Shown here: positions 1 through 64,000 of the stretch, one piece after another | Position numbering within the stretch: the stretch's first letter is position 1 | Layout of the letters: every line of letters begins with the position of its first letter | Assembly: GCA_024679065.1 (NCBI GenBank) | Contig: JAGIQG010000032.1 | Location: forward strand, 14,074,001 to 14,138,000 | DNA length: 64,000 bases | Direction: 5' to 3' | From: Sphyrna mokarran | Lineage: Eukaryota | The notes under the pieces: model-generated | Databases searched by the model: none | What the model was told of the DNA's origin: nothing | Seen by the model: the letters and a program-made list of their open reading frames with translations, nothing else | Translations under genes and position numbers: made by a program

Positions 1-390
1 CCATAAACTAGACTGAAATGTTTTCTCATAAAGGAAATAGGTGCAGATGAAAAAGTATGTGTTATTATACTATAACCTTTGTACAGCGGTCTCACATACA
101 GTTCTAATTACAACTACAACTAGAAATTGATTGATTAAGCAACTTTTAACATATCAAAAGAGTCCGAAGGCACTTAGCAGAAATGCAATCAAAAATCGTT
201 TGATTTCCAGCTGTTCTGATGGCTCTGCGTTGACTGAGATAAAGACAAAGGGATTGATTTTAACCTGAGTGGATTTAAAGTGGTCGGGACAGGGGAGTAT
301 GAGACGCATTGACAAGCATTAATTTCAGACCACGAAATTTTAACTCCAAAATTAAACAATAGGATTATGGGGCAAGGAAAACAAAAAGTT

Positions 391-645
391 TATTTATGTA
401 TTAGTCACAAGTAAGGCTTACATTAACAGTGCAATGAAATTACTGTGAAAGTTCCCTAGTTGTCACACTTTGGAGTCTGTTTGGGTCAATGTACCTAGCC
501 AACAAGTCTTTCTGACTGTGGGAGAAAACCAGAGCATCCGCGGGAAATTACACAGCCATGGGGAGAATGTGCAGACTTCAGACAGGCTGTAACCCAAGCT
601 GGGAATTGAACCCAAGTCCCTGGTGCTAACCACAGTGCCACCATG
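391..645 (-). mobile_element. tRNA-derived V-domain SINE, variant with non-CR1 tail
   Basis: Minus strand has head GGTGGCACTGTGGTTAGCAC, a B-box-like GGTTCAATTCC, a V-domain-like body and tail ...TTTCACAGTAATTTCATTGCACTGTTAATGTAAGCCTTACTTGTGACTAATAC. Related copies at 13445 and 35456. Confidence 0.8.
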
Positions 646-1635
646 AAAAACCCTAAAATTGTTCAAGAAACAATTGGGTACAACAGTAGGGAAGCATCAA
701 ACTGTTCTGGATGGATGAATTAAAATAATCAAATGGCCTTGCTCATGCACAAGTACCTTGTATGAAAATGCTTGCAAAGTTCTGAATCACCAACAAAAGA
801 AGCAAATTAAGCGCCATGAAAATTAGATGTGGACGAGAAAGAAGGTTCAAGGTTAATGGTTATCATTCACTCTGTCCTTTAAACAGTTCATTAATTTAAA
901 AGCTTATTCACTTCTTAATTATAGAGCTTAGTTTTGTCTCAAGATAACTTCCAACAGGGAGAATGTGCAACTTCTTTACTCAGAGCGAATGCTGCTGATA
1001 GAATCAATTAATTTTATGCCCACCTTTCAGGTCAAGGCCCATTAAAAAGTAGTGCAATATAAACTAATGGACAGATTTGCCTCCACATTAACACACTACT
1101 TTCACTCTCATGTTGCCAATTGAGCATGTGTAACTTTCCTTTTGTTTCTAATTTTATCTGTGGGTTTGCCCCATTGGGAACTGTAAATGGGACACCTCTG
1201 CTGAATCAGATGTCCCAATCTAAAATAAGCCTTGGAAGTATGTGAAGTATAGAGGTATAAAATTAGCAATGAGTCTCTCCAATCTGGCAGAGATGAAGAC
1301 CTTAGTGAAGCCAAGCTATATCTTGGAATATACAAATTGAAATTTCTATCCGTTGCTAAATGTGGAATCCCAGAAACCAAATATGGCTTTTAAGTTTAAG
1401 TTTAAAAAAAGGAACCCATTTTCCTCTTATAACATTCTGGACTGACATGGATTAGCCTTTGAAAATTAGTCTTATTTTTTCACCTAATATTGATCAAAGT
1501 ACTGAATGAAGTTCACTCATTTCTAAAGCCAATGGGAATGAACATTCATCTACCCTGAAAAGGCTCAAATTACTGAAATATACAATCCATAATTTTGAGG
1601 CATGCACTGTGAAGTTTGGCAGAAGTCATCAAATC

Positions 1636-1937
1636 ATCACTACTGTGCAGAAGAAGGCCATTCAGCCCATTGAATCTGCTCCGACAACAATCCCACCCAG
1701 ATCTCATCCCCATCTGTAACCGCACATATTTATCCTGCTAATGCCCCTAAGGGGCAATTTAGCATGGCCAATGCATCTTACCCGTACATCTCTAGACAGC
1801 AGGAGGAAACCGGAGCACTCAGAGGAAATCCAGAGACACAAGAAGAATGTGCAGACTTCGCACAGAAGTGACCCAAGCCGGGAATCAAACCTGGGTCTCT
1901 GGTGCTGTGAGGCAGCAGTACTAACTACTGTGCCACC
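1636..1937 (-). mobile_element. HE1-like V-SINE with CR1-type tail
   Basis: tRNA-like head, body GGAGGAAACCGGAGCACTCAGAGGAAA (plus strand), tail GGGCTGAATGGCCTTCTTCTGCACAGTAG. Confidence 0.85.
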
Positions 1938-1971
1938 AGAGTTGAATCTCTATTTTTTTTAAAATTCATAG

Positions 1972-2150
1972 AAATTCCACAACACCAGTTGAAAGTCAAA
2001 ACAGGTTTATTTGTGGCAAACGTCGCAAGCTTTCAGGACAGTCTGTCCCTTCGGCAGGTGGCTGGGAGTTCTGGTTGTAAAAATGACACAATGACACAAA
2101 CTCAATTTACATGCATAATGATTGGAATGTGAGTCTTTACAGCTAATCAA
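1972..2150 (-). mobile_element. Penelope-like element terminal fragment with a degenerate minimal hammerhead
   Basis: Shares CACAACACCAG...AACAGGTTTATTTG...AAGCTTTC with the 27068, 39167 and 46660 copies. The minus-strand core reads CUGCCGA...GAAAGCUU (A6 mutated). Confidence 0.6.
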
Positions 2151-2204
2151 TTTTTTTTTAATTACCAGGATAGGAGATGCAAGGGTACAGATTTAATCCT
2201 AAAG

Positions 2205-3065
2205 TAAAGCTGAGCGATCCCCAACTCACAGACCACAGTCAGTAGGGATAGGCAACAATATCTCCATGATCATCCTCAACATCGGTGCCCCTCAAGGCTG
2301 TGTTCTCAGCCCCCTATACACACATGCCTGTGTGACCAAATTCCCCCTCAACTCTATTTTCATTTTGCTGATGACCCCCCACCATAGAAATGATCTCAAA
2401 CAATGACAAGACAGAATACAGGAATGAGACAGAGAATCTGATGAACTGGTGCAGCAACAATAATCTGTTCCTCAATGTCAATGAAGGAGTGTGTCATCGA
2501 CTTCAGCAAAGATAGGAGCCAACCAATGCCTCTACTTTCACAGAAGACTAAGGAAATTTAGCACGTCAGCTAAGACTCTCAAAAGACTTTTACAGATGCA
2601 CCATAGAAAGCATTCTGTTTCACAGCTTGGTATGGCTCCTGTTCTGCCCAAGACCGCAAAAAACTACAAAAGATCATGAATGTAGTCCAATCCATCACGC
2701 AAACTAGCCTCCCATCCATTGACTCTGTCTACACTACCCGCTTCCTCGGCAAAGTAGCCAGTATAATTAAGAACCCGACATACCCTGGCCATTCTCTCTT
2801 TCATCTTCTTCAGTCAGGAAAAAGATACAAAAAAGACACGTACCAGTCAACTCAAGAACAGTTTCTTCCCGGTTGCCATAAGATTTCTGAATGGACCTCC
2901 TTCACATTAAGTTGATCTTCTCTACACCCCATGACTGTAATATTACATTCTGCACTCTCGTTTCCTTTCTATGAACGGTATGCTTTGTCTCTCTAGTTCA
3001 CAAGAAATAATACTTTTCACTGTATGCTAATACGTGACAATAATAAATTAAATCAAATCAAAATT
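2205..3065 (+). mobile_element. Rex1/Babar-clade LINE, 5'-truncated and decayed
   Basis: Remnant RT motifs GAPQGCVLSP and FADD, C-terminal LPSIDSVYT...HSLFHLL, and tail ACTTTTCACTGTATGCTAATACGTGACAATAATAAATTAAATCAAATCAAA. Confidence 0.75.
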
Positions 3066-3479
3066 CAAGCCTATATAGCTGTTCTCAAGCTACTGATTTC
3101 ACAGCACCATATATTCAGTGCATAAATGGATGAGTTTTGATGAGAATCATAAATTGGATATAACAAAATATAACTACAGCACTTGGGGCCATGAGGTCAA
3201 CTATAAAATGAATTGTCTTCAAAAATAGGATTAACTCCCTCAAAGATGCCTGATTAATAGCAGAAGTGAAGATTTTCAGAACAAGCAGAGAAATAGATAA
3301 TTAAGTGCTCTCAGGTATAATGTTCAGAGTTTACCAGTGTCATCTGCAGAATGCAATTAGTTTATGTTCAATAATATAGCTAGCAGATTACATCAATAAT
3401 TAGCAATCACTCACTTACCCAGTGTGATTAGGAAGCTACTTAAATTTTCCAATCCTTTCCAAGTAAACTTTAATCACAG

Positions 3480-3725
3480 ATTTCATAGAATGACAGATTA
3501 CTATAGTGCAGAAAAGGCTCTTCAGCCCATTGAGTCTACAGCAATGTATGAAATGTCCTGAACTGCCAATTTAATCCCACTTGCCAGCACTTGGCTCATG
3601 GTACGCCATAACATTCAAGGCTAAGTACTCATCCAGGTACTTTTTAAAGGAAGTGATGCATTCCACCTCCACCACCCTCCCAGGCACTGCATTCCAGACT
3701 GTCACCACTCTGAGTAAAGATATTT
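3480..3725 (-). mobile_element. CR1 LINE 3' fragment
   Basis: CR1-type tail plus CCACCACCCTCCCAGGCACTGCATTCCAGACTGTCACCACTCT (WNAL...VVE end of ORF2 on the minus strand). Confidence 0.7.
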
Positions 3726-4059
3726 CTCCTCAACACCACTATACTAGTACAGTTGACAGGTTTAACCTGTCATGGATTCAGCAGACTTCGATTGTGCAAA
3801 TTTGTGTCCGACTGACTGTCCTCAACACTTTCTCATGTAGTTCAACACCATGAACCAGGACACGAATGCTGTTTAATACATAAATCACATAGGCTGAACA
3901 CAACAGAAGTTACATTTATATTCTACTTCACACTGCAGATTCAGAGCTCTAAAATCAGCATGGCATGAAGGGAACTGCCCTGGAGGCAATATTCAAACAA
4001 AATTAATTTGTAATTTGAAGACAGCAGAGTGTAAACTGGCTAATGGTTCCAGTGGAAGG

Positions 4060-5381
4060 TCAGTTTTGTCGTTGGAGAGCTATGGACATGCAGCTGCCCA
4101 AATGCCGAGCATGTGGGAATGACGCTCCCTCTCCATTACAGTTAAGATCCTGGTCATCAGGTGAGAGACACTCTGTTTTGGTGCATGTAGCACAGATCTG
4201 GCCAATTCCTCACCCCTGCACTGTGACAATCAGCTGGGCCATTTTCCACCTTATCTGGAGGTTGAAAAGAGACTGTGTTCACAAGCACAGGATGTACACC
4301 TCCAGATAGAGAGGAAAAAGACATGTCCATGGTCACAGAACGTTCCAAGCAGTTGCAGCATGCTGTATCACCTTTCCCTCAGAAATGTTAACGCAAAAAA
4401 AACTTCTGAACACAAGTTGATCAGGTGGTGGTCTGCACATAACATCCTTTAAGCCCTGCAGGAAAAGGAGGTAGTGGATCCGTGGGCACCGTCAAAGTTA
4501 TTTGGCAGAATGCCTCACTGCCAGAACTTTCAAGCAAGCACCAAAACACAGCCAGGCTGGTGATGAGGAATGCTCTCCCTGTCAGATCTTTCATACACAC
4601 CCAGACACTCACCCCCTCTGCACACTGTCCTCAAGGGAATGGTGCTAGGCATGAGACTATCGTTCACCTTCTACTACAATGTGGCTTTGCAAAGGAGGTC
4701 TGGAGAAAGATACAGTGGTGATTGAATGAGGTTCATTCTGAGCAGCTCTGTGACGCAGGATTCCGCTCCACAATGGGCTGTTCACAGGAATCAAAACCAT
4801 GATAAATACTAATTGCAGCTGGAGGGTCATCATTTCAGTGAAGGATGTTCGAAACGTGTTGGTCTTTCGGTACAAAGAGTTGACCTAGTGGTTCAAACTG
4901 GCACATTCCAAGGACTACATGCTGAGGAAAGCACTAAAGCTTGGGATAGGTACCACAGACATGCAATGAGGAACAGTGTAAGGACTTTCAACCAAAATAC
5001 ACCGAGGGGCTGGAAAATTTGTAGACCCCCATTCACTGGGCTGTAAGACTGATATTGATTGTACTTTGTGAACATCAAGAGTAATGATATAGTGTTGCAG
5101 CACATTAGAGAGTAACATGCTGTATGAAGGAAAATTGAATTTTATTGTACTTCCTGTAACGTTTCAATTTGAAATATTTTGTCCCCATGCTACATGCCTG
5201 ACATGGAATGTAGACTGTAAATATAAAAAGAATTACAATAGCATACAGGCACTTAAGAATGGAATGAATTGCATGGAGACAAGTTGAGTTTTATGGCACT
5301 TGCTGTAACTTTCAAATTGAAATGTTTTGTAATTACTTCTACAAATTTTATGAATAAAGCATATTTTTGGGATATCAAAAA
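4060..5381 (+). mobile_element. Tx1-clade non-LTR retrotransposon, decayed 3' part of ORF2 plus 3' UTR
   Basis: Frame fragments LVHVAQIWPIP...AIFHLIWR and VIWQNASLPELSSKHQ...NALPVRSF...HCPQG...HETIVHLLLQC (zf-RVT-like C-x-E-T-x-H-x-C), ending TTTATGAATAAAGCATATTTTTGG...AAAAA. Confidence 0.75.
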
Positions 5382-6324
5382 TGCTAACATGTTAGATGTC
5401 TCATGGCAGTATCCAAAGGACAAGGAAATTCTCTCAACATGCTGGCCAAATATCCATCCTTCATCTAATGCCATTATAAACCATACAAAATGCTGGATAC
5501 ACTGAAAATTTGAAAAGAAAGGAAATATGTAAACATTTCAGATATGGTTCTTCATCAGAACTGCAAAATATTACAGATGAACTGCTTAAAGAAAGAACAG
5601 TGAAAAAAGGAGGGGAAGAGGATGAACTGTAAAATGGTTAGGTAGAGAACAAGAGAAATAGTTAACTCTCTTTGACAGCAATGAAATAAGACAAATGGCA
5701 CCATGAGGGGAGAAATGAAAGAAATGAAAGATATTTACAATGTGCAGAGAGTATTTGAATAATTAAAGCAGTAAGCCAAAGTGGAGGACTGTTGCAAGAA
5801 AACACGTGACAGTGGAGCCACTAAAAAAAAAAAATGACTAGATATCTGCATTTACTGACATAATAGCCAAACTAACTTGAGGAAAAGGAATTGTTTAGAT
5901 GTGCAGCACTTTGATAGATGGAGACATGAAAGCATGACAAACATCCAAATTCTTTTTTGTAGTTTCTATATAGCAATACACTGCATAAGCAACGCTATTC
6001 TGAAGTCTTATTGGAAATTACTCCAACCTTCAAGAGTTGTGCATATTGGCAATTGGAAATACATGTTCTCTACTCTTTAGGCATCAAATGTTTGTTCTCT
6101 AGGTAAATTGTAGGGCAATCAATGTATTCCACTAGCATATGTGAATTCATCTTGATCCAAATTTTTAACTAAGTTGCCACTGATCCTTTAATCATGAGTT
6201 TCAGGTTAAAATTGCAGCCAGTCAGATCTGGGCAGAAAATAAGTATGATATTCTCTCTACTCCATTTTCAAAACTACCAAGGTTTCATCAGGGAGAGTGG
6301 AAGAGTTAAAACCTAAGCCAATCA

Positions 6325-6535
6325 TTGAATCACAGAATCCTTACAGTAAAGAAGGAGTCATTTGGTCCACTGAGTCTGCACCATCTCTCCGACACAGCAT
6401 CTTAACCAAGCCCACCTATCCATCCTATCCCCATAGCTCCATACATTTACCACAGCTAATCCACTCAACCTACACATCTCTGGACACAAAGGGGTAGGTT
6501 AGCATGGCCTATCCACCTAACCTACACATCTTTGA
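6325..6535 (-). mobile_element. HE1-like SINE, 3' portion
   Basis: CR1-type tail plus TTAGCATGGCCTATCCACCTAACCTACACATCTTTG body motif. Confidence 0.7.
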
Positions 6536-7430
6536 AGGTATCAGCATTTACAGCACAAAATTATAAAACAAAAATATTTCTTTAGAATCTGAAGTCAAAG
6601 TAATTTAGATATCAGCAAGTGGGTCAAACTATTTTTCCAACTTAATGTGGTGACATTTTGAAAGAAAATACAAGAATGTTGAATTATAATAATTTTAGGT
6701 ATAGGACAGATTTCAACCGTATGAACACATATTCTAGTTGTATATCTCCCACTTTGTCATGTCAACCCCCTTTTATTTAACGAAAGCATAATAATGACCT
6801 GCATTTCTCAACAATAATTTTAATTTTGTGGAGATTCACAAAATATAAAAGAGATAGGTGGCAGTATTGTTGTGAGAACTCTCCAACCTGTATCACTTTT
6901 AAAGCATCTATGCTTTGGACACAAGGTCAGTAAGTTTATCCCATATTATGTTCCATATTGTACAATGAGCTTTCATTATTGCTTGGTTAATATTTCAGGT
7001 ACTGAGTTTGTTTTGCTGTATTTCACAGTATATGTTATTTTTGTCCTATAGAACCTGAAAACATGTTTGGTTCTGCCACTGAATGACATGAGGTAATCCC
7101 CTGCTGGCACTGCTCATCATGATGGCAGAACAAAGCAGACATCTGATGACCTCCACCTCAATTCATACCATAAATAGTCCCACATTCCCTGTTCCAAGTA
7201 CATTCTGCAGAATGAAACATATCTTCAAGGCAAACTCCAAGTCAAAATGGGTTTAAAATTGTTCTGGTGAAAAAATGTCAAGCTGACCCACAGGATAGTT
7301 ACCTCCTGTTCTTTTCAGTGAGAAGATTATGGGTTCAAGTTGCAGCTCTGGACTCTAACATATAATTTAGCTCATATTTCAGTATTTTACTGAGAGAGTG
7401 CTGCCCAATAAGAACAACAACTTGCATTTA

Positions 7431-7745
7431 ATCATAGAATCTCCATAGTGCAGAAGGAGGCCATTCATCCTATCGAGTCTGCACCAACCACAATCCCATC
7501 GAGGCCCTATTCCCATAACCCCACATATTTACCCTGCTAATCCCTTGACACCACGGTCAATTTACCATGATCAATCAACCTAACCCACACATCTTTGGAC
7601 TGTGGGAGGAAACAGAGCACCCAGAGGAAACACACGCAGACATGGGGAAAATGTGCAAACTCAACACAGACAGTGAACCGAGGGTGGAATTGAAGCCAGA
7701 TCTCTGGTGCCGTGAGACAGCAATGCTAACCACTGTGCCACCGCC
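7431..7745 (-). mobile_element. HE1-like V-SINE, full length
   Basis: Head GGCGGTGGCACAGTGGTTAGCATTGCTG, V-domain, tail GAATGGCCTCCTTCTGCACTATGGAGATTCTATGAT. Confidence 0.85.
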
Positions 7746-8027
7746 AATACAGCATCTTAATATTTCAAGACACTCCACAGGAGCATCATCAACCAAAATT
7801 TGACACGAAAGCTCCATGTTTTGCCAGCTGTAAATAAAAAAAAAATGTTGGTATTTGAACAGCAAATTGTTTATCTTCATTGTCTGAACAACAGTTCTCC
7901 CTCAATTGACACCATGGAAGAAAAGAGATTCATCTAATTTGCTACTTGCAAAATCTTGCTGTGTAAAAAGTTGTTTGCAATCTTAGCAAAGGTCATTCTT
8001 TGTTAGTGCAGTGCTTTGAAAACGCAC

Positions 8028-10100
8028 ATAAGAATATACAAACTAAGAGCAGGAGTAGGCCATCTGGCCCCTTGTGCCTCCTCTACCATTCAATAAAATC
8101 ATGGCTGCTCTTTTCATAGATTCAGTTCCATTTACCCACCCACTCACCATATCCCTTAATTCTTTACTGTTCAAAAATCTATCTTTGCCTTAAAAACATT
8201 TAACAAGGTAGCCTCAGCTGTTTCATTGAGCAGAGAATTTCATAGATTCACGTGAAGATTTGTGTGAAGAAGTTCCTCCTCAACTCAGTACTAAATCTGA
8301 TCCCTTTTATTTTTTTAAGGCTATGACCCGAAGTTCTACTTTCACCCTCCAATGGAAGCTGCTCTTCCCTGCTCCTATTTGATCTATTCCCTTCATAATT
8401 TTATATGTTTCTATAAGATTCCCCTCCCCACATTATTCTTCTAAATTCCAACGAGTATAGCCCCAGTCTACTCAGTCGCCTCATAAGCCAACCTTCTGAA
8501 TGCCGGAATCAACCTAGTAAATCACCTCTGCATCCCCTTGTGCCAGTATATCCTTTCTCAAGTAAGAAAACAAAAACTGTACGCAGTACTCCATATGTGG
8601 CCTCACCAGCACGTTATACAGCTGCAACATAACCTCGATGTTTTTAAACTCCATCCCTCTAGGACAAAATTCCATTTGCCTTCTTAATTACTGCTGCACC
8701 TGCAAACTTGGTGTGCATGAATTGTAAAGATACCCAGGTCCCTCTGCACAGCAGCATGCTGCAATTTTTTTACTATTTAAATAATGGTTCATTTGCTTTT
8801 ATTCCTACCAAAATGGACAAGCTCACATTTATCAACATTATACTCCATCTGCCAGACCCTTGCCCACTCAAACTATCTATACCCCTTTGCAGACTTTGTG
8901 TCTTCTGCACACTATTGCTCTGCCACTTATCTTAGTGTCATCTGCGAATTTTGACACACTACACTTGGTCCTCAATTCCAAATCATCTGTGTAAATTGTA
9001 AACAATTGCAGTCCCAACACAAATCCCTGAGGCACACCACGAATCACTGATCACTAACCAGAAAAAAATCTATTTACCCCCACTCTTTGCTTCCTGTTAG
9101 TTAACCAATTCTTTATCCAAGCTAGTACATAACTATAACACCATGCACCTCTATCTTATGCAGCAGCTTTTTTTTGCAGCACCTTATTGAATACTTTCTA
9201 GAAATCAAGATACACTACCTCTACTGGTTCCCCATTGTCCATCATGTTCATAATGTCCTCAAAGAATTCCACTAAGTTAGTTAAACATGACCTAGCTTTT
9301 ATGAACTCATACTGTATCTTCCCAATGGGGCAAGTCCTCGTCAGATGTCTTGATATTTCTTCCTTGGTGATAGATTCAAGCATTTTCTCCACTGCAGAAG
9401 TTAAAATAACTGGCCTATAATTACCTGCCTTTTGTCTTTCTCCTTTTTTAAACAGTGGCATCACGTGCGCTGTTTTCCAATCTCTCAGAACTGCCCCAGA
9501 GTTTAGCAAATTTTGGTAAATTATCATGGAGTACATTTTCTATTTCCCCTGCCAATTTTTTTAATACCCTGAGTGCATTCCATCAGGGCCAGGAGAATTG
9601 TCTATCTTTAGCCCCATTTGCTTGCCTAACACTATTTCTTTAGTCCTCACCTGCCATAGCTTTCATGTCATCAATTTTTGGCATGTTATTTGTGTTTTCC
9701 ACTGTGAAGACCGACACAATGACTCATGGCCATTTCCTCATTTTTTGTTATTAAATCCCCTTTCTCATCTTATGATTTACTCTCATAAGCTATGTCTTTT
9801 TTTGTGGCTTTCGTTGATCTTTAAAGATTTTCCAATTCTCCAGTTCCCTACTAATCTTTGCCACTTTATGTCTTTTGTTTCAATTTGATGCCCTTCTTTA
9901 TTTCCTTAAATATCTTTTTTCTACAGTCTTTCTTTATCATTGGTATGTACTTTTGCTGAGCACTTTGAAAAATCACTTTGAAAGTCCTCAGTTGTCCCAC
10001 TATAAAGTTTATTCTCCCAGTCTACTTACACTCCTCCCTTATCCCATTGTAGTCTCTTTTGTTTAAGCACAAGACACTGATAATTGGATTTCACCTTCTC
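8028..10100 (-). mobile_element. CR1 LINE, decayed, about 2 kb
   Basis: ORF 9198-9536 (DWKTAHVMPLFKKGERQKAGNYRPVILTS...[12 protein letters not shown]...VVYLDF) is CR1 RT. Tail GGCCTACTCCTGCTCTTAGTTTGTATATTCTTATG. Confidence 0.9.
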
Positions 10101-11869
10101 ACGCACTTCCCATGCGCATGCAATGTTTCACCTCCACTGCTAGTCTCGTATTATTTGGTAAGCAAAGTTGATGATCAAACTTTGATGGCCAGTAATCTTC
10201 CAATTGGAAATATATTCACTGTAGTGTAATTGGACTTCAGGATATCACTTCAATTGAGTCGGATCTCCATTTTATACTCAATTCCGTCATAAGTAACTTT
10301 ACATTGTGAGACAGTGCAGTTTTACAAACGTATTCACAAAATTTGGACATCAGTGGCAAAGCCAGCTTTTATTGTCCATCTTCCTCAATTACTGCAATCT
10401 GTGTGCTGAAGGTCCTCTCATGGTATTGTTAAATAGGATTTTGACTCAGCAATGATAAAGGAATAGCAATATATTTTAAAGTCATGACATTGTGTAACTT
10501 GGAGATGGTGGTGTTCCAATGTTTCTGATGCCACAGTCCTTCCGGCTGATACGGTCACAAGTTTGCGAGGTGCAGTTGATTTATATCAAATTAACATTCA
10601 AATTTCAGCTTTGTGATACGTAAAATCTGGGTCTTCACAGAATTAGAACCCGTGGCCTGAGAATGAGGCCAATATCGGACATGCCCTCGATCTCGGATGG
10701 AGAAATCAACATGGGCGCTCTCCTTCCTCTCGGATGGAGAGATCAATATGGTCTCGCTCCTTAGGCCCTCCACCCCAGTGACTATCCTGTATGAGTTACG
10801 TGACTCCTCACTACTGGCATCAAATGATACAAAAGATAGAGGTGTCAAACCTCCACCACAATCTTACTCTCAAACAAAACAAAATCTTGTTTTTCTTTTT
10901 ATAGCTGTAGACAAGACAGCCACTTGATTATGAAAATCTAAGAACTTCAATCAAAAATAACATGTTGCCAATACAAAGAAAACCACATTGCACCTTCTAT
11001 TTGGAAAAGGGACAAGTATCAGTGAACTTGAAATGGTTCTGTGAAGAGAGCCAGAATGGCTCAGCTGGAATCCCTTTAACTTCCATGGATCATTGGCCGT
11101 TTGTTCAATTGGTAGTGCAGCCAAGAACTGTTTCCAATGGCAACAACATCTTTTTGGAGCCACCCACACCACTGATGGCAAACACAAAGTAATATTTAAT
11201 CACATGCAAATTCAAATTTTTGTAAAAGTGTATAAGAACTTCAAGATGATTTAATGTATCACCTGTCAAAACTAATCAGCAGGAAATGCAATTAAAATTT
11301 AGTGAACTCATCTGCATCACTCATTTTACAATTTGCCTCAATATCTGTTACAGTTATCACGTAGAGTTCTCTGACAATGAATAAGAATAGAGACAACGTC
11401 AACAAACATGTTCTAATTTCATATTAGGACTGGCATGGAACGGTAAGAAAGAATAAAGCAAAATACGTTGTTTTCTGAATTGCTTAGGCATAATGTTGGA
11501 ATGCAATAAGGCATATTACAAATCTGTATTTCTTTTTACATAAACATCAACAGTTGCGTTACTCCACCCATTCCTTGACGTCATTCTATAATACTTCCAA
11601 AAATAATCTCAAATAGAAACAAGTAGATTTAGTCCCTGCCTCCTCCTTGCTATTGGCTACAGTAATGTAGGGCTGGTTGAAGTTGTTTACCTTCATATTT
11701 TTCACTGAACAGCAAGAGCATGGCTTTATTATTCCAAAATGTTTACTGTGCACTTTTGCTCATGGCAACATAAATACATCAGAATTCTTTTATAAAGCTG
11801 CCAAAATCAAAACATTACACCCCTCTTCCCCAAATGTGTATGTAGAAGGGGATGGATGGGTGGGGTGGA

Positions 11870-12250
11870 ATGTCAGAGCAAGGATGAGAGTTTTGAAATA
11901 AAGTTGTGACTTAACAAAGAGCCAACACAGGTCAATGAGTGCAGGGATGATCAGCGAACAGGACTTGGTGTGTGAATAAGGTCAGAGGCATAGTTCTGGA
12001 TTATCTTAAGTTTATGGAAGATAAAATGCAAATAGTCAAAATAGATAAAATCCAAATAGTCAAAGCTAGTCTGAATATCTAGACAAAATCGGAAGTGAGG
12101 ATTTCAGCAGCATATAAAGCATGATGAAGTAGGGTGATGTTACAAAGATTAAAATAAATGATTTTAGTTAGAGTCCCCGTGTTTGGTTGGAAGTTCATCG
12201 AGATCAAATACAACACCGAGGTTTTGGACAGCTTTAGATAATACAATCTA
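11870..12250 (-). mobile_element. Old L2-like LINE fragment
   Basis: Degenerate similarity to the L2 3' ORF region recognised by eye (AGGATGAGAGTTTTGAAAT...CAGGACTTGGTG...). Confidence 0.4.
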
Positions 12251-13444
12251 TTAATACCATAAACTACTGTAGTTGCACAGTAAATGCATACTTTGGTAGG
12301 ACATATCTGTATGGGCGACAAGGTGCAGACTAGATTTTCATGCTTAATTATTCTGCTGATATAATGTAACAGTAGATTTGCTCAATTCAAATGGGAACAC
12401 TAACCCACTATCACTCTAGTAGTAAAAACAAGTGAGCTCCATTAATGCTGCCCTCAATTGCAGGCACCACAAGGGACCACTGCTACTGCAGATAATGATA
12501 GAAAAGCTAATGTATACAAACAGTTAAAGTAGTTTCAATTCCTGATTAAAAATCAAGAGAACAAATGTAATTGCAAAATCGTGTGTTTGATACTTATTTT
12601 TTTAAAAAACTGAAAATGATATTAATAATTGCAGATGTTTAACTGTTGTAGCATCTGCCACAAGCTTGGCTTTTGTAACACATCTTATCCTTCTGGTCAA
12701 CATTTTAGGGTGCTAAACCGAGTTTTCAGAGAAACTATTCCCATTATTTTAAAAAATTGACCTGCATTTAAAAAAAAAAATCACTGGATGTTACAGACTA
12801 GAAACTAGTACAGTTTTCTTGGTTTCTTTTACAGAGGTCAGAAACTATCTTCATAATGGGCTCTCTCATGACTGATAGCATTTGAGTGCCACAAGGCTAG
12901 GAATTCTGAAGTGCAAGTCTGTGATCAGATCGGCACTACAGCAAAAACTGATAACATTTAATCAGGTCCAATTCTGGCACTAGACCCAGGCCTAATTTCC
13001 TCTCACAAGAAGGAATGCATCACATTTCATATCTTTGGGTGGTGTTGGGTGAATATCACAACTGCTGAGTAATTGGATCAGTTTCTTGATGCCCAGCATG
13101 TTGCAATTCAACATTTCATGAAATTTCAACAACAGAATGGAAAAGTGTCTAATTCAGATGCTGACATTGTGTGTCGTATCAATCGATATGCGAGGCATGT
13201 CAACACTGGGCGTCAATGGAGGAGCATTTCTCACACATCTTTTGTGCACCATTTTCTGAAAGGTGCATTCCTCTTCCCTCATCATCAATAATTATTTGGA
13301 TATTATCAAAAGTGTTGGAGTTATTTTCACTGATATTTTTAAGAGTGATTAATTCTCCACCTGAGAGACAAGTGGTGATCATATCATGATGGGCAGATGC
13401 AGACAGATTTGGCCAGAGGTTGGACAAGTGACATGTCACCTCCA

Positions 13445-13690
13445 GGAAAAGAACTCAGGGATCCAGGTTTGATTCCCAGCTTGGGTCACTGTCTGTGTGG
13501 AATTTGCATGTTCTCCCCACATCTGCATGGGCTTCCTAAAGGTGCTCCGGTTTCCTCTCTGTCTGAAAAACATGCTGGTTAGGTGCATCAACCTGAACAG
13601 ATACCGGAGCATGGCGACTAGGGGAATTTCACAGTAACTTCATTGCAGGGTTAATGTAAACTTTTCTTATGACTAATAAATAAACTTTTG
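13445..13690 (+). mobile_element. V-SINE variant with non-CR1 tail
   Basis: Reverse-complement homolog of 391-645: GGTTTGATTCCCAGCTTGGGTCACTGTCTGTGTGG...GCGACTAGGGGAATTTCACAGTAACTTCATTGC...AATAAATAAACT. Confidence 0.8.
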
Positions 13691-14222
13691 GTCAAATATC
13701 TGTTAATAAAAACTACTTCTGTTCAAGAAAGATGATGAACCTTTTTCAATTATGAACATTCTTAATTTGATGTTTAAGTTTGGTATACACTGCATAACCA
13801 AGAGGTGGTAATGGTCAAAAAAACTGGGAAAAGAATGGAAATCTTTGAGAAACAATCCTACTGACAGAGACTACAACATTCAACAGAGCTTGAAAAGATG
13901 GAATATTCAGAGTCATTTAAGCAGCACAGAGAGAGGCTAGATCTTCAGTTTTAGAGTTCAGTAGCAACAAAAGCCTTAAGGGCATAGTATGAGTATGCAA
14001 TGTCAATATTTATTCTCTTCATTGTTAGAGATATGACAATCAATTCTGTACAATATGGCAATTGGAGCACATAAGGGTTCTTCTGGTCTGGAATCAGGTC
14101 TCTCCACATTTATAAATCTTAAAACTTGGTTTTTTTTATCTGTAGAATTCATTCATCAACATAATCTCAAGCTCTTCAGTAATCTACTACAAACTTTTGT
14201 GCTCTGGTCAAAGGTGACGTAA

Positions 14223-14886
14223 TGTTAGGAACCTTGAGCCAGTATCCCAATTTATATTAGGAAGCCAGACTAGGCCCCAACATTTTTAATTTTGGCATAA
14301 ATGTGAGGATAGAATGTTTCACTCCAGGAATAATTCCACTGATAAATTAGGGAACTTTTATAGTGAAAATAAACTGTATTTAATAACACACTAAGTTTAA
14401 CTCTTTAAAAAAATGAAGCAGTTTAACTCTGAACAGTTGAACAGTAATTAATAAATGAAAGGAAACAAATTTATTTTCTAACTTACCACTGTTTCAGTTC
14501 CAAATAAGCAGCATTCTCTTAAATTTAAAATTTCACTATAAACACAGTTAACAATTATAAATATACTTGTTTTAAGGGGTGTAGTCAATCTTGAAGCTTT
14601 CAGAGAGAGATTGAGTTTCAGAGCAGCTTGCAGACTCCTGTCTTTAAACAAACTCCAGCAAGTGAAAAGCTGTTTCTCTACTACCAACTTACTTCCTCTC
14701 ATTATCACATGATCCATTCATTCAATCAACTTAATCAAATACCCCAAGAGAAATCTTTACGTACAAACAAAAATCCATTAAGCTCTCTCCTAAGTAAACA
14801 CTACGTAGCTAAAATGAGTAACTATCCTGCTCTCTCAGCATCTGAACTGCCTTCCCCTCCAGACATACCAGCTGCCTGTTGTGACG
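14223..14886 (-). mobile_element. Solo LTR-like element (Gypsy-type)
   Basis: Ends ...CCTAACA on the minus strand. Its terminal ~170 bp is homologous to the 3' end of the element at 14930-15733. Internal CT-rich tract. Confidence 0.5.
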
Positions 14887-14929
14887 CTAGTGTACTTCAA
14901 GATATTTTTAAAATCATGTTCTTTGCAGT

Positions 14930-15733
14930 TGTAAGCAGGCCTATTGGTTTCCTTGTTGCCAAGCTATTTGCTAGAAGTCCTTCAATAGCTTAAATTGAGT
15001 TGTTTATTTTTACTCTGGACCTCAAGTAGTTTCTGGGATTTTACGAATTTTTAAAGATTGTTAGGGAAGATTGATTGACAAGTTAAAATCAGGTGGTTTC
15101 TCCCCAGAAAAATCCAAGGACTCATTTTAAGTTTTCGTGTAGAGTCAGAAGCTGTCCTGGTTGTCAAGTGGCAGGCAGGTTTTTTTCTCTCTCTCTCTGG
15201 TCTTGTAAATTCTGCTGGCTAGCTAAAAGCAGGTCTCCTGGCCTTCCTGGAGTGAAAATTCTGTTGGTGGCTTTGCTAGCTACTATCTAAAGTCTCTTGC
15301 TCTCTCTCTTTCCCTCTTTCTGCTGTTTTGGGAAGCTGTTGTGTGTGTGCGTGCATCAAGAGAGCTGCAGTATCCAACCAAAGGACTAATTTCTAGCATC
15401 AAGTGAACATTAGTATTTTCTGTGCTAAACCTGTAGCACAAGTTTTGTTTACAGGATTTGTTTGGTTGGAATGGTTTCTAGTTGTTAAGATTTATACAAT
15501 ATCATGTTTTTTTCCTTGTTTGTAATTGGTAACAATTATTGCTAATTTTTTTTCTACATATGTTAACTATATTTTTAGCTAAACTTTGTTTGATAAAAGC
15601 TCCCTAGTAGATCAGTTGAATCATACCTGAAATGAAGCATCTCATGCTCACCCTAGCCAAATTCAAATTGTAAAACTTATGATTCAGGCGAACTTCATAA
15701 AACACTTAGGACTTTCTAACCTGAATTATAACA
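14930..15733 (+). mobile_element. Solo LTR-like element (Gypsy-type)
   Basis: Begins TGTAAG and ends TATAACA, with (CT)n and (GT)n internal tracts. The U5-like end ATAAAAGCTCCCTAG...GAATCATACCTGAAATGAAGCATCTCATGCTCAC is related to the preceding element. Confidence 0.55.
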
Positions 15734-16304
15734 CTATATTATTATATATTTATAACAATAGCACACACTATCATAATAGTTGAAGGTGACCCTTAACATT
15801 AACTAATGAACCAGAGTTATTCATACACGTATTGAATTATAGGTCCATGGTGATAGCCCTAAACAATTCAATACATCCTCCTACAGTTTCAGCAATCTGG
15901 CAGGTACTAAATTATGATAAATCTGATTTTGTCATAATTACTCTCAGCTATACACTGATGGCATTTCTTTTTAAAAAACTTACACATCTGCTGCATTCTT
16001 CAGAAGCAATCTCAAGTGACTAAAGCTAGGAGGGCAAAATAGTGATAAGTAGGAAGGAACAAAAGGAAGCATACAGAGGCCTGGGGGGTAGGCATGGTCA
16101 ATTTGAAATTCAGCAAAGAAGGTAACAGTTAAATGAGCGTTCATCAATTGCAGAGTGGAAGACAAGGGCAAGGATCAAAAAGATGCACTGAGATGCAAGA
16201 GGAAATCATTATACAAGACCAAGCCTTGAAAGAATTTAAAAGCAAGCACAAGAATCACCAAGTCAAACTGCTGGAGCAGAAGCAGTCAGGGGATCTCAGA
16301 AAGG

Positions 16305-17530
16305 ATTTTATTATTCATTCATGGGATGTGGGTGTCGCTGGCAAAGCCAGCATTTATTGTCCATTCAAATTGCCCTTTTGGAGGTGGTCCTGAACTGCCT
16401 TCTTGAACTGCTGCAATCCATGTGGGGTAGGTACACTTACAACTTTATTAGAGAGGAAGTTCCAGGGTTTTGGCTCAGTAACCATGAACAAAGGCAATAT
16501 TGTTCCAATTCAGGATGGTGAATGCCACCTGGAAGTTTTCCTTCAAGCCAATGTTCCCATGTGTCTACTGTCCTTGTCATTTAGACAGTAATAGTTGTGG
16601 GTTTGGGAGGCACTAGTTAAGAAGTCTTGATGTGTTCCTGCAATGCATCTTGTAGATGATTCTGACTATTGTGGGTTGAGGGAATGAATGTTTGTGGAAA
16701 GGGTGCCAATCAAGCAGGTTGCTTTGTTCTGGATGGTGTCAAACTTTTTAAGTGTTGTTGGAGTTGCACTCATCCAGGCAAAAGCAAAAGACATTCTGGT
16801 CCCCCATTCCTGACTGTAATCGAGCGAGCGTGCCTTGTAGATGGAGGAGTGAGGTGGTGAGTTACTCCCCAGAGGATTGTGAACCACTGATTTGCTCCAA
16901 TGCCGTAATGAAGTTTGGAGCTGAATGACTCTGGCACAATCCAAACTGAATGTCAGTGAGTAGATTATTGGTAAGCAAGTGCCACTTGACAGCACCGTTG
17001 ATGACGCCTTCAATCATTTTATTGATGCTCAAGAGTAGATTGATCGAATGGCAATGCCAGGTTGAATTTGTCCAGTGTAATTTTCACTTTGTCTGGAAGA
17101 TACCAGTATTGTAGCTTTACTGGAACAGCTTGGCCAACAGCAAGTTCTGGAGCACAAGTCTTCAGTATTATTCCTGGAACACTGCCAGGCCCACTGCCTT
17201 TGCAGTATCCAGTAACTTCAGCTGTTTCTTAAAGTCACATGGAGTGAATTGAATTCACTGAAGACTGGCATCAGTCACGTTGGGGATATCCGGAGGATAT
17301 GCACAAAAGACAGACATCCACTCAGCACTTCCGGCTGAAGGCTGATGCTAATATATTTTGCACTGATGTGCTGGGCTCCTCCATCATTCACACTGGGGAT
17401 ATTTGAGGAGCTCCTGGTTAACTGAGTTGCTTAATTGTCCAAGCAGTGGATTTGGCAGCACTATGGAGCTTAGATCTGATCCATCGTTTGTAGAATTGCT
17501 TAACCCCGTCTATCACTTACTGCCGTGGGG
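16305..17530 (-). mobile_element. CR1-group LINE of a second family (tail ...GCCAGCGACACCCACATCCCATGAATGAATAA), decayed with deletions
   Basis: Translated remnants IYKA...AWMSATPTTLKKFDTIQNKATCLIG. Same family as 20385-22450, 25230-25520 and ~10345-10580. Confidence 0.7.
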
Positions 17531-17749
17531 AGTGATGAATGTGTACTATTTGTACAAGTGAATACACGGTCGACAGCATTTTGAACAAGTTGAAACTCAT
17601 GGAGAACTGAGGTACAGGAATAAGTCAAGTCTTAGGATAATAAAGATATGGAAGAGTTCTCAGTGGCTCCTAGTTACTTAATAATTGTATTTTCTAGTGA
17701 AAAAGCTGCACAATAAAATGACATTAGTCAAGTGCAATTTTTTTTTTTT

Positions 17750-17962
17750 ACATAGAAGATGGTGGATGCCTGAAGCTCGCTACTGGTAAAAACAGATACA
17801 ATTGACTTTTAAGGGGCATCTTGACAAATACATGAAGGATGGGAAGACAGGGATATACTCCCCAGAAAGATAGGGGCTTTAGTTCAGTCAGGCAGCATGG
17901 TCGGTGCAGGCTTGGAGGGCCGAAGGACCTGTTCCAGTGTTGTAATTTTCTTTGTTCTTTGC
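17750..17962 (+). mobile_element. CR1 LINE 3' end fragment
   Basis: ...GGTCGGTGCAGGCTTGGAGGGCCGAAGGACCTGTTCCAGTGTTGTAATTTTCTTTGTTCTTTG tail. Confidence 0.75.
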
Positions 17963-18221
17963 TAATTGAGTGTGAAGCTTAAATAGATTAATCTGTACCT
18001 CAACAGTCTTCATCCTTTAGATGGAATTAAACTAAGTTCCAACAGAAATTTCTGGAATATTAAAGCGCACAATTCATCTCCTCTAATTGCCTGTAAATTT
18101 ATAACAAGTAATTTGGCCTCAATTTTGGCAATTTTCAATAATTAACTTTTAAAAATATTGCATTTTGGTATCCCAATCAGCTTTGTGGTTAAGGCACCAG
18201 AGGGTGTGGTGCTCAACCATA

Positions 18222-19962
18222 AAGAATGAAAGAACAAAGAACAAAGAACAAAACAGCACGGGAAACAGGCCCCTCAGCCCAACGAGCCCACGCCGCCACC
18301 CCGATGTTCCCACCTCTACCCGCGATCCCTGTCCATATTTATAGATCTATGGATTATAAACCAAATTTGAGATAATTTAGGGAGAATTTGTTTTGCCAAT
18401 TATCCTAAGAGCACATCTTTGGGATGTGGGAGGAAACCGGAGCACCCGGAGAAAACCCACGCAAGCACGGGGAGAATGCGCAAACTTCCACAGACACAGG
18501 CCCAAATCCATGTATCTGCACAGCACAGTGATAGTCACTGAGCTGTCGTGTTGCCCATCAAATGGTCCAGGTCAAGCATACACTAACTACGTGAAGCACT
18601 AGGATACTCTCAAAACAAAATCCAAGAGCAGTCCTCTCACGACCCATCGCGTGTGTGCCCCGCATTAGACAACAAGGTGGACCAAAGCGCCTGTAGGATA
18701 TAAAACAGGTACGTCAATATCATCATCTATTTACACACTTCCCAGGAACTCCCAAGGCTCATGATCCCTATTTTAAATCAGTTTTCTACACCCCTCCATT
18801 CCCATTCTGTTCATGTGTCCATCTAAGTATTTCTTAAATATCTCCAGAGTGCCTGCCTCCACACTTTACTTGGCAGCGCATTCCATACTCCCACCACCCT
18901 CTGTGTGAAAAAACTCCCTCTAGCATCCAAATTATACCTTACCCCCCTCACCCTAAACCCGTGACCCCTCGTGCTATTCGAGTCCATCCTAGGAAAAAGC
19001 TTAACCCTGTTTACTCTATCTATACCTCTCAATCTTGTACACCTCTATTAGATCTCCTCGAAGTCTACATCCTTCTAAGGAAAACAGCCCCAATTTGCCT
19101 AACCTCTCCTCGTAACTCAGACCTTCCATACCAGGCAGCATCCTGGTAAACCTCCTCTGCACTGTCTCCAGAGTCTCCACGTCCTTCCAGTAGTAGGGCA
19201 ACCGGAACTGGATGCAGTATTCCAAATGAGGTTTAACCAACGTTTTATACAACTGCAACATTAAAGGCCAGCTCTTGTACTCTATACCCCGTCCTGTAAA
19301 AGCTAACATACTATATGCTTTCTTCACAACCTTCTCCACTTGCTCTGCCACCTTCAGAGACTTGTTCACCTGCACTCCCAGGTCCCTCTGCGTTTCTATA
19401 CTCTTAATAGGTCTACTCTATCATATACCTCCCCACTACATTCTTTCTCCTGAAATGCATCACCTCACATTTATCAGAATTGAGTTCCATCTGCCATCTG
19501 TCTGCCCAAGCTACCAGCCTATCTACGTCCTGCTGCATTGCCTGACAATGCTCCTCACTATCCACAAGTCCAGCCATCTTTGTATTGTCTGCAAACTTGC
19601 TGATCACTCCACTTATTCCCTCTTCCAAGTCATTTATATATATTACAAATAGAAGAGGTCCCAGTACCGAGCCCTGCGGCACATCACTAGTGAGCGACCT
19701 CCAGCTAGAAAAACACCCTTTCACTATTACTCTCTGTCTCCTATTACCAAGCCAGTTACTTATCCATCTAGCTACCTGTCCTTGTATCCCATTAGCCTTG
19801 ACCTTCTCAACTAATAGTCCTGTGAGGGACTTTGTCAAACGCCTTACTAAAATCCATACAGACGACATCAACGGCTCGCCCTTCATCCACCATTTTCGTC
19901 ACCTCCTCAAAAAATTCTACCAGATTCGTAAGGCACGACCTTCCCTTAACAAATCCATGCTG
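18222..19962 (-). mobile_element. CR1 LINE (5'-truncated) with an extended composite 3' UTR
   Basis: ORF fragments 19807-19989, 19413-19886, 19016-19375 and 18823-19032 give CR1 RT ([40 protein letters not shown]). The ~570-bp 3' UTR ends in (TTCTTTG)n. Confidence 0.92.
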
Positions 19963-20384
19963 CGGGATCCAAGTTAAATCTCTGCTCACTCAGACAATTA
20001 GAAGCCTTGGCAGCAGCTGGGACTTCAGTACACGTGAGCTTGGGAGGAGAAAAAAGAACATTCAGGTCCCCCATTCCTGATTGCAATCCTGTGATTACTG
20101 CTTATGGCATCAAGGAAGAGCAGAATCGTGCTTGAAAAAGGATGCAGGGCAGCACTGGACACTTGTAACAGTAGTCATTTGATTGAAGAACCAGAGAACT
20201 ATAGATACTCATAGAATCAAACCTCAATCGGAATCAATGCCTTCAGAAAGTAAGGGGGAGAAATTACAGTGATAATACTCAATGCAACAATTCACCACAT
20301 ACACATAACATAGATAGTCAGTAATTTTTTTATTGTGCACAAACAGTAAACTATTACGATGGAACCTACCTTTTTTAATCTCAT

Positions 20385-22450
20385 TAATGCGATGTGGGTG
20401 TTGATGACTAGCATTTATAGCCATCCATAATTGCCCCTGAGAAGGGCACATGAAGGAACAGTGAAGGAATGGAGATATTGTTCCAAGTCAGGACAGTGAG
20501 TGACATGGAGGAAAATTCCAGGTAGCAGCATTCCCATATGTCTGCTGTCCTTGTTCTTTTAGAAGATAGCTGCCATGGATTTGTGGGGTGCTGCCTTAGG
20601 AGTCTTTGTGAATTCCTACTGTGCATCTTGCAGATGGTGCACACTGCTGCCACTGTTCATCAGTGATGATTGGATGGATGTTTGTGGAAGGGGTACCAAT
20701 CAAATAGGTGGCATTGAAAAGAATAGTGTCAAGCTTCTCAAGAGTTGTTGGAGCTGCATTCATCCAGGTAAATGGGGAGTATTCCATCACACACTCCTGA
20801 CGTGTGCCTTGTAGATAGTGGACAGGCTTTGAGGAGTCAAAGAACAAACAAAGAGCAACACAGCACGGGAAACAGGCCCTTCGGCCCAACGAGCCCGCGC
20901 CGCCATCCTAACATCTTAATGACATATCCTTGACTTTAGGCTATGCCTATTGTTGAAGATTCCCATATAGGGACCAATATAGGGACAATTTGATACCCAA
21001 TCAGCCTAACAGCACATTTTTGGGATGTGGGAGGAAACCGGAGCACCCGGAGGAAACCCACGCAACCACGGGGAGAACGCACAAACTCCCGCAGACACAA
21101 GCCCAAATCCATGTGTCAGCACAGCAACAGCGCTAGTCTCTGAGCTGTCATGTTGCCCATCAGATGGTCCAGTTTAAGCATACACTGACGACGTGAAGCA
21201 CTAGGCAACTCCTGAAGCAACCTCCAAGAGCAGTTCTCGCACGACATGCCACATGCATGCCCCTTGTTGGTCAACAAGGTGGACCGAATTGTCTGCGGAA
21301 ACAAATAAGACTTAATTAAACATGCTAAAAAAAAACTAAGACATTCCCGAGACAAAACTAAAAGATAGTCTACTACTATTTGGTCCTCCCGATATTCAAA
21401 CAAACAGTCTTGCTATATCCCTCTATCTGCAGACCGCTCATGTGGCTATCCAAGAGACCCTTAAACAACCCTAGTGTGCCTGCTTCCACCACCTTACTCG
21501 GTAGTGCATTCCACGCCCCCACTACCCTTTGTGTGAAAAACTGGCCTCTAATATTCGTCATGTACATAGCCCCCCTCACCCTGAGCCTGTGACCCCTCAT
21601 TCTATTCATTTCTAATGGTGGAAAAAGCTTACCACCATTTACTCTATCTATACCCCTCATAATCTTATATACCTCTAAAAGATCTCCTCTCAGCCGACGT
21701 CTTTCAAGGGAAAACAACCCCAGTGTTTTCAATCTTTCCTCGTAAGACAGCCTTTCCATACCAAGCAGCATCCTGGTAAATCTCCTCTGCAATCTCTCCA
21801 GGCCTCTACATCCTTCCTGTAGTACGGCGACCAGAACTGGACGCAGTACTCCAGATGAGGCCTAACCAACGTTCTATACACCTGCAACATCAGACTCCTA
21901 CTCTTGTATTCTATACCCCTTCCTATGAAGGCTAACATACCATACGCTTTTTTTTAAACCACATTCTCCACCTGTACTGACATCTTCAGAGACTTGTGAA
22001 CTTGCACCCCCAGGTCTCTCTGCATCTCTATACTCCGGATAGTTTTACCTTTTATCCTATAACTCCCCTCTACATTATTCCGGCCAAAATGCATCACCTC
22101 GCGTTTATCCGGATTAAATTCCATTTGCCAGTCTACCAGCCTATCAGTAGATATCAGTCTGTAGGTGAGTTAACAGATTCCTAGCCTCTGACCTGCTCTT
22201 TTTCCTTTTAGCTAGAGTATGTATATGGCTAGTCCAGTTCAGATTCTAGTCAATGGTAACTTTTTAGATGTTGATATGGGGGGACTAAGTCATGGAAATG
22301 CCACTGAATGTTAAGGGATGCTGGTTAGATTATCTCTGTTTGGAGATGGTAATTTTCTGGAACTTGTATGGCACAAATGTTACTTGCCACTCGTCAGCCC
22401 AATCCTGGATACTGTTCAGATCATACTGCATTTAGACATATTTAGACATG
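20385..22450 (-). mobile_element. Older CR1-group LINE split by the insertion at 20840-22143
   Basis: 20385-20839 (MEYSPFTWMNAAPTTLEKLDTI) continues colinearly at ~22156 (AGTC..AGGTGAGTTA...CTCTGACCTGCTCTT). Confidence 0.7.
20840..22143 (-). mobile_element. CR1 LINE (5'-truncated) with the same composite 3' UTR as 18222-19962
   Basis: ORFs 21729-21938 and 21376-21792 (LVRPHLEYCVQFWSP, RLRGDLLEVYKIMRG, FFTQRVVGAWNALP). The 3' UTR is homologous to 18222-18700. Confidence 0.92.
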
Positions 22451-23828
22451 CCTCCATAGCTGCCTAAAAATAACAAGCAAATGTTAAAAATCACCAACGG
22501 AAAACAAAGAAAACACAATGCAAGAAAAACTAATGTCATTTTACATCATATCATTCTATGAAATATCATGATACATTGAACAGCATCAGCATGTGTTTCA
22601 TAACCAGATGGTCATAAATTCAAGACCCAGGGCTGTCTGTCACATGAATCCACGGGCCACGTTTGTGATGAGTGTTGTCTGTTCTCTGCTGGGCCTCTAA
22701 CCTGAGTGCCTCAGGCAGGTGGAGAAGTCAACACTGCCTCATTATATGTACCTCTGTTCTACCCAATGATGAGAATACACTTTTTTGTAAAGAACGTTGG
22801 GTGCTTTTTTTTTTGCATTGCTGAGACAACATAGGAATGCTTTGCATTATTGCTCATTCTTCCAATTTCTTGGCTTACAGAAAAAAGAGTGTCTTTAAGA
22901 TCACCATGCTGAAAACAGTGGCCCTCTTTGGAGAGGTCTCTAAAGCAAAGTAACCACTGGGCTGGACTTACTGCAAAAAAAAAGGGCTGCTCTGCAGTTA
23001 CTAGAAAGCCCTTTTGTGTACATTTGGCTGTAAACAGGTTCAATTGCATTCTTTCCATTTTCTTCTGTTCCCTCAGCATTGGGAATGAAAAATTGGGAGT
23101 ATTTTTTTGTAATCTGAACTAATACCACATTGCAACAGCATTACTAATGTGCGCATCAACAACAGTATTACTAATGAGCCTTAAAAAAATGTGTGGCAGG
23201 GATTAACATCTTATAAACACGGACAAATCCCCACCCCCCCAGTGTTAAATGCATTATATAAGATAGACCATCCAATGAGCTTTACCATTTTATCTTCAAA
23301 ATACCAGCCAAACAAAGCTGACTCTGACTCACCTAAACTATGATTTTGCTCACCTTCAAGGTCTATTATAGCAATGAAATATTTATGAGACAGCTACAGC
23401 AGAAATGAATCGGTAATGATAAAAAAATTAAAACAAGGTTTGGCCGTACACCAACTTGACAAACAATGTGCTGTCTGGTGTCAGTTGTGAGGATGAGTCT
23501 ACATGATTAAAAGATATTTAATGAAGACATAGGGCAGTCTCTGGCAGATGAAATGCTCATACCGTGGACGCAGGTCACATCTCCCTCAACAGGCTGCACC
23601 ACAACCATTAGTAGCTGGATTGCTGACAGAGCTACTTTCAAATTCAAACGGCATTCTCAGAATGCAAAATGTGAATTAATGTTCACTGCTAATCTAATCA
23701 GAACACATAAGAGGCATATTCTAACTAAAATGTATTATTGCTTTTGTAATGAAAATAGTCGTCACTACTAGTTATATAACTTCCCTTGCATTGGCTAAAC
23801 TTGATGGAAAACATTGCCAAATTTCAAG

Positions 23829-24140
23829 CGGCAGAGTGACGCAGTGGTTAGTACTGCTGCCTCACAGCGCTAAGGACCCAGGTTCAATTCTAGCCTCAGG
23901 TCACTGTCCATGTTGAGTGTGCACATTCTCCCCGTATCTGCATGAGTTTCCTCTGGTTTCCTCCCACTGTTCAAAGATGTATGGGTTAGGTTAACTGGCT
24001 ATGCTAAATTAATTCTACTGTCAGGGAGATTAGTACAGCAAATGAGGGTTACGGGAATAGGGCCTGGGTGGGATTGAGGTCAGTGCAGACTCGATGGGCT
24101 GAATGGTCTCTTTCTGTATTGAAGGAATTCTATGTTTCTA
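23829..24140 (+). mobile_element. HE1-like V-SINE, full length
   Basis: GGCAGAGTGACGCAGTGGTTAGTACTGCTGCCTCACAGCGC...GGTTCAATTC...GACTCGATGGGCTGAATGG...TTCTATG. Confidence 0.88.
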
Positions 24141-24299
24141 TATTAATCAAACCCATCACAGACAGGACAGAATTTGTCCGTCTCTCATACTCTGAATATT
24201 TTCACAATTAATACAACAGTCAGAAAGGTAGTTTGGTGATTCTTGAAAGGGATAACAAAATACGATATCATGGTATGGTGTGGTACAGTATTACCGAAC

Positions 24300-25215
24300 A
24301 CATTCGCTGGAGTTCAGGATCAGTCATGTTCTTATTGAATGGTGATGTAGAATTAAGGGGCCAAATGGCCTAATACAGTTCCAAATTCTTATGTTCTTAC
24401 AAAACAATAGACCTTATTGGTAGCAGAACTTGTTTGTTTGAGATATACTTCAATTTCAGCAAGGTGCCATGCAAGCGATAACTTTGCAACATAGCTTGAT
24501 GTGGACAAGGAAGTAAACCGAGATGAATGAGAAAGTAACAAAACCAGAGAAATCAACGATTAGTTGTCAATAGCATTCTTGTTATGGCGTGGAGTCACTA
24601 ACAAGGGGCCAATAATGATCTATGTTGGAGTCACTGCTGTATACACAATGAATTGGATCTGGCCACAGGAACAACTTTAAACTTGTAGATGATGCCAATT
24701 TAGGAGTGGGGGTTTCAAACAACAGGGAAGAGAAAAAGCAAATACAAAAGGTTCCCAAGAATTTTGGAAAATGAGGGTATTAATGGTAAATAGCTTTTGT
24801 TGAAAGAAAATGCAAGTCATCAGACAATAGCAGGGAAATAAGTGTAGAAATATGAATTAAGTGCTCTTGCTTTGAGAAGACGACACAAAAGGATCCAAAG
24901 ACGACACAAAGGAACCAACAGGACAGTGTGTGTAAGCAGTGTGGAAAACAAATCAATTTTGCTAAGTATAGCCAGAGGAATAAAACACAAAAAGCATGAG
25001 TTAAGTATTTGTACAATGTAATGGGACAAACATACCTGGAGCACTGTGGATAATTCTGATTGACATACAACAAGGATATCCAGGAATTCAAGTCAAGGCG
25101 TATAAAGGCCAGACAGACTATACACAACGGCAGTTATCTGATTTTAAAACATCTGAATTAAGAACAAAGGAACTGTTTATTCTGAGCCAAATAAGGCTCA
25201 GAAGAGATTTTCCTA
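24300..25215 (+). mobile_element. Highly decayed CR1 fragments
   Basis: CR1 tail at 24340-24400. Degenerate RT and C-terminal motifs (TTCAGCAAGGTGCCAT, GTAGATGATGCCAA, CCTGGAGCACTGTG). Confidence 0.5.
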
Positions 25216-25639
25216 AAAATTCATTTAGGGGCATCAGTGGCTAGGCCAGCATTTATTATCCATCCATAGTTGCCCTCGCAAAGGTAGCGGTAAGGGGCCT
25301 TTTTGAATTGCTGCAATCTCTGGTGTAGATGAAATCACAGTGCTGTTAGGGAGAGAATTCCAGGATTTTGATCCAGGGAATAGCAAAGGCAGGATGGTGA
25401 GATTTGAAGGAGAATCTCCAGGTGGTGGGGTTTCTACTACCTCTGTCCTTCCTGACAGTGTGATTGTGGATTTGGAAGGTGCTACCTAAGGAACCTTGGT
25501 GATACATGACTCAAAGGTATACAACTGTTCAGAATTCTTAAGAGATCAACCATTGTAATATGGTGGTTACACAATACCTCAAAAGCTAGAATCTGGTGAC
25601 ACAACGGACTGTTTAGATTTAACAGAAAAGGGCAGCAAA

Positions 25640-26330
25640 CAGAGTCATTGAGGTTTACAGCATGGAAACAGGCCCTTCGGCTCAACTTGTCTATGCTGCC
25701 CTTTTAAAACCCCTACGCTAGTCCCAATTACCCACTTTTAGCCCACATCCCTCTATACCATCTTACCCATGTAACTGTCTAAATGGTTTTTAAAAGACAA
25801 AATTGTACCTGCTTCTATTTCTACCTCTGGCAGCTTTTTCCAAATACTCACCTTTCTCTGAAAAAATTGCCCCTCTGTACACTTCTGTATCTCTTTCCTC
25901 TCATCTTAAACCGATGCCCTCTAGTTTTAGACTTTGCTACCTTTGGGAAAAGATATTGGCTATCTACCTTGTCTATGCCCCTCATTATTTTATAGACCTC
26001 TATAAGGTCACCCCTCAGCCTCCCATACTTCAGACAAAAAAATCCCAGTCTATTCAACCACTCCTTATAAATCAATTCATCAAGTCCGGGTAGCATCATA
26101 GTAAATCTTTTCTACACTCTTTCTATAATAGAGTGACCAGAATTGCACACAGCATTCCAAGTGTGGCCTTACCAATGTCTTATACAATGTTTTGATCAAT
26201 GCAACCAAGCATCCCAAATGCCTTCTTCGTCACTCTGTCCACCTGTGACTCCACTTTCAAGCAGCTATGAACATGTACCTCTAGATCTCTGTTCTGTAAT
26301 TCTCCCCAACATCCTACCATTAACTGAGTA
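25640..26330 (-). mobile_element. CR1 LINE 3' fragment
   Basis: ORF 25848-26099 (RLRGDLIEVYKIMRGIDKVDSQYLFP...TRGHRFK) plus CR1 tail. Confidence 0.88.
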
Positions 26331-27067
26331 ACATGTGGAACAATCTATCCATGTAGCCAAACTGAAAATTGGACAGGTATGAGAAGTAGAAAATTTGAGA
26401 GGCATTTGTCCATGAGACCAGACAAATGGAATGCAGAATCCTTACCAGTTCTCTGCTATATATTCCAATCTTATCCCTATTTTTAAAAATAAATAATTCA
26501 AAATCACAAACAAGAAACTTGCAAGGAGAATGTGACCTGTAAGGAGGGTAGCGTACAAATCAAATTGACAAAGACAGGTCAAAACTTTTAAACTAAAGAT
26601 GAATTTATTTAAGCGAGTAATTAAGCGTGCAAACGGTACTTGGTGCGAGTTAGGAGCCCCATTTCATCCGTAAACATTTTGCCATGAACGCTCATCAATT
26701 TGCAGGAATGGTGAAAAATAATAGAATATACCGTCATCACAATATAAAGAACCAGTATCATCTCACTTGAGGGAGTGGAAGGTTCTGGATAAACAAATCA
26801 TTTTTCATCACAGCATCAAGTACAAATGGTCCCATGACGCATTTCAATATGATTTGCATCATTACACAGAATCAAACATGCTATTGTGAGAGTAGTGTCA
26901 TTTGAGGAAAGAATAAAATGCAAGAGATTAAAACATTTTGTCACAACAGAGAAATACATGGAAAACCAAAGATCTTATTACCATTATCAAGCCTGTATGA
27001 TAGCACCGTGCTTTTGTTAAAGGTACTCAGTGTTGTTTGCATTGTATACCTGCTATTAATTTAACAT

Positions 27068-27237
27068 TAGTAAGAAGTCTCACAACCCCAGGTTAAAGTC
27101 CAACAGGTTTATTTGATATCACAAGCTTTCAGAGAGCAGTGCTCCTTCATCAGGTGAGTTGGACTTGTTGGGTTTAAACCTGGTGTTGTGAGACTTCTTA
27201 CTATGCCCACCCCAGTCCCATGCTGGCATTTCCACAT
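27068..27237. mobile_element. Penelope-like terminal hairpin element with a minimal hammerhead motif
   Basis: Inverted repeat AGTAAGAAGTCTCACAACCCCAGGTTAAA / TTTAAACCTGGTGTTGTGAGACTTCTTACT enclosing CUGAUGA...GAAAGCUU on the minus strand. Confidence 0.7.
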
Positions 27238-27295
27238 GTTAATTTATTCTTGTAACATTTCTTTTGTTAATGATATGCCACCTTTCTTAAATGTT

Positions 27296-28185
27296 GGGGA
27301 TGATTTTAAGTGTCGAATGCGCATGAAAACTGGAATAAATCACGCTTGTTTTTTCAGTGGGAGTTTAAAATGAATCTCCCATACTGTGCACTGCAGAGTG
27401 CACTACCGTAAATCACATTGAAAATCAGTGGGTAAACCCCACTGGAGTGAGGCATTCCTGGCAGGGGAGAGATGTTAGTGGGCCCAGTGACTTCAGTCCC
27501 AGGCCTGCTGATTACACTTTAAGTATACTTAAGCCTATCCCACTGAACAGGCCAGCGCATGTGGCCCACTGTGCACACACTGATCTGTCAGCACTGAGAA
27601 TGGCACCTGCACAGTGGTCCCTGTCTGCTGGCCTCCCTCCCTCTCCCACTGATCCAGACTGGCAGCAGAACCCATCACTGACCACCCCTCAATCAGGTCT
27701 CACCCCCTTGGCAATGCCCCATGCCAGGTGGGCAGTGCTAAGATGCCCCGAGGCATTGACAATTTGCCACTTGGGCAGTGCCAGGGAACCCAGGCTGGCA
27801 CTGCCAAGGTGCCCATACCCAGGGGACACCCCTGCCCCGCCCTCTGGGGGGCCTCGGCACTCGAGCAGGGTCAGGCCACCAGCTCCCTGACAGTGGGAAG
27901 CTACTGTAAACCCCACTGGAGTGAGGCATTCCTGGCAGGGGAGAGATGTTAGTGGCCCAGTGACTCCAGTCCCAGGCCTGCTGATTATACTTTAAGTAAC
28001 ACCAAAATGGCTTTCTGAATATCTAATGCAGTTCCACACTTATTTCTGGCACAGAGCTGGTGGTGCCAGAAATCTGGCATTCGTGGCTGGACATCTAGCG
28101 CAGATCGTGCTTATCCGGCCCTGCTGAAACCTTCCAATCCACTGCACTAAACAAAATTAGCACAGCGGGATGGGAGAACTACCCC
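27296..28185. mobile_element. GC-rich non-autonomous DNA transposon (MITE-like)
   Basis: Sharp GC-rich block with GGGCAGTGCC/GGCACTGCC internal palindromic motifs and degenerate GGG.../...CCC termini. No coding capacity. Confidence 0.5.
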
Positions 28186-28966
28186 TTTTTGTTTCATCCT
28201 CCAATTTAAATTGCTCAATGGTCGAATTCATGTCTTTGTTCCAAGATTAAAATTAAATGCAAGAAAAATTACAATTTGCAGAAAGTAAACTATAAGGATT
28301 AATATGTTTGTCAACAGCTACAAATAATTGGCCCACATTTTGTCAGTTAGAAGTTTGTATCAGGGGCTATTACGAATCTAGCCTGAACCGTCAGTCTAAG
28401 ATTCAGTCTTTTTTTTTGTCATTTTTGTTATTTATATGCTTGTCAACACATTGTCACTCACTCACTAAATACATATAAATATACTGCCTTATGCATACCG
28501 TCTTATCTCTGCAATTTCAATATTCATTTACGACCTGTGAGAACTCATTTTCATCTCCTTACTGTGTTAAAATCTGCAGAAAGCCTTCTGCCATCTCATT
28601 CTTCATTTCCGAAAGGTTTTCAAAATCACTCAAGTGCAGCCTTACCTAATTACTAAACCTCCATTTGCTGTGCTTACCCTTAAACCAAGATGGGAGGTCT
28701 TGGCTCCTCACCCGTGGCTCCTCAGCTGTAAAATTAGTCACCAAATTGTATGTTTGAAAAGTGCCAGAGAAGGGCCTGTATCAGGAGATTATAGTCATTG
28801 CAAAGGAACATTCTGGCAAAGTTTTTGGATCCATCTGTTCTGTGTTCAGAACAAACTAAATTTTGACAGAATTCGCGGAACAATCCAATGGATGAAAACT
28901 GGTGGGATCACATCCCTATTAGAAATCTCAGCACCAACTTACGAGGCCCTCACATTGAGAAACTAA

Positions 28967-29380
28967 GGCTGCAATTCTCCCATCATGACCCGCAACATTT
29001 CTGTCGAGTCACAGCGGGAGATGTATGTCATTGGTTTTGTTCTGGGATTTACATATGCGCATCTCCCAGAGCTGGCGAACAGTTGACCATGCTGAAACCG
29101 GCAGGAAGACAGGTAAGTCAATTAAATTGTATTAAATGTATTTAAAATATGTTTTCAATTTAATTATAGGGAATTTTCCAGTCCCTATTAAAATCTCCCA
29201 CCCCACCAGGATATTTCATTCTGACAGGGTTTAGACTAGCTCCCCACATTTGGGGAACTAATGGGAAACTCCACCATGTACAGAGTACAGTGATTCAAGT
29301 GAGAAGCTGAACTGGCCAAACAAAATCAGGATGTAGAATAGCTTTCCCGCCAAATCAGCTCTTTTGGGAGAATTGCGGCC
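28967..29380. mobile_element. PIF/Harbinger-type MITE
   Basis: 15-bp TIRs GGCTGCAATTCTCCC / GGGAGAATTGCGGCC (14/15 match), flanked by TAA / TAT (TWA-type TSD). Confidence 0.75.
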
Positions 29381-31539
29381 TATTTTTGATTCTGGGGAAT
29401 AATTCCACAGTACTTTAATACAGCGTTAAAAAAAGTCACACTGATTTCTATTCTTGTTTTGAAATACAGGATAAAGGTCATTAAAGTTAAAATGTTCTGG
29501 TAAAAATAAATCTCCACAATGTTGAAAATTCAACTAGCTAGAACAAAAATTTTCAAGTAGAAAGAAACCTGCAGTATAGTTCTGCACTAAGAGATACAAA
29601 AATGGGACTTAAGTCCCACAACCATCAGTTTTTCCTTTCTCATGAGTTACGTGTTACTTTTCAGTGTGCAATGGGTGCCTGGAATAACGTAAGACAGAGA
29701 GTAAATGCAGACAGCCCAATAGCAGAGGACTTTCATCAGCAGACTGCAACAGCACTGACATTTGTTTGATTTATGTCTAGCTTACACCCTGTAGCAAATA
29801 GGTAAGTTGACACGATGGCCCATGACTTTCTAAGTTTACTTTGCATGGTACAATTTGCTGCCTAAGTGCTATTGGCTTACAGGCCAAATAGCAAACGCAA
29901 AAATTCTCAGATCAAAATACAAGATCTCTGGTTGCAACTATTTGCTTATCCAAAGTTGATGCCTATCTCACAAGGCTGTCAGGGAGAGGCACAAGTGGCA
30001 AATAGGAGAGGGGTAATAATCAGTACTTTTATCACTCTATACTGTACCTCCCAGATAACACTAGCATTGGCTTGAATAAGAAATCTTTCAGCAGCCATCT
30101 TAGCAAGCAAAAAGGACATAACAAAAACAAATAAAACAACAGAAAATGCTGAAAATACACAATAGGTCTGACTCTTTATTGCATTTGTCCTGAATGTATG
30201 CTAAAAGAACCTGAAGCTATTTCTCATTTCAAAGATGCTACTTGAACTGAGTATTGCTTTTTAGGTACTTTGGTTTTAATGTTGAATTCTGACATTTGAA
30301 AAATGAATTATTCCAAACTTTCCAATGGCCCAGCATGTCTAACCACTGATGAGCTGAGCCATGCAAAATAAGTCGATGCCACCAGGCTGAATGATTGCAT
30401 GAGCTAATATTAGCTGCTACCAGCCAAAGTTGCAGCAAGGGGCCTATAATCCTCTGTTGGAAGTAGTTAGTGCGTGGACATTAGCCGAATACAGTCATGC
30501 CCAGCTAAGTGACCCTTCCCCTACACTCCCCAACACAAGACCATTAATTAGCCTATTGACATATGAGAGTTTGAAGGTGGACAGGCCACTGAGCAGGGTC
30601 CAGAGAAAATCTGGATCTGGATAATACAGCAACTCAGAGAATAGAGGAAGAAAAGATGATGAAAAAATAAATACAGTATAAAATAGAAATGCGCAAGTAT
30701 AATAATCAGAGTCAAAAGGTTCCTATGACATTATAATTATTGCCTGAAAGGAATTGAGATTTAGCCATTTTCCTCTTTTTGTTAATCTTAATGGCAGCAT
30801 TCCAACATCTATTACCTGCTGCAGTCCCAGGAGGGATCTAAACATTTCTGTCACTCCACTATTGTGGAATAAGTGCCTTATTTCAGCTGGGATTAAAGCA
30901 AACTATATGTACCATCTGAATTTCAAAATCTTTTTAAAAATTTGTATTTCTAATGAAATGAACACCCAACATTAAAAAGTAGCAAATTTTCCAACTGCAT
31001 CCACCTCACAAATAAGCAAGCCTATACCTACTGAACATTGTTAAGATTAGGTATGGAGTTCAGGTATTTCTAATGTGTCAGTGTGGATTTGGTGGGCTGC
31101 AGAGTCTCTTCTGTGCTGTATGATTCAATGATTTTTGCAATCCATAAATTTGAATGTCGATTTTAAATTCATTATAATGGCCTTGAAAGGGTAATCAAAC
31201 ATTTGGACAAGTTAACATCCAGCCTCTGGTCAGCAGACAATAATAATGGTTCATCACACACAGGCATCCATTACCTGGCTATGAGTCAATGCTCATGTCC
31301 CAATGTTGAGTTGGGTACCTTTACTTTACTTTTAACTGCAGTCCTATGTTATATTAAGGTTCACGTCACATCCCATTGGTCAGTGATATTTTTCATTAGG
31401 TCATTTGCAAATTACTAGCTAAAAATACAAGACAGAAGTAACAGAGACTCAAACTATTTTTATTCAGCAGTGAGATAGAATTACATGGCGTAAGATGAAC
31501 TCCTTCCGATACCATCATTTTGATATTTATTTGAAGTCA

Positions 31540-33860
31540 GAAAGAGGAGCTGGAGTAAGCCAAATGACTCCTCCAGTCCACTGTACTATTAAATATCATA
31601 GCTGATTACCCACCTCAATGCTACATTCCTGTCCGATCCACATATCCCTTGACTTTAGAATCCAACCATCTACTGATCTGCCGGTAGAAAATGCCAAAGA
31701 TTCACAATCCTTGGAGTAAAGGCATTTCTCCCCATCCTTTATGCTAAGAATATACTCCTGCTAAGTTCCAGATTTTCCATTCACAGCAACACACTGTTTG
31801 CCTACCTAATTGCCTGCATGTTAAATTTGTGTTTCAGATACAATGACATCAAAATCCCTCTGAACACCAACATTTAAAACAATGTTTTTTTCTATTCTTC
31901 CAAAGTAAATAACCTCATCTTTCCCCATATTGTACATCATCTGCCATCTTACAGCTCACTCAATTAACCTACTTACATCCTTTTGCAGACTGTGTCCTCC
32001 TCTAAGCTACTTTCCCACTTGGCATTACATTATTTTTTAAACTTAGAGACATGACACTTGGTCCCTTGAAAGTTCTTAACATACATGATAAATAATTGAG
32101 GCCCCAGCACTGATCCTTGTGGCACCCCCAAGAATATAAAAATGACCCATTTATTCCCACTCTGGTTTTTTTGCCTTTAAATAATCTTCCATTTATGCTA
32201 ATATAATAATCTATTCCATGAATATTTATATCTTATGGCATTTTCTCAAACACCTTTTGAAAACCCAAGTATACTATATCTAATGGTTTCCCTCTATCTA
32301 GCCCATTACATCTTCAAAAAGATCTTTGCCAAGCATAAATTTCCTTTCATAAAACTATGAACACTCTGCCTAATCATAATGATTTTCTCAGGGCCCTGTT
32401 ATCACTTCTTTAACAGGATTACCAACTCATCAGAATTGGCCCGGAGTCTCCGGAAACTGAAAATTAATCTCCAGGACACTGCTGTGTGCAACTCTGGAGA
32501 AAGATAATTGGGACATTAAAAAAGGGTGCGTGTTTTTAACATTTTCTTTGAATATTTCTCTTTACCCAGTATAAAAATATAGAAAATAAGGTTGTTCCAC
32601 TGACAATCAAGCATTATCTAATTAAGAATGAGTTTTTTAGTTTTTTAACCAGCATAGGAAGGCAGTGCACCACAAATATTAATGTGTTGGCTGACTAATG
32701 GCAAGTCATGTGATAAAACCTACAGGAATATATTTAATCACAATTGTCAACCCTATTCCTTAGTAATAGTATTTCAGATTAAAGGAAAATCTCTTGAAAT
32801 TGAATTCATTTTGTCAAAGTTGCTAACATTCTAGAATTTTTCTAAAGTCCCCAGGGAGAAGATTTTTCTCACAGTAAATCGTAATGTCCTAGAAGTCACG
32901 AACTATAAGGGTGAAGGTCAATGATTTCTAAATGAAATTGATGGCCACTTGAGAGAATTAACTGTGCAAAAGCATTTGGTGTTGCTAAATTCTTATAAAG
33001 CAATGGGATACAGAGAAGGAAATAGGATTGACTGGATTGCTCTTATGAGCCTTGCAGGATTCGATAGGCTGAATGGCCTCCTTCTGTATCCTTATGATTC
33101 CCAAGGATTCCAGCATGTTTCCCCAACAACTAATCTCCAGCTAAATGGTCTGAAGCTCCCATTATTCTCTCCCTCCTTTCCTGAATAGAGGTATTATATC
33201 TGTTATCTTTCAATCCACTGGGATCATTACTGTATCTACAGAATTTTAGGAGGTGACAACAAATCCATCCAAAATCTCTGAGCCAACTCTTTTAGAACCC
33301 TGGGATACAAAGCTTTGGAATTTTGTTGGCTTTTAGTCTTGTTAATTTCCTCTATACTTTCTCTTTACAAATATTATTTACCTCAAGCTTATCATCCTCA
33401 TTAGCTCCTTGGTTGCCCATTATTTTTTTCTGCCTTCTGCTGTGAAAACAACCATTATAATGTCTTTCCCATTTGCTTATTCTTCACATAATTTCTTCTG
33501 TCTCAATTTTTAAGGGACTAACATTTACTTTGCTACTTGATTCCTTTTTAACATACTTGCAGAAGTTTATATATTTCTTACTAATGTACGCAGCCTTTTT
33601 TCCCTCCCTATGAATTTTTTGGCTGTCCTTTACTAGTTTCTTTTGCTCCCTCAATCTTCAGGTTTACTACACTTCTTTGCAATAGTAAAAGCCTTCTCTT
33701 TTAATCTAATTCTATGTAATCCCTTTATATGTTATGCATGATTCACTTTTCTTCTGAATTTCTTACTTGTTGCGAACTATGAAAAATGTCTTTAAATATT
33801 TGCTATATTTGCATTTACTGCCATACTTATAATCTAATTTCCCAATCTACTTTAGCCAAC
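31540..33860 (-). mobile_element. Old CR1 LINE with nested insertions
   Basis: Tail at ~31540, GGCCCCAGCACTGATCCTTGTGGCAC (VPQGSVLG) at ~32100, and further degenerate RT sequence. Interrupted by 32416-32755 and by a plus-strand CR1 3' fragment at ~32850-33100. Confidence 0.65.
32416..32755. mobile_element. Non-autonomous DNA transposon (AGGGTTGCCAAC-type termini)
   Basis: Degenerate TIRs AGGATTACCAAC / ATTGTCAACCCT. A related terminus GCTGGCAACCCTA occurs at ~44177. Confidence 0.5.
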
Positions 33861-35455
33861 AACAATGAAAGCTGGAGATGATTGAACTCCAAAGATTTTG
33901 TGCTTAACCTTGGAAATATTTGTGTGTAGATCTGGCCATGACGGGACAAACAATAATCCACTGTGCCTGAAATCAAGTTTGCAGATGGAAATCTGTAAAA
34001 AAAAGCCTACTGTGTTGCACAGCAAATTTAAACAGGATTCATACCTGACACCTTGCTAGTCTACATACATCAACGAATCATCGCCTTCTTAGCCATCACG
34101 AAGCATCTAGGTAAGTTTTTAAAGTGGGATGGGATCACAAACATCATACGAGGGCTTAATAGAAGGTGCGAGGAGGGGGGCAAAAATAAGCTTATGTGTA
34201 AAGAAACATTAAAAGGAAAGAGTCAGTGGATGATTGAAATTGTGAACATACATGCATTGAATCGTTCCCACCATTTTTTAAGCAAAAGAAATGGTTAACT
34301 AGTTAACTACAGGACTGAAGAGTTTAAGCATAGACTAAGTTTACCAAATGCTCCCTATAACATTTAGGATGCAGTCCAGCCAAGGTCACAGTCATGTCAT
34401 CTGTGGAATGCAAGTAGTTAGTGTGGAATAACATGGGATGTAATGTTAGATTGGCATCCTAGAGTTTCAGTGGGTTACTTTATGGAGTCAGGAAATAGTT
34501 TCAAAGAGCTCTATCTATATTAATCTTTATGGATAATCCTTGATAAAATAAACTGTTTGTGTTTTTTGACAGGTAAAGACTTGTGGGCTAAATGTTTGTT
34601 TCGACACCCTCAGGGAGGAGCGGGGTGCAACCAGGAAGTATTTATTACTCTTCACCAGTTGAAGGGTCAAGATGTGGGATTGGAATCACATGTAGGTAAG
34701 CAACTGCACTTTGGTATTGATCAGTTTTCATAGCATGATACTGTGCAGGAGACCGTTCAGACCATTAAAGCTCCGCCACCTCTTTTCCAATGATATTCCA
34801 CTAATCCCATTCCTTTGCTTTTTTCCCCCGTGTCAATTTTTTGAAGTGTTACAGCTGTGTTCTGTTTCCAACACACCTTCAAGCAATGCATCCTTTTAAC
34901 TCATCACAACAGGATTTACTGGAGCTAGGTTTTTGTTCATACCTTTAAATACCACGACAAGTTTAAGTTTAAAAGAGGTTTAAAAGATGTTCAAAAACAT
35001 TGGCCAAATTTAAGATTTGATATTGATTTCTGGAATCAGAAAAACGTGCAATGATCTCTGTACTTTATTTAACACTGACCGGGTACTGGACAATGAGACT
35101 AGTATGAAGTTATAGTATAAAATTACTTCTTTTAATGGTAAAATGCATTTAGCCTAGAAGATTTTAATGTAATTAGTTAAGGTCATGAGCCCCATTTATT
35201 CTTCATTTGCTCAATAAAGCAGTGAGACAGATGAGAGTTAGTGATGTTCACAAAAAATAGTTTCCCAGTCCATCAGGAGAGAGAGAGAAATTCAGAAGGT
35301 AGTTTTTGACAACTATTCAGCATTTAAAAATACATCCAATATCCATTTTGTTGCAGTTAAACATCGACACCTGTTCTTAAATCTTTGAGGGAAATCAAAT
35401 GTACTTCTTTACAATGTAAGAAAATGCTGTTCATGTATTTGCTTTATTTGATTAG

Positions 35456-35712
35456 AGTTTATTTACCAGTCACAAGTAAGGCTTACATCACACTGTCATG
35501 AAATTACTGTGAAATTCTGAGTCCCCATTCTTCAGCGCTTGTTCGGGTCAATGCACCTAACCAGCACATCTTTCAGACTATGGGAAGAAACTGGAGCACC
35601 CAGAGGAAACCTATGCAGACATGGTGAGAATGTACAGACTCTGCACAGGCAGTGAACCAAGCTGGGAATAGAACCCAGACCTTCAGCACTGAGGCAAAAA
35701 CCACTATGCCCA
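35456..35712 (-). mobile_element. V-SINE variant with non-CR1 tail
   Basis: Near-colinear with 391-645 (AGTCACAAGTAAGGCTTACAT...TTCGGGTCAATGCACCTAACCAGCACATCTTTCAGAC). Confidence 0.82.
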
Positions 35713-36819
35713 TAACAGGATTACATTTGAATAAAACACCTCTTTCTGAAATAGTTTAATTTCTTTTAAAAAAATCATTAACTAGAATGTTGCAAAAGGA
35801 AGGGGGATGTTGTCAAGTTCTTTTCCATTTGCAAAGTAATCACAACATAGCTCATATTGTTTCAACTTTTATTAAACAACAGCTTAATCTTAAATTCATA
35901 GGGACTGATGACTATACACTGGTATCAGTCAGTTCTAAAATGATTTGCAGAAAGATCTGCAAATCTCACTAGATTGGCTTGCTATTAGCAGATGACCATT
36001 TTCCAAAATCAAGTGATGTACATAATGATTTGGAGCTCCAAAGTTCACAGCAGAACAGGTGCAGAAAGAAGCTGAGTGTTGGTGCGCGCACATTTGGTTT
36101 CAGCTGTACACAACAGCAGGGATCATTAAGATGTTTATTGCCTTGAAGGCTGCATGGATACTGATTTCTGCACAATAATTGTGGCTGCTTTTTCAGCACT
36201 CTTATTTTCTGCACCAGTGAACAAGGGTACGGTGGCCTGAATTGGTCAAGGTTCCGTTTAATGCCAATCAGCATGGAGGCCTCACAGATTACTGCCTCAG
36301 GAATGTAACAAGACTGTGAAAACAACATAATTAATTTAATGGAAAACAGACTTAAGTGTCTCTCCAACTATATGTAAAAATCTGTCCTTTGCTAAGACAA
36401 GTTAAATGATTGTGTCCGGCTTTTATATTCATCAAGAGTTGTTGAAGAATGGATGAATTTCCAAGAAGCTACAGCAGGCTCCTATTTGCTCTGAGCCAAG
36501 GCAACTCAGGACTTTCAAAATACTAATTACAATAAATAGATGCTTGCTTGTGCAAGCTAAATACATGAAGGTGAAGAGATAACATGTATGCAAATCTATA
36601 AGCTTCAGGAATTATACTGATCAGTTTCCAAAGGTAACAATGCAACTTCCTCGCTCCCCCCATTGATATATTATTTTCAAGTTTTTGGCAATGAGAAACC
36701 GTTTAAAATAAAAATCTCTGAACACCAAATTCTTCTTGTTTATTGTTCTGTTGTGTGTTGGGGTCACATACCACAATTCAGTTTATTTGTGAAAACTGAA
36801 ACATTCACATGAAAATTTC

Positions 36820-37095
36820 TACAGTCCATAACAAGGTGAATGGTCAGACAATCTGATTATTTTAATAAATTGAGGGATAAATGTTGCCCAGGACACTGGA
36901 AGACAACTCCAGCCCTGCTTCGAATACTGCCTGGTTATCCATTCTATCCACCTCAGACAACGAACACAGCACCTTTGACACTCAAATTTCTGGTGCACGG
37001 CATGAACCCTTGACCATCTCACTCAAAACAAGAGGATTGCGATCAGACTCTGGGAGAGGGGTGTGCAGACATTGTGAATCACCAACCTGAGCACA
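36820..37095 (-). mobile_element. Deu-domain SINE (SacSINE1/AmnSINE-like), decayed
   Basis: Minus-strand GTGTCCTGGGCAACATTTATCCCTCAA...CAGATTGTCTGACCATT is the Deu-domain core. Confidence 0.65.
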
Positions 37096-39166
37096 GTTCA
37101 CAGTCTGTTACCGGGTTCACAGCCTCTCTTGCAGAGGGTCGTTATCCACAACAGCACTGAACATCCTGACTTTGAAACTTGGCTGTTCTCCTTGATTCAA
37201 TGGAGCTCCTGAATATGACTTCCCAACAGGCCACATCCAATGGAGATCTATCCTACAGGCATACCAGTGACCGTGCACCTTCCTCTCCTTGGCCTTGCTG
37301 AGGATTCCTGATTCCCTTATGCTTCTGAATGTTTCAGCATGGTTCATATAGTTGCAACTCCCTGCAATGGCCAGACAGTGTCACTGATGGTTTTCACTCT
37401 GTTCCTTCAGGGTATGGACACAGGTTTTCTTGTTCCATGGGGTCAGTCATGATCTTAAGAGTTGGCGGTGTACCTCCATTCTGTCTGAATGTTTCTCATC
37501 CATGAGCATGAGCAGTTTAGCTTTCATTGTCACACTGTGTTGTTGCCTGTATCCTTGTGCGTCGCCGAGGTGCGCTCTGAGTTGGTGCTTGCTATTCTCC
37601 TCCTTCTGTATTGCCTTACTATTGCTATGTGCTTCTGCTGGAAACTACAGTTTATTTGCCACGATGTTCCAAGGTTGTGTCACAGCAGCCACTGGAGCTC
37701 AATGTTCTGTTGCATGTCTTCCATTTAAAGAATGATACTATATGTCTGAATGTTCAGCTGGGCTGACCAAAGTGTTTCTGCCAGTCTGATATCACGCTGG
37801 CATGAAGTGTGCATGCACATGTGCATGTGGCACCACTCGCCAGCCGCCAGCCACCCCCCCTCCCCCAAAAATGCTTGTGGAATGGGGGGGGGGGGGGGGA
37901 GGAGAGGAGAGAGAAGGGGTGTATGCACCTCAATGCTTATGATAATTTTTGAAGCACCAAGTCATGACTTCTCTCCCTGGCCATGGCTACAACTGAGTAA
38001 AGCTAGTACCACATGTTTAACCTCTACATTTTATTAACTCATGCAGTGTTGCTGTTTTAAAAATCAATGCAGGAAGTAAATCAGAATTCTAACGTGGTCC
38101 AAACTGGACCAGAATCAGACATTCACACTTGATGTGACAAACACCTGCCGGACAATTTCCTTCTTCTCATTGTATGTGTCCAACTGAATTTATCCCCTAA
38201 ACTTTCAGCATTACTCACACTACAATGGGAAGCTGCAACATTAACACGCGGGCGAAGTTAGAGGCTCCACTAAAAGAACAATTCCTACATTCACACTGGG
38301 TAATCCGCCATCCAACAAACTTATGCCTTGCATCCTCAACAGACCAGATAAAAAAGCTCTATATCAAGCTTATCCACTGAAGATTATCTGCCATATAAAG
38401 ACTCATTAGTCTAATTTGTCTAAATCAGCCAGTAACCTATATATTTGCTCCAAATTCCTTACTCCTGTGCATATTTTTGTATGATCCACTAATGTGTGGA
38501 TGGTTCCATTAATACTTTGACCCAAATCATTACTGATAATGATGAACGTCAACGGTCGCAAGAGAAAAGGCTACAAAGCATCAGTCATAATCTGGCCATA
38601 TGCACACATTGAAACAACACTCTACATCTGAGCTCGAAACTAGTCTCCTACTGGATATATTATCAAACTGTAAATCCCAGATGTATAGATTTCTTTTAAG
38701 CCAAAATTGCAGTGTATCACTCCTCTGGCTAGTAGCTGAGGTCGCACAATTAGATATCCATCTGAATCTCCAGTGGATTCAACTTTTTTTGGGTGGGATA
38801 AAGAGCAGATATTTTGATAGGGCCACCACCAATCTTCTCTGAACTCCCAGGACTTTTTCCAAGAATAATCCATAAGGATGCTGTTGTTGACAACCCAGGA
38901 TTAGAAAATCCTAGGGAATGACATTCATGACTTTGGTTAATGACATCTGTGTGTTCCAGGAGAGGCCTGGTTGGAAGGATTCAAACATCAAGTTGTTGAA
39001 TAAGGATCTGACAGATGACAACAAATACTGCTATAATCTATATTGTGATTGGTATATTTATCTTATTTGCAGTTTCAGTTTGATCTATTGCACTAAAGAC
39101 ATATTTCCAACTCCATTTTGGGGAGGTGGTGATGGTAGTGTAGTGGTAATGTCATTAGACTAATAA

Positions 39167-39313
39167 ACTCAGTAAGAGTCTGGCAACACCAACTTTAAAT
39201 CCAACTGATTTATTTGATAGTAAACCTGCTAGCTTTCGGCGTTTGTGCCTTCGTCAGGCAAATGAGGTGTTCTGGTCTCCAAAAGCACACATCAGCACAG
39301 ACAGTTACAGATT
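39167..39313 (-). mobile_element. Short Penelope-derived element with an intact minimal hammerhead, inserted in a tRNA-SINE head
   Basis: 8-bp TSD ACTAATAA (39159-39166, 39314-39321). The host SINE head GTAGTGGTAATGTCATTAGACTAATAA|TCCAG...GGGGACATGG resumes after the insertion. Confidence 0.7.
39226..39261 (-). ncRNA. Minimal type I hammerhead ribozyme motif (Penelope-type)
   Basis: UUGC-CUGACGA-A-GGC(ACAAAC)GCC-GAAA-GC-UA-GCAG: complete core, stem I UUGC/GCAG, stem II GGC/GCC, palindromic AGCU stem III. Confidence 0.65.
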
Positions 39314-39779
39314 ACTAATAATCCAGGAGGTCCAAAAAAAAGTAATATTCTGGGGACATGGATTTAAAAGCTGGTTTTGCCAATGATGCCCACATCCCAT
39401 GAAAACCATCCTGCTTTTAGCTGCTATTCCTTGTTGCCGTGATAGAAATCAGCAGAAAGCAGACTTCCTTACGGCTCTTTAGATGAGAAAGGACAGTCCC
39501 TAGGCTGCAATTCCCTCATACATGTGCACACCTGCTCTGATCTGAGGTGTGTTTATCATCTCAGTCTTTGTTGGATATGTCAGAACTAACCTGTTGGTCA
39601 TTGTTACACAGCCAAGCCATCTCCAGATCAGTTACATCTAAATGTTTATTTCAGTTTTGTCAATAGTGATGGTAAGAACGCTTCTTCACATAAAAAGGTA
39701 GTGGAAATCTAAAACCCTTCCCTGAGAAAACTTATTGAGAGGACTTTGATTAAAATGATCAAAATGGAGATGGACATAT

Positions 39780-40130
39780 TTTTATTGGCCAATATATTCT
39801 GTCTTAAAGTCTGAAGGGTTATCTATTTGGGATCTTTAAAATTATGAAAAATTTTATCTCAGTGGACACAGAGATGTTTCTTCTTCTGGAAAAGACCCTA
39901 ACGAGAGGCCATCAATATAGAATAGTCACCAAGAAATGCTGTGGGGAATTCAGAAGAAATTTCTTCATCCAAAGAGTGATAAGAATGTGGAACTTGTGAC
40001 CACAAGGAGTGGTTAAGTATCGTAAATACATTTAAGGACAAATTAGTCACGTATTTGAGGATGAACAAAAATAGATGATGATGCTGGTAGATTTAGGAGG
40101 AGGAAGCATACTCCGGATGAACAGGATGGC
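39780..40130 (+). mobile_element. CR1 LINE 3' fragment, decayed
   Basis: GAATTCAGAAGAAATTTCTTCATCCAAAGAGTGATAAGAATGTGGAAC (FRRNFFIQRVIRMWN). Confidence 0.65.
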
Positions 40131-42814
40131 TTTTTTAGCTACATATCCAATGTGATTTCATGAAATCCCTATTAAGGACTATGCAATAAGGGGGCTTTAA
40201 GATAAGACCATAAAATATAGGAGCAGAATGTTCTTCTCACGTCCTATTCCATTTAACCTATCCGAGCCAACACCAGTGATAGCAAATTGAATGGCAGACT
40301 GTCTGCAGTGACAAAAAGATCTATTGGCATTGCTTCTTAGCTCTGTATTGGTAACCTCTTGTGTGGCAATCAGAATCAAAAGAGAGCAGGATAACACATC
40401 TATTCTGTTTTGCATGTCCTCAGCATCTTTGTATCTAATAAGCCTTGTAACTGCCCAGCAAAGCTTGCAGGAAAAACTGTGTCACTTTTACTGTGGAAAG
40501 CAGACATTACTCAATAAAATCAAAATCATTTTATATGAATGGTCACGTTCCCAAGAATACAGGCTGGAAATAAATGCACTTCCACACATGTGCATATGCC
40601 ATCTCTTCACAGACAAGGTGTAAATGTGGCTTGCCCTCCTCAAACCCGCGCTGAGCAATGGATTGCCCATTTATTCAGCTTTCAGCAGGTGGACCAGCTG
40701 CTGTACTTTTCTACAGACTTCACTCTGCAGGTCCACATTGGCTTTTTATTCCATTTTTGTTTCACTGTTCTTCCTGCTCCTTAGCTTTAGCAAAATCAGA
40801 CAGATATTTAAATTTAAATTTGAATTTGAAGCTTCATAAGAGCTTTTGCAATAACATCTCCCCATATGCAACAACTAATTTTAAGTGTACAGTTCTATTT
40901 AAGTATCAGCTGCTGGACAAATTGCATCTTTGCCCTATTAAGCTGTCAACTCAAGGCCAAAGCTACATTTGGAGTTTATTTAAATAAGCTGAATCCAAAA
41001 GTCTTGGGTGCACTTATCTCAGCATGCAGTGGGCCAGCATATGTCACACAGAAAACATTTCCAGGATGGATTTTGCTGTTCTTGCAAATTTGTGGCAGTT
41101 AGCTACATGGTTCAAAGTGATTGAAAGCCATGAGTAAAATATTCTTTACATTTTATTGACAGAGATCAATACAATGATGGATTGAAGGGAATGACACAAC
41201 AGTTGTTCTAGTTATCTTGAGTAGCTCATTATTTTTATACTCATTATACAGAATTATCTTTAACAAAGTTTTAACCCCCATTAGTTATATAGAAATAACA
41301 TGCAAAAGTGGAAGCAGAAATTATGGATTTTAGTCACATTTTATGAGCCCATCACTGTTGTGACACAGATTGGAAAATATCAGAAGGGAAAGTTCATCTG
41401 ATCATCTCGGCAATTTAATTGTGGCAGATTTAAAGGCTGCCAGGTTTTTTTTTCTTTTCTAAACTATCTCCGCATGACTGCATCTCATATTACTTCAAGT
41501 CAGCCTGCATTGTCACAGGAATCGGGCTTTACACTGCAAATGCGTCTTGAACAGACAGATGTTGATCTACGTGAATGTGATTATAAAATGGTTACCGGGC
41601 AATGAGAAACAGACTGAAGGCTAGACCCATAGAGATACTATGGGCGACACAACGATTGACTTTTGGTCGAAGCTTGTAATCACATTTTACAACTTACAAG
41701 TTCTTATATTTAAGACCTATACCAAATGTTTTTATATTAGCATGTTTATACATATTATGAAGTTAAAGTATTTCTGTAATCAGTACATCAGACATAATGC
41801 ACATAGTGGTTGCATCATATTAACATTACACTTTAATCTTTTAACTGGAATCTAATTCAGGACTTTTATATGTTAATTTTTTTCCAGCCTGAAGGATAGT
41901 TAACATTTGGGAGTGCGTCTGGAAATACATGGAGCATAAGACATTGAACACCATCTGCCTCTTGATCTGTATGTTATCCATGTGAAGCAACAACTGGGAC
42001 TATACAGCTCCAGGGCAGGTCAGAAAAGCTCACAATAATATTGTGATCAGCCAGACGGAGTCAAGCAGTTTTTTTAAAAAAAAAGCTACACTATGAAACC
42101 CTGCAAGCTTTGGCTTCTACCAGCATGAAATCATTTCTCTAAAAGCATTTAACAGCAACAAGAACTAGAAGCAGATTCATTGGTTTATTCCTGTATGATT
42201 TTTATGACCCTGGTCTCATCCCCATTTTTACCCTTTCACTTTAAAGTAGCTCTATCAGTTGTCCTCCGAGGTTAGATGTGTAATTGCCTTTACTGAGCAG
42301 TTACGAGGCTGCACCATGATTAACTTTCTTGAAAAATGCTTAGGGCAAGCAAAACAGAATAGACTTGCAGCAAATCAGAATCAAAAGAAATCAGGATAAT
42401 AGATGAGGTTACCAATATATAGCTCAGATGCAATGCCAAACAATAAAATGATGGCACTCACTGTTGACCTCAAAGATTAAGCGATCTCTATGGTGCATAT
42501 TTCACCTTTCTGACACTAATTTGATTTTGGCACCAGTTCAAGGAGATTGCTGGTGTCCTGTAACAGTGATGGCATAAAGCAGGCTACACCAGCCAATCAC
42601 ATTGATGAATTCTCACAGACAGCAAATTGAAGTAAAAGTGAATATCATTCACTTTTTAATGCTATAGTGAGCAAAACAAATATTCAGAGGATTGACAAAA
42701 GCTGAAATTTCATTAAATTTTAAAATTATACAATCCAAGAACTTTAAAAAACATAATGGAAAAATATGACACGTCATAAATGTAAAATTAGTTTGATTCA
42801 GAGAGGTTGTTCTG

Positions 42815-42955
42815 CAATAGTGTCCAGGGATGCACAGGTTTGAGGGATTAGTGGGTAACAACGTGTAGGGGTATGGGGGTAGGGACTGGGTGGGATTGTG
42901 TTCCGTGCAGACTCGATGGGCCGAAGGGCCTCTTTCTGCACTGTAGGGTTCTATA
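42815..42955 (+). mobile_element. HE1-like SINE 3' portion
   Basis: TAGTGTCCAGGGATG...GGTGGGATTGTG...GACTCGATGGGCCGAAGGGCCTCTTTCTGCACTGTAGGGTTCTA. Confidence 0.8.
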
Positions 42956-42974
42956 ATAAATTGTGAAGTTGACA

Positions 42975-43235
42975 CATCACATTAGTACTCCAGAAACACA
43001 GGTAATACTCTGGGGACCAGGTTTGAATCCCAGAGAAGATTGTGAAATTTGAATTGAATTAAAAATCGAATGTCCTTTAGGGAAGGACATCTGCTGTCCT
43101 TACCTGATCTGGCCTACTTGTAAGTTCAGATCCACAGCAACTGGTTGACTCTTAAATGTACTACAAGGACAAATAGGGAAGAACAATAAATGCTGTCCCA
43201 GCCAGTGACACCTACGGCCCATGAAATAATTTTTT
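42975..43235 (+). mobile_element. tRNA-derived SINE sharing its tail with the 16305-type LINE
   Basis: GGTTTGAATCCC B-box, body CTTTAGGGAAGGACATCTGCTGTCCTTACC, tail AATAAATGCTG...GCCAGTGACACCTAC...CCCATGAA. Homolog at 58590-58945. Confidence 0.65.
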
Positions 43236-43367
43236 TAAAAAGCAGAGAACCACTGAGAAATTTCTGGATTTCGGCATTTAATTGCAGATGTGTACATGCC
43301 AGATGCTGCTGTCAGTTCATAGTTGTAATGACAGTGAACAGTGGCAATTTCACTATTATTACAACCA

Positions 43368-43902
43368 CAAAACTCTGGTGCGGCCACACTTGGAGTATTG
43401 CATACAGTTCTGGTCGCCGCATTATAAGAAAGATGTGGAAGCATTGGAAAGGGTGCAGAGGAGGTTTACCAGGATGTTGCCTGGTATGGTGGGAAGGCCT
43501 TATGAGGAAAGGCTGAGGGACCTGAGGTTATTTTCATTAGAGAGAAGAAGGTTACGCGGTGACCTAATTGAGGCGTATAAGATGATCAAGGGATTGGATA
43601 GGGTGGATAGTGAGAGCCTTTTTCCTCGGATGGTGATGACCAACACGAGGGGACATAACTTTAAATTAAGAGGTGGTAGTTATAGGACGGATGTCAGAGG
43701 CAGGTTCTTTACACAGAGGGTGGAGAGAGCGTGGAATGCCCTGCCTGCAGCAGTTGTGGACTCGCCTACTTTGGGGGCATTCAAATGGTCGGTGGATAGG
43801 CATATGGATGGTATTGGAATAGTTTAGGTTAGAGGGTCCACTGGCCGGCGCAACATCGAGGGCCTAAGGGCCTGCACTGCGCTGTAATGTTCTATGTTCT
43901 AT
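43368..43902 (+). mobile_element. Young CR1 LINE 3' fragment (open frame to the stop codon, short 3' UTR)
   Basis: KTLVRPHLEYCIQFWSPHYKKDVEALERVQRRFTRMLPG...DRHMDGIGIV*, followed by tail TAATGTTCTATGTTCTAT. Confidence 0.92.
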
Positions 43903-46289
43903 AAAATGCAGGGGTTTTTTTAAAATAACTGCCAAGCTTAAATGATTTATGAAGTTACCCTTCACGATTGACCAGAAAATATCCAGAAATTGAAGACTAA
44001 ACTCAGGATACCACTGTGGAAAAATAAGCTTTCTGACTGACAGCCAACAATTATCCAACAGAATGACAGAGCACAATTTAATCTCCAATTGGTATGGGAA
44101 GGCTGTGTATCCTGTGGATGGATGGCTAATAATGGAAGTGTGTAGGGAAGGGCATTCAACTTGAGCTGGCAACCCTATGGTTGGTTAATATCTAAACTCC
44201 AATAAGATGAGATGGCTCATTTTACTACTCCCCTTCCCAAATACTTTCCATTCCAGGACAGTTGGTTTATTTTACATTTTGCAAATATCACCATGGTTGT
44301 AGGTTCTGCAGAAATTTTATCAGGGCAGATAAGGGCCACTTCAAGTTAAGCTGGATTTTTCTGTGGATCCATGAATAAATGCATCAGTGGAGTATTACTT
44401 CAAAGAATAAATGTTTATGTTGAGTTGGCTAATCAAAGATGTTTTGTTTAGTAACCCCAGGATAAGAAAGGGAAAAAAATTGAATAGACAAAATTCTTGC
44501 TCTTGATTGCTATCTGCAAAGAGTCTTACCTAATTTCTTATTCCTGTAGAATTTTGCAATCATGTTAGTGCAGCTCCATGGTTACTGACACATACAAGGG
44601 AGCTCAACTGTCAATGATACTCATTATGGAACTCCATAGTTACTAACACGCATCATGGTGCAGCTCCACAGATTCTATCATTTTACAAGACTCTACAGTT
44701 GCTGGTGTTCACCCTGAATGGAACTCTACACCAAGAACCCTGCAACCACATTCTCCCAAGAAGCTGAGTTTGCATAATCTCAAATCGTAAAAATATGAAC
44801 CGTCCGTCTGTGTGCTATTTTAACAAATACCAGAATAAAAAAAAACATACAAAATCATTAACCTTCTTGAAGGTTAATGCTACCTTCCTAGAGTTTTATG
44901 ATTGAAGAAAAAACAATTAAATTGAAAATCACATTTAATTTGCTGGTTGCGATTTTTAACAAAACGTAAAGCACGATATTGTTTCCTAAACAGTGAACAA
45001 TTAGCAAAGTACAACAAGAGAACAGTTGGAAGGGTAACATAATTTTTAAGACAAAAGAAAACATTTATTGTCTTGATTCAAGCAATACGATCTTCTCCCA
45101 CCTTCCATTCCCTTTGATGCAGAACATTGCTTATTCAGAAATAGCAAGGAAGTCTCAATGGTAAATTAAACTAATTTGTACTGATTGCCATTTTCCCATC
45201 TTTCAAATTAAAATACCACATGCTGTTTCGTATATTTTTCATCTAGATAATTAGTAGATACGTTGCTTTGCCAAAATATGCAGGTTCAGGGCTGCTTCGC
45301 ACTTCTTATGCCCTATAATGTGTTTGCCTTTCAACAACATTAGAGATGGGCATTCCAGCATTTTCCAGAGTGCAAGTTTATTCTTAATAATCTCAGGGTC
45401 AGGAGCACAAACTCAGCTTCAGCTCCCATAATAAGAACTACAAGAGATCAAACTGATCTGAATCAAGCTGGAATTTGAAGCACCTCACAAGAAATATTCT
45501 GAAATAAATGTGAACAAATAATGTTAGCATATCGTTTGTAATATGCTGAGATAAGAGTTGGCACACACATTTGATCTTTAATCAGGCTGGTTTTTAAATG
45601 AAGATTGATCGAATTTGTGTGCTTGCATTTCAGAAAAACTTGGCATTCAGTATTGGCACTTGGACATTAGCTGCAGTGCAATTCTGCTATTAATAATTTC
45701 TTAGTCAGGAGATTAGTCTCAGCTACCGACTCTAAGTGGAGGAAATTACTCGTACACAGATTGGCTCCTGGTCAGGCAAGAATTAGGAGCAAATTATGCA
45801 ATGTTCCAAAATTATTACTTTTAAATGTCTCACTCCATTGATTGGAAGATTCCAAGGTTATAGTTCATGTATCCAGTAATATATGATGCAAGACTATTTT
45901 CAAAAAGTTTGATTTAATTAATATTCTTTCAACAAATTTTTTTTGATTCAGGAAATAAATAATGTTGAGAATATTCAGCTTATTTGCCATCGGTAGCAAA
46001 AAAAGAGATAACTTTCAGGTCAATGCCCCTTTCCAACCTATGATACTTCTATTTCACTTTGGTGATGCAGTTCTTGAAGTATTAATCAATCCAGAAATGT
46101 CCAGGTCCACTTCTGTTGCTGTCTCCTCTTTTCAAACTCCAGATCTTGTTCAACTTATTGATGGGGAAACAGGAAGGCAAGAAAAAAGTATGAAAGTGAG
46201 TCACTTTTTCCCATCACTGATCTGTAACCACTGGTTTGGGATGGTTCTTGCTCTAGTAACTTTCTCATCCACGTCAGGTCTTTCATCGA

Positions 46290-46582
46290 ATCGACAGCAA
46301 AAGGTGGCCACTTGGCCCATCAAGCCAACTGCCAGTCTTACCCAGGTCCTATCGCTGTAACCCTCCTAGTCCCCCTGACACACTAAGGGACAATATAGTA
46401 TGGTGATTCAACCTAACCTGCACATCTTTGGACTGTGGGAGGAAGCCGGAGCACTGGAGGAAACTCACGCAGACACAGGGAGAATGTGCAAACTCCTCCT
46501 AGACAGTCACCTGAGGCTGGAATTGAACCCAGGTCCCTGGCACTGAGGCATCAGCACTAACTACTGCGTCATTGTGCCACCC
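46290..46582 (-). mobile_element. HE1-like V-SINE
   Basis: CCTAACCTGCACATCTTTGGACTGTGGGAGGAAGCCGGAGCAC...GAATTGAACCCAGGTCCCTGG...GTGCCACCC. Confidence 0.85.
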
Positions 46583-46659
46583 CTTCACTGCTCCATTTAG
46601 TTAACAGGTGTAAGGATTATTCACTGGACTAGATTTGATCAACTGCCAGGAGAATAAAC

Positions 46660-46880
46660 ATGTAGAGATGCTGGCATTGGACTGGGGTAAACAAAGTAAG
46701 AAATTTCACAACACCAGGTTAGAGTCCAACCAGTTTATTTGATTGTAATCTTACAAGCTTTTGGAAACGGTGTTCCTTCGTCAGGTGTGTGAAAGGCGAT
46801 AGATGGTGTAGAACCTTCCACATATCTGACAAAGGAACACTGTTTCCGAAAGCTTGTATGATTATTATCAAATAAACTGG
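46660..46880. mobile_element. Penelope-like terminal element with a ~67-bp inverted repeat containing two hammerhead-like cores
   Basis: Arms 46730-46796 and 46814-46880. Homologous to 27068-27237. Confidence 0.7.
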
Positions 46881-48049
46881 AAAGTCAACATACATGAATT
46901 ATTTCTCTGTACCACAAGACCAGAGACACAGCCACGGCAATACAATGCTAAGCCACCATGCTCTTTTTAAGCAAAGCTTCCCACTGAAATTATCCTACTG
47001 AACATATATATATATGCATGCAAGTGCTGCAGGTTTTTAATAAGAAGTGCAGAATAAGACTAAAGGTTTAAAAAAGTGCCATCTGAAACTTGGGTGCAAC
47101 TGGGATCAAGCAGCATTATATAGGGCAAAAGTTATTACACAATGATTGAAATACCATTCCTTAAGGATAACAGCCTCTATCAAAAATTACTTGACACAGA
47201 ACAGTAGGTACAATTACACATCAAATTATTCTTAATAAGATAATTAAAGATCTTTTGAAGATAACATTTCAAGAGCAAACATCAAGCAGGTTATAACTAA
47301 CTATCTCCTGAAACCAAAAACATTATTATTGAAATTTGTTGCTTTCTTCAATAATACGTGGTCTTAACTTCATATGAAGGGCTTGTTAAATCTTGGGTCT
47401 ATATTTCTGCTGGCTATCTTTCAGTAAAGCTACCAAATGTCAAAAGACTCAGTCATTAATAATCACACCTGACAACCACTTATGGCAGGAGTATTTCCAC
47501 GTATTCACTCTAAGAATCTGAAGCTAATTATAGAGAAATTCTTCACCCAATACATATTCTGAACATTAAAATCTGGAAATTTACATATTGCAGAATGAAT
47601 AACTATACTATCATTCACAAGAAAAAGCAACTAATAAAACATGGAATAATCAATTGAATCTCAAAAATTGAACAGTTGATTACTAAACATTATTGGACTA
47701 ACTGTGGGTGGCATGAACTTCAGATGAACTTACTTGGATTTTAGCCAATTATGGATGGAACTCAGGCATCATGTCTTCATGCTGGTGGTTAAAGGCCTGA
47801 AACCAGGTTTAACCAAACTGAAAACCAGGTATACCTCAAACTGAAAGCAAGTCAACACAATGCCTTGAGATTATGTGACACTAAATCAATACATTTTTTT
47901 GTTCAAAGAGAGAGATCAGTTGCCAATATTTGTTTCACAGCAGCTTCTGATTATAAGTCAGTAACGCTTCAGCCTAATTTCACAAGATAAAAAGAAGGAA
48001 TTCTTCACACTCTGAATGGAAAGAAAGTAATTTGAAATAAAAGCATATC

Positions 48050-48185
48050 GGCTGGGATTCTCTGTTGTCATACACCCCGCCATTGCTGTTGGCCAGAGCA
48101 GGGAATTTGGTGCTCAGCCAAATCTCCGTTCACAGCGGCAGGATGGGAGAATCCCAGCCATGGGCGAGGTTAGAGAATTCCAGCC
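48050..48185. mobile_element. Short Harbinger-type MITE
   Basis: TIRs GGCTGGGATTCTCT / AGAGAATTCCAGCC followed by TTA. A related fragment lies at ~52070-52180. Confidence 0.65.
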
Positions 48186-49520
48186 TTAGTGTTAATGATC
48201 CATCATAAAAACTCAAAAACAATTTTGCTGCTATTTTGAGTAAAGCACAAGTACAGGTCATTTCTACCTCTCAGAGATAAGCTCAGAAATTCAATGAAAC
48301 ATGGCATATTTTACAGGTGTGGAATGGGCACCAAAGTATTCTATTAGAAAAGCACCACCTGCCATATTGTTACATAGCATCAAAACAGGCAGCCAGGAAT
48401 CATGCCTAAAATGACATTATTAGGCCATTTATTTGAATATGCAATAACATACAATGCCTCCTTTACTAAATCATTTTGCCCTTAACATAGTTGCTATCTG
48501 TCACCTAAAGTGTCAGTTTATGAAAAAGATAGACCCTTGAGATCCAGATAGATACTGAGAGACATAGGATTACTCCTCCAGATCCATATTAAAATCACAG
48601 GCCGCTGCTAATCTCCAACTGCCATCCATGCCCTTCAACTTTCTCAATTATCTCCCACTCTACTAATTGCCTCCTGCATCATTCTCCTCCTCCCCCAATC
48701 TGAATCAGCCACCTTATTTCACCCACTTCACTTGATGACTCCAACTGCACCTTCCCAATCATTAACAAACCCCACCTCTCTCAGTCAACATCTCCACAAA
48801 CTGCTCTTTCTCCTCCAGCAACCTCTCCCCATTACATGCCCCCTCATCACAACCATCTCCCAACCCCATGACCTAACTGATCTCAATCTAATATAAATGC
48901 AGACTAACATCAGCAGAGTCTTGGGCCTACCCATTCTGATGGAGGGTTCGACCCCTGCACCCAGCCTTTGTTGACCTACATATTTCTAGCCTACTTAATG
49001 CAGATAAATTTGCTGCTGTGTAGCTGACCATCAAGGGTAAAAACAGGAATCGCTATAAATGCGAATTGAGGATTGTCCAAGCCTGCAAAAACATCATGCA
49101 TTTTGACTTTAAATTTCCCAATTACTCCAAACCAAATTTGCCTTGATCTTATATCTGCTCTGTTACATAAGCAATGTACAATTGCTTTTGGTATTAACTT
49201 TGTAAACATTGGTAAGAACTGCTAGAGATAGATTTATCAGGATCCTGGTCAGGAATCTTCAATAAAAAGGTACAAAACAATGCATTCTTTCCTCCTTTTA
49301 TAACTTCTATTTTTGAGTGCTGTATTAAAAGTACAGAATGATATCCAAATAATGTTTTGCTTTCATTCCTCTATGTGATTGTAGATTTTACCATCAACCA
49401 ATTCAATAAACTTTAGCTCCAATTGGAGATAGCACCGGCACTTTCTGGTATCAACACAACAAACTCTGTCAAATCGCATACACTGCAACTATGAAGGGTG
49501 AAGGTAAAGTTAAGACTCAC

Positions 49521-49685
49521 AAGAACTCGGCCAGTCAGAGTTTGGGCAGATATCATGACCCCTGCCCAGTCTTTTACAGAAGTCATCCAGCCCACTTCCC
49601 CTTGTGGTATTTCTTCCTTTTCGTCCAGCTCTTGGAGAACATCATCTGGCTGGTTAGATGAGCCAACACCAATTTTCTGTGCATC
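49521..49685 (-). CDS. KCNMA1: Internal coding exon (equivalent to exon 2; S0-S1 loop and start of S1) of a Slo1/BK calcium-activated potassium channel alpha subunit
   Basis: Minus strand reads ...tttgctttttttcag|GAT GCA CAG AAA ATT...GGC CGA GTT CTT|gtgagt. It is 165 nt, phase 0/0, and translates to [55 protein letters not shown]. The C-terminal [26 protein letters not shown] matches vertebrate KCNMA1, and the exon boundaries match its exon 2. A Slo1-like paralog cannot be excluded. Confidence 0.92.
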
Positions 49686-49734
49686 CTGAAAAAAAGCAAA
49701 CAGGAAAATATAGTTTTAGTTTCCATCAGTAAGA

Positions 49735-49990
49735 CAGTCATGGAGATATACACCATGGAAACAGGCCCTTCAGCCATATTCATCTATGCTAATCAGGTTT
49801 TTTTAAATTGAACTAGCCCCATTTGCCTGCATTTAGTTTTGACCTCTAGTTTTGGACTCTAAGCTGGGGAAAAGACCTTGGCTATTCACATTATTTATAC
49901 TCATGATTTTATAAACCTCATCCTCCTATGCTCCAGGGAAAAATCGTCCTATCCTCTCTTTATAATTCAAACCGCTAACATCCTTGTAAA
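49735..49990 (-). mobile_element. CR1 3' fragment about 50 bp upstream of the exon acceptor
   Basis: CATGGAAACAGGCCCTTCAGCC tail plus AAAAGACCTTGGCTATTCAC...ATGATTTTATAAACCTC. Confidence 0.7.
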
Positions 49991-51017
49991 AGATGACAGG
50001 ATGGAGGATACATTTCCAAAGAATATCACGTTGCTCTTGCTGTAATGCTCGTAATAATGGCAACCAGAAGGGAACATAACTAAAAGTCAAGAGAAATCTG
50101 CATCTCATACACTGCTTTGTTAGCCCTGTCTTCATATATATCAGCGAGCCACAAAACAACAACAAAGGCAGCATTCTGTAATACAGACAAACAGTGCTTA
50201 GAGTGGCAGAATTCATGCTGCTGCCCAATTTCAGGACCTCATCAATAGTGTCGGAAAGCAGAACAGAAATCAGGTTATTTCCTCACAATTAGTGCACGTT
50301 TCGCATCTGTACTCCGTCTTTAAGCCCAGCCACTACCATACATAGGAAACCAAGTCACAGGGAATAATATCTAGTTCGCAGAAGGTGGACAGTTAGGTAA
50401 CAACAATTGTTCAAATTACATGCCAGTGTGCTTTCCTGAGATGGAAGGGAGGGAATGCGTGCAATTCCAGTGGGATCCTACTTGTATGCATGATGATATA
50501 AATGGCTACCTACTGTCAAGTTAAACTGGGTTAGGTGAGGATTATGCCTGAAAAGGGTTGAGAAGAGAGAAACTTTTCTGCATTCTGTTGAGGGGCCAGA
50601 TAATTAGACCTTTTGAAAACAAACAGTCCAACCATGTGATGTCCCTTCCATCCAATCCCACCATGTGCCCAATTTCTGGTCATCATAATTTTCTATCATT
50701 TCCCAATAACTTCCAGACTGTTCCACGTCAGAAATGGGCCAACAAGTTTTAAATGAGCTGTGAGTTAAAATAACCCAGCCCACATTTCTGCAGGAAGGAT
50801 TGAGTTTCCAAACTTGCCTTGCTACTCATACAACCAAGGTTAAAATTGAGGCTATAGTTTCTAAGTCAAAAGAAGTCATGACACCCAGAATCATGACCTA
50901 AAAGCATTCAATTCCTGTGGATGGGATTAACAAACTGTCCAGTTAACAACAGTGAACAACTGCATTAAACACTCAAAATACATCAAAAATTCTGTATGCT
51001 GTGTGCTTACACTTGCA

Positions 51018-51223
51018 CATAGGATACAAAAACTACAGCACAAACAGGCCCTCTGGCCCACAGCAGATGGTGTGGGCGAGTCAAATCGGCTGCCGTCAGT
51101 GATGGTAGAGGCAAGTTCAATAGGATCTTTTAAGAGACTTCTGGATAAGTACATGGGACTTAATAGGATTGAGGGTTGAGGGTTATAGGTAAGGTTAGTA
51201 GGCAGCGATGTGATCGGCATGAA
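51018..51223. mobile_element. CR1 3' end with a 5' inversion
   Basis: Tail on the minus strand (51018-51063) joined to the preceding CR1 segment on the plus strand (51064-51223: NRLPSVMVEASSIGSFKRLLDKYMG). Confidence 0.75.
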
Positions 51224-51291
51224 CAGACTTATTTAGGCACTTATATGGTGTTAGACAGGTGAGGAGATAGGACAAACTGGGGATAGTCTTT

Positions 51292-51655
51292 TGATTTGAC
51301 TGGATTTATTGTCACATGCATTAACATACATTGAAAAGTATTATTACTTGCATGCTATACAGACAAAACACACATTCATAGAAAAGAAAACGAGAGTGCA
51401 GAATGTAGTACTGCAGACACAGCTAGCGTGTAGAGAAAAATCAACTTAATGCAAGATAAGTCCATTCAAGAGTCAAACAATAGCAGATTCTTGAGTCAGT
51501 TGGTATGTGACCTCATACTTTTGTATCTTTTTCCCTAAGGAAGAAGGTGGAAGGAGAGAATGGCCGGAATGCATGGGGTCCTTAACTATGATGGCTGCTT
51601 TGCCAAGGCAGTGGGAAGTATAGATAGAGTCAATGGATGGGAGGCTGGTATTCAT
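51292..51655 (-). mobile_element. Rex1/Babar LINE 3' fragment
   Basis: SLPSIDSIYTSHCLGKAA...HSL. Homologous to 2700-3065, including the tail. Confidence 0.75.
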
Positions 51656-53404
51656 CACTATGCAAGGATTCTGGTGATCAGCAAGCCTATATTGCAGGCA
51701 TAGGCTTGTGACATACGATATATCCCTGGATTGTTGTGATTAGCAACTTAGAAAGTTAATGCTGCAAAATAGAAGATGGATTCTGGAATGAATTCAAACC
51801 TACATCACAATGAACAGTATGGAAAGGTTTCCTAAACTTTTGTTAGTTTCAGTCTGTGTTTCTTTAGCCAGCCAAATATAAACATCACTGCTGAATTGCT
51901 TCATTGACAATACAACAGTCTTCTTCTAGTCGATTCTCTTTAATCCTTCTTACTGATATATGGCGCCTCTTGAATATAAAAACTCAATGAATTCCTCGAT
52001 GCCAGCTCATCCTGTTTAGCAAATAAGTTTACTTATTAGAAATTACTACTTAGAATCTATGTAGATTTGCCAATTTTGTTAGCCCTGTCACAGCTGCCAG
52101 CGAGAACGGAGAATTTGGCACTGCAGCAGGACCACAGAATCCCAGCCTACAGTTCGGACATCTGGCTGGGAATTGGCCATTAATGTTTAGGTTTAAGGAT
52201 CAGTGTTGGAATTATTTCCATTTCTATTGTCTCAGCGACTTGAATGGCAGTTCAATTTAATAATATCTAAAAGCAGAGGGAGAAGGCAGAGGATGGAAGG
52301 ACTCAAGGAGAGAGAAAGTTGGGAAGTGGAAAGAAAGTGAGTCATAGCACTGAAAGCTTGCAACTCTATGGTGTTAGTTATTAATATTTTGCACAGATTG
52401 CAATCTTATGAATACACTTCAAATGTACTTCATTGTATGTGAAGTGCTGTGGGAATCTTGAGGATATGAAAGGTAATATAGAATTGTCATCACCCTTTCA
52501 GTAGGTGTCCAAACTGTCAATTGTTCACCACAGCACCAGTGTCCTTAACTATTCTTTTATTCATCATACTGATTTGAAAACCACGTATTTCATTTTGTCA
52601 TATAAGCCTATAGAAAGTCTGACCCACCTAAAGTTCTTATCAGTCCTCAATGCCAATTTCTTGACATATTATGAAGACTCTAATTTTGCTGGAGTAGCAC
52701 ATTCTAAATCAGCATAGTGGTGGATCACTGCTGACGGGTCACATAACCTCAGCCATATTTAATGGAAACACGCATATAGCCTAAGGCTGATGTTTCCATA
52801 TCTTATATGACCAAGGAATATGATCGCGATGAAACCCGAGAGGCACAGGTAGCTCAGTGATGAGTCAATATGCTATGAATAAGAAACAAACAAGGTGTCT
52901 CTGGGGAGCCCACAGAAATTTCATTTACTCTTGAGGAATGAGGCACTGCACCCTTCCCGTAAATAAATCTATAATTTTACCCAATGGCTTTCTCCCAAAC
53001 AGTTAGCCTCATGGGAGCCTGTTATTCAATTGCTTACAGCAATGAGAACAACAGGTTATACTTTGAGTGTTAAGACTGTCCCCCATCCCACCCAACAATT
53101 TTCCTACTAGTACCTAACTGGTCTTCAGAATATATTGTGTCCAAAACTTCCCCCAGATCACTTCCATGAATATACAAATGTATGCTAATTAAACAGCCAG
53201 CTGCTCATTGTGAGCTGCTCCAGAAATACTTTTGATTAATTAGAATGCAAAAACTGATGCACTATTAGAACCCAGTCAGTCATTCATTGAGAATTTTGAG
53301 CTGACAATATTCGATCACTTTAACAGAGCAAAGACTTATCTAAGAAAATAATTTAGGTGCAGAAATATCAATACAGGAGGAGGATTACTAAAGGTTTCCA
53401 GCAT

Positions 53405-53662
53405 GGGTGGCACAGAGGTTAGCACTGCTGCCTCACAGTGCCAGGGACCCAAGTTTAATTCCTGGCTCCACAAATGTCTGTGTGGAGTTTACACATCCTC
53501 CCCTTGTCTGCATAGGGGTGCTCCGGTTTCCTCCTATAGTCCAAAGATCCGCAGGTTAATTTGATTGGCCCTGTTAAACTGCCCTGAGTGTCAGGAGGAT
53601 TAGTGGGGTAAATATGTAGGGTTATGGCCTCATTCTGCACTGTCAGGATCCTAGGGATTCTG
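53405..53662 (+). mobile_element. HE1-like V-SINE
   Basis: GGGTGGCACAGAGGTTAGCACTGCTGCCTCACAGTGCCAGGGACCC...GGTGCTCCGGTTTCCTCC...CTGCACTGT. Confidence 0.85.
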
Positions 53663-55318
53663 CATAGAACATAGAACACTACAGCACAAACAGGCCCTTC
53701 GGCCCACAAGTTGTGCCGAACACATCAAAACCTACCCAGCCATAGACCTATCTATAACCCCCAATCCCATTGGATCCCATATACTCATCCAGAAGTCTTT
53801 TAAAAGACCCCAGCGAGTTCGCCTCGACCACCACCGACGGCAGCCGATTCCATTCACTCACCACCCTCTGAGTGGAAAACTTTCCCCTAGCATCCCCTCT
53901 GTACTTGCTTCCCTGCACCTTAAATCTGTGCCCTCTCGTCACGACCATTTCAGCCCTGGGAAATACTCTCTGAGAGTCCACCCTATCTATTCCTCTCAAC
54001 ATCTTGTAAACCTCTATCAGGTCGCCTCTCAACCTTCGTCTCTCCAGGGAGAACAGTCCCAGCTCCCTCAACCTGTCTTCATAAGGCATGCCTCCCAATC
54101 CAGGCAACATCCTTGTAAATCTCCTCTGCACCCTTTCAATAGCTTCCACGTCCTTCCTATAGTGAGGCGACCAGAACTGCGCACAGTACTCCAAGTGTGG
54201 TCTGACAAGGGTCCTATAAAGCTGCAGCATTACCTCCTGACTCCTGAACTCAATCCCTCGATGAATGAAGGCCAGTACACCGTAAGCTTTCTTAACCACA
54301 TCCTCCACCTGGGAGGCCGATTTGAGAGTCTTATGGACCCGGACCCCAAGATCCCTCTGCTCTTCCACACAGCTAAGACTCCTACCTTTGATAGTGTACT
54401 CATTCATCCCGTTGGATCTGCCAAAATGGACCACAACACATTTATCCGCGTTGAAGTCCATCTGCCACTTCTCCGCCCAGTCTTGCATCCTGTCGATGTC
54501 ATGCTGCAACTTCTGACATCCCTCCAGACCATCCACAACACCACCGACCTTCGTGTCATCGGCGAACTTACTCACCCATCCCTCCACTTCCTCATCCAGG
54601 TCATTTATGAAAATGACAAACAGCAAGGGTCCTAGAACAGATCCCTGGGGCACTCCACTGGTGACCGACCTCCATGCAGAAAAAGAGCCATCCACAACCA
54701 CCCTCTGCCTTCTGCAGGCAAGCCAGTTCTGGATCCACAAGGCCAAAGCCCCTTGGATCCCATGGCCTCTCACCTTCTCAAGAAGTCTTGCATGTGGGAC
54801 CTTGTCAAATGCCTTGCTGAAGTCCATGTACACCACGTCCACTGCTCTTCCTTCGTCAATGTGTTCAGTCACATTTTCGAAGAACTCAATTAAGCTTGTA
54901 AGGCACGACCTGCCTTTTACAAAACCATGTTGACTATTTCTAATTAACCTAAACTTCTCCAAATGCTCGTAAATCTTGTCCCTCAGAAGCCTCTCCATCA
55001 GCTTACCAACCACTGAGGTCAGACTCACCGGTCGGTAATTTCCAGGACTATCCCTGTTCCCTTTCTTGAAAATAGGGACCACATCCGCAATCCTCCAATC
55101 CTCCGGAACCCCTCCCGTCTCCATCGACGACACAAAGATCATCGCCAGGGGCTCTGCAATGACATCCCTCACCTCCCACAATAACCTGGGGTACATCCCA
55201 TCTGGTCCCGGAAACTTGTCTATCTTGATAGCATTTAGAAGTTCTAACACATCCGCTTCCTTAATATCTACATACTCAATCTTTTCAGTCTGCCGCAAAC
55301 TTGTAGTGCATCCTCCCA
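53663..55318 (-). mobile_element. Young 5'-truncated CR1 (HER1-like) LINE
   Basis: Uninterrupted RT frame, short 3' UTR and (TTCTATG)n tail. Confidence 0.95.
53748..55298 (-). CDS. CR1 ORF2 remnant: intact RT and C-terminal domain (516 aa), no endonuclease domain
   Basis: Motifs [46 protein letters not shown] and RPHLEYC, with no stops or frameshifts. Truncated, so probably not expressed on its own. Confidence 0.85.
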   Translation of the reverse strand: MRQTEKIEYVDIKEADVLELLNAIKIDKFPGPDGMYPRLLWEVRDVIAEPLAMIFVSSMETGGVPEDWRIADVVPIFKKGNRDSPGNYRPVSLTSVVGKLMERLLRDKIYEHLEKFRLIRNSQHGFVKGRSCLTSLIEFFENVTEHIDEGRAVDVVYMDFSKAFDKVPHARLLEKVRGHGIQGALALWIQNWLACRRQRVVVDGSFSAWRSVTSGVPQGSVLGPLLFVIFINDLDEEVEGWVSKFADDTKVGGVVDGLEGCQKLQHDIDRMQDWAEKWQMDFNADKCVVVHFGRSNGMNEYTIKGRSLSCVEEQRDLGVRVHKTLKSASQVEDVVKKAYGVLAFIHRGIEFRSQEVMLQLYRTLVRPHLEYCAQFWSPHYRKDVEAIERVQRRFTRMLPGLGGMPYEDRLRELGLFSLERRRLRGDLIEVYKMLRGIDRVDSQRVFPRAEMVVTRGHRFKVQGSKYRGDARGKFSTQRVVSEWNRLPSVVVEANSLGSFKRLLDEYMGSNGIGGYR

Positions 55319-56369
55319 GATTCTACGTGATCTAAAGTTTCATTTTTTTTTCTAAAGGATCTTGCCATCATAACCAATTCCCAAATTATTGGCACACCTT
55401 CAACTTCCCAACTGGACAATTTACTTCCATTTGAAATCTGCAATGGTTGATGTGCTCAAATAAGCAAAGTCTTTCTTGTCCATCTTTTTTCCCCTGTCCA
55501 CCATCAAACTTTCACTCTTGCCCATATTTCCATGCTGCAGCCCATCTCTTCGCTCCCTAAAATCCAGTGGTGGCTGCAAATTTCAAAACATTGGGTGCAC
55601 AACTGGTTTGACCATCCTTCCACTGGGCCCGCTCGCCTCCACCAAAATCGCTCACTACTCCAAGACGGTGTTTGTCATGGTCTGAGTTTCAATGCTGGAA
55701 GATAGGATATTGTTCCACCTGAAGTCAGCGTTGAGCAGTCATTGATTAGGTATAAAAGGATGAAATACATAATGTCTAATAAATACACTGGGACAAATTT
55801 CACATCATACTTCACATCCCACAATATGTGTGATGCGAGAAATGTTGTTAACAAAAGATACATTAAGAAAAAAAGTAAGATTCTTCAGCAAGTACTTCTT
55901 CTTAACTAACGTATAGTCTACCCAGCTAGTTTTTGCGTCAGGCTCCTTAAGAAACTGAACAACTATTGAGAATATTGTGCTCTGGAAGTCTAAGTATAAA
56001 AAGTACAGGAGAGTTATAACACGTAATGCTCAATATCTTATTTGCTGTTCAGGTATCACTAAGTAACAAGGCTTACACTAATTCTGGCCCCCTCCTCAGC
56101 TTAATTGGAGCATGAAGAACAACTATCTGCGAAGATCAGCAATAGAAGAAAATGACCAGCATTTTTTTTTTTAAAGATTGTTCTGCATCTGTAACAACAT
56201 GCGACAGACTCTGTTAACCGTCTGCACAAACACTGGCAAATGCACATCTCCTGTGGCCAGTGAGTTAGTGGTTATGTTATTGAAAAAGAGGAAGCTGATA
56301 GAGCATACGGCAACATGGAAGGTCTACACAAATCCACTGGAAGAATTTAGGAAGATATTCTGGATTGAT

Positions 56370-56830
56370 CACATGGATTTTGAATTTGGCTTTTGGAGCA
56401 AGCAATGGATTTGAGTCATCCAGACTCGAAACACTGGCTCTATTCTCTCCCCATAGATGCTGTCAGACCTGCCGAAATTTTCCAGCATTTTCTGTTTTTG
56501 TTACAGATTCCAGCACACAGTATATTTTGTTTTCCTGGATTTGGGTTTGCCCGGTCCATTCTGAGCATTGCCTTTGTAACTTTAAGAACAGAGTAAAAAA
56601 TTATTTTTTAAAATATCAGCCTTTTGATTAAGATCAAGTGTCGGATCAAGTCTGAGATCAGATACAATGTGTTATCCTATCAGTTTGGATCATGTTTGTC
56701 TCTCATAGAACCATGAATTGGATTAATTTTTTTTTAAATTTTGTTTTTGGAGCAAGCAAGGAGATGGATTTTGAACCTACCTGGTTCTCACTGAACATTG
56801 GCTTTGTAACTTTAAGAATAGAGTAAAAAT
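56370..56830 (+). repeat. Tandem pair of U2 snRNA-derived units (pseudogene or SINE-like)
   Basis: 56616-56641 TCAGCCTTTTGATTAAGATCAAGTGT matches U2 5' TCGGCCTTTTGGCTAAGATCAAGTGT at 23/26. Downstream come TATCAGTTT and the Sm-site region TTTTTGGAGCA...GGAGATGGA. Both units end CATTG(C/G)CTTTGTAACTTTAAGAA(C/T)AGAGTAAAAA. Confidence 0.75.
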
Positions 56831-57374
56831 GTGTGTATACATACAGCTGAGCAAGCACTGCAAAAATAATACAATGCTGTTTTCACTGCACACTTACATG
56901 TTGATGTTTTCTGTGTATTCAGTTTGGGCACAGAGAGTAGAGGAATTGAGGGAGTTGTCATGAATGATCTCAGGAATAAACCCACTTTAGGGAGACAATC
57001 TTTAAACTCATTCATCCACAATATACAAATCCAGGAGTTGACAGCTAGAGATAGATAAATCTATTTATATCTCACAAGTGAATGATTCTCTATTGAAGGA
57101 TATCAATTAGGCATTCTGTAATGTGGTTAGAGCACAGGTTTTGATAGCCAAGAAACATTAAATTTAAACAGATCAAATCGACATGCATTTTTTTTTAAAT
57201 CAATTCTTTCTGCTGTGAGTACTGACTGCTACTAAAAGTGCTGCTTCAACAATCTAAATTCACAACTTTGACTTCAGTATTTTTTAAGATTTTGGTCATC
57301 TATTCTATGGTTTACAACTGGTTCTCTTTTGTTTTATATTGCTCTTGTGAAATGTCTTTGGTCATTTTATGTAA

Positions 57375-57435
57375 AGATTTATACTTGAAATTAGTGACTA
57401 CATGAATATAAGTTACTAATTTCAAGTATAAATCT
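57375..57435. repeat. Near-perfect 25-bp inverted repeat with an 11-nt loop
   Basis: AGATTTATACTTGAAATTAGTGACT / AGTTACTAATTTCAAGTATAAATCT (24/25). Confidence 0.9.
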
Positions 57436-57619
57436 GAAATACAGCTCAGCTTCCTAACTTGAAGGATATGACAGCTTGGCGAGCATGTAGACAGATATAG
57501 TAAAATCTTTACTGAGAATGAGAGATTAGTGTTGCACAGACAGGCTGGAGAAACTGGGAAAGCAAAGGTTTCCTTAGCTTTCAATGCATCGAGAAGTTTT
57601 GCTAAAGATATTTAGAAGC

Positions 57620-57940
57620 AGAAATATTGTAAAAAAGGATAAAATTTTTCAGTGACTAAAAGGTCAATAACGAGTGATTCCCAATTAGCTAAAGGGAAGG
57701 CAGATTGAGGAAAAGCTTTTTAACCTGTAAAGAGGGATTGAAAATGGGATGCACTTACTTATGGAATGGTGGAAACAGATTCAATACTGGCCTTCAAAAG
57801 GGGAATGGAGTAAATATTTGAAGGAGGGAAAAACTACAGGAATGTGGAGGAAAGAGATTGGGGAGACAGATTAATTGGATTACTGTTTGAAAATGTCAGT
57901 GCAGATTCAATGGGCCAAATGGCCTCCTTCTGCCCTGTCA
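57620..57940 (+). mobile_element. CR1 3' fragment, decayed
   Basis: TGGTGGAAACAGATTCAATACTGGCCTTCAAAAGGG...TGGGCCAAATGGCCTCCTTCTG. Confidence 0.65.
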
Positions 57941-58589
57941 ATAATACCAGAACACAGCTCCAAGATTCTCGATCTACATCCCACTGACATTTAGGATTTC
58001 AATTAATTGGATAAAATGTTACAGGATATTGCATTACTTCACAGATGATGTGTAACAACTGATTAAAAAACATGAATTAATTTGGTTGCCCTTTTCAGTG
58101 ATTTAAAACATTCCTGGGCAAACTTTTCTTCTGAGTAATCATATTTAAATACCCTTGTATTCCACAATCATATTTGCATTGGAAACTCAGTTTTAACAGG
58201 TAGCACCAGTATGGAACTTTTCAGAAATATGGAGTTTGTGGACATTCAGCCCATCCTGTCTTCACTGGTTCTGTACTAGAAGAATCTAAAATTAATGTCA
58301 TTGCTTACTCTGGCCATTAATCCTTCAACAATTGGCATTGAAGTATTATACCAATGCTAGTCTTTACTCAATCTAATATTTATTTCAAGCCAAACATTCA
58401 CCTTCTAACTCTACCACGTCTCAGTTTCAGTAAATGTGCTTTAAATCTGCTGAAGTGAAACATCAATTCATGCCTTCCACCTGGATATAATTAAGTACTC
58501 TACCTTCATTTACTTTCAATATTTAGCTACTTTCCTTCATCAGATGTAGCTATTTCTTGTGACAAAGCATTCATTTTCCAACAACTTTA

Positions 58590-58945
58590 TTCATTTTACA
58601 GAATGTGAATGATGCTGGCTGGGCCAGCATTTATTGCTCTAACTGCCCAACACTTCAGAAGACATTAGAGAATCAACCTGCAGATTTTGCAGGTTGCTGC
58701 AGATCTGGAGTCACATGTTGGCCAGGCCAAATAAGGACAGCAGATTTTCTTCCTTAACGGAAATTAGTGAATCAGATGGATTTTTATGACAATCACAAAT
58801 GGTTTCATGGTCATCAGCAGACTTTTAATTCCAGATTTTCATCGAATTCAAATTTCATCTTTTCCCTTGGTAGGATATGAACTTGGTCCCCAGATTTTGT
58901 GCTGAGCTCCAGCTTACTAGTCCAGTAGCAATACTACTATACCAT
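58590..58945 (-). mobile_element. tRNA-derived SINE (family of 42975-43235)
   Basis: GGCCAGCATTTATTGC tail, body CAGATTTTCTTCCTTAA, head TTACTAGTCCAGTAGCAATACTACTATACCA. Confidence 0.7.
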
Positions 58946-58954
58946 TTCCACTCC

Positions 58955-59235
58955 TACAGAATCCCTACAGTGCAGGAGGTGGCCATTTGGCCCATTGAGT
59001 CTGCACCAACTACAATCCCATCCAGGCTCTATTTCTGTAATCCCACATTTATCTTGCCAATCCCCTAAAAGGTCAATTTAGTGTAGCCAATCAACTTCAC
59101 CTGTACATCTTTGGGCTGTGGGAGGTAACCCACACAGACATGCAGAGAATGCACAAATTCCATACAGACAGTGACTCGAGACTGGAATTTCTGGCACTCT
59201 GAGTCAGCAGTGCTAACCATTTTGCTACTGCACCA
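58955..59235 (-). mobile_element. HE1-like V-SINE with internal deletions
   Basis: AGAATCCCTACAGTGCAGGAGGTGGCCATTTGGCCCATTGAGTC...CAGCAGTGCTAACCA. Confidence 0.8.
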
Positions 59236-62200
59236 CCCCTCTCCCCTCCATAAAAGGAAGAAATTTCTCCTAATTCTACTCCTTGGGATTTTAAAGGTAG
59301 TCTGAAGTGGATGGCTTTGCCATAGACTCTCCAACCAGAAGAAACAAGTTTGTCTCCAGTCAACCTCACAAAAACTTCCAAAATCTGAAATGCTTCTAGA
59401 AATCAGCTTTGAGCCCTCTTTACTATAACAAAAGTATTCTTTCATCTGCCCTGCAAAATGTTAAAACTACTGGGAAGAAGATATAGAATCAGGACTAGAG
59501 AAGCAATGGGCATCAGGTCTTCTGTAATTTAAATTTATGAATATCCTCTTCAAAGATCAGCTTGTTCTTTGACAACAGCAATGCGCTGATGTGCCTGATC
59601 TGCTTTAAGTTCAGTCCATTTGCTCATCAGAAGTGAAGTGGAATTGTGAGAGCATGCACGTGAATGGATTTATTTGCATTTGTGTTCCAGATTTAATTCC
59701 TTTAAATTTATTCTCACACAATTACAACTGATCAATAAGCGACCCATCAATTTCAAATGCCCCAAGCATTCTGTTTTAATCAGACAGCAATTAACAAGTA
59801 TATTACGCTAATCGTTCATGAGTACAGTCTTCCCATGCGCTGGGGAGATCAAACAGTGGGAGTGACTGCTTCGCTAAATCTATCCACAAGTATGATTCTT
59901 GGTATCCTGCAGCTCATTGCTTTAGATCCTCTTTCTACTCTGACTCTTTGACCTTTTACCTCTTAAGTGTTCCAAACCAAGCTCGATGAAAACTGCAGGA
60001 TCAGTGATTCCTCTTTTTATGATTGCATTCCAAAGCCTCCAATTTGTGCTTTCACTTTTACTGTTTCTTGATCGTCTGTCCAAGTCACCTTCCAGTTTTG
60101 AGTATTCAAAGAGAAATCAAATCCTACCACTGCCTTCCTTAGCTATTTTCAGTGATAAGCAAACCACGAGTGTTTGCTGTCCTAATAGATTTTTAAAAAG
60201 GCAGGGTACGGTCTGTTTGTGTCATAAAAATTGTTAAATACAATTTCTTATCTCAGCTAGAACAACTCAAGCCCTCACCATCAGCCATGGAGAATCACCT
60301 GCATTCTGTTAGATGAGAAAGAAAACTGTGCAGTGTGCATTCTAAGGAATACTTTGCAAAACTGTCCCCAGATTTACACCTTTCCAACAAAAGGTTAATC
60401 CCCAGACAGAATTATAATTCTAGTTAGCTGGCCTGCACTCCTCCACACTAGAGGCAAAATCACCTGGTATCTAGGTGGTTATGCTCAACCAGTTTTGACC
60501 CAAAGCTACATTGGTCATATTAAATTTGGCAGACAAATGTTTCAAGATAAGATCTGAGTAAGAGAAATGCTTAAAAAGACTTCTATATTATCCACCAACA
60601 TAGTCATCTGTCTCAACCTCTTAAGGCATTTTAATATAGCCTTCAATCTGAGGCTGGACAACGCATAAATTTACCTTTAATTGAGATATCCTTCTCCCAG
60701 GCACTTCTATTTAAACATTCAGAGACGCACGCTCTTGAAATAATGTACCTTATATTTATATAATGCCTTTAATGTCAAAAAAACATTTGTCTACATAGCA
60801 GAGAAATTGAGTAGTCCCCTTTGTTTTAGTAAACATGAACAAACTCTACCCATTAGTATTTCAGATTTCCAGCATCCACAGAATTTTGCTTTCGTCTTAG
60901 AGCCATAAAGGTTACAGCATGGAAACAGGCCCTTCAGTCCACCTTGTCAATGCTGCCCTTTTTGTTTGAAACCACGAAGTTAGCCCCAATTGCCCGCATT
61001 GGGCTCATATCTTACCCATGTAATTGGTCTTCTGCTAGTGGGTTTATTAAATTCCACTCGGGAAATTCCAAGAAGTTGCAGAGTATATTCTGAACCTATG
61101 TTGACACCACAGGAATTTTATTCCATTTGGCACTGACCCAAGCACTATTTTTTAACCAGGGACGTCTTCATCAATACTCTGGAATCAACCAACGCTCGGA
61201 CTCTGACACTATACTGCAAGTAAAAAAGCAAATTGCTGCAAGTACTGGAAATCTGAGTTAAAGAGAGAAAATGCTAGCACCAAAGGAAAGATCTGTGAAA
61301 GGCAGAAGCTATTAACTAACTAAAGATATAATAACATAAAAGATGATAGTCATGGGAGAAGAAACACAAAAAAAAATCATGACTAACAAATGGTGTGAAA
61401 AATGTTCGAATTTATTGATATATGTGCATGTGGAATACATGTTATAGTAATCTGTAAATCAGAAAAAAAAGGAACAAAATGATTGTAAAAGAGAATTTTT
61501 ACTTCAGGTTATACTTTGCTTTTGTTGTAAACTTGTAGTTGGTGAGATAAATATGACCTTTAAACAGATGTGTATCTTGGTCTTCAGATTACTATTACTA
61601 GCTCTTAAATCACACTTCTGAAATGGCATCACTGTGATAATTGGATATTCACAGCACATGTTCACATATGGGATATATTTCCAGGAATTATGTGCATGAT
61701 CCAGATGAAAATTGGATTCATGTAGCGCCTATGTATTTTCACTGTGTAAAAGAAAATTTAAATTGATTCATGTCAGAAATGTCATTATTAATTTTTTTTT
61801 TAAAAAATAAATGGATCATGCAAGGAGACATAGGCTGTGGGAGCAGAAGGAGGTCTGAAATTAACTTCGCCAGTCCACCAATGGAAGCCAATGAGATAAC
61901 AACATATCCATTAATGCAAGGCTGTTACCCACAAGCTAAATAACAAAGTATTTCCTTAAATTCCATATTGCAGAGAATTTAAAAAATGGAGTTGATTTCT
62001 ATTCAGACCATGTTCTCAACATTTGTGACCACACACTGCCATTTCTGCAGATGGCCAGTACGGGATCAAAATTTCACCCACTGTATCCATTAACAAAGAA
62101 CTAAATAAAATGCCTCAACTAATTATGCCCAATTCCTTTGGCATCAATATGCAATCTTTATGAAGACTTATGTAATTAGGTAGAGTCCATCAACTTAGTA

Positions 62201-62294
62201 AAGTGGTTCAAATAACAGATGTTATTCCATCTCTTAAATAGCTGCATGAATGGCTTAGAAAAAGCAGCTTTGTGCATTAAGGCAACATCACTTA

Positions 62295-62665
62295 GAATAA
62301 AATCTCATCATTTTCACATTGCTCTTTATGGAATCTTGCTGTATATACTATTTGACTGCTGCATTTAGAATCCATACAGTGCAGGAGGAGGCCATTCAGC
62401 CCATCGAGTCTGCACTAACCACAATCCCATCCAACCTATTTCAATCATCCTATCTAGACCTCCCTGACATTAATGGGTGCTTTAGCACAACCAATCCACC
62501 TAACCTGCAGTTCTTTGGACACTAACGGGCAATTTAACATGACCAATCCATCTATTTCCTATAGTACAACAGTGACCACACTTCAAAAATACATAATTGG
62601 CCACAAACCACAGATATCCTGGGGGTTGTGAAAGGTGTTGTACAAAGATCAGGTTCTCTTTCTTT
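62295..62665 (+). mobile_element. Deu-domain SINE 3' part, interrupted by an HE1-like SINE fragment (62367-62550, minus strand)
   Basis: CACATTGCTCTTTATGGAATCTTGCTGT...GCTGCATTT | insertion | TTTCCTATAGTACAACAGTGACCACACTTCAAAAATACATAATTGGC...GTGAAAGG. Confidence 0.7.
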
Positions 62666-64000
62666 GCAAGGCCACTTATTGTAACCCATGATTAAACATA
62701 AAACTATTTAAGAAAAATTGCTTAACCAGTTTTGTTGTTTCCTTCAAAAAAAAATCTGAAGTCGCATAAGCATATGCAATTTCACTGTCTTCAAATAAAA
62801 TGTGACACGGATGCCACTGAAAATCTTTAATGCTAAACCTTTTATTGATTTAGGAAAATAAAACTACTAGTACACCTCTATGCCAGACAGTGCACTGCAG
62901 ATCTGTCAGTGAGGTAATTTAATAAATCATCGACTCAAGCAGCTAAACAACAGGCAACCTGCAGTCACCATTTTGAGCAAGTGTGTGGATGTGTCACAAT
63001 ATTGCCAAAGATAAACATCCAAAAAATGAACTGCCTGGTCACCTGGACAGCTCATTGAATTACAGGAAGCCACCTTCAGAGACAGGTTTTGGTCCTCAGC
63101 CTGGCCCAGCTCACTGTGACAGCACAGCACATCCCCTTCAAACAAATACTTGATCACACAAAGTAACTCTCACAATTAGCCTGAACCATGAAAATTGCAT
63201 TATCAAAAGAAACAGGCAAGTTGCATTTATATGGAACACAGGATTTAAATCTTGTGAATTTTATTTTTTTATCCCCATAAAAAATAATAATCCCAAAGAA
63301 AAATTCTAATATGAAATATTATTTATTCATATTGAAAAAATGTTTACTCGAGGCTTTTTTTTAATATTATGGAAGCTTCATCTCTCTAATGTTGATCTGC
63401 CCAATTCTGCATTCTTTACTGTAGGAAACTTTTAGGGGGACTTTTGTTCTGCTTAGAATGGTATGAGCATTGCTGCTCATGTATGAGAGCTTGGACTCTG
63501 CACAGATACCTTCGTTTTCACTTTGTAACATGGAGGCAATGGTCATGATAATACAGAAGCTCAAACAACATTTGGGGACAAGAAGCATCATGATGTCTAG
63601 TGTTGATAAACATTTTGGGCAGGATTTTGCAGTCAGCTGCGAACCAATAGTAGTCAGCATTCACCTCCATAAAGCTTCCTAGGATGCTCTGGCAATTTAC
63701 ATGATGCGGATTTCCTTTTTTTTCCCCCCCCAACAGCAATTTAAATCTGGTGTCAAGTCAAGGGAGTCTCCAGACATCCAGAAGTAGTAATATCTATTAG
63801 CAGAGTAAGCAGCCACTCACACTGAAGGATTCTCATAGCTAGCAATCCAGGAAATTCAAAACATTGATTATCCTTCACTCGTAATATAAATTTTCAGAGA
63901 GCCAAATAAATAATGATTCGATTAAAAGCTAAAAAGTAACAACCTTTTTTAAAAAGTGTTCTTTTTATTTTTGTATTTTAAATATTATAATTTGACATTC

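Follow-up and report, generated by a model that had tools for sequence, protein, structure and literature searches.

The 3' UTRs of LINEs are known mainly for a terminal stem-loop that is recognised by the reverse transcriptase. In sharks and rays, the HE1 V-SINE is paired with the CR1-type LINE HER1 (PMC3747384), the function of V-domains is given as unknown in the accessible part of its source (PMC4824008), and capture of a V-SINE by a mobile element is known from MER6, a MITE that carries a headless V-SINE (PMC6887750). LINE-derived SINE bodies have also been discussed, the accessible text of that account containing no case like the present one (PMC5786205). Where splicing is concerned, the CTE of MPMV and that of NXF1 intron 10, the latter conserved to zebrafish and coelacanth, let intron-retaining RNA out (PMC4338338, PMC3856414). 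Conservation of a 5' UTR donor in human L1 has been attributed to a promoter site that overlaps it, which shows that a conserved donor can be a promoter by-product; splicing there is a dead end (PMC5860796). Finally, in the Ty1/Copia element EVD a regulated intron balances spliced and full-length RNA, and U1 binding also prevents early termination (PMC5580714).

The RNA domain described here is, like the stem-loops recognised by stringent-type LINE proteins, a structured cis element of a LINE 3' UTR with compensatory changes, but it lies ~300 nt upstream of the tail, is much longer, is absent from ordinary CR1s of the same genome and is lost in many 5'-truncated copies (PMC3747384). Its neighbours are, as in HE1/HER1, a tRNA-like head, a central domain and a CR1 tail (PMC3747384, PMC4824008), and, as in MER6, a presumed V-SINE has been captured by another mobile element (PMC6887750). 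In contrast to these systems, the hairpin is not part of the SINE but precedes its head, and the host is an autonomous LINE; the accessible text of the three reports mentions no such domain (PMC3747384, PMC4824008, PMC6887750). With the CTE it shares a stem-loop with internal loops (here a predicted fold), a position beside a splice-site word and, by its proposed role, an RNA that would leave the nucleus with an intron; it differs in following an acceptor in a LINE 3' UTR and in having no match in Rfam, a general scan of which was the sequence comparison made, so that the likeness is one of predicted fold and setting (PMC4338338, PMC3856414). Human L1, with its SpIREs, is likewise a LINE with a donor, an acceptor and a conserved 5' UTR donor, and its splicing works against retrotransposition; however, L1 splicing stays within the 5' UTR or reaches into ORF1 and gives rise to spliced copies, whereas here the acceptor comes after ORF2 with the hairpin behind it, and no spliced copies were found (PMC5860796). 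EVD, too, is a retroelement that keeps splice signals, but it is an LTR element whose spliced RNA encodes Gag, whereas the predicted CR1 product encodes nothing (PMC5580714). By analogy, the domain may work like the CTE or like the Copia U1/intron switch. A full-text literature search, read at the level of titles and abstract openings, returned no description of this domain; most subscription papers, repeat databases and supplementary consensus files lay outside its reach, and Repbase/Dfam-type files could contain the sequence.

A composite CR1 LINE and its relatives

We analysed a window of 64,000 nt (14074001-14138000 of the contig), the repeats of which are shark-like in appearance, and searched 2.77 Gb of the genome for related copies. 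The 3' part of the element reads, in order, ORF2 stop, variable spacer, acceptor-like signal, domain, decayed tRNA-like head, SINE central domain, variable stretch, CR1 tail and microsatellite. Copy A is a 5'-truncated LINE on the minus strand with the domain inside its 3' UTR. What is left of its ORF2, with broken frames, spans 18773..19964 and ends at a TAA stop at 18775-18773. Next comes a signal resembling a 3' splice acceptor (18691..18717), made up of a TTGAC branch-like word, a pyrimidine tract and CAG/G (the slash marks the splice point) and recognised from the sequence, a hand-made score and subfamily comparison; the predicted exon would start at 18690. The structured domain itself, of subfamily A, occupies 18564..18683 and, by predicted fold and covariance model, consists of P1, a short hairpin P2 and a long irregular stem-loop of ~35 pairs. 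Behind it lie the decayed tRNA-like SINE head (18498..18556), which by subfamily comparison has kept an A-box-like word and lost the B-box-like region, judged against what we take to be the box consensus, and the SINE central domain (18402..18497), which aligns with free SINE copies in the window and is 88-95% identical between subfamilies. We take this central domain to be of V-SINE/HE1 type, its likeness having been computed to the free window SINEs. The CR1 3' tail with a (TGTTCTT)n microsatellite (18221..18302; sequence and consensus) closes the element.

Copy B of the composite LINE lies 2.6 kb away, also on the minus strand, and its domain is 79% identical to that of copy A. It comprises a 5'-truncated ORF2 end (approximately 21396..22144), an acceptor-like signal of TTAAT, pyrimidine tract and CAG (21293..21321; sequence and subfamily comparison), a subfamily B domain (21166..21285; predicted fold and covariance model), and a decayed SINE head, central domain, variable stretch and CR1 tail (20838..21158; sequence and consensus). 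The preliminary description of this locus raised the possibility that the two copies are one local duplication; this is rejected, since each has at least 39 closer copies elsewhere (93-95% identity for A, 98-100% for B).

Full-length relatives measure ~4.6-4.7 kb and encode a GDSL-esterase-like ORF1, with a match below the Pfam curated cut-off, and an RVT_1 ORF2. Esterase-type ORF1, EN-RT ORF2, microsatellite tail and 5' truncation are all traits of the CR1 clade, and the element is presumably a CR1, a label that follows its likeness to other LINEs in the window. As originally reported, the 3' UTRs of the ordinary CR1s at 43368 and 53663 are short and do not contain the domain: a covariance model of the domain gave no match there or in five ordinary full-length CR1 loci, and 44 matches, all of at least 60 bits, in 42 sources (341,509 bases). 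One ordinary copy, at 53748-55322 on the minus strand, retains an uninterrupted ORF2 piece of 524 codons. The window also holds, at 46730-46880, a 67-nt inverted repeat, 87% complementary, with a 17-nt spacer.

In the whole genome a 22-mer from the 3' strand of the domain occurs 34,722 times and a 19-mer from the SINE head 33,749 times (reversed controls, 0 each). The first 30 head matches on one contig belonged to types A (22), F (7) and B (1), and 28 of them had the whole domain, the remaining two lacking its 5' part. We recovered subfamilies A, A2, B, C, D, E, F and G, at least seven of which carry the domain; G is represented by two copies and E by eight that were picked for damaged acceptors, a biased sample. 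A midpoint-rooted ORF2 tree unites the 18 rows of domain-carrying families in one clade (support 100/100), apart from four rows of ordinary CR1s. Contigs of four runs from four other organisms cover domain positions, and the domain is thus not private to this genome. The domain pattern had no match in viral contigs; a single match in a metagenome contig, with unrelated flanks of bacterial type, was taken as chance.

The SINE head of subfamily C is longer and still includes a B-box-like word (locus L072, 1545-1640, and the C consensus), which is deleted in A, B, D and F; the ORF2 tree nevertheless places A beside C (87/88), a hint of either recombination or repeated loss. Between D and B, the ORF2 ends are 98% identical and the domains 68% (L068, 7897-8052, minus strand; L156), a contrast that reflects either fast, structure-keeping change in D or an exchange of 3' UTRs. 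In loci L462 and L486, the 5' UTR runs straight into the 3' part of ORF2 at a point that coincides with no splice site.

Predicted fold and conservation of the domain

The helices proposed in the preliminary description are present in the sequence where it had placed them, with P1 (GGUCCA/UGGACC) at 18683-18678 and 18569-18564 and then P2, P3 and P5. For P4 (CGUGA/UCACG) and AGGA/UCCU agreement was partial: four core pairs form in 9-10 of ten aligned rows, the fifth pair and the A-U of AGGA/UCCU in two of ten, and the register is uncertain. RNAalifold, which returned 43 pairs, put a register of 35-39/93-98 in place of P4, and this competing register holds one double change. In copy A the helices are imperfect, with a U.C mismatch in P2 and a C.A mismatch in P3. 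Folded alone, copy A gave -40 kcal/mol (z -1.55, 14 of 200 shuffles being as good) and its opposite strand z -1.41; this decayed copy folds by itself no better than chance. For the subfamily consensuses, sense z values were -3.96 (A), -4.64 (B), -2.36 (C), -5.25 (D) and -6.01 (F), against -1.64, +0.29, -0.76, -1.51 and +0.20 for the antisense strands. The consensus of the two G copies folds on both strands and that of the biased E sample on neither. The strand bias appears in the A, B, C, D and F consensuses and is missing from copy A, G and E. Values of z between -3 and -4 also occur in sliding windows over a few other stretches (the ORF2 end, the C head region), and z by itself thus does not single out the domain.

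Covariation across copies was modest to borderline. On ten real copies, a 45-pair structure was 92.8% paired with five pairs changed on both sides, and its five measures were reached by 13-46 of 500 shuffles; the 41-pair structure first proposed gave 90.8%, four double-changed pairs and 7-13 of 500 shuffles on the same copies. Relative to a C copy, changed pairs were kept or broken at 4:3 in A, 8:1 in B, 11:3 in D, 7:2 in F and 3:0 in G. With 0.42 of single changes expected to keep a pair, p is 0.006 for B and for D, 0.03 for F and 0.33 for A. As the lineages depend on one another and the sequences compared are also those from which the structure was derived, we regard this pair-keeping as support and not as proof. 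In subfamily D, P2 is missing and the domain is a single rod; the conserved core is thus P1 plus the long irregular stem, and the three-way junction, once put forward as the defining feature, has to be given up. The rod-like stem contains invariant G-U pairs, and its 3' strand is the most conserved part. Long-range pairing between the 5' UTR and the domain was no better than in shuffles.

Domain identity was 79-88% among A, B and C and 59-88% across all compared subfamilies; the corresponding figures are 26-39% for the upstream spacer, 53-71% for the acceptor region, 88-95% for the SINE core and 55-76% for ORF2 third positions. The strongest conservation lies right behind the acceptor. One could still regard the domain as a nearly neutral passenger that is kept by its proximity to the tail and whose fold is an old inverted duplication. 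The borderline covariation, the changes in A, which fit chance, and the loss of P2 in D would agree with this. However, domain identity is far above that of the neighbouring spacer and the post-V stretch, the antisense strand does not fold as that of a DNA palindrome would, and D retains its low z with about a third of its letters changed relative to B, which makes a passenger quite improbable. A MITE origin was also considered and rejected, as the terminal repeat measures just 6 bp, no target duplication is visible and the fold is strand-specific. Altogether, the carriers form one clade, the domain outconserves both spacer and ORF2 third positions, and most changes keep pairs; these results support the initial proposal of a selected cis-acting RNA module of a CR1 lineage lying directly upstream of an embedded SINE head. 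The domain is a real, probably selected and uncatalogued RNA element of one LINE clade.

Known RNA classes and processing

No Rfam family reached its gathering score; the one match that touches the domain is to a lncRNA, weak and far below threshold. This agrees with the earlier failure to place the domain in a known RNA family. Neither at gathering nor at E-value thresholds was there a tRNA, 5S, SRP, Y, vault, SECIS, IRES, ribozyme, snoRNA or miRNA match, ARAGORN found 0 genes, and no box words of C/D or H/ACA snoRNAs, IRE or SECIS were common to all subfamilies.

The option that the preliminary description put first was a self-cleaving ribozyme or a processing site that releases the SINE-like 3' part. 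Self-cleaving ribozymes do occur in other non-LTR elements, and the domain lies directly upstream of the SINE head. However, the core words CUGANGA and GAAA of the hammerhead and AGAA of the hairpin ribozyme are absent from five consensuses, P2 is dispensable, and hairpin sequence stands upstream of all 30 sampled heads. Cleavage in the 3' UTR would, moreover, separate the ORFs from the tail. A filter for free 5' ends at the domain/SINE boundary, which about a fifth of such ends would pass, retained 69 of 33,749 heads; boundary 5' ends thus amount to ~1% over 4 nt, in line with ordinary truncation, and seven of 30 inspected heads among those passing still have the hairpin. The boundary looks like one of ordinary truncation, genomic 5' ends showing no pile-up there that would mark a processing site, and a ribozyme is scarcely credible. 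Ribosome recruitment, also suggested at the outset, would have no reading frame to serve, as the consensuses, read by hand, share no post-acceptor ORF between A and B.

A pri-miRNA-like substrate of Microprocessor, yielding a small RNA or limiting the activity of the element, would suit the predicted stem, since ~35 pairs plus mismatches is the size of a pri-miRNA stem, and the 3' strand is the most conserved. Against it, predicted seed positions differ between subfamilies, CNNC is missing at the expected place, and the stem has no single-stranded flanks, sitting on the junction with P1. At the predicted Drosha 3' cut, 290 of 34,722 copies pass the boundary filter, and most of the 100 listed among these 290 read as one-base indel variants; genomic 5' ends do not pile up at the Drosha-like site. 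We consider such a substrate very unlikely.

Splice-site-like signals around the coding region

Seven nt upstream of P1, consensuses A, A2, B, C, D, F and G all carry an acceptor-like CAG/G with a pyrimidine tract and a TNA(Y) branch-like word; E was left aside because its sample had been selected for damaged acceptors. The preliminary description was silent on this signal. The distance from stop codon to AG is 81 nt in A, 103 in B, 168 in C and 19 in D, the spacer is unalignable and in D contains little beyond the signal itself, and conservation between subfamilies begins at the pyrimidine tract and CAG/G. By a hand-made score, which is not a trained model, this AG came first in two A elements (among 496-503 AGs), in D (among 467) and in a partial C (among 197), and shared third place in B (among 483). 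With a branch word, a pyrimidine tract and YAG/G, all conserved, the signal has the sequence features of a U2-type 3' splice site; it is a conserved 3' splice-site word, putative in function. The last seven bases of the acceptor could also pair with those just after P1 to form a helix, P0, pairing being possible at 39 of 42 positions in six consensuses. P0 is predicted in B (0.6-0.9) and, as three CAG pairs, in D (about 0.9-1.0); for A and G its prediction varies with the stretch folded, and for C and F it is not predicted. If formed, it is predicted to hide the AG, and P0 pairing is at the same time a non-splicing reason to conserve CAG.

At the other end, full-length B and D elements have a TATA-like box and, in the same place 45-65 nt before the ORF1 ATG, GTAAGT or GTGAGT, after which conservation drops at once. 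Among 30 sampled 5' UTRs, GTRAGT was counted by eye in 20 of 26 of B/D type, and the four of A type have GTGTGC. The C consensus (20 loci) reads AAG/GTAGGT followed by a U-rich tract. The TATA-like box stands ~125 nt before the donor. Donor and acceptor thus bracket both ORFs in B, C and D; in A, the most sampled family (22 of 30), the strong donor is lost and acceptor and hairpin are kept. One ordinary CR1 family has the TATA and at most a weak GTAGAG. In A, B, C and D, AAAG/G occurs just before the ATG, so that the nearest acceptor for the donor is 36-61 nt away.

No spliced form was recovered by our searches. Assembled contigs of four runs, mostly of presumed RNA origin, contained no donor-to-acceptor joint among the 15 joints listed, with 91 more beyond these. 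In the genome, a junction pattern from the B 5' UTR donor gave 13 matches against 9 for the control, none with the domain; junctions from the TATA-adjacent donor gave two chance matches for B/D/F and none for A; and patterns with a boundary at the acceptor (26 matches for B/C/E, 2 for D) showed no upstream piece from a 5' UTR or ORF donor. These junction patterns thus revealed no spliced retrocopies, and the copied elements examined keep donor and acceptor signals unspliced. A boundary at the acceptor was seen in 57 copies and one at a control site, placed 49 nt upstream of it, in 49 copies, which is no pile-up. We fetched 50 of the former and 40 of the latter, leaving out eight control rows that shared one flank and one other, and found internal deletions in 4/50 and 4/40. 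In two of the 50 A loci, ORF2 GAG/GT is joined exactly to the acceptor (deletions of 1509 and 771 nt), which could equally result from splicing or from AG/GTG microhomology. At the acceptor, 19 of 35 unique flanks ended in AG; at the control, GG was kept in 6 of 28 (p 0.01 in a post hoc comparison). Chimeras with host exons were considered and rejected: the four recognisable flanks (L199, L203, L213 and L228) continue on the far side of the insertion and hence are target sites.

Of the readings that these data allow, we tentatively prefer one in which the domain is a protein-binding cis element that restrains splicing at the acceptor and licenses intron-retaining RNA, though our confidence in it stays well short of even. 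For an RNA whose whole length has to be copied, a strong acceptor downstream of the ORFs, mostly combined with a donor upstream of them, means that splicing has to be avoided and that the RNA has to be exported with its intron. A conserved rod beginning 7 nt behind the AG, and able to fold over it, is in a good position to serve this purpose. U2AF/U2 and U1 would engage acceptor and donor, so that the stretch with ORF1 and ORF2 would resemble a single retained intron. The hairpin would then limit use of the acceptor, recruit an export factor as retroviral transport elements do, or both; the predicted P0 helix would fold the rod back over the acceptor and hide its AG. The LINE RNA would in this way be kept unspliced, fit for export and copying, and any spliced product would be a non-coding RNA of ~0.55-0.75 kb, unable to copy itself in cis. 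Against this stand the lack of observed splicing, the retention of acceptor and hairpin in A without a strong donor, and the borderline covariation. The stronger proposal, that the coding region of this CR1 clade, with its donor before ORF1 and acceptor after ORF2, is a retained intron and that a new class of hairpin gates the acceptor and exports unspliced RNA, is unlikely on present data. It would mean a LINE with a retrovirus-like switch between spliced and unspliced RNA, the spliced form being a non-coding RNA of hairpin plus captured SINE core.

The main competitor, possible though somewhat unlikely, is a general RNP platform for stability, germ-line localisation or loading of ORF1p or dsRNA-binding proteins. 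It would be unrelated to splicing, the acceptor-like word being the U-rich, CAG-pairing front edge of the module and perhaps a captured host intron-exon junction. Such a platform would fit the abundance of A without its strong donor, the failure to find a spliced product in genome patterns and the 15 listed contig joints, and the invariant G-U pairs of the rod, and P0 pairing could conserve the CAG. However, pairing leaves unexplained why a branch-like word and a pyrimidine tract survive five-fold to nine-fold changes in spacer length, and the module could not be traced to a host source, although one present as a single copy would be unsearchable among tens of thousands of copies. Alternatively, the spliced RNA itself could act in trans: a 5' UTR exon joined to hairpin, SINE core and tail might serve as a non-coding decoy for host silencing or regulate the element's own proteins. 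The bracketing of the ORFs in B, C and D, the TATA-like box upstream of the donor and the peak of conservation right after the acceptor agree with this idea, but the donor has decayed in A, and neither the genome nor the listed contig joints yielded a junction although the product would end in a mobilisable tail; we regard it as improbable.

Should the preferred reading of a splicing restraint and export licence hold, LINEs would possess a second, much larger and lineage-specific RNA element tied to an acceptor and would, like retroviruses, manage splicing and export by RNA structure. Natural variants provide ready controls, namely D without P2 and with a minimal spacer, A with a dead donor, C with an intact SINE B-box region, and ordinary CR1s with none of these features. 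Tens of thousands of copies of a strong acceptor with a hairpin could also affect host transcripts.

Further splice-like words occur within the element. In ORF2 of A, C and D, around position 2740, a pyrimidine tract is followed by CAG/GTGAGG, acceptor- and donor-like and in the coding frame, which is probably a codon by-product. The mini-intron-like stretch of the 5' UTR measures 61 nt in C, 53 nt in B and a long D-like variant, 40 nt in A and 36 nt in D (L490, 895-958; L461-L489), and its D-like forms contain a CTAAT branch word. An intron of 36-61 nt is short for a vertebrate, and no B/D copies missing it were found in the genome. The TATA-like box lies ~170 nt inside the element (L069, 3937-4300; L159, 1750-2090; 5' end of L404), so that RNA initiated at this box would be missing the 5' end of the element. 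In some D copies (L159, L160), about the first 170 nt are repeated in tandem.

What the first reader, a model, noticed from the sequence alone, without database searches (positions are those of the whole stretch)
21165..21286. Second, diverged copy of the 3' UTR domain keeps every helix through compensatory changes
In this different CR1 subfamily the helices read P1 GGUCCA/UGGACC, P2 CCUUGUU-gacc-AACAAGG, P3 GGCAUGCAU/GUGUAUGCU (9/9 with wobbles) and P5 GCUCUUGGAG/CUUCAGGAGU (10/10). P5's 3' strand changed from UUUGAGAGU to UUCAGGAGU and P2's from AAUGCGG to AACAAGG while pairing is retained. The UTR sequence upstream of the domain (18700-18780 vs 21300-21400) does not align, and the ORF2 ends differ (KLFPRMDSNSTRGH vs KLFPPLEMNRMRGH). 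Structure conserved while sequence diverges points to selection at the level of RNA fold.
Basis: seen in the sequence. Interest (0 to 1): 0.7.

Follow-up and report, generated by a model that had tools for sequence, protein, structure and literature searches.

The report
Selected RNA fold in shark LINE
A very common jumping gene of a shark-like fish carries, just behind its protein code, a folded RNA arm whose base pairing was kept while its active lineages diverged (one side branch is dispensable), so it is likely a working RNA signal, probably one that protects the element's unusually long RNA tail.

Summary
The helices are real: 21166-21285 (minus strand) folds with z = -3.4, in a 5'-truncated CR1 LINE. 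The evidence offered for them is mostly wrong. Between the two window copies no pair changes on both sides. P1 and the 5' strands of P2 and P5 are unchanged, and copy A's AAUGCGG is private decay that breaks a pair. The conclusion still holds on better data. Sampling the genome (about 55,000 copies, rough) gave subfamilies A, B, C, F, G and a D series. Lineage changes keep pairing more often than simulated (204 of 216 cells against 186, or 190 with CpG decay; 0 of 400 each). Mutations in dead copies do not (58 of 142 kept, 57 expected). Four pairs show two-step compensatory paths, but two-sided changes are not above chance, and transitions alone give P about 0.05-0.07. P2 is deleted in 19 of 33 D copies, so not every helix is kept. 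The fold sits between a conserved acceptor-like pyrimidine tract and a captured, promoter-less V-SINE. No Rfam match, not a hatchet ribozyme or ENE, and no cleaved or spliced copies were found. Best guess: a cis-acting stabiliser of a long 3' UTR (untested).

The parts
20838..22141 (-). Copy B: 5'-truncated CR1 LINE, subfamily B
   Evidence: other B copies about 95% identical over the element
21376..22141 (-). 3' end of ORF2 (broken by small indels; a 4-nt duplication moves the stop in this copy)
   Evidence: a full-length relative (L325) has esterase-like ORF1 and endonuclease + RT ORF2
21321..21395 (-). Variable upstream UTR; stop to the CAG is 17-160 nt by subfamily, and A and B align only at shuffle level
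21293..21320 (-). 3' splice-acceptor-like motif: branch-like YTRAY, pyrimidine tract, CAG; its last bases also form the 5' strand of basal helix P0
   Evidence: YAG in 129 of 140, branch-like motif in 105 of 140 pre-filtered copies; no use as a splice site shown
21166..21285 (-). Structured domain: P1 closing a three-way junction, short hairpin P2 (dispensable), long irregular arm P3a-P3b-middle-P5
21156..21165 (-). 3' strand of basal extension P0 (lost in subfamily F while CAG is kept)
21101..21158 (-). Degenerate tRNA-type SINE head without the B-box-like GGTTC(G/A)ATTC seen in free SINE copies; refolded into hairpins
21013..21100 (-). V-SINE central domain (0.89-0.94 identical between subfamilies)
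   Evidence: the V-domain label is recalled, and HE1 as the shark V-SINE is from PMC4824008 passages
20838..20904 (-). CR1 3' tail stem-loop and short simple-repeat end
   Evidence: (43-44 of 44 identical)
18225..19980 (-). Copy A: 5'-truncated CR1, subfamily A, same 3' module
18564..18683 (-). Copy A structured domain, with private post-insertion decay

Best explanation
The region is a folded RNA arm in the 3' UTR of an abundant CR1 LINE lineage, its pairing kept during the evolution of the replicating elements, and it likely acts in cis as a protein-binding stabiliser that shields an unusually long 3' UTR from decay. Shown: the anatomy (ORF2 stop, variable spacer, pyrimidine tract + CAG, P0/P1-closed arm, promoter-less V-SINE head and core, variable linker, CR1 tail); folding on the LINE sense strand only; pairing kept in lineage changes but not in dead-copy mutations; P1 invariant, P2 dispensable. 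Inferred: an ancestral CR1 acquired a V-SINE-ended 3' extension, so its 3' UTR grew to about 0.45-0.6 kb. The pyrimidine tract just behind the stop would recruit a PTB/U2AF-type protein and the arm would compact the UTR, lowering UPF1/NMD-type decay or aiding export and RNP assembly. Elements that kept the fold left more copies. The arm is not the RT recognition site, which is the 3' tail.
For: Sense-strand z -2.1 to -4.8 in 14 of 15 rows (window copy A -0.7), antisense z -1.0 to +0.7. 204 of 216 cells paired against 185.7 (random) and 190.1 (CpG x10), 0 of 400 each; alignment energy, refolded in every simulation, reached by 0 and 1 of 400. With the structure taken from A+C only, 19 of 34 stem changes in the B/G/F/D clade end paired against 12.5 expected (P 0.002); the reverse test gives 7 of 10 against 4.2 (P 0.03). 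Control: private mutations in copies keep 58 of 142 pairs against 57.1 expected; lineage 28 of 39 against 58 of 142, P 0.0005 (structure not independent). Two-step paths: 21257-21181 U-A/U-G/C-G, 21253-21185 C-G/U-G/U-A, 21247-21193 G-C/A.C/A-U, 21227-21212 U-A/U-G/C-G. A-B identity: domain 0.79, four-fold sites 30 of 49 = 0.61, flanks 0.45 and 0.61. The pyrimidine tract survives shrinkage of the spacer to 17 nt in D. Precedent: the Rous sarcoma virus stability element recruits PTBP1 behind a stop codon, and UPF1 binds LINE-1 RNA (PMC5031192, passages).
Against: No functional data; the protective role is an analogy. Two-sided changes are not above chance (47 of 400; 152 of 500). Transitions alone: 17 of 21 kept against 58 of 94 in dead copies, P 0.05-0.07; an all-transition null reaches the observed pairing in 21 of 400 and the energy in 51 of 400. 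Two of the 19 kept events lie in the ambiguously aligned P2 of D. D1 alone folds no better than 71 of 400 neutral simulations, and B-D domain identity (0.77) is below their four-fold identity (53 of 63 = 0.84). The register of the middle part is unresolved. All subfamily sequences come from one genome. The motif looks like a full splice acceptor, which a plain PTB site would not need.
Confidence: 0.45

Rival explanations
1. The fold is selected, but as part of one larger RNP-assembly or localisation signal together with the refolded SINE head and V domain; it binds ORF1p/ORF2p or a transport factor rather than shielding against decay.
For: Head and V domain are the best conserved parts (0.85-0.94) and form further hairpins, one with a two-sided A-U/U-G change. 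The function of SINE central domains is unknown, and RNA stability is only one proposal (PMC4824008, passages).
Against: The domain folds on its own, closed by P0/P1, with no predicted pairing to the V domain. Free V-SINEs and other CR1s without the domain are abundant in the window and samples, so RT recognition does not need it.
Confidence: 0.25
2. The module is a functional 3' splice acceptor plus a structured terminal exon; splicing from a donor in the element's 5' UTR or from host exons makes a short RNA that ends in the CR1 tail.
For: Branch-like motif 21-24 nt upstream, pyrimidine tract and YAG|G in the A, B, C and D consensuses; YAG in 129 of 140 copies. CAG is kept in F although its P0 partner changed. 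Donor-like sites lie in the 5' UTR of full-length D copies. One group of 3 contigs in run X9 continues at the acceptor into sequence without a pyrimidine tract (agreement 0.72).
Against: No spliced retrocopies: 0 of 8 D junction copies match either candidate donor exon, and 30 A junction copies share no upstream exon apart from two duplicated loci (that pattern would catch only about 18% of possible junctions). No pile-up of 5' ends at the acceptor. The 140 copies were pre-filtered for a pyrimidine tract, and the branch motif had no control. Splicing there would remove the end of ORF2.
Confidence: 0.12
3. The fold is a relic (for example a captured hairpin or inverted repeat) that hitchhikes next to the selected V domain; transition bias in a G-U-rich stem gives the look of conservation.
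For: No excess of two-sided changes; transitions-only P 0.05-0.07; P2 deleted in young D copies; fast change on the D branch.
Against: P1 is invariant in 15 of 15 rows; fewer lineage changes in stems than the dead-copy rate predicts (39 of 74, share 0.53 against 0.65, P 0.02); flanks on both sides decay to near shuffle level while the domain does not; no folding bias on the antisense strand.
Confidence: 0.13
4. A self-cleaving ribozyme (hatchet-like or of a new class) that processes the element's RNA.
For: Size, a three-way junction and conserved internal-loop bases; ribozymes are known in non-LTR elements (recalled).
Against: No Rfam match up to E 10; the hatchet core is missing; no conserved loop-loop helix of 4 bp or more; no pile-up of 5' ends upstream of the domain, and three partial copies start at scattered places inside it. 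A cut here would sever ORF2 from the tail it needs.
Confidence: 0.05

Closest known systems
CR1-clade LINEs of sharks and rays (HER1) and their partner V-SINE HE1
   Same: Esterase-like ORF1, endonuclease + RT ORF2, 5' truncation, conserved 3' tail stem-loop; HE1/HER1 are listed as a pair in PMC3747384 (table passage)
   Different: Here the LINE itself carries a promoter-less V-SINE and an extra 120-nt fold about 300 nt upstream of the tail. Identity with HER1 was not tested (no HER1 sequence on hand).
3'-terminal stem-loops of stringent LINEs and SINEs (CR1, L2, monocot L1)
   Same: Structure kept by compensatory or wobble changes in a LINE 3' UTR (PMC3747384 and PMC4824008, passages)
   Different: Those are short terminal RT-recognition hairpins; this element has such a tail separately. 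The domain is internal, larger and absent from other CR1s.
[quoted passage not shown]
   Same: Pyrimidine-rich element just behind a stop codon of a retroelement RNA with a long downstream region (PMC5031192, passage)
   Different: No sequence relationship was tested; PTBP1 binding and NMD escape are untested here; this motif also has branch and YAG features.
Hatchet ribozyme
   Same: Short hairpin followed by a long arm with internal loops; a GC...ACGU run on the 3' strand
   Different: Conserved core nucleotides are missing, the short hairpin can be deleted, and Rfam gives no match.

Membership tests
CR1-clade non-LTR retrotransposon | ORF2 with AP endonuclease and RT | tested here: met
   Full-length D copy L325: Exo_endo_phos E 1e-11, RVT_1 E 7e-34; D and B ORF2 ends share 163 of 172 aa
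CR1-clade non-LTR retrotransposon | Esterase-type ORF1 (vertebrate canonical CR1, PMC13343379 passage) | tested here: met
   Lipase_GDSL_2 E 1e-6, just under the curated cut-off; seen in D, not in the truncated window copies
CR1-clade non-LTR retrotransposon | 5' truncation, conserved 3' stem-loop with simple-repeat end | tested here: met
CR1-clade non-LTR retrotransposon | Placement by RT tree among reference CR1s | not testable with these tools
   No reference set held; only a tree among subfamilies was built
V-SINE (HE1 type) | About 80-bp central V domain | tested here: met
   The 88-nt segment matches the core of many free tRNA-headed SINE copies; not aligned to the published consensus, which could not be read
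V-SINE (HE1 type) | Intact tRNA-derived Pol III promoter and independent mobility | tested here: not met
   The B-box-like word of free copies is absent, and copies extend into ORF2 with scattered 5' ends
Hatchet ribozyme | C20-A21-A22 linker between the first two stems | tested here: not met
   P2 abuts P3 directly, and P2 is deleted in D2del-D4
Hatchet ribozyme | Conserved U28-G31, G63-G66 and A73-A75 | tested here: not met
   GC is followed by UUC or CUC, not AG, and no run of A follows ACGU; no Rfam hit
Hatchet ribozyme | Self-cleavage at the 5' base of P1 | not testable with these tools
   Only assembled contigs were available
ENE / dENE poly(A)-binding elements | U-rich internal loop on both strands (feature recalled) | tested here: not met
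   Internal loops are not U-rich in any of 15 rows; only A has a U-rich apical loop
Pseudoknotted ribozymes (HDV-like, twister) | Conserved loop-loop helices (feature recalled) | tested here: not met
   No helix of 4 bp or more between unpaired columns in six subfamilies; no Rfam hit
RSE-like NMD shield | Pyrimidine tract near the stop codon | tested here: met
   Directly behind the stop in D and F, 80-160 nt away in A, B and C
RSE-like NMD shield | PTBP1 binding and escape from UPF1 decay | not testable with these tools
   Needs CLIP and reporter assays

The most novel reading that the evidence does not exclude
A previously undescribed RNA element (splice-acceptor-like tract plus long irregular stem) lets a LINE carry a whole captured SINE core by shielding its long 3' UTR from nonsense-mediated decay, a LINE counterpart of the retroviral stability element. 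Its young subfamilies record, step by step, how the fold was remodelled and one helix discarded.
Probability: 0.2. Interest if true: 0.7.

Novelty: new variant of a known kind. Interest (0 to 1): 0.45.

Why it matters
Known cis-acting structures of CR1/L2 LINEs are the short terminal hairpins read by the reverse transcriptase. An internal fold under selection, in a lineage with tens of thousands of copies and intact young members, points to another level at which LINE RNAs are selected (stability, export or packaging). The natural series of variants (wobble intermediates, compensated pairs, P2 deletion) is a ready-made mutant set. It also bears on the open question of what the V domain of SINEs does.

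Tried and rejected
Rfam scan of 18000-22200 to E 10: three weak unrelated hits, none on the domain. Hatchet idea: rejected on core nucleotides. Pattern scans of metagenome and viral contigs: 0 matches each. Distant homologues: the covariance model found only known subfamilies in 878 kb, and a weak HMM hit in L138 was judged chance on inspection. An alternative middle register (columns 66-71 with 103-108), which gave an attractive A-U to G-C change, has ensemble probability of at most 0.02 in 14 of 15 rows, so I do not count that pair. Origin from the element's own ORF1 zinc-finger region: short word matches exist, but protein and DNA alignments are not above shuffles (P 0.055-0.96). Spliced or cleaved retrocopies: none found. 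Sequencing runs were contigs only, with RNA a guess, so they show presence in four other organisms but not expression, ends or strand; the V-domain part could not be examined in them. Literature searches returned no description of this domain. The original V-SINE paper was not held, the HE1/HER1 paper was not read, Repbase and Dfam were not available, and no supplements were read, so absence from print is not established.

Full report
Observation. The four helices are at the stated place on the minus strand and the segment folds better than 200 of 200 shuffles (z -3.38; plus strand +0.64). Window copy A (18564-18683) folds weakly (z -1.24). The pairwise alignment shows P1, the P2 5' strand and the first 9 nt of the P5 5' strand unchanged, so the quoted changes are one-sided. 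Consensuses of 30 close copies each show that A's P2 3' strand is AACGAGG; the window's AAUGCGG is private decay that breaks one pair. On a joint fold of the consensuses, A against B gives 0 two-sided changes, 12 one-sided changes that keep pairing and 4 breaks among 54 pairs.

What it is. Both copies are 5'-truncated CR1 LINEs. The 3' order is ORF2 stop, variable spacer, pyrimidine tract + CAG, domain, degenerate tRNA-type head, V-SINE core, variable linker, CR1 tail. Three of six long D copies reach a common 5' end about 4.15 kb upstream, and one has an esterase-like ORF1 and an open 989-aa endonuclease-RT ORF2. Eight position-chosen 100-kb blocks held 16 domain copies in 800 kb (a 17th hit of 8.6 bits was dropped as noise; the same 16), about 55,000 per genome as a rough figure. 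One 28-nt head variant alone has 10,267 exact matches. Contigs from runs of four other coded organisms cover the domain at 80% likeness or more and show mostly the variants shared by subfamilies A and C; three of the four show a pyrimidine tract continuing upstream. Shark or ray origin is inferred from the SINE and LINE content; no call names the organism.

Subfamilies. A, C, B, G, F and a young D series were found. A tree on ORF2 alone separates (A,C) from (G,F,D); the B-labelled rows dropped out at the length filter (32 of 44 rows kept), and the order inside D is not resolved by flanks. B's place next to D rests on ORF2 identity. For A-B, four-fold sites are 0.61 identical, the domain 0.79, head 0.91, V core 0.94, upstream spacer 0.45 and linker 0.61. 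For B-D, four-fold sites are 0.84 but the domain only 0.77: the D branch changed fast.

Is pairing selected? (1) Simulating the same number of changes per branch on four consensuses gave 185.7 paired cells (random) or 190.1 (CpG x10) against 204 of 216 observed, 0 of 400 each. The alignment energy, refolded each time, was reached by 0 and 1 of 400. An all-transition null reached the pairing in 21 of 400 and the energy in 51 of 400, but 27 of the 61 real changes are transversions. (2) Cross-validation: with the structure from A+C only, 19 of 34 stem changes in the other clade end paired (12.5 expected, P 0.002; two events lie in ambiguously aligned P2). The reverse test gives 7 of 10 (P 0.03). 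(3) Control: private mutations in dead copies keep 58 of 142 pairs (57.1 expected) and hit stems and other sites at similar rates. Against that control, all lineage stem changes give P 0.0005 and transitions alone P 0.05-0.07. (4) Only the sense strand folds better than shuffles. (5) Four pairs pass through a wobble or mismatch state to a new standard pair, yet the number of two-sided pairs is not above chance (47 of 400; 152 of 500). P1 never varies in 15 rows. P2 is unpaired in D1 and deleted in 19 of 33 position-sampled D copies. So the long arm and P1 are under purifying selection in the replicating elements, with moderate rather than overwhelming support, and P2 is not required.

Upstream motif. 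The A, B, C and D consensuses keep a branch-like YTRAY 21-24 nt before a pyrimidine tract and YAG|G, and D and F keep the tract and CAG where the spacer shrank to about 20 nt. Among 140 copies pre-filtered for the tract and an intact P1, 129 have YAG and 105 the branch-like motif (no control). The CAG also pairs in a basal helix P0, but F lost P0 and kept CAG. No spliced retrocopies and no pile-up of 5' ends were found; the A test had low sensitivity.

Mechanism. The terminal hairpin is the likely RT recognition site (established for stringent LINEs; PMC3747384, passages), and free V-SINEs and other CR1s move without the domain, so the arm does something else. I favour a cis-acting stabiliser: a pyrimidine-binding protein near the stop codon plus a compact fold that shields a 0.45-0.6 kb 3' UTR, by analogy with the Rous sarcoma virus stability element (PMC5031192, passage). 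This step is inferred and untested. Rivals are an RNP-assembly or localisation signal shared with the V core (0.25), a working splice acceptor (0.12), a hitchhiking relic (0.13) and a ribozyme (0.05).

Comparison with known systems. The element meets the CR1 features that could be tested. The embedded SINE keeps its core but not its promoter. The domain has no Rfam match and fails the hatchet, ENE and pseudoknot features. Papers seen: PMC6154101 passages; PMC6561176 parts 1-2 of 6; PMC13343379 abstract and passages; PMC3747384, PMC4824008 and PMC5031192 passages. Eight searches found no description of the domain, but repeat databases, the original HE1 and V-SINE papers and all supplements were not seen. 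Earlier notes of this scan already report the V-SINE capture; they are leads, not support.

Verdict. A real, selected and apparently undescribed internal RNA structure in a shark-type CR1 3' UTR: a new variant of a known kind, function unproven, interest 0.45.

Noticed in passing
window 49413-49715 (-): Exon of the BK channel alpha subunit (KCNMA1-like; E 2e-19). Both CR1 copies lie on the same strand and downstream of it, so probably in sense orientation in an intron, where their acceptor-like motif could trap host splicing.
   Followed up: partly
window 20400-20837 and 22145-22430 (-): Copy B appears to be inserted into an older, decayed retroelement fragment that continues on both sides.
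   Followed up: no
L321, L324, L325, L326 (5' ends): Full-length D copies have a TATA-like box and two donor-like sites (AAG|GTAAGA, ACG|GTGAGT) upstream of ORF1; no spliced copies to the 3' acceptor were found.
   Followed up: partly
D series, L251-L309: The D lineage ends in a short poly(A) run instead of the (TTCTTTG)n end of A, B and C, and its 3' module changed about 3.5 times more than its ORF2 end on the stem branch (0.17 against 0.048).
   Followed up: partly
L277:1470-1841 and L260:1471-1589: Another CR1 3' fragment is inserted at or next to the P5 loop of F-type domains at two different loci.
   Followed up: no
window 43282-43827 (+), 53655-55322 (-): Other CR1 subfamilies in the window lack the domain, and about ten free V-SINE copies are present.
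   Followed up: partly
L325, first 60 nt of ORF1: Several short words of the domain recur near the ORF1 start of D; not significant against shuffles, but a 5'-3' pairing was not excluded.
   Followed up: partly
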